Source of the DNA: Candidatus Deferrimicrobium sp.
GTDB lineage: Archaea; Asgardarchaeota; Lokiarchaeia; Helarchaeales; HEL-GB-A
Assembly: GCA_035531115.1 (NCBI GenBank)
Contig: DATKTP010000242.1
Location: forward strand, 1 to 10,876
Direction of reading: 5' to 3'
Length of the DNA: 10,876 nt
Shown here: positions 1-10,876 of the stretch, piece by piece
Layout: each line of letters starts with the position of its first letter
How positions within the stretch are numbered: the stretch's first letter is position 1
The notes under the pieces: generated by a model
Told to the model about the DNA's origin: nothing
Seen by the model: only the letters and a program-made list of their open reading frames with translations
Database searches by the model: none
Made by a program: the position numbers and the translations under genes

Positions 1-926
1 AAACTATCACTTATAACCTCCATTCTATTAATTAGTATTGTGAAATGGAATTTACCAGCTGAGATATCTTCTAATGAAATTTCATAAACTCTTTGATATT
101 CTTCACTTTCCCAACTATATTCTGTTTTATTAGAATAAATGAAATTTATTCTAATCTTTTGAAATGTTTTTGAATTCGAGAGAGTAATTTTAAAAATAGT
201 TTTTTCAAACGAATAATCAATAATATAAGTTCTCTTTCTATAAAATGCATCAGGATTTAATTCTAATTTGTCTAATAATTCCGAATCCTCACAGATTTTC
301 TTTGCATAATTTAATTCTGCAGGAGATCGAACAAGAATTTTCTCTATATATTTTAATTCGATTTTTTGGAAAATATCTACCTCAGCTTGTACAATAAGAC
401 ACATTTTTTTATATTCGTCATCATCCATAGAAATATATCTACCTTCTATCATTTTTCGCCTCCACAAATCGAAGTATTTCCATTCAATCTCCTCAAATGT
501 TTTTAAAATATCTTCAAAACTGGCAGATTTTGAAGACGTGAAATGAGCAGTCGTACTCCATATATTTTCGTTTAATAATATTTTTGGATTAATACACAAG
601 TAGATAGGAATGATTTTATGTTTGTCTAATTCATTATTCTTTATACCTTCTGTTTTATGAACCATTGGTGTCTTTATTGTGTAATATAGAGGTACATACT
701 CATCCTTATTTTTACCCTTTCTTTTATCAATCAAACTTGCTTCTGAGCCATTCTTAAATGTGATTTTATCCTCACCTATTAGTTTTCTTGAAAGAATAGC
801 TTTGGATCTTATGATTCCTTTTAAATTTTGAAGTGTGGTATAATGGATTAGATGAGAAATTCGTTGTTTCTCTAAAATTGCTTTAATTTTTATCCATTTT
901 AATTTTAAATTTGATAATATAAACAC
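1..926 (-). CDS. DarT-like (DUF4433-type) ADP-ribosyltransferase domain protein with an additional C-terminal region; 3' end runs off the window
   Basis: Not in the supplied track. Hand translation of the minus strand gives one stop-free frame from 926 to 1 (308 codons): (start)FILSNLKLKWIKIKAILEKQRISHLIHYTTLQNLKGIIRSKAILSRK...DEYVPLYYTIKTPMVH...WSTTAHFTSSKSASF...KKMCLIVQAEVDIFQKIELKYIEKILVRS... These match the three hallmark DarT/DUF4433 blocks: H-x-T-x3-NL..I...G.L; YVPFYF..x.PM; QAE-x-hydrophobic...I..I.V. More than 100 further residues (beta-rich, unrecognised) follow. The start is uncertain. The first canonical in-frame start is GTG at 926. An ATG at 930 with AGGG about 8 nt upstream is in another frame and stops after 15 codons. 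Confidence 0.7.
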   Translation of the reverse strand, partial: MFILSNLKLKWIKIKAILEKQRISHLIHYTTLQNLKGIIRSKAILSRKLIGEDKITFKNGSEASLIDKRKGKNKDEYVPLYYTIKTPMVHKTEGIKNNELDKHKIIPIYLCINPKILLNENIWSTTAHFTSSKSASFEDILKTFEEIEWKYFDLWRRKMIEGRYISMDDDEYKKMCLIVQAEVDIFQKIELKYIEKILVRSPAELNYAKKICEDSELLDKLELNPDAFYRKRTYIIDYSFEKTIFKITLSNSKTFQKIRINFIYSNKTEYSWESEEYQRVYEISLEDISAGKFHFTILINRMEVISDS

Positions 927-987
927 CCATTATTTTTCCCTATCTATTTCAAATACAAATACTATTAAAAATATGCTTGAAATGTAT

Positions 988-995
988 AAAAAAAA
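988..995 (-). terminator. Oligo-T (T8) tract on the minus strand; candidate archaeal-type terminator for the upstream operon
   Basis: A8 on the plus strand equals T8 on the transcribed minus strand. It lies 77 nt downstream of the AbrB-like stop codon and about 60 nt upstream of the DarT-like start. Archaeal RNAP terminates at oligo-T tracts. Not validated. Confidence 0.3.
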
Positions 996-1071
996 TTTAT
1001 CATAAGAGATTATTAATTTCTTGAAAATTTTTAAGAAGAAACGCCCATTATTACCAGATTAATATAATTTT

Positions 1072-1260
1072 TTATTCTAGGACCTTTTCAATGATAAGCT
1101 TATCGTCTTCAATCCTTATCGAAACATAAGTACCCTCTTGTACCTTAAATTCATTGGCAATCTTACTTGGGAGGACTACCGCAAGACTATTACTTATTTT
1201 AAAGACTTTCCTGACTTCACGATTCGCTGACAATTTGAATTCCTTCTTCTGCCATATCAC
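1072..1260 (-). CDS. AbrB/SpoVT (MazE-like) family DNA-binding protein
   Basis: 62-aa ORF. SNSLAVVLPSKIANEFKVQEGTYVSIRIEDDKLIIEKV fits the SpoVT-AbrB swapped-hairpin pattern (h-h-h-P-x-x-h...G-x-x-V-x-h...h-h-h-x-K). The start is either GTG 1260 (44-nt overlap with the upstream gene) or TTG 1233 (17-nt overlap, AAGGA about 7 nt upstream). Confidence 0.75.
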   Translation of the reverse strand: MIWQKKEFKLSANREVRKVFKISNSLAVVLPSKIANEFKVQEGTYVSIRIEDDKLIIEKVLE

Positions 1261-3070
1261 TTAACCCTGTGACAATGACATACTCGGTAACATCTTTGAT
1301 GTAATTTTTAATTATTTCGAATCTGGAGGGGTCATAGCTGGTAATGACTTCATCAATCACGAAGAAGGGAAAGGTGGGAACGAATTCTTCTTTCGCGGCT
1401 ACGAGGACTATTAAGGCAAGGGTGATGCGTTCGCTGGTGGATAACGCTTCAAACGGCCATTTATCAATGATCTTCCCCGCTTTTATCCTAGTAATAGAAA
1501 TCCTTCCATCCGTTTTAAGTTCTATATCTTTAAAATCCTTAAATTGCAATTCTTCGTAAATCTCATTGGCTCTTCGCTCAAATCTTTTGCATACAGAATC
1601 AATTAATTCGTCTTTCCTGATTGCAAGGTGCGAAATTAACCCTTCAATGAACCTGATCCGTTTTGTTAGCGCATCAGCGTCTTTGGTTTTTCCTCGCAGG
1701 GCTTCAATGTTTTCCTCATCCGAGATCGTTCTCTGCTTCAAGATTTCAATATTATTAATCAACTTTTCGCGTTTTTGCCACGTTTCAAATGTAGCTTTTT
1801 CTGAAAATTGGAAGAGCTTCTCTATTTCTGCTTCATACTTAGTTTGTTCTTGTTCCAATTCGGCTATTTCAGTTCTAAGTTTGTTCTTATCAAGCTCTCG
1901 ATTTTGAAGTGTGCTAGTTGTTTTGCGAAGATCAGTTTCAACTATGCTCAATTGCCTTTGTGATTTCTCTAGTTCGGTTTTTTTTCGCCCTAAATCTTCT
2001 ATCTCTCTAGTTTTTTGAACGATTTTATTCCCTAAGTCACTACTAGCTTTTTCATTTTTTCGTTGCCAATCTTGTAAATCTTTTAATGAAAGCGTCTTAC
2101 CACAGGCATAACATTGTGTTCCACCAGGAGCTAAGTCACCGTGTCGTTTAATCTTAACCCAATTATCATTTGCCGATTTAATTGCAGCTTGACACTTTGT
2201 ATTCTCGGTTTCCAGGGCTTTCAACTCTTGGTTGGTGTTGTTGGTGCTTTTCACAACTTTTTCAATTTCTTTTTCGATTAATGGATAATCAGCTTTTATT
2301 TCATCGACCAATTCTTGCTTGGTTTTGATTTGTTCCGCTAAAGCTTTAATTTGATCTTCTAAACTATCGAAATTCCCTTTCTTCTTCCGCAATTTGTCGT
2401 CTATTGCTCTCTTTTCTCCTATTTTTTCGTGGTACTTGTTCCTCATTTGTTGATCCGCTAACGCGTCTGTTTCATCCACTTGTGGTACGGTTTCAAGCTC
2501 TTTTTCCAATTCTGCAATTTCGTTTCTGCTCTTAAGCAATCGATCTTGTGTCATTTCCAATTGAGTTAAATCATCTCTGAAAATTTGGTGCTGTCTCAAG
2601 TAGTTTTTTTTCATTTTGTCTAAAGAGGAAGTAATAACATCAAAGAGATTACTATCAGAGATATTTTCAATAAAAGTCCTAATAGGTTTGCCCCGAAGTA
2701 TCTGATTTATGAGATCGTTATCGGGCGTTGCAAAACTGGTTAATTGCGCTTTATTCCCTGCTTCTAATGAAACATTTCCTTCAAAGCTGTAGAGATCGTT
2801 TCCAGCGCGTCTAAACCGTTTGTTCCAATCTATATTTTGGTTTGTCAATGAAATTTCGATAGTATCGTGCGCCCCTGTAAATAAATTCATTAAGAATCCT
2901 TTATTTTTTAAGTCAGGGTCATCCATTGTGAATAATTCTAACGCATTTATCAAACTCGTTTTTCCCGTAGCATTGGGAGCTTTAACTACATTCAACCCTT
3001 TATCAAATTCAAAAATTTCTTTATTGGCAAAAATACCGACATTTTCCACTTCTAACTTCAATTTACTCAT
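1217..3070 (-). CDS. Rad50/SMC-like ABC ATPase with long coiled coil and central CxxC zinc-hook-like motif
   Basis: 617 aa. The N-terminal head carries Walker A (VVKAPNATGKTSLINALE). About 400 aa are heptad-like, K/E/Q-rich coiled coil, interrupted at mid-length by GGTQCYACGKTLSLKDL (compare Rad50 hook C-P-x-C-G-R-x-L). The C-terminal head carries a signature-like LSTSERITLALIVLVA and Walker B FFVIDEV, then YVIVTGLSD where Rad50 has the His-switch (V-S-H-D). The start ATG overlaps the upstream stop (ATGA). Confidence 0.9.
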   Translation of the reverse strand: MSKLKLEVENVGIFANKEIFEFDKGLNVVKAPNATGKTSLINALELFTMDDPDLKNKGFLMNLFTGAHDTIEISLTNQNIDWNKRFRRAGNDLYSFEGNVSLEAGNKAQLTSFATPDNDLINQILRGKPIRTFIENISDSNLFDVITSSLDKMKKNYLRQHQIFRDDLTQLEMTQDRLLKSRNEIAELEKELETVPQVDETDALADQQMRNKYHEKIGEKRAIDDKLRKKKGNFDSLEDQIKALAEQIKTKQELVDEIKADYPLIEKEIEKVVKSTNNTNQELKALETENTKCQAAIKSANDNWVKIKRHGDLAPGGTQCYACGKTLSLKDLQDWQRKNEKASSDLGNKIVQKTREIEDLGRKKTELEKSQRQLSIVETDLRKTTSTLQNRELDKNKLRTEIAELEQEQTKYEAEIEKLFQFSEKATFETWQKREKLINNIEILKQRTISDEENIEALRGKTKDADALTKRIRFIEGLISHLAIRKDELIDSVCKRFERRANEIYEELQFKDFKDIELKTDGRISITRIKAGKIIDKWPFEALSTSERITLALIVLVAAKEEFVPTFPFFVIDEVITSYDPSRFEIIKNYIKDVTEYVIVTGLSDMAEEGIQIVSES

Positions 3071-3267
3071 GGTTCATCCCACCCATCCGCATATTTGTTG
3101 AGAATTTCCAACACTTTATCTTCGGCCACGTTGGGGAGGTGACCCGATTTTATTTTGTGTTGCTTGACGATTGAGAAGATTTCTCTCTCACACTCAACGA
3201 ACACGTCAGCTCCAGATTTCGAGCTTCCTGTAATATTTTCCTTGACTTTGGTTTTTCTTCTAGACAT
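3067..3267 (-). CDS. Small hypothetical protein (66 aa), translationally coupled to the Rad50/SMC-like gene
   Basis: ATG at 3267 is preceded by GGAGGT 6 nt upstream. The stop TGA overlaps the ATG of the next gene (ATGA at 3067-3070). No recognisable domain. Confidence 0.6.
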   Translation of the reverse strand: MSRRKTKVKENITGSSKSGADVFVECEREIFSIVKQHKIKSGHLPNVAEDKVLEILNKYADGWDEP

Positions 3268-3527
3268 CTACTAACCTCCAAAACTTTTTCAGGTATATCC
3301 CATTCGTGTAAAGGTTCAGCTACGAAAATATCTAAACCCTCATCGAATCTTTTCCTTAAACTCCATAACATCGCTAAAATTTCGCCATTTGATTCAGTTA
3401 AAAATACATCTGAACTTAATTTTTCGATAAAAAACTTATTTATATCTTGACGTCGTTTATCTTGATGCCAGCTCCAAATTATATCTTTAACTGTTGTATT
3501 TCTTATTTTTATTATTAAAAAGGTCAT
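3150..3527 (-). CDS. Hypothetical protein; 3' end uncertain (out-of-frame overlap with the 3067-3267 ORF)
   Basis: The track ORF 3150-3542 starts at TTG. I prefer the in-frame ATG at 3527 (MTFLIIKIRNTTVKDIIWSWHQDKRRQ...). The last roughly 39 codons overlap the next ORF in another frame and end in a low-complexity tail (SSQSSSNTK). The true stop may therefore differ, or there may be a frameshift. No recognisable domain. Confidence 0.45.
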   Translation of the reverse strand: MTFLIIKIRNTTVKDIIWSWHQDKRRQDINKFFIEKLSSDVFLTESNGEILAMLWSLRKRFDEGLDIFVAEPLHEWDIPEKVLEVSRCLEEKPKSRKILQEARNLELTCSLSVREKSSQSSSNTK

Positions 3528-3543
3528 AAAAAACCATCTCAAA

Positions 3544-3568
3544 AAATGTCGTCACAGTGACGACATTT
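3544..3568 (-). terminator. Perfect 12-bp-arm palindrome (hairpin) followed by a T-tract inside the operon; possible attenuator/terminator or protein-binding palindrome
   Basis: Plus strand is aaatgtcgtcac-a-gtgacgacattt. On the minus strand the hairpin begins at the last base of the AAA+ stop codon and runs into TTTTTT (rc of 3541-3546), then GAGATGG and the next start. Confidence 0.4.
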
Positions 3569-4278
3569 CACAATTCTTTTGACAGGATCGTGTCAATGTA
3601 TTGCTCGGTAATCAGTTTTTCAATCTCCCTAATTGTTTTGAAATCGCCCTTATCAATTTGCGATATCATTTGATCCGCATCCATCTGCAACTGTTTACAT
3701 TTGTTTTCAGCAATAATTTTGAGAGTTTCTTTAGTAGGAAAGGGAAATTCGATAGGATACAATCTGTCTTTAACTGCTTTATCTATTAATTCAAATCGAT
3801 TCGTCGTTAAAATAACTGAAATCTTAGATGTATCTACATTATCTAGGCAATGGAAGAATACGTTATTTTGAGCGATGTGCCACGATTCCCCCTTGATCCA
3901 ATCTCTTGTCGGAAAGACTGACTCACAATCATCTATGATAATAATCACGCGACCATAATTTTCTGCTTTCTTAAAAATTTCCGCTATCTGCCTCTCCGAT
4001 TCACCATAAAGAGATCGGGCAATATCTGAACCATCCACAAAAATGTAGGTAAAATTCAGAACATTGGCAAGAACTTTCGCTATGGTGGTTTTCCCGGTTC
4101 CCACCTCACCAAAAAAAATAAATCCTTTAATACCGTCCTTGATTTTGTATTTTTGTTGATAGTAAATAATCTTCTGGACTTTTTCGAGAATCGCAAGATA
4201 TTCTTGTCCAAAAACGGTATTTTTGGAGTAAGGATTATCTATCGGTTTTATGATGTTCAACTCTTCTTTTTTCTGCAT
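3568..4278 (-). CDS. Minimal classical-clade AAA+ ATPase (single AAA module, no recognisable N-terminal substrate domain)
   Basis: 236 aa. Motifs: Walker A GEVGTGKTT; pore-loop-1-like SLYGESERQI (compare K-aromatic-V-G-E-S-E-K of Vps4/FtsH/proteasomal ATPases); Walker B IIIIDDCES; sensor-1 ILTTN; SRH-like NRFELIDKAVKDR; C-terminal helical lid. GAGG lies in the 13-nt spacer upstream. Confidence 0.9.
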   Translation of the reverse strand: MQKKEELNIIKPIDNPYSKNTVFGQEYLAILEKVQKIIYYQQKYKIKDGIKGFIFFGEVGTGKTTIAKVLANVLNFTYIFVDGSDIARSLYGESERQIAEIFKKAENYGRVIIIIDDCESVFPTRDWIKGESWHIAQNNVFFHCLDNVDTSKISVILTTNRFELIDKAVKDRLYPIEFPFPTKETLKIIAENKCKQLQMDADQMISQIDKGDFKTIREIEKLITEQYIDTILSKEL

Positions 4279-4291
4279 TTAATACCGCCTC

Positions 4292-5149
4292 TTAATTTGT
4301 AGATCTTTTCTGTTGTCGAGATTGCTGTCTTGCGCGCATACGAATTAAGGCGCGTTCGTTCCATAATTGGATGAAATTCTGAACGTGTGGTGAAAAAATA
4401 ATTTTATTTCCATCTTTCTTAACTATCATTCTGATATCGGCATCTTTTACATTATTTCGCTCGATTGCCGTCGAGAAGCGATAGTAGGGGAAGCCCCGGT
4501 GAGTAAACTCGGCTCTAAGGTCTTCCAATAAGAGCTCGCCACCGTTATTTGAGGCAATTAAAATGCCAAAAATTAGGGGAATAAGTGCACTGATTCCTTT
4601 TTTTTCGATTCCAAGAGCAATCATCTTTCCCAGTGCGCTACCGAAGATTTCGTGTTCGATCCCTTTCGCTTGAATTTGGTCAAGGAAGTTATCCCAAATG
4701 GGGGTGAGTCGAACAAAAGCGGAAAACGGAGAATCACCTTTATTGTGGATAATTTCGAGAAATCCGTAATCTTTTAATGTTAACAATTTTTCAAAGATTT
4801 TTTTCAAGCTCCCGCATGCAGATCGGATAGTCATTATTGAAATCTTACCTTCCTCCGCTTTTTTTATCCGATCTTCAATTTCCCCGACTCTACCTGTCCT
4901 TTCGTATTGTATTCGATTTGTATCAAGATCGGCTCTAAGGGATTTTGCCTCAAATCGCTTTTTCAAGGTTAATATAAAGATAGTATTAATGATATTTTCA
5001 ATAGTTTGTAAGAGGGTGTATTCAGTATAACTGCTTAGTGATTGAACTCCAAACAATAGATTTATATTTTGAGTCTCTAGCAACTCTTTGATTATTGTGG
5101 CCAAGACTTCAACGAAATCTTGGTTTTCAGGGACATCCAAACCATCCAT
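4292..5149 (-). CDS. Uncharacterised protein, paralog B of the 5408-6214 product
   Basis: 285 aa, alignable end to end with the 268-aa product of 5408-6214. Shared blocks: LQTIENIIN, ERTG, SAC, L(S/T)PIW, GKMIALGIEKKGI, (P)(F/Y)xRF, ER-x-N, D(I/L)RMI. Basic C-terminal tail RMRARQQSRQQKRSTN. The start ATG is 2 nt after the histone stop, with GAGGAGAG immediately upstream. Confidence 0.85.
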   Translation of the reverse strand: MDGLDVPENQDFVEVLATIIKELLETQNINLLFGVQSLSSYTEYTLLQTIENIINTIFILTLKKRFEAKSLRADLDTNRIQYERTGRVGEIEDRIKKAEEGKISIMTIRSACGSLKKIFEKLLTLKDYGFLEIIHNKGDSPFSAFVRLTPIWDNFLDQIQAKGIEHEIFGSALGKMIALGIEKKGISALIPLIFGILIASNNGGELLLEDLRAEFTHRGFPYYRFSTAIERNNVKDADIRMIVKKDGNKIIFSPHVQNFIQLWNERALIRMRARQQSRQQKRSTN

Positions 5150-5151
5150 TA

Positions 5152-5388
5152 TTATCTCTCCTCTGGTTCAAGGGTGTACTTAAAAATTTCCTTTACCGCA
5201 TCTCGCACATCGGTATCGCGAATGTTTGTTCGACCAGATAAGTTTGCTAATTTCACAGCTTCACCGGCGATCATCTCTGCATGCTCCGTTAGAACATCTA
5301 AAAACAGCTTTTTTGCTTCTTTTGAGACCTGTTTTGCGCCGCTATTTTTTAAAATTCTATTAACCGCCGCTATACTAAAGTAACTCAT
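5152..5388 (-). CDS. Archaeal histone-fold protein (HMfA/B-like) with short acidic C-terminal extension
   Basis: MSYFSIAAVNRILKNSGAKQVSKEAKKLFLDVLTEHAEMIAGEAVKLANLSGRTNIRDTDVRDAVKEIFKYTLEPEER aligns without gaps to HMfB as I recall it ([66 protein letters not shown]). The track start is TTG 5391. I prefer ATG 5388, which has GAGGT 7 nt upstream. Confidence 0.9.
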   Translation of the reverse strand: MSYFSIAAVNRILKNSGAKQVSKEAKKLFLDVLTEHAEMIAGEAVKLANLSGRTNIRDTDVRDAVKEIFKYTLEPEER

Positions 5389-5407
5389 CAATAAAACCTC
5401 GCTTTTA

Positions 5408-6214
5408 TTAATATCCTAATTGGCGTAAACGCTTCTGAACTCTCTTATACCATTGATAGACTGCGACTGTTGAATGTTTCGCAAAGTAAACACGTTCCTC
5501 TGTTTTTGAGGGGATCATACGAAGGTCGGGATGTTTTTCGTTATCACGTTCAAGGACGCTGGCAAATCGGTGAAATGGAATGCCCTGTTCAACGTATAAC
5601 TCTTGAAACTCGCCATGTGATATCCAACCATCATCAAATGCCCTTTTCAAACTGAGGATGAGGGGTTTCAACGGTTTAATCCCCTTTTTCTCAATGCCCA
5701 ATGCGATCATCTTCCCAATTGCGCTACTGAAAATGTCGTGTTCATACCCCTGATTATGAATGTGATCAATCGTCCCATTCCAGATGGGAGATAATTGTAC
5801 AGTTGCAGAACCACCAGGAGTCTTTTCGATGATGATGAATTTTTCCTCGTGTAACTTATTCAGTTTCGCTTCAACGTCGGATAAGCCCGTGCAAGCACTG
5901 ATTAGATTGGATAAAAATATTTTGCGAGCCTCTACCCGTGCAAGCTTTTGCTGATACAGTTCTAATTGTCCCGTTCGTTCGAGTTCTTCTTTATTAGCAT
6001 CGATGTATTTGGTGAGACGGGTTTTCTCGTCAATGAGGTGGATATTTTGGTCGAAAAGTACATTAATAATGTTTTCAATGGTCTGAAGCGGCGACCAGAT
6101 TGTAAAACAGCTCAAAGATTGAATTCCCCTTAGTAATTCATAGTTCCCCTTTTCTAAACCCTCCCGAATTAACGGAAGTAACTCTTTAATGTAATGTTCC
6201 CAAACTGTACTCAT
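5408..6214 (-). CDS. Uncharacterised protein, paralog A (first gene of the operon)
   Basis: 268 aa. Shares the conserved blocks listed for 4292-5149. Basic C-terminal tail WYKRVQKRLRQLGY. AGGGGA lies about 6-8 nt upstream of the ATG. A long AT-rich non-coding region lies upstream. Confidence 0.85.
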   Translation of the reverse strand: MSTVWEHYIKELLPLIREGLEKGNYELLRGIQSLSCFTIWSPLQTIENIINVLFDQNIHLIDEKTRLTKYIDANKEELERTGQLELYQQKLARVEARKIFLSNLISACTGLSDVEAKLNKLHEEKFIIIEKTPGGSATVQLSPIWNGTIDHIHNQGYEHDIFSSAIGKMIALGIEKKGIKPLKPLILSLKRAFDDGWISHGEFQELYVEQGIPFHRFASVLERDNEKHPDLRMIPSKTEERVYFAKHSTVAVYQWYKRVQKRLRQLGY

Positions 6215-6489
6215 ACTTATCCCCTAAATTTTTCATAAAGAACATAAAATTTACCTATGAAGGTTATGGAGTTTATGTATATTGCATATATTTCTTATAT
6301 GATTTTATGTTTAACCTCGAATTATTTTTATCTTTTTAGTTATAGGTAGTAGTATATTCTATTTTAGAAAATTTAAATATTTCTTTTGTTTAAAGGAATA
6401 GAATGTTTAAATTATTCTAATAATTATAATAGATTCTGAATAAATATTCCTAAAAAAATTTTATAAACATAACTAGTTTAGAAAGTCGA

Positions 6490-6496
6490 TTATATA
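6490..6496 (+). promoter_or_regulatory. TATA-box-like element (TTATATA) positioned for a leaderless plus-strand transcript
   Basis: It is centred about 27 nt upstream of the ATG at 6520, which opens a 32-codon ORF (MTIKEINENLIWKGKPYIRIPSIIGLVYEVTI, 6520-6618). A purine-rich BRE-like stretch (gaaag) lies just upstream. It is divergent from the operon. The region is very AT-rich, so chance TATA-like strings are common. Confidence 0.25.
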
Positions 6497-7149
6497 CGCT
6501 ATGTGGCTATGGACATAGAATGACCATAAAAGAAATTAATGAGAACCTAATTTGGAAAGGAAAACCTTATATTCGGATCCCTTCAATTATTGGGTTGGTT
6601 TATGAAGTTACCATCTGATGAAAATCTTTATTTTGAACTTGAAAAATTACCGAAGTGTATTGACCTGAAATAAGAATTTCCAATTGTTGTTAATTTGAAA
6701 TGCAAAATATAACTTAAAGAAAAGCGTATTGGAGCTATATTTATCGAAAGATTCATACGTTCAACATAGAAAAATCGATATTTGGCAGTAACTTGAGTGA
6801 CTCTTTTATAAATTGCATTAACTTCTTTTCTAAAATATCGAGATATTCGAGGATATTCTTTTTATAAGGCAATATTGGAATTATTATTTCATTCGGACCG
6901 ATTTCGTTCAATTCTTTATCTAATGGTATCGATGAATCCAAATTTCCAAAAAGTGTGTTATAATGGACAATAATATCCCTTATTCTGATTGCTTCTTGAA
7001 TCCATTGCGTGATATTATTTTTAATGAGATCTATAAGCTTAAATCTGTTTATATAAAGAATATTTTGAATTCTTCGATATTTCTAAAGTATTTTTTAAAT
7101 AAAAGTTGTTTTCTAGTAAAAAGTTGTTTTTTTCCCAAATAATTATTGT

Positions 7150-7971
7150 TTAACTAGATTTTTCTCGTTTTTGAATAATCTCAAAGTGCCGTGCCACTTG
7201 ATCATAATCGCTTTTATAGATATGGAGACTATTGCTGAAATCCACGTATTGGATGAATTCGAGGTTCAAACTGCTTGATAACCATCTCCCAAACTCAGTA
7301 AAACCCAAAATATTAGCCCCAACGGCTTTGTACAAATCGCGGCTCCTCCATGTTGTCTCTAGAACCATATATTTATTTTCTATAATCCGAATCCAGAGTC
7401 TTTGTAAACATGGAGCACCAGAAATAATTAAATCTTTATATGGCGCCCAAGTAGTTACCTGCAATTTACGACTAATTGGTTCTTCTTTCGCTTTTTCAAT
7501 GAGCATTTCTATTTGATTAATACCTTCATCTGCCTTGAACTCTTTTTCGGTAATTCCATCAAAGATTTTGATGGTGGGTCTCTTCTTTTGTTTCAAGAGT
7601 TCTGCATGTTTGGGCTGCACCAAGCCCCATGAAAACAGCCTCTCATGGTACGTGTATGATTCTACGCCCTCTAAAACCCGGTGATCCATATCTCCATCAA
7701 TCAAATCCCGCACATATTGTTTTTCGCGGTAGGGCTTTTTTTTATCTGGACCGGTCACAAACATGGAAACACTGACAAAATCTTTCCGGGAGAAACGGGG
7801 TTCTTGCAAAGGATTCATGACATTAACTAACACGGAAGCTTCTTTGCTTAATTCATCGGAATAATGCTGTTCAATCTCAATACCTTTGTACCAAACCGCT
7901 TCCACGGCTTTTTCCCAAGCCTCGCCACAAGTTTCAGCCTCAACAAAGAGGATAGGTAAATGGGGTATCAT
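7150..7971 (-). CDS. thyA: Thymidylate synthase, ThyA family (divergent archaeal type)
   Basis: Alignable by eye to E. coli ThyA core motifs: [10 protein letters not shown] ~ [33 protein letters not shown] ~ [34 protein letters not shown] ~ LAPCHAFFQF (catalytic Cys); [13 protein letters not shown] ~ QRSCDVFLGLPFN; NSLHIY ~ DTHLY. The track start is TTG 7980. I prefer ATG 7971, which has GAGGT 10 nt upstream. Confidence 0.85.
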   Translation of the reverse strand: [273 protein letters not shown]

Positions 7972-8208
7972 TTTCTTCAAGACCTCATCCTAGGAGTTAT
8001 GAATCTACGGGAATGAAGGATCTATAAAAATTTTATTCTCATATTAGAAGAAAAATTGCAGAAAAATTGGAATTTTATCGGTGGCTGTTTCCCTTTTCCC
8101 CCTTTTCTTCAAAGAATTTTTATTTTAATAAAGTAAAGTTTTAAAGAAGTGATAAGAATGAAACCAAATGAAGACTCGTTATAGAAAACATTTATTCACG
8201 TGGATTGA

Positions 8209-8217
8209 AATTATAAC
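8209..8217 (+). promoter_or_regulatory. TATA-box-like element upstream of tRNA-Arg
   Basis: aattataac is centred about 30 nt upstream of the mature tRNA 5' end at 8244. AT-rich context, so low specificity. Confidence 0.3.
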
Positions 8218-8243
8218 AATAGATTTAAAAAATCAAACGTAAT

Positions 8244-8338
8244 GGGCCCATAGCGTAGTTGGATAACGCGCAGGCCTTCGGACCATTCGATGGGAAGAGA
8301 GCCTGAGGTCCAGGGTCCGAATCCCTGTGGGCCCGCCA
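8244..8338 (+). tRNA. tRNA-Arg (anticodon TCG) with canonical-position intron; CCA encoded
   Basis: Hand fold: acceptor GGGCCCA/TGGGCCC; D arm GCGT-AGTTGGATA-ACGC; anticodon stem CAGGC/GCCTG with loop C-T-TCG-G | 18-nt intron (8282-8299) | A; variable AGGTC; T arm CAGGG-TCCGAAT-CCCTG; discriminator G; then CCA. Confidence 0.9.
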
Positions 8339-8542
8339 ATTTTATAATTTATTTTTTGCTGAAAAACCCAGAAATTTATTCTTATTATTATGAATTTCAT
8401 AAGCGCGTTTGTTAAATCGAAAATCATCCTTTTTTAATTGATTTTATGCAGAAATTTTAAATAGAATTTCACATTTCCCTTACCAAGGACAGTCTTAAAA
8501 AACAAGTCCGCTATAGCTAGGAAAATATAAGAACGCAATAGT

Positions 8543-8740
8543 CCCTGGGTAGTTCAGTTTGGTAGAACGTCGGGCTGTAGAGATAAGTACCGCATAATTG
8601 AGATGGGATCGCGTCCCGCCTAGGATATTATGTCAGTAGCAGCGACCCGGTAAGATGGGCTTTCGGGATAGGAACCCGAATGTCGCTGGTTCAAAAGGGT
8701 TGGAAGTGGAATTCCTCCCCTGAAATTCCGGCCCCAGGGA
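8543..8740 (+). tRNA. tRNA-Tyr (anticodon GTA) with two introns (about 93 nt at 37/38 and about 31 nt in the T-loop)
   Basis: Exons give CCCTGGG TA GTTC-AGTTTGGTA-GAAC G TCGGG-CTGTAG[8581-8673]A-CCCGA ATGTC GCTGG-TTCAAA[8696-8726]T-CCGGC CCCAGGG A. The C1:G72 pair plus A73 is the archaeal Tyr identity set. The spliced sequence closely parallels M. jannaschii tRNA-Tyr as I remember it. Splice junctions are ambiguous by 1 nt. BHB motifs not verified. Confidence 0.85.
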
Positions 8741-8877
8741 CTTCTTCCTAATTCTCCTTGGTAGGGGGATTTCATACTTTATACGGGTCAATTATAATTC
8801 ATTATAAAATTAATAAGTCCCCCTATCTATACGAAATATTAAAAAATAGATGTAAATTAATTATACGAGAACGAAGG

Positions 8878-8885
8878 TATATTTA
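8878..8885 (+). promoter_or_regulatory. TATA-box-like element upstream of the tRNA-Asp/tRNA-Lys pair
   Basis: TATATTTA is flanked by GG on both sides and centred about 24 nt upstream of the tRNA-Asp 5' end. tRNA-Lys follows 25 nt after tRNA-Asp, consistent with co-transcription. Confidence 0.3.
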
Positions 8886-8904
8886 GGCAATCATTATAGA
8901 AAAA

Positions 8905-9013
8905 GCCTCGATAGTGTAGTCCGGCGATCATCTGGGACTGTCACTCCCAGGACTGACGAAAACGCCGTTTTGGTCAGTGGGATACCCGGGTCCAAATCCC
9001 GGTCGGGGCGCCA
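8905..9013 (+). tRNA. tRNA-Asp (anticodon GTC) with a non-canonical intron in the variable-loop region; CCA encoded
   Basis: Acceptor GCCTCGA/TCGGGGC (one G-U). D arm GTGT-AGTCCGGCGA-TCAT, the weak D stem typical of Asp tRNAs. Anticodon arm TGGGA-CTGTCAC-TCCCA. Then 36 nt (8950-8985) where 4-5 are expected, containing the hairpin ACTGAC-G-AAAAC-gcc-GTTTT-G-GTCAGT. T arm CCGGG-TCCAAAT-CCCGG. Discriminator G, then CCA. Confidence 0.8.
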
Positions 9014-9038
9014 CTTCTATTCTGAAGAGGTTATTTGT

Positions 9039-9132
9039 GGGCTCGTAGCTCAGCTAGGCAGAGCGTCGGGCTTTTAAATCAGAAATTGATAAAGAAACCC
9101 GATGGTCGCGGGTTCAATTCCCGTCGAGCCCG
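9039..9132 (+). tRNA. tRNA-Lys (anticodon TTT) with canonical-position intron
   Basis: Acceptor GGGCTCG/CGAGCCC; D arm GCTC-AGCTAGGCA-GAGC; anticodon stem TCGGG/CCCGA with loop C-T-TTT-A | 20-nt intron (9077-9096) | A; variable TGGTC; T arm GCGGG-TTCAATT-CCCGT; discriminator G. No encoded CCA. Confidence 0.9.
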
Positions 9133-9520
9133 TCATCCTTACCTATTTGCCAATATTAACTTTTCTATTCCCTATTTTATAATTGGAGCATTTTTATTCG
9201 AATATTAATCATAAACCTCGGTTTACGTCCTAATTAAGGTTGAATTATAAAAAAGTAACGCAAATAACTCAAGAAGAAAGGTAAGAAGCAGATTCAAATA
9301 TTTCGCTATAACTTTAAAAGTTGCAAGAAATTCGAAGAATTTATAAGGAAAATAATTTTTTATAATGAAGAAATACCTATCTAATTCCTTTTTAATAGAA
9401 ATTTAAAAATAACAGAAATTCTTTAATTAGAGAAAATTATGAGGTCTGAGAAGCAATATTGCTTAATAATTTATTATTTTATCTAATCAGAAACCTGTTT
9501 GGCTATAGTGGTGTATCCAA

Positions 9521-10876
9521 ATGACGAGTAGTAATGAAAATTTAAAGTTAGATAATTGGGTTTTAATGGGCGCTTTCTTTAAAGAAAAAGGGTTGGTGCG
9601 CCAACATTTAGATTCATATAATGTATTTATTGAAAAGACAATCCAAGAAGTAGTTGATGAAACTGCGCGAATTGAACCCGATATCCCCCAGTACTTCGTG
9701 AAGCTCGGGCGAATCAATATAGGTGATCCCACGATACGGGAAGCAGATGGATCTGTTAAACCCATATTCCCCATCGAAGCCCGTATCCGCAATTTGACAT
9801 ATTCGGCGCCCCTGTATTTAGAAATGATCCCGATTCGTAAAGATGAACGGACCGGAATTGAAATCGAAGGGGAAGTAGTAAACGTCTATATTGGTCGACT
9901 TCCAATCATGCTTCGGTCCAATGTCTGTCTTTTGAAAGATATGAGTGATGAGGAATTAATTAAACATGGAGAGGATCCCTTGGACCCGGGTGGTTATTTC
10001 ATAATAAATGGGTCTGAGCGGGTTCTTGTTACGCGCGAAGATTTAGCACCCAATAGGATATTGAGTGAGGAAGCAAGTAAAAGTTTATCTGCGAGTTATG
10101 TAGGAAAAGTTTTTTCAACTTCACACGGGTTTAGAGCCCCAGTTACGCTGGAGCAGCGTAATGATGGGACCCTTCGAATATCATTTCCCTCAGTTCCAGG
10201 AAAAATTCCTTTCGCGATTTTAGTTCGAGCGCTTGGTTTAGTGACGGATAAAGAAATTAGTGATGCAATTTCAGATGATCCACTTGTTAGGCGCCAGTTA
10301 ATAGCTACATTAGAGGCCGCTGCGCCCATTTATATCCCAAAGGATGCGCAAGGTACCATCGATAATGCGTTAGACTATATTGGAAAGCGAGTTGCGGTAG
10401 GGCAGACAAGGGAATATCGATTACGGCGAGCTGGTCAAGTTTTAGATAGATACCTACTTCCCCACATTGGCAGAACCAATGCAGATCGATTAAAAAAAGC
10501 GTATTATCTTGGACAGATGGCCCAGCGTATCGTAGAATTACAGATTAATAAGCGTATTCCAGATGATAAAGATCATTATGCAAATAAACGACTGAAATTA
10601 GCTGGAGATCTTCTTACCAGCCTATTCCGTGTCGCTTTTCTTAATCTTACTAGAGATATCAAATATCAACTCGAACGAACAGCCGTCAGAGGGCGGGCGC
10701 CAAATATTAAAACAGCAGTCCGCGCAGATGTCGTTACAGAACGATTACGCCATGCTTTAGCAACGGGCAATTGGGTAGGAGGTAAAGCAGGGGTCAGTCA
10801 ATTACTTGATCGGACTAATTATATTTCTGCTTTAAGTCATCTTCGTAGAGTCGTTTCTCCTCTTAGCCGAAGCCAG
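9521..10876 (+). CDS. rpoB: DNA-directed RNA polymerase subunit B (Rpo2), N-terminal 452 codons; continues beyond the window
   Basis: Not in the track because it runs off the right edge. Hand translation from ATG 9521: MTSSNENLKLDNWVLMGAFFKEKGLVRQHLDSYNVFIEK...EARIRNLTYSAPLYLEM...GEDPLDPGGYFIINGSERVLVTREDLAPNR...DDKDHYANKRLKLAGDLLTSLFRVAF...ATGNWVGGKAGVSQLLDRTNYISALSHLRRVVSPLSRSQ. These are signature blocks of archaeal/eukaryotic second-largest RNAP subunits. GGTG lies about 9 nt upstream of the ATG. Confidence 0.95.
   Translation, partial: MTSSNENLKLDNWVLMGAFFKEKGLVRQHLDSYNVFIEKTIQEVVDETARIEPDIPQYFVKLGRINIGDPTIREADGSVKPIFPIEARIRNLTYSAPLYLEMIPIRKDERTGIEIEGEVVNVYIGRLPIMLRSNVCLLKDMSDEELIKHGEDPLDPGGYFIINGSERVLVTREDLAPNRILSEEASKSLSASYVGKVFSTSHGFRAPVTLEQRNDGTLRISFPSVPGKIPFAILVRALGLVTDKEISDAISDDPLVRRQLIATLEAAAPIYIPKDAQGTIDNALDYIGKRVAVGQTREYRLRRAGQVLDRYLLPHIGRTNADRLKKAYYLGQMAQRIVELQINKRIPDDKDHYANKRLKLAGDLLTSLFRVAFLNLTRDIKYQLERTAVRGRAPNIKTAVRADVVTERLRHALATGNWVGGKAGVSQLLDRTNYISALSHLRRVVSPLSRSQ

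Follow-up and report, generated by a model that had tools for sequence, protein, structure and literature searches.

The question raised by this locus, a window of 10,876 nt from a contig of an Asgard archaeon, is whether eight closely spaced minus-strand genes form one system and what such a system might do. The genes, spacers, and overlaps described in the first-pass annotation all match the ORF list and the sequence, and its domain calls (histone, AAA+, SMC-like, and AbrB-like) were upheld by profile matches (Table 1).

Table 1. Features of the cluster and its upstream gap (window coordinates).
Feature	Position	Strand	Description
Paralog A	5408-6214	minus	268 aa (ORF list)
Histone	5152-5388	minus	78 aa; ATG start; TTG one codon upstream at 5391
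Paralog B	4292-5149	minus	285 aa; second copy of the two-winged-helix family
AAA+	3568-4278	minus	236 aa; PF00004
s1 (small ORF)	3150-3527	minus	125 aa; fold unassigned
s2 (66-aa ORF)	3067-3267	minus	66 aa
ASRP-family SMC-like ATPase	1217-3070	minus	617 aa
AbrB/MazE-type protein (SpoVT-AbrB fold)	1072-1260	minus	PF04014; alternative start TTG 1233
Hairpin and U-run	3541-3568	minus	spacer between AAA+ and s1
AT-rich non-coding gap	6215-7149	.	GC 0.24-0.29; presumed promoter region

Layout and conservation of the cluster

As read from the sequence, spacers of 19, 2, 13, and 40 nt separate paralog A from the histone, the histone from paralog B, paralog B from the AAA+ gene, and the AAA+ gene from s1. 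Further downstream, s1 and s2 overlap by 118 nt out of frame (s2 in the -1 frame), s2 is joined to the ASRP gene by an ATGA overlap, and the AbrB-type gene overlaps the 3' end of the ASRP gene. Inspection of the window confirmed motifs of the GAGG/GGAGG type before most starts, including a GGAGG 8 nt before the ATG of s2.

We compared 13 independent loci, 11 of which were long enough to show the ASRP gene and the small proteins. An orthologous AAA+ gene adjoins a paralog-family gene in all 13; the ASRP gene is present in 11 of the 11 long loci and s1 in 10 of them, s2 was located in nine loci, and six have an AbrB-type gene after the ASRP gene. Gene order and overlaps are largely kept. Identities from 25% (paralog) to approximately 60% (AAA+), together with a locus GC of 27-43%, mark the loci as independent lineages, and their hosts include an Asgard archaeon, a Hydrothermarchaeota archaeon, and virus- or plasmid-like contigs. 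On sequence grounds, this co-occurrence of the paralog family, AAA+, ASRP, and small proteins indicates that the cluster is a real conserved, tightly coupled module. A restriction to this single genome, which the first-pass annotation had named as evidence against a system, does not apply, since the paralog family, AAA+, s1, s2, and ASRP recur jointly in each independent locus of sufficient length.

The proposed accessory context holds in part. A DarT gene (3-926, minus strand; PF14487, 4e-23), the AT-rich gap, and three intron-bearing tRNAs in the window agree with it; however, the cluster is also flanked by RNA polymerase subunit B'' (9521-10876) and a thymidylate-synthase-like gene, and its setting elsewhere is often core-chromosomal, with housekeeping genes on both sides at L010, L012, and L015. 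The gap spans 935 nt, contains short ORFs only, has a GC of 0.24-0.29 vs. 0.35-0.43 in genes, and is presumably the promoter region of the cluster. Neighbors at other loci include BglII/HNH (L020), an integrase, transposases, a methyltransferase, and HerA-NurA, the HerA/NurA-like genes lying directly after the cluster (L022), and PrimPol or PolB elements (L014 and L025), and a rve and a PAPS-reductase/DndC-like gene adjoin the gene of a DGQHR-type ParB. This proximity to defense or mobile genes in several loci (window, L020, L022, L014, and L025) is an observation that does not sit easily with DNA organization.

Encoded proteins

By sequence, the 617-aa ATPase is one of the archaea-specific SMC-related proteins (ASRPs), an already described family that includes ClsN/coalescin of Sulfolobus, Sph1/2 of Halobacterium, and Sph3 of Haloferax (Yoshinaga et al. 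2022, PMC9389158). It matches NF045487 end to end (E 1.1e-86; 291.8 bits, i.e., 8 bits under the NCBI cut-off of 300 bits), and tblastn yielded full-length matches of 22-24% identity to annotated haloarchaeal ASRPs. The zinc hook of the annotated Rad50/SMC-like ATPase is real, but its family is already described. The protein agrees with other ASRPs in size, in having Walker A at the N-terminus and Walker B at the C-terminus, and in its zinc hook of the CxxC type. Its profile matches include AAA_23/SMC_N, and Walker A, the CxxC hook, the signature LSTSER, and Walker B (FFVIDE) do not vary among 11 orthologs linked to the cluster. To our knowledge, ClsN has no known partners. Genes flanking ASRPs are reported to show no consensus (PMC9389158), whereas the sub-group found here has a fixed set of partners. 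Haloarchaeal ASRPs act with RdfA in cell shape, Sph3 and RdfA being needed for the Haloferax rod shape (PMC10869688); action on DNA is therefore not a given for an ASRP, which counts against the DNA-organizing reading. On haloarchaeal and Methanohalobium plasmids, ASRP genes are paired with rdfA; in contrast to these Sph-type ASRPs, RdfA is absent here and akin neither to the paralogs nor to s1.

That A and B are paralogs, as had been proposed, is borne out by 38% identity (E 1e-56), but the two-copy arrangement is an exception: most other loci carry a single copy, and a rough NJ tree places at least two independent duplications, in the window and at L010. By sequence search the family is rare and uncharacterized, with 49 cluster representatives among 1.84 billion; such a rare and patchy occurrence is more typical of accessory or defense genes than of machinery belonging to the core chromosome. 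The family gave no match in Pfam, NCBIfam, PADLOC, PHROG, and PDB sequence searches. The confident AF2 model of paralog A (pLDDT 93.8, pTM 0.90) comprises a helical N-terminal part, two winged-helix domains, and a basic helix at the C-terminus, and Foldseek returned local winged-helix matches only. An ortholog of paralog B, P0001, matches at E 1e-110, and a protein identical to paralog B occurs on six metagenome contigs. In alignments of the paralog family and of s1, polar residues of a catalytic type are not conserved; nearly invariant are G, L, L, W, G and L, P.

The histone (PF00808, 6.5e-10; NF043032, 2.6e-15, 56.6 bits vs. a cut-off of 50) shares 38% identity with HMfB and differs from it at several DNA-contact and tetramer residues. 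Histone-fold genes occupy the equivalent position at L002, L009, L010, L015, L020, and L021, whereas a ParB_N protein takes this slot at L012, a small wHTH protein at L008 and L024, and nothing recognizable at L014, L022, and L025. The histone is not universal, which corrects the idea of a dedicated histone subunit: it is a frequent, not a defining subunit, and the predicted DNA-binding slot is exchangeable.

The AAA+ protein (PF00004, 1.7e-23) is a single classical, Cdc48/VAT-like module without an N-terminal domain, and its best PDB relatives are VAT (top, E 6e-36), Cdc48, and p97. It shares 45-61% identity with the orthologs adjoining every paralog gene, in which pore-loop YG and an 'IDDxES' motif are invariant. 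In nine of nine orthologs, Walker B carries Asp in place of Glu (D-D), and the enzyme may be slow or switch-like, an observation that runs against a DNA-organizing role. Like the Cdc48/p97/VAT unfoldases and TRIP13/IetA, it has an AAA module with pore-loop-1 aromatic-Gly and a sensor and arginine-finger region; unlike them, it consists of one 236-aa module lacking an N-domain, with a Walker B Asp and a family-specific 'FPTRDWxKxESWHxAQNNVFFH' segment.

The palindrome noted between AAA+ and s1 forms a perfect hairpin of 10-12 bp with a U-run behind it (z -2.7). Equivalent hairpins at L002, L010, L015, L020, and L021 (z -2.4 to -4.1) keep the structure and not the sequence; an attenuator, a processing site, or an operator are candidate roles. 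Orthologs of s1 (27-41% identity) occupy the equivalent position in nine other loci, two of eight with weak DUF7855 matches; comparisons with the PDB and RdfA revealed no similarity of s1, and its single-sequence AF2 model was unusable (pLDDT 46.6). According to the ortholog alignment, s2 combines a basic N-terminus with a conserved two-helix core. Overlap and relative frame of s1/s2 are identical in six loci (window, L002, L010, L015, L020, and L021), which have no slippery site in common. The AbrB-type protein (PF04014, 5.1e-11) is likely an operon regulator; orthologs directly follow the ASRP gene at L002, L010, L015, L021, and L022, and regulators that come after the ASRP are of the AbrB or RHH type.

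Comparison with known systems

PADLOC matched no full known defense system, in line with what had been expected, and returned only generic ATPase-level matches (LmuB 3e-16, PbeC 2e-7, IetA 1e-15, and TRIP13 7e-14); the ASRP match is approximately 70 orders of magnitude stronger than those to LmuB or PbeC. The literature searched, which did not include one key classification paper, contained no description of the cluster. The cluster resembles SMC-kleisin-KITE complexes (Smc-ScpAB, MukBEF, Wadjet JetABC, and Smc5/6-Nse1/3/4) in combining an ABC ATPase that has a long coiled coil with small, putatively head-associated subunits, in its tandem winged-helix accessory protein, which comes as a single gene or a paralog pair in the manner of KITE homo- or heterodimers, and, in one locus, in a DNA-loading partner of the ParB type. 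It differs from them by a zinc hook instead of a hinge, a coiled coil of approximately half the length, and AAA+ and histone subunits without counterpart there. The usual SMC partners, none of which had been recognized by eye, were not found by profile searches either: ScpA, ScpB, MukE, MukF, JetA, and JetB gave no sequence or significant fold match, and the JetD nuclease of Wadjet is absent. Foldseek gave no match of the paralog at E ≤ 1e-3; its likeness to KITE or kleisin proteins is one of architecture only, an observation that weighs against DNA organization.

Lamassu (LmuA-LmuB-LmuC) and the CxC ABC-ATPase/DndE systems (PbeABCD) share the small partners and a mid-sized SMC/Rad50-like ATPase whose coiled coil is short, and the CxC clade also the Zn hook; however, an LmuA-type effector and the HKD-helicase PbeA are absent here, and s1 is not detectably DndE. 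Among operon-encoded prokaryotic histone variants, RdgC and IHF histones (Schwab et al. 2024, PMC11390915) also have a histone-fold gene first or early in a conserved multi-gene operon, and both they and the present cluster differ from single-gene nucleosomal histones. Their partners are RdgC-like or IHF-like and not those found here, and an SMC-linked histone operon is unmentioned in that survey.

Possible functions of the cluster

The reading that we tentatively favor is an ASRP-based DNA-organizing complex in which the DNA anchor can be exchanged and the AAA+ protein is the remodeler. ASRP dimers joined at their CxxC hooks would bridge or entrap DNA via ATP-controlled head engagement, with s1 and the translationally coupled s2 bound to the ASRP head or neck. 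The two-winged-helix protein would act as a dimer (a homodimer if encoded by one gene, an A/B heterodimer here), a role suggested by the independent duplications, and could be at once an accessory subunit of the KITE/kleisin kind and the adaptor for the AAA+ protein. The upstream exchangeable subunit, i.e., a histone-fold dimer here and ParB_N or a small wHTH protein elsewhere, would anchor the complex to DNA. An N-domain-less Cdc48/VAT-like hexamer might remodel, unload, or reset the complex; its classical clade and the retained pore-loop YG point to a protein remodeler. The AbrB-type protein may autoregulate the operon and the hairpin may determine how strongly the two halves are expressed relative to each other. 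The complex would probably act on its carrier replicon, chromosome or mobile element, which may be compacted, tethered, or segregated.

We favor this DNA-organizing complex because the conserved module contains only two enzymes, both ATPases, and no effector gene; profile searches detected neither a nuclease nor a protease, an NADase, or a membrane effector in any locus examined. Further arguments are that histone fold, ParB_N, and wHTH alternate in one slot, that the paralog combines two winged helices with a basic helix at its C-terminus, that AbrB/RHH regulators follow the ASRP gene, that several settings are core-genomic (RpoB''/tRNAs in the window and the housekeeping genes at L010, L012, and L015), and that ClsN organizes chromosome compartments (PMC9389158). 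An ATPase of the known ASRP family is joined here to previously unrecognized partners (two-winged-helix protein, AAA+, s1, s2, and a swappable DNA-binding subunit), and the cluster probably forms a predicted, so far unstudied DNA-organizing machine.

The main rival, which we regard as less likely, is a conflict system directed against viruses or plasmids. ASRP with s1/s2 would sense foreign DNA (ends, topology, or unchromatinized DNA) by analogy with LmuB in Lamassu, JetC in Wadjet, and CxC ABC-ATPase/DndE, the histone/ParB/wHTH subunit and the winged-helix protein would silence or sequester it, and the AAA+ protein would be a switch or reset like TRIP13 in CBASS. The rare, patchy distribution, the neighbors listed above (DarT, BglII, HNH, integrase, methyltransferase, transposases, HerA/NurA, and the rve and PAPS-reductase/DndC-like genes beside ParB), the copies on virus- or plasmid-like contigs, and the weak PADLOC matches are consistent with this, as are the modular exchange of the DNA-binding subunit, typical of such systems, and the resemblance of a Zn-hook ABC-ATPase with a small partner and a small disordered protein to CxC-DndE (PMC10853773). 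However, no locus encodes an effector, neither a full PADLOC system nor a DndE-like s1 was detected, three clusters lie among housekeeping genes, and approximately 60% AAA+ identity across phyla would be unusually slow evolution for a defense gene. Both functions put forward in the first-pass annotation (defense, or compaction/repair in which the AAA+ would load or extract the histone-paralog complex) are hypotheses; between DNA organization and defense, the evidence leans towards DNA organization.

An improbable alternative is a DNA-repair or end-tethering complex, in which the ASRP, like Rad50 without Mre11, bridges broken ends, the histone and winged-helix proteins grip the DNA, and the AAA+ protein strips the ends of bound proteins. 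The zinc hook, the Rad50-like head (HMM 6e-10; PDB Rad50 3e-4), and the HerA/NurA-like genes after the cluster at L022 would fit, but this adjacency is limited to one locus, Mre11/SbcD or another nuclease is absent from every cluster, and the ASRP match lies far above those to Rad50. Less probable still is a cytoskeletal or cell-shape function with the DNA-binding proteins as mere regulators, as demonstrated for Sph3 with RdfA in haloarchaea and as proposed for Arcadin-4. The Haloferax phenotype and the plasmid-borne ASRP-rdfA pairs point this way; yet neither the paralogs nor s1 are related to RdfA (hhalign probabilities 0.1 and 0.3), three DNA-binding folds alternate as the tightly coupled first gene, and the cluster also resides on virus- or plasmid-like elements. 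Least credible is the chance proximity of two unrelated modules, histone-paralog-AAA+ and s1-s2-ASRP-AbrB, split by the terminator-like hairpin seen in the window and similarly in five other loci, given that neither half was seen alone in the loci examined, that at L012, L022, L024, and L025 the genes adjoin or overlap with no hairpin between them, that the order is shuffled at L014, and that both halves co-occur across phyla in every sufficiently long locus.

Gene order and protein families of the cluster

All eight minus-strand open reading frames (ORFs) proposed by the first-pass annotation matched our ORF list in their coordinates. Reading of the strand confirmed the spacers of 19, 2, 13, and 40 nt between the consecutive genes from paralog A to s1 (125 aa), as well as GAGG/GGAGG Shine–Dalgarno (SD) motifs ahead of most starts. 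The proposed overlaps were also found: s1 and s2 (66 aa) overlap out of frame by 118 nt, s2 and the SMC-like gene share an ATGA, and the AbrB-like gene lies over the 3' end of the latter. Paralogs A and B are indeed related (38% identity, E 1e-56).

Features of the window and of the loci compared with it (L-numbers); positions in nt
Feature	Position	Strand	Type
paralog A	5408-6214	-	ORF
histone	5152-5388	-	ORF
paralog B	4292-5149	-	ORF
AAA+	3568-4278	-	ORF
s1	3150-3527	-	ORF
s2	3067-3267	-	ORF
SMC-like (ASRP)	1217-3070	-	ORF
AbrB-like	1072-1260	-	ORF
AAA+/s1 hairpin	3541-3568	-	spacer structure
AAA+/s1 hairpins elsewhere	L002 2082-2115; L010 12381-12429; L015 11519-11584; L020 7127-7197; L021 9574-9620		spacer structure
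DarT	3-926	-	gene
thymidylate-synthase-like	7150-7980	-	gene
tRNAs	8244-8335; 8905-9010; 9039-9132	+	genes
RNA polymerase subunit B''	9521-10876	+	gene fragment
canonical SMC and ScpB	L010 1-6003		genes
ParB_N protein	L012 8870-9997		gene
PAPS-reductase family	L012 13858-15561		gene
HerA-like, NurA-like	L022 10057-12795		genes
AAA+ C-terminal half, s1 fragment	L023 9818-10795		fragments
Orc1/Cdc6, HTH_3	L024 3313-5517		genes

To our knowledge, no branch of the SMC superfamily is understood less well than the archaea-specific SMC-related proteins (ASRPs): phenotypes have been described for ClsN and Sph3 only, and we know of no partner of ClsN. The SMC-like protein of the window matched the ASRP model NCBIfam NF045487 with 291.8 bits (E 1.1e-86) over model positions 1–592 of 593, which is 8 bits below the curated cut-off of 300 bits and far above any other family. 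Matches to Rad50 (6e-10) and PADLOC LmuB (3e-16) scored far lower; Pfam AAA_23 and SMC_N also matched. Using tblastn, full-length matches of 22–24% identity to annotated haloarchaeal ASRPs were obtained. The head motifs, i.e., an N-terminal Walker A (APNAxGKTS), a C-terminal signature (LSTSER), and Walker B (FFVIDE), are conserved in 11 cluster-linked orthologs, and the zinc-hook CxxC in the middle of the coiled coil (C320 and C323) is invariant in all 11. Head motifs and a CxxC zinc hook of this kind have been reported for ASRPs, among them ClsN and Sph (PMC9389158).

ClsN organises chromosome compartments, and an ASRP survey revealed no consensus among the flanking genes (PMC9389158); haloarchaeal Sph3 acts in cell shape together with RdfA (PMC10869688). 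Haloarchaeal and Methanohalobium ASRPs pair with RdfA instead of the cluster proteins: in three loci from Methanohalobium and haloarchaeal plasmids (L017–L019), every ASRP gene adjoins rdfA (rod-determining factor), forming a second, different partner set. RdfA could not be equated with the paralog family (hhalign probability 0.1) or with s1 plus s2, which hhalign likewise rejected (0.3 for RdfA against s1). As the survey lacked a flanking consensus and the partner found elsewhere is unrelated to the cluster proteins, the cluster provides one ASRP sub-group with a distinct partner set.

The second ATPase is a single classical AAA module (PF00004, 84 bits versus a cut-off of 21.2) that is closest to VAT, Cdc48, and p97 and has no N-domain. 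It carries Walker A, an aromatic-Gly pore loop (YG), the sensor-1 Asn, and an arginine finger. Its Walker B reads IIIIDDCES (residues 113–120), with the classical catalytic Glu replaced by Asp in nine of nine orthologs and an invariant Glu two residues past the substitution. The histone passed both archaeal histone models (NF043032, 56.6 bits versus 50; PF00808, 39.6 bits versus 21.4). In HMfB, the key residues for DNA contact and dimer–dimer interaction are R10, R19, K53, T54, H49, and D59. In an alignment with HMfB, R10, R52, and D59 are retained in the window histone, but several DNA-contact and tetramer positions differ (Q at 19, T at 53, N at 54, and L at 49); the cluster-linked histones vary at these key sites. 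The AbrB-like protein contains a SpoVT-AbrB domain of the AbrB/MazE type (PF04014, 42.8 bits versus a gathering score of 24.7).

Paralogs A and B had no match in Pfam, NCBIfam, PADLOC, PHROGs, or PDB sequences. When 1.84 billion cluster representatives were searched exhaustively with a profile, only 49 relatives were retrieved, all of ~260–310 aa. In a word-indexed protein search, paralog A had no match and a 31-sequence profile reached one distant member only; the family is seemingly missing from this database. Modelled confidently with AlphaFold on the basis of 31 family members (pLDDT 93.8, pTM 0.90), paralog A is predicted to start with a helical part, followed by two winged-helix units and, at the C-terminus, a long basic helix. 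Foldseek retrieved nothing at E ≤ 1e-3 from PDB and BFVD; local winged-helix likenesses involved MarR/ArsR, cullin, MAGE, and ESCRT-II. The nearly invariant positions of the family are occupied by G, L, L, W, and G, which makes a scaffold or adaptor role more plausible for the paralog than an enzymatic one. Neither s1 nor s2 matches a known family. DUF7855 matched two of eight s1 orthologs weakly, and a single-sequence AF2 model of s1 was unusable (pLDDT 46.6). An identity of s1 with DndE was considered and rejected, as none of the eight orthologs matched Pfam DndE.

The set differs from described SMC-family systems in several respects. SMC–kleisin–KITE complexes have an apex hinge, whereas the window ASRP carries its zinc hook instead and has no Pfam match to the SMC hinge. 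No cluster product matched a kleisin (ScpA/MukF/JetA) or KITE (ScpB/MukE/JetB) family. The paralog model shares two winged helices with KITE proteins; however, the Foldseek likenesses are weak and local (MAGE probability 0.21, MukBEF 0.11). Lamassu is represented by the weak LmuB match only, with no LmuA or LmuC match among the eight products, and in contrast to Mre11–Rad50/SbcCD, the cluster lacks Metallophos and nuclease domains at every locus. Unlike in the haloarchaeal RdfA–Sph cell-shape pair, no RdfA-family gene adjoins the window ASRP. The by-eye observation that Mre11/SbcD, ScpA/ScpB, MukE/MukF, and LmuA/LmuC partners are missing thus held in the family and profile searches. The folds of the ASRP, histone, AAA+, and AbrB proteins are already known; in the literature covered, which did not include the ABC-ATPase classification of Krishnan et al. 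2020, we found no description of the paralog family, of s1 or s2, or, most notably, of the fixed gene combination.

Recurrence and variation of the cluster

Contexts of family members were collected from one metagenome scan and exact look-ups, and all ORFs were compared with the window proteins. An orthologous AAA+ gene (45–61% identity) adjoins the paralog-family gene in 13 of 13 loci. The ASRP was present in all 11 sufficiently long loci (25–40% identity), s1 in 10, and s2, ending at the ASRP start, in nine; an AbrB-type gene follows the ASRP in six. With GC contents between 27% and 43% and paralog identities as low as about 20–25%, the loci represent independent lineages; one is assigned to Hydrothermarchaeota by its RpoB''. 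The genes therefore do not co-occur in this genome only, and the cluster is a conserved, tightly coupled module.

No isolate genome with the cluster was found; an ASRP scan of genome contigs returned only a distant SMC-like gene from a Clostridia MAG (L001). Scans of IMG/VR with the AAA+, two paralogs of mobile-element type, and the ASRP alignment yielded a single truncated locus (L023), in which a cluster-type AAA+ (57% identity) is represented by its C-terminal half only, fused to unrelated sequence and accompanied by an s1 fragment; the locus looks like a decayed remnant. Phage and plasmid collections contained no paralog or AAA+ ortholog, only distant AAA proteins and RdfA-linked ASRPs.

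The first gene varies in kind. It encodes a histone fold in seven loci, as a doublet in L010 and in tailed forms in L002 and L021. The corresponding gene encodes a 375-aa ParB_N protein in L012 (Hydrothermarchaeota) and a small wHTH protein in L008 and L024, and nothing recognisable occupies the histone slot in L014, L022, and L025. The idea of a dedicated histone subunit could consequently apply to part of the loci only. In L012, the ParB_N protein has a DGQHR/DndB-like motif ('TEGQHRWKA'), and a gene for a 567-aa protein of the PAPS-reductase family (DndC-like?) converges on the ASRP 3' end; the two genes could hint at a link to DNA-modification systems. Most loci have a single paralog gene, while the window (A–histone–B) and L010 (in tandem) have two. 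A rough NJ tree suggests that these duplications were independent, which fits with a protein acting as a dimer.

Where the AAA+/s1 spacer exceeds 30 nt, it contains a perfect hairpin of 8–11 bp with a 3–4-nt loop (six loci, z −2.4 to −4.1). Its sequence differs in every locus, it is absent where the genes abut, and a clear U-run follows it only in the window. The hairpin may be an attenuator, an RNA processing site, or an operator. In the same six loci (window, L002, L010, L015, L020, and L021), the last 91–118 nt of s1 overlap with s2, which is in the −1 frame in every case and has its SD embedded in conserved s1 codons. A programmed −1 frameshift from s1 into s2 was considered and rejected, as every s2 has its own SD and ATG; because no slippery heptamer is shared, the overlap looks like dual coding.

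Possible assembly on DNA and alternative readings

The only enzymes of the module are the SMC-like ABC ATPase and the classical AAA+; all other products are DNA-binding folds or small non-catalytic proteins. We tentatively favour, at somewhat less than an even chance, a reading in which the cluster products assemble on DNA into a single complex built on the ASRP. This complex would be anchored to DNA by its histone, ParB, or wHTH subunit, and the two-winged-helix dimer would serve as a KITE/kleisin-like accessory subunit and as adaptor for the AAA+. The proteins s1 and s2 would be partners of the ASRP head or neck, the AAA+ a loader, unloader, or reset factor, and the AbrB protein a regulator.

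The main rival, which we regard as unlikely though still worth weighing, sees the cluster as a conflict system for sensing or silencing foreign DNA. It would fit with the rarity of the family, with copies on mobile elements (L014 and L025 lie on virus- or plasmid-like contigs with PrimPol or PolB), and with neighbour genes, as L020 and L022 lie beside restriction, integrase, transposase, or HerA/NurA genes. However, an effector gene is totally absent, the AAA+ evolves slowly, and L010, L012, and L015 have housekeeping neighbourhoods on contigs of 94–570 kb. If the cluster were nevertheless a defence system, it would be of an effector-less, chromatin-based type not yet described. A role in DNA repair or cell shape, or two independent modules, is less likely.

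Several neighbourhoods hold further genes. In L022, HerA-like (DUF87) and NurA-like genes directly follow the ASRP–AbrB pair, with a methyltransferase, an integrase, and transposases nearby. In L010, the opposite strand encodes a canonical but unusually long SMC protein (1476 aa) together with ScpB ~4 kb upstream of the cluster, so this host has both systems. In L024, Orc1/Cdc6 and HTH_3 genes lie divergently just upstream of the cluster, a site that may be near a replication origin or part of a mobile element.

If the products do form one complex, the cluster would be a compact system for biochemistry and an entry point to the loading and removal of archaeal SMC-like proteins on chromatin. 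It directly ties a histone-fold protein to an SMC-like motor in an apparent Asgard archaeon, and it assigns a defined, testable set of components to one ASRP sub-group, comprising a new protein family, a minimal Cdc48-like AAA+, two micro-proteins, and a DNA anchor that can be exchanged. A more specific and rather improbable version holds that, in Asgard and other archaea, a histone-fold dimer anchors or loads the ASRP zinc-hook machine, while the minimal Cdc48-like AAA+, recruited by the tandem winged-helix adaptor, extracts or resets the assembly. If true, this would be a prokaryotic chromatin-coupled SMC system with a possible role in the xenogeneic silencing of foreign DNA that is not chromatinised, by a logic comparable to eukaryotic Smc5/6 episome restriction and Cdc48-driven chromatin extraction, and mobile elements would carry their own versions of it.

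Genomic surroundings and host

The window is an entire metagenome contig of 10.9 kb (ENA ERZ27256847 k141_779732). The surroundings from which an accessory context had been proposed are all present: a DarT gene, an AT-rich stretch upstream of the cluster (935 nt, 24–29% GC), and a tRNA cluster. Yet the setting is chromosomal, because a thymidylate-synthase-like gene and, beyond the tRNAs, RNA polymerase subunit B'' are encoded here. The DarT gene (ssDNA thymidine ADP-ribosyltransferase) lies downstream of the AbrB-like gene at a distance of 145 nt and is cut off by the end of the contig; the window shows no DarG. A sigma-70 promoter and terminator scan of the window gave fewer sites than shuffles, the model being uninformative for an archaeon.

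The thymidylate-synthase-like protein reached 117 bits against the methanogen-type model (cut-off 174) and is ~50 residues longer than the latter. The three tRNA genes (92–106 nt), identified with Rfam, presumably contain introns; ARAGORN reported only one of them, with an odd anticodon call. A GenBank MAG protein that bears the label 'Candidatus Deferrimicrobium sp.', a bacterium, has the same sequence as the RpoB'' fragment (100% identity). The next-closest relatives of this fragment (67–74% identity) are from Asgard archaea (Promethearchaeota, Sifarchaeia, Heimdall-, Thor-, Frey-, and Odinarchaeota), and the contig therefore appears, by this sequence comparison, to be mis-binned in the MAG and to derive from an Asgard host.

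Follow-up and report, generated by a model that had tools for sequence, protein, structure and literature searches.

SMC-related proteins specific to archaea (ASRPs), the family of coalescin (ClsN) and Sph, were described between 2019 and 2022, and the zinc hook of the family is on record (Yoshinaga, Nakayama & Inagaki 2022, PMC9389158). One member, the Sulfolobales ClsN (Takemata et al. 2019, summarised in PMC11344861), occupies and represses silent chromatin; B-compartment formation and repression have been demonstrated for Sulfolobales only (PMC11344861). Here we describe an ASRP gene from the window, by which we mean the whole stretch of DNA analysed (10,876 nucleotides). Its product resembles the family in its length of about 600 aa and in the order of its parts: Walker A, a coiled coil with a central CxxC, then signature and Walker B. 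It shares with ClsN the zinc hook and a signature of the form LS(S/T)SE, and ClsN also does without the switch histidine, the place reading IITR or IITK. However, the two are only 23–27% identical and belong to separate clades, and no AAA+, X, Y, Z or histone genes (see below) accompany those for ClsN, which stand by themselves some 5–7 kb from the Rad50 operon. Much closer is HGU06440.1 from Bathyarchaeota, in which conserved blocks are near-identical (EALSTSERITLA..., FPFFV.DE..TSYDP and YVIVT) and the neighbours are the same, namely AAA at −2 and, at +1, AbrB (PMC9389158 Table S1).

Three further systems invite comparison. Rad50 and SbcC are likewise coiled-coil ABC ATPases whose apex bears a zinc hook, but the window protein has much shorter arms, LSxSE in place of LSGGE/Q, no His switch and no Mre11 partner. 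LmuB of the Lamassu systems (Salmonella LmuACB, PDB 9hqx/9hqu) is a protein of about 630–650 aa with short coiled coils, to which we found a good structural and a weak profile match; its zinc hook is required for function (PMC10586767; bioRxiv 2025.03.14.643221). Unlike Lamassu, the locus encodes no homologues of LmuA or LmuC, and the partners of its ATPase are AAA+, winged-helix and histone-fold proteins rather than an effector and a middle component. SMC-kleisin-KITE complexes (Smc-ScpAB, MukBEF, Smc5/6, Wadjet JetABC) also join an SMC-superfamily ATPase to small winged-helix partners, and the tandem winged-helix domains and paralogue pair of protein X are reminiscent of KITE dimers. The differences are that the window protein has no hinge domain and that X, Y and Z have no detectable kleisin or KITE homology. 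To our knowledge, a dedicated Cdc48-like AAA+ ATPase is not part of SMC-kleisin-KITE complexes.

Family membership and ATPase head

The gene (1217..3070, minus strand; 617 aa) was identified as that of an ASRP-family coiled-coil ABC ATPase from the ORF list, the NCBIfam model NF045487, an AlphaFold2 model and Foldseek searches. The preliminary description had called it a compact Rad50-like ATPase; by profile comparison it is not a peculiar Rad50. NF045487 ('archaea-specific SMC-related protein') matched at full length (profile positions 1–592 of 593; E 1.1e-86, 291.8 bits), while the next-best family reached 38 bits and the Rad50 equivalog models 15–38 bits against cut-offs of 700–1087. At the level of its sequence the product is shown to be an ASRP, of the coalescin (ClsN)/Halobacterium Sph1/2 family. 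Its score lies 8 bits under the curated 300-bit cut-off; cassette-linked relatives scored 272–365 bits against the same model, five of them exceeding that cut-off, and close relatives with shared neighbouring genes reached 300–365 bits. Rad50 and SMC models gave at most 61 bits. Pfam by itself, with generic AAA_23 and sub-threshold SMC_N matches, was uninformative. A rough neighbour-joining tree of head-domain columns placed the window protein among ASRPs with Rad50 sequences as outgroup, and the AAA-linked ASRP genes formed one branch apart from the ClsN clade. Judged by sequence, then, the protein is a fresh member of an already described family.

A word-indexed protein search returned 10 relatives, and the extreme rarity that this suggested was corrected by an exhaustive HMM search, which found 455 clusters at E<=1e-30. 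The ASRP family is rare and patchy in its distribution, a pattern that speaks against a core housekeeping function. The window itself carries signs of an archaeal host, namely genes for a histone-fold protein, a methanogen-type ThyA and an Rpb2-like RNA polymerase subunit of archaeal type. Its three tRNA genes, at 92–106 nt against a 71-position model, were read as intron-bearing. A viral origin was considered and rejected, with no confirmed match in 2.9 million viral contigs and only generic PHROG matches.

The overall architecture is that of a Rad50-like coiled-coil ABC ATPase, as first proposed, and on this the motifs, the AlphaFold2 model and Foldseek agree; the top structural matches were Rad50, LmuB, Smc5/6 and SMC heads with coiled coils. 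All motifs lie on the minus strand. The Walker A motif or P-loop, APNATGKTS (aa 31–39; 2954..2980), was placed by motif position and by the nine-sequence alignment A1, throughout which it is fixed; nearly all fetched relatives have the form APNAxGKTS. The signature, in its ASRP form, is LSTSE (aa 543–547; 1430..1444). The Walker B motif FFVIDE (aa 569–574; 1349–1366), in which the catalytic E574 is kept, and the D-loop D580 together span 1331..1366. At the H-loop position the protein reads TGLSD (aa 601–605; 1256..1270), without histidine. Residues retained are thus the Walker A lysine, the signature serine, the Walker B Asp-Glu and the D-loop Asp, and alignment A1 is invariant at G36-K37-T38-S39, C320, C323, G324, L543, S544, E547, D573, E574, D580 and R583.

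Profile-profile alignment (hhalign) with Thermococcus Rad50 paired LSTSE with LSGGE, FFVIDE with LLILDE, and YVIVTGLSD with QVIVVSHDE, and an alignment with T. maritima Rad50 gave the same motif pairing. The C-terminal head does align with Rad50 block for block, as had been claimed, including the D-loop and the arginine that follows it. The same comparison bore out that the signature is non-canonical and that the switch histidine is absent: L603 takes its position, with no histidine close by. What did not hold was the reading of these motifs as a degenerate peculiarity of this gene. Among 139 full-length relatives the signature is LSxSE in most, most frequently LSESE or LSTSE, and LSGGE in none, and just 4 of the 139 have a histidine near the switch position. 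On the evidence of these sequences, LSxSE and the absent switch histidine are family-wide ASRP traits rather than degeneration of this gene. With LSxSE and without the H-loop histidine, hydrolysis is probably slow and regulated by partners or DNA, as would suit a clamp and not a fast motor; the suggestion of slow or regulated hydrolysis in the preliminary description, for a clamp or sensor, is reasonable given the missing histidine.

Coiled coil and zinc-hook motif

The AlphaFold2 model (mean pLDDT 83.7) comprises a head and an antiparallel coiled coil. An ascending arm (aa 141–310; 2141..2650, minus strand; DSSP helices 141–194 and 207–310; about 25 nm) leads to an apex loop (aa 311–328; 2087..2140, minus strand), from which a descending arm returns (aa 329–507; 1550..2086, minus strand; DSSP helices 329–422, 425–462 and 465–507). 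The arms are helical over about 170–180 residues each. The preliminary description of a compact, short-armed protein was accurate, the coiled coil amounting to about 370 of the 617 residues. We found no globular hinge, with no SMC_hinge match in the Pfam search and an apex that consists of an 18-residue loop.

This loop holds the motif C320-x-x-C323-G324, of which the CxxC reads C320-Y-A-C323 in the context PGGTQCYACGKTLSLK. Its cysteine codons at 2102–2113 had been singled out as resembling a Rad50 zinc hook in mid coiled coil, and structure prediction agreed on the position. Because the sole break in mid coiled coil is loop 311–328, with the CxxC inside it, the motif is placed at the apex; prediction of a CxxC away from the apex, which would have counted against a hook, did not occur. 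The loop was modelled at pLDDT 53–66, the lowest internal stretch of the model, with lower values only in the C-terminal tail (606–617). In simulations with 4 Cys in 617 residues, the chance of a CxxC anywhere was about 0.02 and that of a CxxC within the apex loop about 5e-4. Of the 139 full-length relatives, 134 carry a CxxC at the centre. Family architecture, together with the biochemistry of Rad50 and SMC proteins, suggests that the hook would bind Zn and dimerise the protein.

A colinear operon and its products

The ASRP gene is the seventh of eight in a minus-strand operon that runs X2, histone fold, X1, AAA+, Y, Z, ASRP, AbrB. Intergenic gaps range from −118 nt (the Y/Z overlap) to +25 nt. 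The arrangement (histone fold) – tandem winged-helix – Cdc48/VAT-like AAA+ – two small proteins – ASRP – (AbrB) is found as a colinear series at about 24 independent loci (the window, L002–L006, L009–L011, L013, L014, L016–L018, L027, L031, L035, L042, L043, L048–L050, L053 and L054). No such cassette accompanies the ClsN-type genes of Sulfolobales, and 19 ClsN-type loci were without it. Published ASRPs were reported to have no consensus neighbourhood (PMC9389158), whereas in this clade the cassette is strictly colinear. This AAA-linked ASRP operon is noteworthy and apparently unreported until now. The preliminary description had also stated that the ATPase has no Mre11 partner. As regards Mre11 this stands: neither the window nor any cassette locus encodes an Mre11-type phosphoesterase, and no Mre11, NurA or HerA gene lies near the ASRP gene. 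Partners as such are not missing, however, since the operon supplies conserved AAA+, winged-helix, Y, Z, histone-fold and AbrB proteins.

The gene at the head of the operon encodes X2 (5408..6214, minus strand; 268 aa), a paralogue of X1 to which it is 38% identical; such a tandem X–X pair was also seen in L010. In an AlphaFold2 model of pLDDT 85.5 and pTM 0.85, X1 (4292..5149, minus strand; 285 aa) is helical at its N terminus, has two winged-helix domains and ends in a long helix. Upstream of the AAA gene, about 10 loci encode a homologue. Foldseek searches with X1 gave nothing below E 0.1, and winged-helix proteins only. Against kleisin and KITE proteins (ScpA, ScpB, MukE, MukF, Nse) there was no significant structural match, MukE appearing at rank 44 with probability 0.11. 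The idea of X as an enzyme or effector gained no support: it has no sequence match in Pfam, NCBIfam, PADLOC, PHROG or PDB, and its structure shows winged-helix domains alone. Between X2 and X1 lies a gene for a histone-fold protein (5152..5391, minus strand; 79 aa; Pfam CBFD_NFYB_HMF, 6.5e-10), with homologues at the same position in L002, L010, L011, L013 and L043.

The AAA+ ATPase (3568..4278, minus strand; 236 aa; Pfam AAA, 1.7e-23) is a single-domain classical AAA+ protein closest to VAT/Cdc48, with VAT (6e-36) and Cdc48 as best PDB matches. Its identity across the cassette loci is 44–60%, the pore loop LYGESE is conserved, and the Walker B motif reads DD in every cassette copy examined. 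The single GTDB match to the gene was a Methanocellales MAG, a relative.

Two small proteins separate the AAA+ and ASRP genes. Y (3150..3542, minus strand; about 125–130 aa) belongs to no known family: Pfam, NCBIfam, PADLOC, PHROGs and PDB gave no match, a profile search of PDB was also blank, and conserved acidic or histidine residues are absent. Y homologues occupy this place in about 20 loci, some of them just weak profile matches. Z (3067..3267, minus strand; 66 aa), whose stop runs 4 nt into the ASRP start, has a homologue of 58% identity at the same position in L001, and its profile also matched L002/L003, L010 and L013. Y and Z might be one gene that a frameshift has split; no similarity of Z to the longer Y of L004/L050 was seen. 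Downstream, the start of an AbrB/MazE/SpoVT-type DNA-binding protein (1072..1260, minus strand; 62 aa; Pfam MazE_antitoxin, 5e-11) overlaps the 3' end of the ASRP gene by 44 nt; this position is also filled in L001, L002/L003 and L010.

Putative function and competing explanations

We consider it reasonably likely that the ASRP acts as an ATP-gated, zinc-hook-dimerised DNA tether which, with its operon partners, would compact or silence DNA. By analogy with its relatives, the N- and C-terminal halves would form a single ABC ATPase head, from which a pair of helical arms, antiparallel and about 25 nm long, would extend to the CxxC loop. Two protomers may share one Zn through four cysteines at the apex, and the heads would engage around two ATP by way of K37 of Walker A, S544 in the signature of the partner and D580 of the D-loop, with E574 hydrolysing the ATP. 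The outcome would be an ATP-gated ring or tether able to hold or bridge DNA. DNA binding could be supplied by the winged-helix, histone-fold and AbrB proteins, and the winged-helix proteins may be KITE-like head-proximal subunits. The Cdc48/VAT-like AAA+ protein, with its threading pore loop kept, probably remodels, unloads or recycles the complex, and we infer physical contact of the ASRP with X, Y, Z and the AAA+ protein. The most likely output would be DNA compaction or silencing, directed either at quiescent chromosomal regions, as with ClsN, or at newly acquired or foreign DNA.

The strongest competitor to a DNA tether is anti-virus or anti-plasmid defence of the Lamassu/ABC-3C or Wadjet kind, in which the zinc-hook ATPase would sense foreign DNA (ends, small replicons) and then activate or release an effector or silence the invader, with the AAA+ protein in a regulatory part like that of TRIP13 in CBASS. 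The PADLOC LmuB model PDLC03859, which has no curated cut-off, matched residues 5–580 (E 3e-16, 57.7 bits), other LmuB models being weaker; yet the ASRP profile reached about 290 bits against these 58. Salmonella LmuB (630 aa) was the second-best kind of structural match in Foldseek (5e-12), and LmuB too combines a length of about 650 aa with a zinc hook and short coiled coils (PMC10586767; bioRxiv 2025.03.14.643221). The Walker B Glu is nevertheless kept here (D573-E574), where LmuB generally has Gln (PMC10586767). PADLOC also matched the AAA+ protein to IetA and TRIP13 models, which we counted for defence; X1, X2, Y, Z and AbrB matched neither LmuA, LmuC nor any other PADLOC model. The conserved core has no recognisable nuclease, protease or other effector domain, X consisting of winged-helix domains and Y lacking conserved acidic or histidine residues.

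Flanking genes bear on the same question. A DarT gene directly follows the cassette in the window, a ThsB-like TIR gene comes right after the ASRP in L011, and in L010 a Schlafen/AlbA_2 protein is encoded nearby, adjoining what appears by eye to be a nucleotidyltransferase. L006 carries a Piwi (pAgo) gene and L042 an IS240 transposase, and the rare and patchy distribution of the family has been read as a hint of an extrachromosomal origin (PMC11344861). These adjoining toxin-type genes vary by locus, however, and lie outside the conserved core, and the search of 2.9 million viral contigs gave no confirmed match. The frequent defence and mobile-element flanks fit either role equally, immune sensor or chromatin organiser. 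Weighing these points, we regard defence as unlikely, though it deserves to be taken seriously.

Far less probable is a cytoskeleton-like or structural coiled-coil protein that acts on cell shape and not on DNA, as was first proposed for Sph1/Hp71 and arcadin-4. Sph1 overexpression changed cell morphology and arcadin-4 associates with a cytoskeleton (summarised in PMC9389158), and relatives of the window protein gave weak arcadin-4 (NF053563) matches. Set against this are the DNA-binding folds of three operon partners (histone, winged helix, AbrB), the intact ATPase motifs and the absence of crenactin or similar cytoskeletal genes from every cassette locus.

Least probable of all, and hardly credible, is a true miniaturised Rad50 orthologue of double-strand-break repair with its Mre11 encoded elsewhere in the genome: the zinc hook and coiled-coil ABC ATPase architecture are as in Rad50, which was also the best PDB sequence match (3qf7, E 3e-4), the best Foldseek match (7zr1) and an hhalign match at probability 99.5 over the C-terminal head (Thermococcus), but the protein falls far short of the Rad50 equivalog cut-offs, has 617 aa against about 880, lacks LSGGE and the switch histidine, has no Mre11, NurA or HerA genes nearby and belongs to a group from which Rad50 sequences stand entirely apart in the neighbour-joining tree, while Sulfolobales genomes possess a genuine Mre11-Rad50-NurA operon besides their ASRP and ASRPs elsewhere co-occur with Rad50 (PMC9389158).

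Returning to the DNA tether with its operon partners, a more far-reaching version seems possible to us, if somewhat doubtful. The AAA-linked cassette may be an unrecognised multi-subunit archaeal SMC-like machine assembled from the histone-fold, tandem winged-helix, AAA+, Y, Z, ASRP and AbrB proteins, with the AAA+ unfoldase as obligate partner of the zinc-hook ATPase, mobile and island-borne, that chromatinises or silences newly arrived DNA. Built from other parts, it would then serve archaea as a functional counterpart of Smc5/6- or Wadjet-type surveillance, and the stand-alone coalescin may have derived from it. Should the cassette products form a real complex, an SMC-superfamily ATPase would be paired with an AAA+ unfoldase of the Cdc48 kind dedicated to it, and we found no account of such an association in the literature searched. 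Since LSxSE and the lack of the H-loop histidine are normal for the family, mechanistic work on ClsN can address both directly. For annotation, the message is that a compact archaeal 'Rad50 without Mre11' is an ASRP and not a degraded repair gene. The cassette would, if its products form a real complex, provide concrete candidate subunits.

Architecture and family of the window ATPase

The minus-strand ORF at 1217–3070 encodes a protein of 617 aa that a preliminary description had presented as a Rad50-like ATPase with a zinc hook, a degenerate signature and no His-switch. Of the four cysteines in its translation, two form C320-Y-A-C323, encoded by exactly the codons proposed for the hook (2102–2113, minus strand). 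The other quoted motifs were also all located: Walker A APNATGKTS (aa 31–39), signature LSTSE (aa 543–547), Walker B FFVIDE (aa 569–574) and, at the H-loop position, TGLSD (aa 601–605). Aligned profile to profile with Thermococcus Rad50 (probability 99.5), the protein matched LSTSERITLALIV to LSGGERIALGLAF, FFVIDEVITSYD to LLILDEPTPYLD, and YVIVTGLSD to QVIVVSHDE. Because of this last pairing, L603 is placed at the position of the Rad50 switch histidine, and the alignment shows no histidine close to it in the window protein, as had been claimed. A phmmer alignment with T. maritima Rad50 gave the same pairing of signature and Walker B. The residues for ATP binding and hydrolysis are intact, the H-loop excepted.

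In an AlphaFold2 model built from nine homologues (mean pLDDT 83.7), helices 141–310 ascend and helices 329–507 return. The sole mid-coiled-coil break is the loop at 311–328, which holds the CxxC and is the lowest-confidence internal part of the model; the motif thus sits at the predicted coiled-coil apex, the placement on which the zinc-hook reading had been made to depend. In a protein of the same composition, a CxxC is expected anywhere with P ~0.02 and inside this loop with P ~5e-4. Searched against the PDB with Foldseek, the model retrieved Rad50 first (7zr1, 7e-17), followed by Lamassu LmuB (9hqx/9hqu, ~5e-12) and then by Smc5/6, SMC, MukB and JetC, a ranking expected for a Rad50-like protein within the SMC superfamily. 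The predicted architecture of head, coiled coil and apex CxxC is conserved.

This architecture is shared with Rad50, but family membership lies elsewhere. The single strong full-length NCBIfam match was the archaea-specific SMC-related protein (ASRP) model NF045487 (E 1.1e-86, profile positions 1–592 of 593), whose 291.8 bits fall 8 short of the curated equivalog cut-off of 300. Rad50 equivalog models reached 15–38 bits against cut-offs of 700–1087, and SMC models ~20 bits. Relatives with the same gene neighbourhood scored 272–365 bits on the ASRP model, five of them above its cut-off. Several blocks, namely IIKAPNALGKTSLIKALEL, EALSTSERITLAVALLIAGK, FPFFVLDELVTSYDPTRF and YVIVTSL, are nearly identical in the window protein and in Bathyarchaeota HGU06440.1, as given in the trimmed alignment of the PMC9389158 supplement. 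The protein thus departs from Rad50 in profile score, in signature and H-loop, in the lack of an adjacent Mre11 partner and in size, while it agrees with ASRPs in all but the small shortfall in score. These profile matches place it in the ASRP family or immediately next to it, so that the Rad50-like description holds for architecture and not for membership. The family, as defined by Yoshinaga, Nakayama and Inagaki (PMC9389158), comprises Sulfolobus coalescin (ClsN), Halobacterium Sph1/2 and ~80 other archaeal proteins, with a zinc-hook motif in 'the vast majority'; the hook in ASRPs is therefore already published.

Motif variation across the family

In a nine-sequence alignment that takes in two Sulfolobales ClsN-type proteins, the P-loop, C320, C323, G324, L543, S544, E547, D573, E574, D580, R583 and T601 were invariant. 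No sequence has H directly after T601; the residue there is G, E, K, A or R. The same pattern was seen in ~40 non-redundant proteins from the fetched loci. When 1.84 billion cluster representatives were searched exhaustively by HMM, 455 clusters matched at E<=1e-30, and motifs were counted in the 139 full-length proteins among the best 150 of these. A central CxxC was present in 134, and any histidine in the aligned H-loop stretch in only 4. LSGGE was seen in none; the signatures were LSESE (42), LSTSE (26), LSSSE, LSASE and similar forms. The degenerate signature and missing His-switch are therefore real, but they are the norm among relatives rather than a degeneration of this gene. We found no discussion of these family-wide peculiarities in the ASRP literature searched.

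In about a third of these best 139 representatives (P0043–P0191) the Walker A G-K is replaced by N-R, and in a similar number, with signature LSESE, the Walker B glutamate gives way to Ser or a gap. By motif, this sub-group is the haloarchaeal Sph type, so it probably cannot hydrolyse ATP. Given so large a sub-group lacking these residues, the window protein ranks among the catalytically better-equipped members. By analogy with H-loop mutants of ABC ATPases, it is reasonable to suppose that ATP turnover may be slow or regulated across the whole ASRP family rather than in the window gene alone.

A conserved operon and its proteins

The ASRP gene (3070–1217) belongs to a minus-strand operon that reads X2 (6214–5408), histone fold (5391–5152), X1 (5149–4292), AAA+ (4278–3568), Y (3542–3150), Z (3267–3067), ASRP and AbrB/MazE-type (1260–1072), with spacing from a 118-nt overlap (Y/Z) and a 44-nt overlap (ASRP/AbrB) to a 25-nt gap. 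The same order recurs on contigs of the closest homologues and in a Methanocellales MAG reached via its AAA+ protein. We extended the comparison by a metagenome scan to 47 further loci, running a profile for each cassette protein on all ORFs of all loci. The cassette (histone fold)-X-AAA+-Y-(Z)-ASRP-(AbrB), with X sometimes duplicated, was colinear in ~24 loci, for example window 1072–6214 (minus) and the homologue-bearing contigs L002, L004, L009, L010, L011, L013, L014, L043 and L050. An AAA+ gene lies 0.4–0.7 kb upstream on the same strand in ~24 loci, that is, in every locus of the window's branch with at least ~1.2 kb of upstream sequence; Y is present in most of these, X in many and the histone-fold gene in six. 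The operon is conserved; ASRP identity within this AAA-linked group falls to 23%, and AAA+ is more conserved than ASRP (44–60% vs 23–56% identity). A profile search of ORFs found no cassette genes in 19 Sulfolobales ClsN-type loci, where the ASRP gene lies 5–7 kb from the Mre11-Rad50-NurA operon. The two groups split cleanly in a rough neighbour-joining tree of head-domain columns, without support values.

Table S1 of PMC9389158 places an AAA/VCP-like/proteasome-type ATPase <=3 ORFs from six ASRPs (Bathyarchaeota, Desulfurococcaceae, Ignisphaera, Thermoplasmales E-plasma and two of Heimdallarchaeota LC_3), while its text sees 'no apparent consensus' in the neighbourhood. We found no published description of the AAA+/ASRP gene association in the literature searched, and the strictly conserved AAA+/winged-helix/Y/Z cassette (plus histone and AbrB), which marks a large ASRP branch, appears to be new. 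In a Methanocellales-type sub-branch, a conserved small gene (L004 4488–4835, L009 4367–4753; 115–128 aa, motif YFAY.NLSKDLKEK.SLY) stands in AbrB's place directly downstream of ASRP. Upstream of X2, the first cassette gene, ~930 bp at 28–29% G+C (window 6215–7149) contain no convincing ORF; the operon promoter presumably lies here, though the stretch is unusually long.

The AAA+ protein (236 aa) is a single classical AAA domain, nearest to Thermoplasma VAT and Cdc48 (6e-36). Its conserved pore-loop-1, A-R-x-L-Y-G-E-S-E, is typical of substrate-threading unfoldases. All six copies aligned (window 3568–4278, aa ~113–120; L002, L004, L005, L006, L009) have Walker B h-h-h-h-D-D-x-E-S rather than the classical D-E-x-D, with aspartate for the catalytic glutamate and a Glu two positions later. 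X1 and X2 are paralogues (38% identical) with no match in any profile library searched. In the AlphaFold2 model of X1 (pLDDT 85.5, pTM 0.85), a helical N-terminal part precedes two winged-helix domains, and a long helix forms the C-terminus; Foldseek returned nothing below E 0.1, the weak matches being winged-helix regulators, DnaD and STK19, with MukE ranked much lower. The 79-aa protein has an HMf-type histone fold, and the 62-aa protein carries a swapped-hairpin DNA-binding domain of the AbrB/SpoVT type. For Y (~125 aa) and Z (~65 aa), no relatives were detected outside the cassette. In five divergent loci (window 3150–3267, L002 2942–3038, L010 7796–7886, L013 3387–3489, L001 157–256), the 3' end of Y and the 5' part of Z overlap by ~90–120 nt, each read in its own frame. 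This could reflect two genuinely overlapping genes, a wrongly called start of Z or programmed frameshifting. Z is absent from L004, L050 and L009; Y is longer in L004 and L050, and no similarity was found between its long tail and Z.

The host is marked as an archaeon by further window features: three tRNA genes, the start of an archaeal RNA polymerase subunit B, with its N-terminus (9509–10876), the gene for the histone fold, and a thymidylate synthase of methanogen type (7150–7980, below the NCBIfam cut-off). The tRNA genes (Rfam; 8244–8335, 8905–9010 and 9039–9132, plus strand) lie between thymidylate synthase and subunit B, and are taken as intron-containing because they span 92–106 nt against a 71-position model; ARAGORN called one of the three only, with an odd four-base anticodon. 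A 5.5-kb contig labelled 'Candidatus Subteraquimicrobiales bacterium' (L002; GCA_030692835.1, JAUYAZ010000133.1) carries the whole cassette with a histone-fold gene; mis-binning of an archaeal contig, or a transfer, is a likelier explanation than a bacterial ASRP. The same ambiguity was raised for three 'bacterial' ASRP matches (PMC9389158).

Genomic context and proposed function

Genes beside the cassette are often defence-like or mobile, an anecdotal association from a handful of loci. In the window, the AbrB gene is followed after 142 nt by a gene for a DarT-type ssDNA thymidine ADP-ribosyltransferase (3–929, minus, running off the left end; Pfam 4e-23, PADLOC DarT 3.5e-16), in a stretch with 25–26% G+C vs ~36% in the cassette. 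The window shows no DarG macrodomain partner; the AbrB/MazE-type protein could be the antitoxin, but its gene is also conserved beside ASRP genes that lack DarT. Elsewhere, the neighbours include a ThsB-like TIR gene directly after ASRP in L011 (defence- or mobile-type genes at 9956–10390 and 11886–14867), a Schlafen/AlbA_2-TPR-S1 protein beside a nucleotidyltransferase-like ORF recognised by eye only in L010 (10125–10502, 11518–13758), a Piwi gene in L006 (17098–17399), an IS240 transposase in L042 (10010–11110), a helicase-metallophosphatase fusion, and a recombinase gene adjoining HGU06440.1. Some loci, such as L042, look plainly chromosomal from ORF translations judged by eye.

These flanks, together with a review's remark that the patchy distribution of ASRPs suggests an extrachromosomal origin (PMC11344861), are why we retain a Lamassu- or Wadjet-like immune role of the cassette as a serious, though less likely, alternative. 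Several points speak against it: LmuA and LmuC homologues are absent, the conserved core has no recognisable effector domain, whether nuclease, protease or other, the ASRP profile score is much stronger than that of LmuB, and the window protein keeps the Walker B Glu where LmuB usually has Gln (PMC10586767).

We instead favour a role on DNA. Two ASRP protomers would pair, joined at the apex by a shared Zn and at the heads by ATP-dependent engagement, forming a tether or ring with ~25 nm arms that could hold DNA. The winged-helix, histone-fold and AbrB proteins may supply or modulate DNA contact, and the AAA+ unfoldase may remodel or unload the assembly. The likeliest output of the cassette would be compaction or silencing of DNA, whether chromosomal or foreign, by analogy with ClsN, a protein that resides on transcriptionally quiet chromatin, represses it and is displaced by transcription (PMC11344861).

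Follow-up and report, generated by a model that had tools for sequence, protein, structure and literature searches.

A rare family of predicted tandem winged-helix proteins encoded with an SMC-like ATPase in an Asgard archaeon and other prokaryotes

Introduction

A stretch of 10,876 nucleotides from Candidatus Deferrimicrobium sp. (GTDB order Helarchaeales, Asgardarchaeota; contig DATKTP010000242.1), which was analysed as a whole and is called the window below, carries a histone gene flanked by genes for two similar proteins, here termed XA and XB, together with a gene for an SMC-like ATPase. From the sequence, both proteins had been read as tandem winged-helix (WH) proteins, and the original prediction compared them with KITE subunits, the WH partners of SMC-type ATPases. 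This raises the question of what XA and XB are and with which partners they act. Here, we describe their family (X), their predicted fold and their gene neighbourhood, and we weigh the possible roles. All features named below lie on the minus strand of the window.

Paralogous proteins XA and XB

XA (5408..6214; 268 aa) was identified by its open reading frame and exact accession look-up as HUY01063.1, annotated 'hypothetical protein', while XB (4292..5149; 285 aa) is its paralogue HUY01061.1; the sizes and positions first given for the two proteins agree with the ORF calls. BLASTP aligned residues 6-264 of XA with residues 10-272 of XB, with identity at 99 of 263 positions (38%; E=1e-56), a likeness well above what chance would give. 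Two islands are identical in protein sequence between the copies, namely GKMIALGIEKKGI (XA 5678-5716, XB 4592-4630) and LQTIENIIN (XA 6062-6088, XB 4985-5011). At the DNA level, only 28 of 39 bases are the same in the former and 21 of 27 in the latter, and the changes fall at synonymous positions. This indicates that the duplication is old and has been kept under purifying selection, and it excludes a recent copy or gene conversion, so that the proposed ancient, end-to-end paralogy of XA and XB holds. The GKMIALGIEKKGI island is part of F.S..GK.L...G, the most conserved motif of the X family. An orthologue of XB, P0001, shares 65.5% identity with it.

As had been noted before, XA and XB match no named family: Pfam, NCBIfam and PADLOC models (PADLOC-DB v2 at E<=0.1) returned no match for either protein, and a set of 43 X family members likewise yielded no named family in Pfam and the other collections and no PDB family match. 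The family is rare, as an exhaustive HMMER search of 1.84 billion representative proteins recovered 49 clusters when proteins were grouped at 50% identity; with few exceptions, the members are 240-300 aa long. A word-indexed search of 5.8 billion proteins gave no match for XA and a single match for the 43-member profile, and an X-based scan of the GTDB species-representative genomes gave none.

X is a single gene in most genomes. Two X paralogues of Promethearchaeota are 30% identical to each other and about 29-31% identical to XA or XB. Since XA and XB, at 37.8% identity, are closer to one another than to either of these, we infer that X was duplicated at least twice independently, once in the lineage of the window and once in Promethearchaeota. 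Such repeated duplication suggests that X acts as a dimer, in which a homodimer was turned into a heterodimer; the suggestion of a dimer, or of an XA/XB heterodimer, is therefore plausible.

Predicted structure of XA

The AlphaFold2 (AF2) model of XA, for which 43 homologues were used, reached a pLDDT of 94.7 and a pTM of 0.91. An earlier model from a two-sequence alignment was poor (pLDDT 63), and its Foldseek matches have been superseded. In the present model, an N-terminal helical region of about 95 residues is followed by two WH units and a basic C-terminal helix. Secondary structure assigned by DSSP places WH1 at residues 84-141 (5792..5965; helix 84-95, strand 99-100, helices 101-107 and 114-123, strands 127-131 and 137-141) and WH2 at residues 180-243 (5486..5677; helix 180-191, strand 197-199, helices 200-209 and 214-226, strands at about 235 and at 241-243), whereby the topology helix-strand-helix-helix-strand-strand occurs twice. 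The conserved F.S..GK.L...G motif sits on the helix joining the two units. The two helix-helix-hairpin segments that had been recognised in the sequence (residues 104-143 and 201-244) coincide with the helix-helix-hairpin parts of WH1 and WH2. The basic C-terminal helix spans residues 246-265 (5420..5479) and is modelled confidently as an α-helix rather than a disordered tail. Consistent with the Arg/Lys/Gln-rich C-termini noted before, the last 25 residues contain six K/R in XA, and seven K/R with several Q in XB.

A PDB profile search gave weak, sub-threshold matches in the WH1 area (profile positions 94-163) to the DnaD N-terminal WH domain (E=0.022), TFE and PadR. A sequence-profile search with the WH2 third of XA returned EF-hand noise and no WH match; WH2 is therefore assigned from the model topology alone. 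Foldseek found the best local structural likeness in the WH domains of ArsR/SmtB, MarR and ORC2 proteins (probability 0.99 over 60-70 residues, RMSD 2.3-3.9 Å). These are single domains of unrelated proteins, with 16-20% identity and E-values that are not significant, and the output does not say whether WH1 or WH2 was matched; the matches thus establish the fold of one unit and not family membership. No whole-chain Foldseek match was found for XA (best E=0.12), and a search of viral folds in BFVD gave nothing significant. Taken together, the model supports XA as a compact tandem WH protein.

In the conservation map of the family, R216, R223-D224, K227 and I231-R232 of WH2 are conserved, and a conserved Cys cluster is absent. 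The pI of family members ranges from 4.5 to 9.6, which shows that X is not uniformly a basic DNA binder.

The conserved operon around X

The distribution and gene neighbours of the family were mapped over 20 loci from Asgard archaea, Thermoplasmata, Nanoarchaeota, Methanocellales and Dehalococcoidia, including one on a complete Dehalococcoidia chromosome (Chloroflexota). The order X, AAA+ ATPase, S125, S66 and SMC-like ATPase is invariant in all of them. The loci were recovered through the AAA+ gene, which is better conserved than X; two of them (L001 and L002) were found through X itself, so the conserved order is not circular with the AAA-based search. The operon genes overlap at start and stop codons or stand a few bases apart, and X is always co-oriented and translationally coupled within the operon. 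No terminator-like site was found on the coding strand inside the operon. A scan for bacterial-type promoters stayed at background level, and the upstream intergenic region contains no convincing repeats or motifs resembling a loading site. This strict synteny in very different phyla bears out the functional link between X and the SMC-like ATPase that had been proposed, with the AAA+ protein, S125 and S66 being partners as conserved as the ATPase itself. The original prediction had overlooked these further partners, as well as the restriction of the histone to one subclade and the single X gene of most genomes.

The AAA+ ATPase (3568..4278; 236 aa; PF00004 E=1.7e-23) has a single domain of the classical clade, and its best NCBIfam matches are CDC48, PAN and CdvC. 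It contains a Walker A motif GEVGTGKT, a Walker B motif IIIIDD-CES in which Asp replaces the catalytic Glu, and a pore-loop-like SLYGESE, and it is 58% identical to the homologue in L001. S125 (3150..3527) is a 125-aa α/β protein with no assigned family that occurs in every operon; jackhmmer matched it in 21 loci, and three of 18 members matched DUF7855 weakly. S66 (3067..3267) is a small ORF of about 60 aa which overlaps the 3' end of S125 in the +2 frame and stops at the start codon of the SMC-like ATPase, an arrangement kept in 19 of the 20 loci together with conserved peptide motifs. A programmed -1 frameshift fusing S125 and S66 was considered, but no slippery heptamer is conserved and most loci offer S66 an in-frame ATG, GTG or TTG as its start; an overlapping separate gene is therefore likelier. 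The window also encodes an AbrB/MazE-fold small DNA-binding protein (1072..1260; PF04014 E=5.1e-11), whose gene overlaps the 3' end of the ATPase gene; such a protein occurs in five of the related operons.

The SMC-like ATPase (1217..3070; 617 aa) matches NF045487, the NCBIfam model of archaea-specific SMC-related proteins (ASRPs), with E=1.1e-86; the match spans positions 1-592 of the 593 in the model, and its 291.8 bits lie just below the curated cutoff of 300. A P-loop stands at the N-terminus, one CxxC zinc hook in the centre (C320-C323), the signature LSTSE at 543 and the Walker B motif FFVIDEV at 569, and tblastn relates the protein to annotated haloarchaeal ASRPs with 96-100% coverage. 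ASRPs are characterised by an SMC-superfamily head divided between the two termini, a coiled coil and a central zinc hook; judged by the family model and this layout, the protein is thus assigned to them. The corresponding proteins of all loci retain intact Walker A and B motifs, the signature motif and one central CxxC, the hook also found in coalescin (ClsN) of Sulfolobus and haloarchaeal Sph1-4 of the same family.

In the past, the paper defining the ASRPs found no consensus gene neighbours (PMC9389158), and a 2022 review listed the partner proteins, loaders or unloaders of ClsN as unresolved (PMC9764264). Haloarchaeal ASRPs have RdfA as a partner, which is unrelated to X; as in the operon described here, the gene of this dedicated partner adjoins that of the ATPase in the RdfA-Sph3 pair, and one haloarchaeal ASRP acts in cell shape (PMC10869688). 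An ASRP partner therefore need not be related to chromatin. X was rejected as an RdfA homologue (0.2% by hhalign between the X profile and aligned RdfA sequences, no conserved Cys cluster to correspond with the C-terminal Cys-rich motif of RdfA, no NCBIfam match), and so was S125 (hhalign 0.07%). In contrast to other ASRPs, those of the present clade are accompanied by four conserved partners, namely X, AAA+, S125 and S66, with or without a histone, and the clade occurs also in bacteria, whereas the family has been termed archaea-specific.

The histone-fold protein between XA and XB (5152..5391; 78-79 aa) is of the archaeal type (PF00808 E=6.5e-10; NF043032 E=2.6e-15); it departs from HMfB at R19, K53-T54, H49 and L62. 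Only in one subclade is X preceded by a histone gene, which adjoins or overlaps X in nine distinct operons (11 loci when duplicate contigs are counted), and some of these histones have Lys-rich N-terminal tails. About half of the operons, including all bacterial ones, have no histone and keep X, AAA+, S125, S66 and the ASRP, so the histone is not essential to the function of X. In Promethearchaeota, the histone is a fused doublet beside two X genes, which likewise hints at a dimeric X, and in L001 the histone and X genes overlap by four bases, which suggests that X and histone may form a 2:2 unit.

Comparison with KITE subunits

KITEs (ScpB, MukE, JetB/MksE and Nse1-Nse3/MAGE) and X share two WH units in one chain of about 200-280 aa, encoded in the operon of an SMC-superfamily ATPase; the consecutive WH domains are present in the XA model (pLDDT 94.7), the second of them predicted from its topology. 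By analogy, the XA/XB pair would resemble the Nse1/Nse3 heterodimer, as X may act as a dimer. However, X is similar to KITEs neither in sequence nor by profile, and no structural match along the whole chain was found. The Pfam models of ScpB, MukE, MAGE and Nse1 matched none of the 43 X members, while the ScpB model scored E=1.5e-33 on an Asgard ScpB used as a control. Comparison of the X profile by hhalign gave 0.8% with Asgard ScpB and 0.7% with E. coli MukE, and homology to both was rejected. Foldseek returned MAGE-A11 (probability 0.25, TM 0.20) and no ScpB by name among the best 50 matches for XA. In addition, X has its N-terminal helical region and C-terminal helix beyond the KITE architecture. 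KITE systems further differ in their ATPase, as the partner here is a short (617-aa) ASRP with a CxxC zinc hook instead of a hinge-type SMC or MukB, and no kleisin family match was found among the products of the operon. A true ScpB is encoded apart from the module in a Promethearchaeota genome (L012). The proposed membership of X in the KITE family is therefore not supported, homology to ScpB, MukE, MukF or MAGE/Nse3 being absent, and the likeness is one of analogy.

Possible roles of X

X always shares an operon with the AAA+ ATPase, the two small proteins and the zinc-hook ATPase, which makes XA and XB probable accessory subunits of a hitherto undescribed complex that would handle chromosomes in Asgard archaea, other archaea and some Chloroflexota bacteria. 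The explanation that we favour, with slightly better than even confidence, is that X is a double-WH dimer and serves as a structural accessory subunit of a complex built around the ASRP encoded four genes downstream. XA and XB would form a heterodimer here, with an X homodimer in most genomes, and the core module would consist of X, the single-domain AAA+ protein, the 125-aa and about 60-aa proteins and the ASRP, to which one subclade would add a histone-fold dimer and some operons an AbrB-fold protein. The ASRP may dimerise through its CxxC hook, while the X dimer would take its place on, or in between, the ATPase heads and DNA, as KITEs or kleisins do in complexes of the SMC type. For contact with DNA or the histone dimer, X may use its basic C-terminal helix and the conserved basic face of WH2, and the AAA+ ATPase would assemble, load or recycle the complex. 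As a whole, this may be a horizontally mobile module acting on DNA compaction or entrapment, and its target may be either the chromatin of the host, on which coalescin acts, or foreign DNA, the target of Wadjet, Lamassu and Smc5/6.

Kleisins such as ScpA and MukF have a helical N-terminal domain and a winged-helix C-terminus, and X shows the same order. Since the operon yielded no further candidate for a kleisin, X might itself be the kleisin equivalent and bridge the two heads, with its N-terminal helices on the coiled-coil neck of the ASRP, WH2 and the C-terminal helix on the head cap, and S125 and S66 as adaptors; a MukBEF chain does appear in the Foldseek list, at a probability of only 0.16. 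We consider this unlikely. The pTM of 0.91 describes one compact body that has neither a long flexible nor a low-confidence linker, X has no Pfam kleisin match, and hhalign gave 0.4% with MukF and 0.2% with an Asgard ScpA-like protein, so that X was rejected as a homologue of either. Rad50-type zinc-hook ATPases are not known to use kleisins, and S66, being translationally coupled to the ASRP, is at least an equal candidate for binding the neck or head. The histone suggests another role, in which X would be an adaptor or chaperone presenting the histone dimer to an AAA+ unfoldase or depositing it on DNA. The proximity of the two genes in nine operons, the pairing of the doublet with two X genes and the Lys-rich tails fit this role, as does the AAA+ protein, since other members of the classical clade are protein unfoldases. 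However, the module is intact in the histone-free half of the operons, so histone handling is neither an ancestral nor a general function, and we regard this role as quite improbable. Lastly, the resemblance to ArsR/SmtB and MarR repressors and the conserved basic residues of WH2 could point to an ordinary WH transcription factor for the operon or other genes, the SMC-like neighbour being mere regulatory context. This is very unlikely in our view: the resemblance covers 60-70 residues only, X has about 270 aa with two WH units and some 95 N-terminal helical residues compared with about 100-150 aa in such repressors, its coupling within the operon is constant, divergent paralogues are retained together, several members are acidic (pI 4.5-5.7), and the AbrB-fold protein is a better candidate regulator.

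The module, X included, might also be a mobile system of defence or plasmid restriction. The ASRP would then sense or entrap foreign DNA, and X would bind DNA or a partner; this reading concerns the biological role of the module and is compatible with X as a structural accessory subunit. The module is rare and patchy across five groups with AAA+ identities of 46-60%, its flanks are not syntenic, and one Nanoarchaeota MAG holds two copies (L016 and L023). In the window and likewise in L016, DarT-family genes adjoin the operon, L016 having DarG as well, and a phage-like region borders a truncated copy in L040. Lamassu (LmuB, LmuC and the effector LmuA) and Wadjet (JetABCD) are also horizontally mobile operons in which small accessory proteins accompany a short SMC-like ATPase, and the PADLOC LmuB model matches the ASRP along its whole length (E=3.2e-16), while the AAA+ protein matches the IetA and TRIP13 models. 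In contrast to these systems, the conserved core contains no nuclease or other effector of the LmuA, LmuC or JetD type, X, S125, S66 and the histone have no PADLOC match, and Lamassu and Wadjet possess nothing equivalent to the AAA+ ATPase or the histone. The 123 flanking proteins are mostly housekeeping or metabolic, and the genes enclosing the operon in the window are thyA, tRNA genes and rpoB. Searches of IMG/VR and PLSDB found no X, and the matches to the AAA+ protein in PLSDB are generic and in unrelated contexts. A role in defence is thus rather unlikely. A viral origin of the window was rejected, as it carries rpoB'', thyA and tRNA genes.

Significance

Within the SMC superfamily, no branch is less well understood than the ASRPs, which comprise coalescin and the Sph proteins. 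The operon gives one ASRP clade concrete and strictly conserved partners, namely the newly described tandem-WH family X, the AAA+ ATPase, S125 and S66, and with this defined set the question of ASRP partners becomes testable by co-expression and structure prediction. The presence of the module on a complete Dehalococcoidia chromosome shows that SMC-related proteins termed "archaea-specific" are not confined to one domain. Histones and SMC-like ATPases are the two main chromatin systems of archaea, and the recurrent association with a histone gene, as singlet or doublet in Asgard archaea and Thermoplasmata, would bring both together in a single genetic unit. Beyond the accessory-subunit explanation, we tentatively raise a bolder possibility, which we hold to be less probable: X, AAA+, S125, S66 and the zinc-hook ASRP, joined by a histone dimer in one clade, may together form an SMC-like holocomplex of a new class, which Asgard archaea would possess and bacteria would have received by horizontal transfer. 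In it, a WH dimer unrelated to KITEs would clamp the heads and DNA, the AAA+ ATPase would load or recycle the complex, and the histone dimer would be an integral DNA-wrapping subunit. If true, a histone would for the first time be built into an SMC-type machine.

Family X and its duplications

The two window proteins XA (268 aa, positions 5408-6214, minus strand) and XB (285 aa, 4292-5149, minus strand), both annotated as hypothetical proteins in GenBank, share 38% identity (37.8%, E = 1e-56) when aligned over nearly their full length. The islands GKMIALGIEKKGI and LQTIENIIN are the same peptides in both, encoded by DNA that is identical at 28 of 39 and 21 of 27 bases, respectively, with synonymous differences. 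This bears out the original prediction of an ancient paralogue pair. As an XB orthologue (P0001, 65.5% identity) exists in another sample, the duplication is older than that split. When 1.84 billion representative proteins were searched exhaustively with HMMER, the XA/XB profile retrieved 49 clusters; 38 reach E <= 1e-10, and nearly all are 240-300 aa long. XA, XB and 43 family members had no match in Pfam (a copy with models to 2025), NCBIfam release 20 or PADLOC v2. The family, here called X, has no name in these collections.

XA and XB are each approximately 29-31% identical to either of the two X paralogues from Promethearchaeota, which share 30% identity with each other. Neighbour-joining places XA together with XB and P0001, apart from both Promethearchaeota copies. 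This points to at least two duplications of X, with both copies retained side by side each time, a pattern expected of a homodimer to heterodimer transition.

Predicted fold of X

With an alignment of only XA and XB, AlphaFold2 (AF2) gave a poor model of XA (pLDDT 63), while the 43-homologue alignment resulted in a pLDDT of 94.7 and a pTM of 0.91. In the latter model, N-terminal helices (residues 4-95) lead into a first H-S-H-H-S-S unit (WH1, residues 84-141), followed by two connecting helices (residues 143-175) with the most conserved motif of the family, F.S..GK.L...G, a second H-S-H-H-S-S unit (WH2, residues 180-243) and a basic C-terminal helix (residues 246-265). The two wHTH-like segments previously picked by eye coincide with the H2-H3-hairpin parts of WH1 and WH2. 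Searching the PDB with the XA model, Foldseek gave no match that extends over the whole chain (best E = 0.12) but many winged-helix matches of 60-70 residues (SqrR, SmtB/ArsR, MarR and ORC2 WH; probability 0.99, RMSD 2.3-3.9 Å). Profile searches against the PDB gave sub-threshold matches in and around WH1 to DnaD-N, TFE and PadR. Since the WH2 third of X yielded only noise there, WH2 is a predicted unit identified from the AF2 topology. The conserved basic residues R216, R223, K227 and R232 cluster on its recognition helix and wing. The overall pI within the family ranges from 4.5 to 9.6.

Genes of the window operon

The operon genes, all on the minus strand, are closely packed, either overlapping or 2-25 bases apart, and a search for terminator-like sites on the coding strand found none. 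A histone-fold protein is encoded at 5152-5391 (PF00808, E = 6.5e-10; NF043032, E = 2.6e-15) and is, as judged by these matches, a typical archaeal histone fold. The AAA+ ATPase (236 aa, 3568-4278) belongs to the classical clade and lacks an N-domain. Its Walker B motif reads IDD[AC]ES, with the catalytic Glu replaced by Asp, in 27 of 27 homologues, all retrieved by that very pattern; this replacement may be the mark of a slow, switch-like ATPase. A YGESE pore-loop-like motif is present in some members. The SMC-like ATPase (617 aa, 1217-3070) aligns along the full length of the NCBIfam model for archaea-specific SMC-related proteins (ASRPs; E = 1.1e-86, 291.8 bits, cutoff 300). It possesses one CxxC zinc hook at its centre, the signature LSTSE and the Walker B sequence FFVIDEV. 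An AbrB/MazE-fold protein (62 aa) is encoded at 1072-1260.

Between the AAA+ and ASRP genes lie S125, encoding a 125-aa protein (3150-3527), and the 66-aa ORF S66 (3067-3267). S66 is read in the +2 frame; it shares 118 nt (3150-3267) with the 3′ end of S125, and its stop codon overlaps the start codon of the ASRP gene. Overlapping ORFs of this type (53-93 aa) occur in 19 of 20 related operons and share motifs such as (M)L.EFERE..G.I+KG. Because a search for a conserved slippery site found none, a frameshift product of S125 is disfavoured, and S66 is probably a gene in its own right, unannotated and the fifth conserved one of the operon.

The remainder of the window contains thyA, three long tRNA genes, the 5′ part of rpoB″ and a DarT-like gene. 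The RpoB″ fragment (9509-10876, plus strand) is 65-74% identical to RpoB″ of Promethearchaeota, Sifarchaeia, Thorarchaeota and Heimdallarchaeota. The tRNA genes identified with Rfam (8244-8335, 8905-9010 and 9039-9132, plus strand) are 92-106 nt long, which implies introns; ARAGORN reports one of the three, with its anticodon undetermined. GenBank places the contig in the bacterial MAG "Candidatus Deferrimicrobium sp." (proteins HUY01061.1 and HUY01063.1). The Asgard-like RpoB″, together with the archaeal histone and the intron-bearing tRNAs, marks it as mis-binned DNA from the chromosome of an Asgard archaeon. The thymidylate synthase-like thyA product (276 aa, 7150-7980, minus strand) scores 117 bits against the methanogen-type ThyA model (201 positions, cutoff 174.55) and seems to contain extra sequence relative to this family. 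Directly downstream of the operon, a gene of the DarT family of ssDNA ADP-ribosyltransferase toxins (1-927, minus strand) runs off the contig end.

The operon in other genomes

An X-based pattern scan gave no matches in GTDB genomes and two contigs in JGI metagenomes, the longer of which (L001, 7.3 kb) encodes, in this order, a histone, X, AAA+, a 128-aa protein, a 61-aa overlapping ORF, ASRP and AbrB. With the better conserved AAA+ as a probe, 27 GTDB loci were retrieved. In 18 of them, X lies immediately upstream of AAA+, and the order continues with S125, the small overlapping ORF and an ASRP bearing a central CxxC; the other nine (Nitrososphaerales and two Dehalococcoidia) contain more distant AAA+ homologues without the other operon genes. 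The 18 loci belong to Promethearchaeota (2), Heimdallarchaeota (2), Thermoplasmata and Thermoplasmatales (3), a Nanoarchaeota MAG (two copies), Methanocellales, a contig labelled Nitrosotalea, an unclassified archaeon and six Dehalococcoidia/Chloroflexota bacteria, including the complete 3.3-Mb Dehalococcoidia chromosome OZ242014.1. On this chromosome (L017), a histone-less X-AAA-S125-S66-ASRP operon occupies 9236-13114, and histone-less operons occur in further Chloroflexota (L018, L020, L021, L025 and L030).

A histone gene directly before X is restricted to the clade containing the window (L001/L002, L007-L012 and the window itself). The window has a singlet histone, flanked by its two X genes. 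In Promethearchaeota, a histone doublet with two histone folds (155-156 aa; L011 7852-8322, L012 2056-2523) precedes two tandem X genes, while the remaining loci of this clade have a singlet of 79-103 aa, in some cases with a Lys-rich tail at its N-terminus, before one X. We infer a 2:2 X:histone unit, which would fit the precise coincidence of histone doublet and doubled X in Promethearchaeota. In L012, the operon is directly followed (8155-14353) by a second SMC/Rad50-like gene (665 aa, preceded by two genes of 273 and 253 aa), a ScpA-like gene and ScpB. Also present is a 76-aa remnant with a match to the C-terminal end of SMC_N; the locus holds three SMC-type systems within 12 kb.

The operon flanks are not conserved and contain mainly metabolic or housekeeping genes. 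Defence-type neighbours are few, among them DarT in the window and both DarT and DarG in L016, where a very divergent DarT gene (7899-8879, minus strand) lies 274 nt upstream of the Nanoarchaeota operon; these may hint at a defence-island context. In the small-genome Nanoarchaeota MAG JAHIPG01, the complete operon occurs twice, as divergent copies on separate contigs (L016 and L023). Our searches of IMG/VR and PLSDB found no X. In L040 (IMGVR_UViG_3300014656_006077, 9752-11016), a Dehalococcoidia-type operon without X has a 5′-truncated AAA+ accompanied by S125 and S66 and abutted by a block of large phage-structural-like ORFs, which may represent a prophage inserted into the operon.

Relation to KITE proteins and proposed role

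The earlier proposal that X is KITE-like holds as a working analogy, as X has tandem winged helices, is probably dimeric and is encoded with an SMC-superfamily ATPase, but fails as a family assignment. None of the 43 X members matched the Pfam ScpB, MukE, MAGE or Nse1 models, while the same ScpB model detected the true ScpB 6 kb downstream in L012 with E = 1.5e-33. The X profile gave probabilities below 1% against the L012 ScpB, an ScpA-like protein and E. coli MukE and MukF, and Foldseek gave MAGE-A11 a probability of 0.25 (TM 0.20) and a MukBEF chain 0.16. No kleisin family match was found among the operon products. The ATPase encoded with X is a zinc-hook Rad50-like ASRP, a type for which no use of kleisin or KITE subunits is known. 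ASRPs of haloarchaea and Methanohalobium have RdfA as their known partner (PMC10869688), and its gene adjoins the ASRP gene, upstream or downstream, in plasmid loci from these organisms (L036, L037 and L038). RdfA as the ASRP neighbour there, versus X here, suggests that ASRP clades have different dedicated partner genes. In profile comparisons, neither X nor S125 is related to RdfA.

The synteny and coupling of the operon genes are invariant and the ATPase motifs are intact. Together with the modelled fold, this is consistent with X serving as a dimeric structural subunit in a complex centred on the ASRP and containing AAA+, S125 and S66, a reading to which we give a slight preference. The X dimer would dock at the ASRP heads and contact DNA or a histone dimer via WH2 and the basic C-terminal helix, while AAA+ would load, unload or recycle the complex. 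Because its stop codon adjoins or overlaps the ASRP start codon, S66 may be a stoichiometric ASRP-binding peptide.

Such a complex could organise chromatin in a manner similar to the Sulfolobus ASRP coalescin (ClsN), which fits the histone gene and the chromosomal setting. Restriction of foreign DNA would also fit the operon's rare and patchy occurrence across domains, its multiple copies in one genome, the DarT genes nearby and the PADLOC matches to LmuB, IetA and TRIP13-like proteins, although an effector nuclease is absent.

Since the association of SMC-like ATPases with winged-helix accessory proteins is an already known general principle, the novelty here is limited to protein family X and its unusual partner set (AAA+ and histone). 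No publication on this operon was found. The study defining ASRPs reported no consensus neighbours (PMC9389158), a 2022 review listed the partners of ClsN as unknown (PMC9764264), and a 2024 prokaryotic histone survey, examined by term search, does not mention SMC for any histone operon (PMC11390915). As the operon of L017 lies on a closed chromosome, the so-called archaea-specific SMC-related proteins, together with their partners, are present in bacteria.

Follow-up and report, generated by a model that had tools for sequence, protein, structure and literature searches.

Non-polymerising histone-fold dimers, represented by CHRAC-15/17 with ISWI, Dpb3/Dpb4 with Pol epsilon, MHF1/2 with FANCM, and NF-YB/NF-YC, lend eukaryotic ATPase or polymerase complexes an extra DNA-binding surface. 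Examples of histone dimers serving as accessory modules of DNA motors are mainly eukaryotic (CHRAC, Pol epsilon Dpb3/4, and MHF). The archaeal histones HMfA and HMfB are encoded by single-gene units (PMC11390915), unlike the cassette-borne histone gene described here, and the dimer–dimer interface of archaeal histones is formed by L46, H49, D59, and L62 (Henneman et al. 2018, PMC6136690). Among SMC-related ATPases, members of the ASRP family have been described to be involved in chromosome compartmentalisation (ClsN; PMC9389158) and, in the case of Sph3 together with RdfA, in cell shape, RdfA being the fixed neighbour gene of the haloarchaeal Sph3-type ASRPs (PMC10869688). For the genes flanking ASRPs, 'no apparent consensus' was reported (PMC9389158).

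In this study, a stretch of DNA of 10,876 nt (contig DATKTP010000242.1, hereafter referred to as the window) was analyzed, in which a histone-fold gene, termed HF, had attracted attention in a first-pass annotation. HF was found to reside in a cassette of seven to eight genes arranged in the order (X')-HF-X-AAA-Y-Z-ASRP-(AbrB) (Table 1), and no description of this cassette was found in the literature and libraries searched.

Table 1. Genes of the cassette in the window, listed along the direction of transcription.
Feature	Coordinates	Strand	Evidence
X paralog 1 (X'), 268 aa, tandem winged-helix family	5408..6214	-	38% identity to X285
Histone-fold protein HF, 78 aa	5152..5388	-	PF00808, NF043032, HMfB alignment, AF2 + Foldseek
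X, 285 aa (X285), conserved partner gene	4292..5149	-	AF2 winged-helix model
Small classic-clade AAA ATPase, 236 aa	3568..4278	-	PF00004, E = 1.7e-23
Y, 125 aa, conserved cassette protein	3150..3527	-	Alignment across cassettes
Z, 66 aa	3067..3267	-	Position and sequence conserved in other loci
ASRP-type SMC-related ATPase, 617 aa	1217..3070	-	NF045487, PF13476, motifs
AbrB/SpoVT-like small DNA-binding protein, 62 aa	1072..1260	-	PF04014, E = 5e-11

Identification of the Histone-Fold Protein HF

The HF open reading frame starts with an ATG at position 5388, ends with a TAA stop codon (5154-5152), and is preceded by a Shine–Dalgarno motif (GAGGT) located 7 nt upstream of the start codon. An in-frame TTG at 5391 represents a less likely alternative start. 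The deduced protein scored above the cut-offs of the Pfam family PF00808 (E = 6.3e-10; 39.6 bits, cut-off 21.4) and the NCBIfam model NF043032 (archaea_histone; 56.6 bits, cut-off 50), and a sequence search of the PDB retrieved HMfA (E = 2.9e-10) and HMfB (E = 1.2e-08), all of these matches being well beyond chance. HMMER aligned HF residues 5–67 to residues 4–66 of HMfB without a single gap, HF position i corresponding to HMfB position i-1 (HMfB numbering is used in the following). The gap-free alignment and the HMfB numbering given in the first-pass annotation therefore hold.

The AF2 model of HF, computed from a 27-sequence alignment (pLDDT 89.6), comprises helices at residues 6–15, 23–50, and 58–69 and thus the helix–loop–long helix–loop–helix arrangement of solved histones, on which it superposes. 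The best Foldseek matches were HMfA and HMfB (target-normalised TM 0.92–0.95, rmsd 0.7–1.1 Å), and NF-Y and Dpb4-Dpb3 were also found among the structural matches. The acidic C-terminal tail YTLEPEER, noticed previously in the sequence, was disordered in the model (pLDDT about 54). Most cassette histones end with a conserved tail of the YLGWEE(E/K)K type, compared to KYTLEPEER in the window. The HF open reading frame thus encodes a genuine archaeal histone-fold protein of the nucleosomal type.

DNA-Contact and Tetramerisation Residues

All residue calls made beforehand proved correct, with R10, K13, G16, R52, and D59 being kept in HF and R19Q, K53T, T54N, H49L, and L62D representing substitutions; L46 is likewise kept. 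Regarding the dimer–dimer interface, HF thus keeps L46 and D59, but carries Leu and Asp at positions 49 and 62. Furthermore, a survey of 18 distinct cassette-linked histones revealed that His49 occurs in none of them, and that 17 carry a polar or small residue at position 62, with Leu in a single one. These counts support the assumption that HF may be unable to form canonical tetramers or hypernucleosomes, and, as far as can be deduced from the sequences, the four-helix-bundle surface (H49, L62) used for such assemblies appears to have been lost across the cassette histones. The small residue at the stacking interface, G16, is Gly in HF and in nine of the 18 proteins.

Of the arginines anchored in the minor groove (R10 and R19) and the loop-2 contacts (R52, K53, and T54), the window protein retains R10 and R52, and R19, K53, and T54 are replaced. 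Among the cassette histones, S21 is kept in 16 of 18, position 52 is R/K in 15, position 19 is R/K in 12, and T54 is present in 11, suggesting partial retention of the DNA contacts made by loops L1 and L2. The substitutions R19Q and T54N were specific to the window lineage. The R52–D59 clamp is present in HF, but not family-wide, D59 being found in only 5 of the 18 cassette histones. Since R19, K53, and T54 are lost and the net charge is only +1 (pI 8.0), DNA binding by the window protein may be weak.

In the loci read, each cassette contained one HF gene, which suggests that HF most simply forms a homodimer. Open reading frames upstream of HF in three loci (L061–L063), considered as a second HF gene, look spurious.

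Gene Content of the Cassette

The X gene starts 2 nt past the HF stop codon and a gap of 19 nt separates HF from X' upstream, exactly as given previously. The paralogy of the two flanking genes was likewise verified, the similarity of X' to X extending over 263 aa (E = 1e-56), and both proteins pair together in the X family tree. No match for X' was obtained in Pfam, NCBIfam, or PADLOC. X' is an extra copy limited to the window lineage; beyond the window, the X'-HF-X sandwich was found only in locus L005, the usual layout being a single X downstream of HF. Only the immediate neighbours of HF had been considered in the first-pass annotation; the real unit is the cassette of seven to eight genes including an SMC-like and an AAA ATPase.

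In the AF2 model of X, predicted from 45 sequences with a pLDDT of 94.7 and a pTM of 0.91, the N-terminal part is helical and includes a 46-aa helical hairpin (residues about 58–103); two winged-helix domains are also present, and the C-terminus forms a long helix. Comparison of this structure with the PDB yielded no global match and only local MarR-like winged-helix matches (E ≥ 0.09), and a PDB profile search likewise returned weak winged-helix matches only. In Foldseek, MAGE/kite and JetABC appeared only at a probability of ≤0.15, so that it is speculative whether X acts in the manner of a kite or kleisin. The idea that the N-terminal part of X is a cryptic histone fold pairing with HF was unsupported (hhalign probability 0.3%). 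An exhaustive profile search against 1.84 billion proteins recovered 51 representative clusters of the X family, which is a new tandem winged-helix family.

The AAA ATPase features a Walker A motif (GTGKT), a Walker B region (IIIIDDCE), and a pore-loop-like SLYGESE, and has no N-terminal domain. Its best NCBIfam models were CDC48, PAN, and CdvC, each scoring far under its cut-off. Between cassettes, it is conserved at 57–67% identity, and two motifs, DDCESVFP.RDW and WHIAQNNVFFH, are invariant.

The Y protein was alignable across 12 archaeal and bacterial cassettes, and no Pfam, NCBIfam, or PDB match was obtained for it. A role of Y as effector, nuclease, or other obvious enzyme was rejected, since these searches were negative and conserved catalytic-type residues were absent in the 12 sequences. 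The Z gene is read in a different frame from Y, whose 3' end it overlaps by 118 nt, and also overlaps the start codon of the ASRP gene, by 4 nt; it was kept in position and sequence in seven further loci (L007, L008, L010–L013, and L016). The possibility that Y or Z represent spurious gene calls was rejected, both being conserved.

The SMC-related ATPase carries a Walker A motif (GKTS at residue 36), a zinc hook (CYAC at 320), a signature-like motif (LSTSE at 543), and a Walker B motif (FFVIDE at about 570). It matched model positions 1–592 of 593 of NF045487 (E = 1.1e-86), with 291.8 bits compared to the equivalog cut-off of 300. PF13476 (AAA_23) was also matched, and the PADLOC models LmuB (E = 3e-16) and JetC (about 1e-4) gave weaker matches. 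Judging from these sequence matches, the protein is best called ASRP-like. The AbrB-like gene, frequently the last one of the cassette, overlaps the 3' end of the ASRP gene by 44 nt, and this overlap recurs in L008, L020–L022, L026, L028–L030, L036–L038, and L061. For HF, X, Y, and Z, no PADLOC match was found, and domain searches with Pfam and PADLOC revealed no recognisable nuclease or other effector in the cassette.

Distribution of the Cassette and Linkage of HF to Its Neighbours

The gene order of the window was repeated in L005–L008, and the cassette was also detected in GTDB MAGs (one labelled Nitrosotalea, one Thermoplasmata, and one unclassified archaeon) and in 40 JGI metagenome loci. 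The GTDB and metagenome loci were reached by scanning with the well-conserved AAA alignment; a GTDB scan with a three-sequence X alignment yielded no loci. Word-indexed homologue searches returned two matches for X285 and one for HF alone, and an exhaustive profile search as well as an eight-sequence HF profile were needed. HF relatives proved to be rare (one to four member sequences per 90% cluster in the profile search).

HF was located directly 5' of X in 16 of the 18 archaeal-type loci with enough upstream sequence, with a spacing between -14 and +15 nt in these 16 loci, and in none of the 11 Dehalococcoidia-type loci. Three further histone relatives found by the HF profile, i.e., all those checked, also sit in the cassette, and every HF locus examined lies inside a cassette of seven to eight genes rather than as a stand-alone housekeeping gene. 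The Dehalococcoidia cassettes represent an HF-less version in which the AAA ATPase is retained at 47–54% identity, and at least one HF-less cassette was found in an archaeon (L044). As HF-less cassettes exist, HF is not essential to the core machine.

The mean identity was 33% for HF and likewise for X, and Mantel tests on the distance matrices showed that HF diverged together with X (r = 0.91, p ≤ 5e-4) and with the AAA ATPase (r = 0.84, p ≤ 5e-4), which makes it unlikely that host histones were captured repeatedly. Furthermore, all 16 HF-linked X proteins carry the X hairpin, and 11 of 13 HF-less ones lack it. Phylogeny confounds this correlation, and the hairpin is kept without an adjacent HF in L028 and L030.

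The surroundings of the archaeal-type cassettes featured phage integrases (four proteins) and IS240, IS66, DUF772, and rve transposases, together with an N6/N4 methyltransferase, AlwI, ThsB-TIR (Thoeris), DarT, HerA, nSTAND3, and MCM. Further integrases were detected near L061 and L064, BglII and three HNH endonucleases were neighbours in L011, and pVip, mad2, and mad8 were among the PADLOC matches of cassette neighbours. The Dehalococcoidia-type loci had mixed, partly housekeeping neighbourhoods. Att-like direct repeats joining tRNA genes to the cassette borders were searched for, none being convincing. A viral origin was also considered; IMG/VR gave one partial AAA match only, indicating that the cassette is not typically viral. 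The cassette is horizontally mobile, and HF is a dedicated, co-evolving member of it and not a chromatin housekeeping histone.

Proposed Function of HF

HF is most likely a non-polymerising histone dimer that provides a mobile SMC-like machine with a subunit for DNA binding or as an adaptor. Because it is a fixed, co-evolving cassette member, its probable role is alongside dedicated partners rather than in general chromatin packaging; this had been suspected at the outset and is supported by the adjacency of HF and X, the cassette location of the three additional relatives, and the Mantel correlation of both proteins. For the joint proposal that a non-polymerising HF dimer, docked on X, serves an ASRP complex acting on foreign or mobile DNA, we estimate a probability of roughly 0.6. 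According to this proposal, HF would form a histone-fold dimer devoid of a surface for joining further dimers, would be made in a fixed ratio to X via translational coupling, and would dock on X, possibly at the 46-aa hairpin of the HF-linked X proteins. HF would then constitute the DNA-binding or recognition module of the SMC-like ASRP ATPase complex, whose remodelling or recycling would fall to the small classic AAA ATPase. Foreign or mobile DNA would be the target of the complex, which would thereby serve defence or the maintenance of the element. Such targets are the most likely ones because of the integrase, transposase, and defence neighbours and the patchy distribution of the cassette, pointing to a role in defence or mobile-element maintenance. 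A role in defence is, on the other hand, weakened by the fact that the characterised ASRPs act in compartmentalisation or cell shape.

Alternatively, HF could be an autorepressor controlling transcription of the cassette rather than a structural subunit, comparable to the wHTH or RHH regulators found at the head of many defence operons. HF is the first cassette gene at most loci, as would be expected for such a regulator, but is the second gene, behind X', in the window. In HF-less archaeal-type cassettes (L028 and L030), a ribbon-helix-helix gene is located about 400 nt 5' of X, a DGQHR/DndB-like protein occupies the upstream position in L043 and L044, and DndB lies 5' of HF in L063. A second small DNA binder, the AbrB-like protein, closes many cassettes, and histone-fold dimers can be transcription factors, as exemplified by NF-Y and NC2, both of which were among the Foldseek matches of HF. 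Yet the probable translational coupling of HF to X and the equally fast joint divergence of both proteins speak against regulation, and the presence of HF tracks the insertion in X, so that a stoichiometric partner fits better than a regulator. Moreover, no archaeal histone is known to us to repress an operon in a sequence-specific manner, and the regulatory role is considered unlikely.

It is even more doubtful that HF is a client or switch of the cassette AAA ATPase, as known for HORMA and TRIP13 or for histones and ATAD2/Yta7, the C-terminal tail serving as a handle. Here, the AAA ring would grip the aromatic–acidic tail and thereby time the binding of HF (and X) to DNA or to the ASRP. The AAA ATPase belongs to the classic protein-remodelling clade, possesses the pore-loop-like motif without an N-terminal domain of its own, and has TRIP13 and IetA among its PADLOC matches, and the tail is conserved in most cassette histones and predicted to be disordered in the window. 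However, HF cannot be the sole substrate since the HF-less Dehalococcoidia cassettes keep the AAA ATPase, and the Walker B motif has DD instead of the usual DE, so that hydrolysis may be atypical.

Comparably slim chances are assigned to the notion that, through HF, an SMC-like surveillance machine could sense or make use of host histone chromatin for self/non-self discrimination, which would be a chromatin-based mechanism of prokaryotic immunity. HF might, for example, heterodimerise with host histones, cap their polymers, or mark naked incoming DNA, and histone-coated self DNA could be told apart from uncoated viral or plasmid DNA. This notion would explain the occurrence of HF in archaeal cassettes only and never in the Dehalococcoidia versions.

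Finally, that HF is an ordinary host chromatin variant (e.g., a hypernucleosome-limiting 'capstone') lying beside unrelated genes is largely refuted: HF is closest in sequence and fold to the nucleosomal HMfA/HMfB, and tetramer-interface substitutions are known from chromosomal archaeal histone variants (PMC6136690), but its neighbourhood is conserved across Nitrosotalea-, Thermoplasmata-, and unclassified-archaeon-labelled loci and many metagenomes, all relatives checked from the profile search are cassette genes, HF co-diverges with X and the AAA ATPase, integrases, transposases, and defence genes flank the loci, and a housekeeping histone would be far commoner.

HF would extend the catalogue of prokaryotic histones by a new class embedded in operons, 'SMC-associated histones', in which the histone fold and an SMC-like ATPase are brought together in one small transferable prokaryotic gene set. 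The cassette, with about seven small genes, would be a tractable system for studying how a DNA motor could use a non-polymerising histone dimer as its accessory module. In addition to the newly defined family X, it comprises two more uncharacterised families, Y and Z. It is also a candidate for a new archaeal mobile or defence system based on an SMC-like ATPase, for which the HF-less bacterial version offers a natural comparison.

Comparison with Known Systems

HF has the three-helix fold and the R52–D59 salt bridge in common with HMfA and HMfB of Methanothermus fervidus (1HTA, 1A7W, and 5T5K), to which it is 38–45% identical, and differs from them by its broken tetramer interface and its disordered acidic tail. 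The RdgC/IHF histones (Schwab et al. 2024, PMC11390915) are likewise encoded by an early gene of a conserved operon, implying functional coupling. However, they possess a long coiled-coil or structured C-terminal extension, whereas the HF tail is short and disordered, and no RdgC-like, transmembrane, or IHF-like gene is present in the window cassette. A text search of the same publication revealed no ATPase- or SMC-linked histone group (PMC11390915).

The eukaryotic accessory dimers CHRAC, Dpb3-4, MHF, and NF-Y are heterodimers of two proteins, whereas the cassette encodes one HF; their partner proteins are non-homologous to those of the cassette, and the resemblance is thus limited to a works-like analogy.

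Lamassu (LmuABC) and Wadjet (JetABCD) are also mobile cassettes of defence islands combining an SMC/Rad50-like ATPase with small subunits. The cassette described here contains neither the LmuA effector and LmuC nor the JetA kleisin, the JetB kite, and the JetD nuclease, and its ATPase matched the ASRP model far more strongly than LmuB. To our knowledge, neither Lamassu nor Wadjet includes a histone-fold or a classic AAA component.

Among the systems compared, the ASRP family, including ClsN (coalescin), Sph1/Sph2, and Sph3, has the zinc hook and the Walker motifs in common with the cassette ATPase (PMC9389158), which scored 8 bits under the NCBI equivalog cut-off of NF045487. Unlike the family as reported, the cassette subfamily comes with a conserved set of six partners, one of them a histone. 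These would represent the first conserved partners for a branch of a family reported without a consistent gene neighbourhood.

Histone Identity and Residue Pattern of HF

The histone-fold protein HF is encoded by a small gene with a GAGGT ribosome-binding motif 7 nt 5' of the ATG. HF belongs to the histone-fold/archaeal histone superfamily, as documented by profile and fold comparisons: Pfam PF00808 matched with E = 6.3e-10 and 39.6 bits (cut-off 21.4), NCBIfam archaea_histone NF043032 with 56.6 bits (cut-off 50), and the solved histones HMfA and HMfB with E = 2.9e-10 and E = 1.2e-08, respectively. The AF2 model, for which 27 relatives served as input, reached a pLDDT of 89.6, features helices at residues 6-15, 23-50, and 58-69, and superimposes on HMfA and HMfB with TM values of 0.92-0.95; the fold is of the nucleosomal type. 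In the HMMER alignment, HF residues 5-67 correspond to HMfB 4-66 without gaps, and the HMfB numbering used in the first-pass annotation is therefore correct. All residues it had called conserved (R10, K13, G16, R52, and D59) or changed (R19Q, K53T, T54N, H49L, and L62D) were verified, and the acidic tail is present and disordered in the model. Likewise, the gaps of 19 nt and 2 nt to the flanking genes X' and X are exact, and these genes are indeed paralogous (38% identity, E = 1e-56).

Residues at functional positions in 18 distinct cassette histones (HMfB numbering)
Position	Role	State in cassette histones
H49	tetramer interface	His in 0/18; L, Y, C, T, V, S, N, I or D instead
L62	tetramer interface	small or polar in 17/18
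S21	DNA contact	16/18
R52	DNA contact	R/K in 15/18
R19	DNA anchor	R/K in 12/18
T54	DNA contact	11/18
D59	clamp and interface	D in only 5/18

The dimer-dimer interface that tetramers and hypernucleosomes require consists of L46, H49, D59, and L62 (Henneman et al., PMC6136690). Read against this interface, the state of positions 49 and 62 predicts that the surface for tetramerisation has been lost, which is what defines the cassette-histone subfamily, and HF departs from hypernucleosome-forming histones at this first point of comparison. R19Q and T54N are peculiar to the window lineage, the closest relative of window HF (in the related locus L005) having R at position 19. Most subfamily members possess the conserved aromatic-acidic C-terminal tail YLGWEE(E/K)K, represented in the window by the terminal KYTLEPEER.

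The Cassette Genes

The cassette genes of the window are all located on the minus strand and are separated by short gaps or overlap.

Features of the window (window positions)
Feature	Position	Strand	Remarks
DarT-like DNA ADP-ribosyltransferase toxin gene	3-926	(-)	PF14487 E = 4e-23; PADLOC DarT E = 3.5e-16; cut by contig end
AbrB-like	1072-1260	(-)	62 aa; 44-nt overlap with ATPase 3' end
SMC-related ATPase, ASRP-like	1217-3070	(-)	617 aa
Z	3067-3267	(-)	66 aa; 118-nt overlap with Y, 4-nt overlap with next start (ASRP start codon)
Y	3150-3527	(-)	125 aa; no fold assigned
AAA ATPase	3568-4278	(-)	236 aa; PF00004 E = 2e-23; nearest CDC48, PAN, CdvC; without N-domain
X	4292-5149	(-)	285 aa; conserved partner of HF
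HF	5152-5388	(-)	ATG at 5388, TAA stop at 5154-5152; 78 aa
X'	5408-6214	(-)	268 aa; additional X paralog
Spacer	6215-7149		about 930 nt, AT-rich (GC about 0.28), between cassette and thyA
Sole spacer ORF	6753-6941		62 aa; without significant match
thyA, archaeal-type thymidylate synthase-like	7150-7980	(-)	TIGR03283 (methanogen-type) E = 6e-34, 117 bits (cut-off 175)
Three tRNA genes	8244-8335, 8905-9010, 9039-9132	(+)	Rfam; 92-106 nt, long enough for introns

X found no match in Pfam, NCBIfam, or PADLOC, and an exhaustive profile search of 1.84 billion proteins retrieved no more than 51 representative clusters, all of them without annotation. Its AF2 model (45 sequences; pLDDT 94.7, pTM 0.91) predicts a helical N-terminal region, a pair of winged-helix domains, and, at the C terminus, a long helix; Foldseek comparison to the PDB yielded no global match, but only MarR-like winged-helix matches. 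A 46-aa helical hairpin of constant length, located at approximately residues 58-103 of window X, was found in 16/16 HF-linked X proteins, and 18-27 unrelated residues stand in its place in 11 of the 13 HF-less ones. This distribution, confounded as it is by shared ancestry, suggests that the hairpin is a candidate docking site for HF. A histone fold hidden in X was not detectable (hhalign probability 0.3%).

The cassette partners of HF include a zinc-hook SMC-like ATPase and a classic-clade AAA ATPase. The NCBIfam model NF045487 for the archaea-specific SMC-related protein (ASRP) spans the whole of the former (E = 1.1e-86, 291.8 bits, slightly below the cut-off of 300), which contains Walker A, CYAC zinc hook, and Walker B motifs. 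AAA is the best-conserved component (57-67% identity), features the unique motifs DDCESVFP.RDW and WHIAQNNVFFH, and bears a pore-loop-like SLYGESE. Its residues 113-119 (IIIIDDCE) differ from the Walker B motif hhhhDE of classic AAA proteins in having Asp at the usual catalytic Glu position, followed by invariant Cys-Glu; this arrangement is invariant in four archaeal cassettes, and the Dehalococcoidia versions and that of locus L055 have DD-x-E (DDAE, DDVE).

Y lacks conserved catalytic-type residues, and no recognisable nuclease or other effector domain was found in the cassette using Pfam, PADLOC, and NCBIfam. Throughout the archaeal and bacterial cassettes examined, Y and Z, of about 120-130 aa and about 60-90 aa, respectively, share approximately 90-120 nt in different frames (window 3067-3527 (-); related loci L007 2345-2799, L008 2374-2939, L010-L013, and L016). 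Amino-acid conservation extends across the overlap in both reading frames, so that the genes could genuinely overlap or be joined by programmed frameshifting.

Distribution and Two Forms of the Cassette

Contigs with X relatives showed the identical order HF-X-AAA-Y-Z-ASRP(-AbrB). Being the best-conserved component, AAA was chosen as alignment probe for scanning GTDB genomes and JGI metagenomes. The GTDB scan recovered MAGs labelled Nitrosotalea, Thermoplasmata, and 'archaeon', as well as seven Dehalococcoidia/Chloroflexota genomes, one of them a complete 3.3-Mb chromosome, while 40 loci were obtained from JGI and one partial match from IMG/VR. Searching with a profile of eight cassette histones revealed 28 relatives, all rare and metagenomic, and the three that were looked up all reside inside the cassette.

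In the local HMM survey, the cassette fell into two forms. The archaeal type is HF-X(270-286 aa)-AAA-Y-Z-ASRP, frequently ending in AbrB. Of its 18 loci with 350 nt or more of sequence upstream of X, 16 have HF there, at a spacing of -14 to +15 nt. In the other two (L028 and L030), whose X cluster is shared with a Thermococcus-labelled MAG, a ribbon-helix-helix gene lies upstream instead. The Dehalococcoidia type is X(236-248 aa)-AAA-Y-Z'-ASRP; HF was absent from all 11 loci. A further HF-less sub-variant (L043 and L044) was found on a contig with archaeal PolD; therefore, HF-less forms also occur in archaea. Here, a DGQHR/DndB-like (ParB-fold) gene is located directly 5' of X (L043 9-794, L044 7984-9102), and at locus L063 such a gene (6389-7555) lies 5' of the histone. 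Together with the ribbon-helix-helix genes, these cases make the slot ahead of X seem open to different small DNA-binding proteins.

The position of HF in the cassette is fixed, and HF diverges along with it: pairwise-distance matrices correlate with r = 0.91 for HF and X and r = 0.84 for HF and AAA (Mantel p ≤ 5e-4, 16 loci). It follows that HF descended together with the cassette instead of being recruited time and again from host histones. The rates at which HF and X evolve are equal (mean identity 33% each; AAA 62%).

Genomic Surroundings and Origin of the Contig

Applying Pfam to 61 ORFs around archaeal-type cassettes identified four phage-type integrases, transposases (IS240 with two proteins, IS66, DUF772, and rve), an N6/N4 DNA methyltransferase with an AlwI restriction enzyme, a Thoeris ThsB-TIR protein, DarT, HerA, nSTAND3, MCM, and a McrB-like AAA_5. 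PADLOC additionally identified a viperin-like protein, mad2, and mad8. Integrases are located at L061 and L064, and a Thermoplasmata locus encodes BglII, three HNH endonucleases, and a UPF0175 antitoxin. The cassette thus resides in a mobile or defence-island setting, Dehalococcoidia-type neighbourhoods being more mixed (ABC transporters, PmbA/TldD, and a recombination directionality factor). Combined with these flanking genes, the scattered occurrence in distantly related archaea and a single class of bacteria indicates an accessory, horizontally moving cassette.

In the window, the DarT-like gene lies 145 nt 3' of the AbrB-like gene, and no DarG macrodomain antitoxin was visible within the window. 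Since the AbrB-like gene recurs in DarT-less cassettes, it is a cassette member and not the DarT antitoxin. The spacer has no convincing ORF and may be the cassette promoter site or an insertion-border remnant. The thyA product is approximately 75 aa longer than the 201-position TIGR03283 model, and so represents a divergent ThyA-like enzyme. Lying beside an accessory cassette, the tRNA genes could be a hotspot for integration; no convincing att-like direct repeat linked them to the cassette borders. ARAGORN reported only the third tRNA gene, with an odd four-base anticodon (tRNA-???, 'ttta').

The contig (ERZ27256847 k141_779732) was filed by NCBI under 'Candidatus Deferrimicrobium sp.', a bacterial phylum. 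On the thyA side of the cassette, it also contains the first part of the gene for archaeal RNA polymerase subunit B'' (NF007175, 627.7 bits); this gene, the three intron-containing tRNAs, the archaeal-type thymidylate synthase, and the archaeal histone mean that the contig is almost certainly archaeal and was mis-binned into a bacterial MAG. The related histone P0075, on a 3-kb contig labelled 'Elusimicrobiota bacterium', may be a similar case.

Proposed Function of HF

The initial proposal of a histone variant without canonical tetramers, working with dedicated partners, is supported and extended by the subfamily-wide loss at H49 and L62, the fixed place in the cassette, and the co-divergence. 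HF is very probably a dedicated cassette subunit and not a bulk chromatin protein. It would form a dimer unable to polymerise, be made stoichiometrically with X and bind it, and provide a DNA-binding or DNA-recognition surface for an ASRP-based complex acting on DNA. AAA, with its pore-loop-like segment, might remodel or recycle components, perhaps via the conserved acidic HF tail, and the cassette would serve either to defend against mobile DNA or to maintain it. We assign this proposal as a whole, including HF as a DNA-binding adaptor, a probability of roughly 0.6.

Alternatively, HF could be a transcriptional regulator of the cassette, a reading favoured by its place as first gene and by the ribbon-helix-helix or DndB-like genes filling that position elsewhere; however, its coupling to and co-divergence with X argue against this role. 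HF could also be a client or switch of the cassette AAA ATPase. The reading of HF as a chromosomal histone variant of the ordinary kind is largely refuted.

Comparison with Known Systems

Among the histone classes of Schwab et al. 2024 (PMC11390915), the operon-embedded RdgC and IHF histones are conceptually closest to HF, but their partners and tails are unlike those of HF; the searched text of that article contained no ATPase-linked or SMC-linked histone. ASRP genes are reported to lack a consensus neighbourhood (PMC9389158), and the haloarchaeal ASRP Sph3 has a role in cell shape, with RdfA as syntenic partner (PMC10869688). None of HF, X, Y, and Z is represented by a model in PADLOC (2023), and no description of this cassette was found in the literature searched on histones, SMC-like proteins, defence, and archaea. 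Only the cassette ATPase resembles LmuB or JetC, so the cassette is neither Lamassu nor Wadjet. Eukaryotic motors use non-nucleosomal histone-fold dimers as DNA-binding accessories, namely CHRAC-15/17, Dpb3/4, and MHF. These would be the nearest functional analogy to HF, the complexes not being homologous. What is new here is an operon-embedded histone subfamily together with a set of putative accessory subunits for an SMC-like ATPase.
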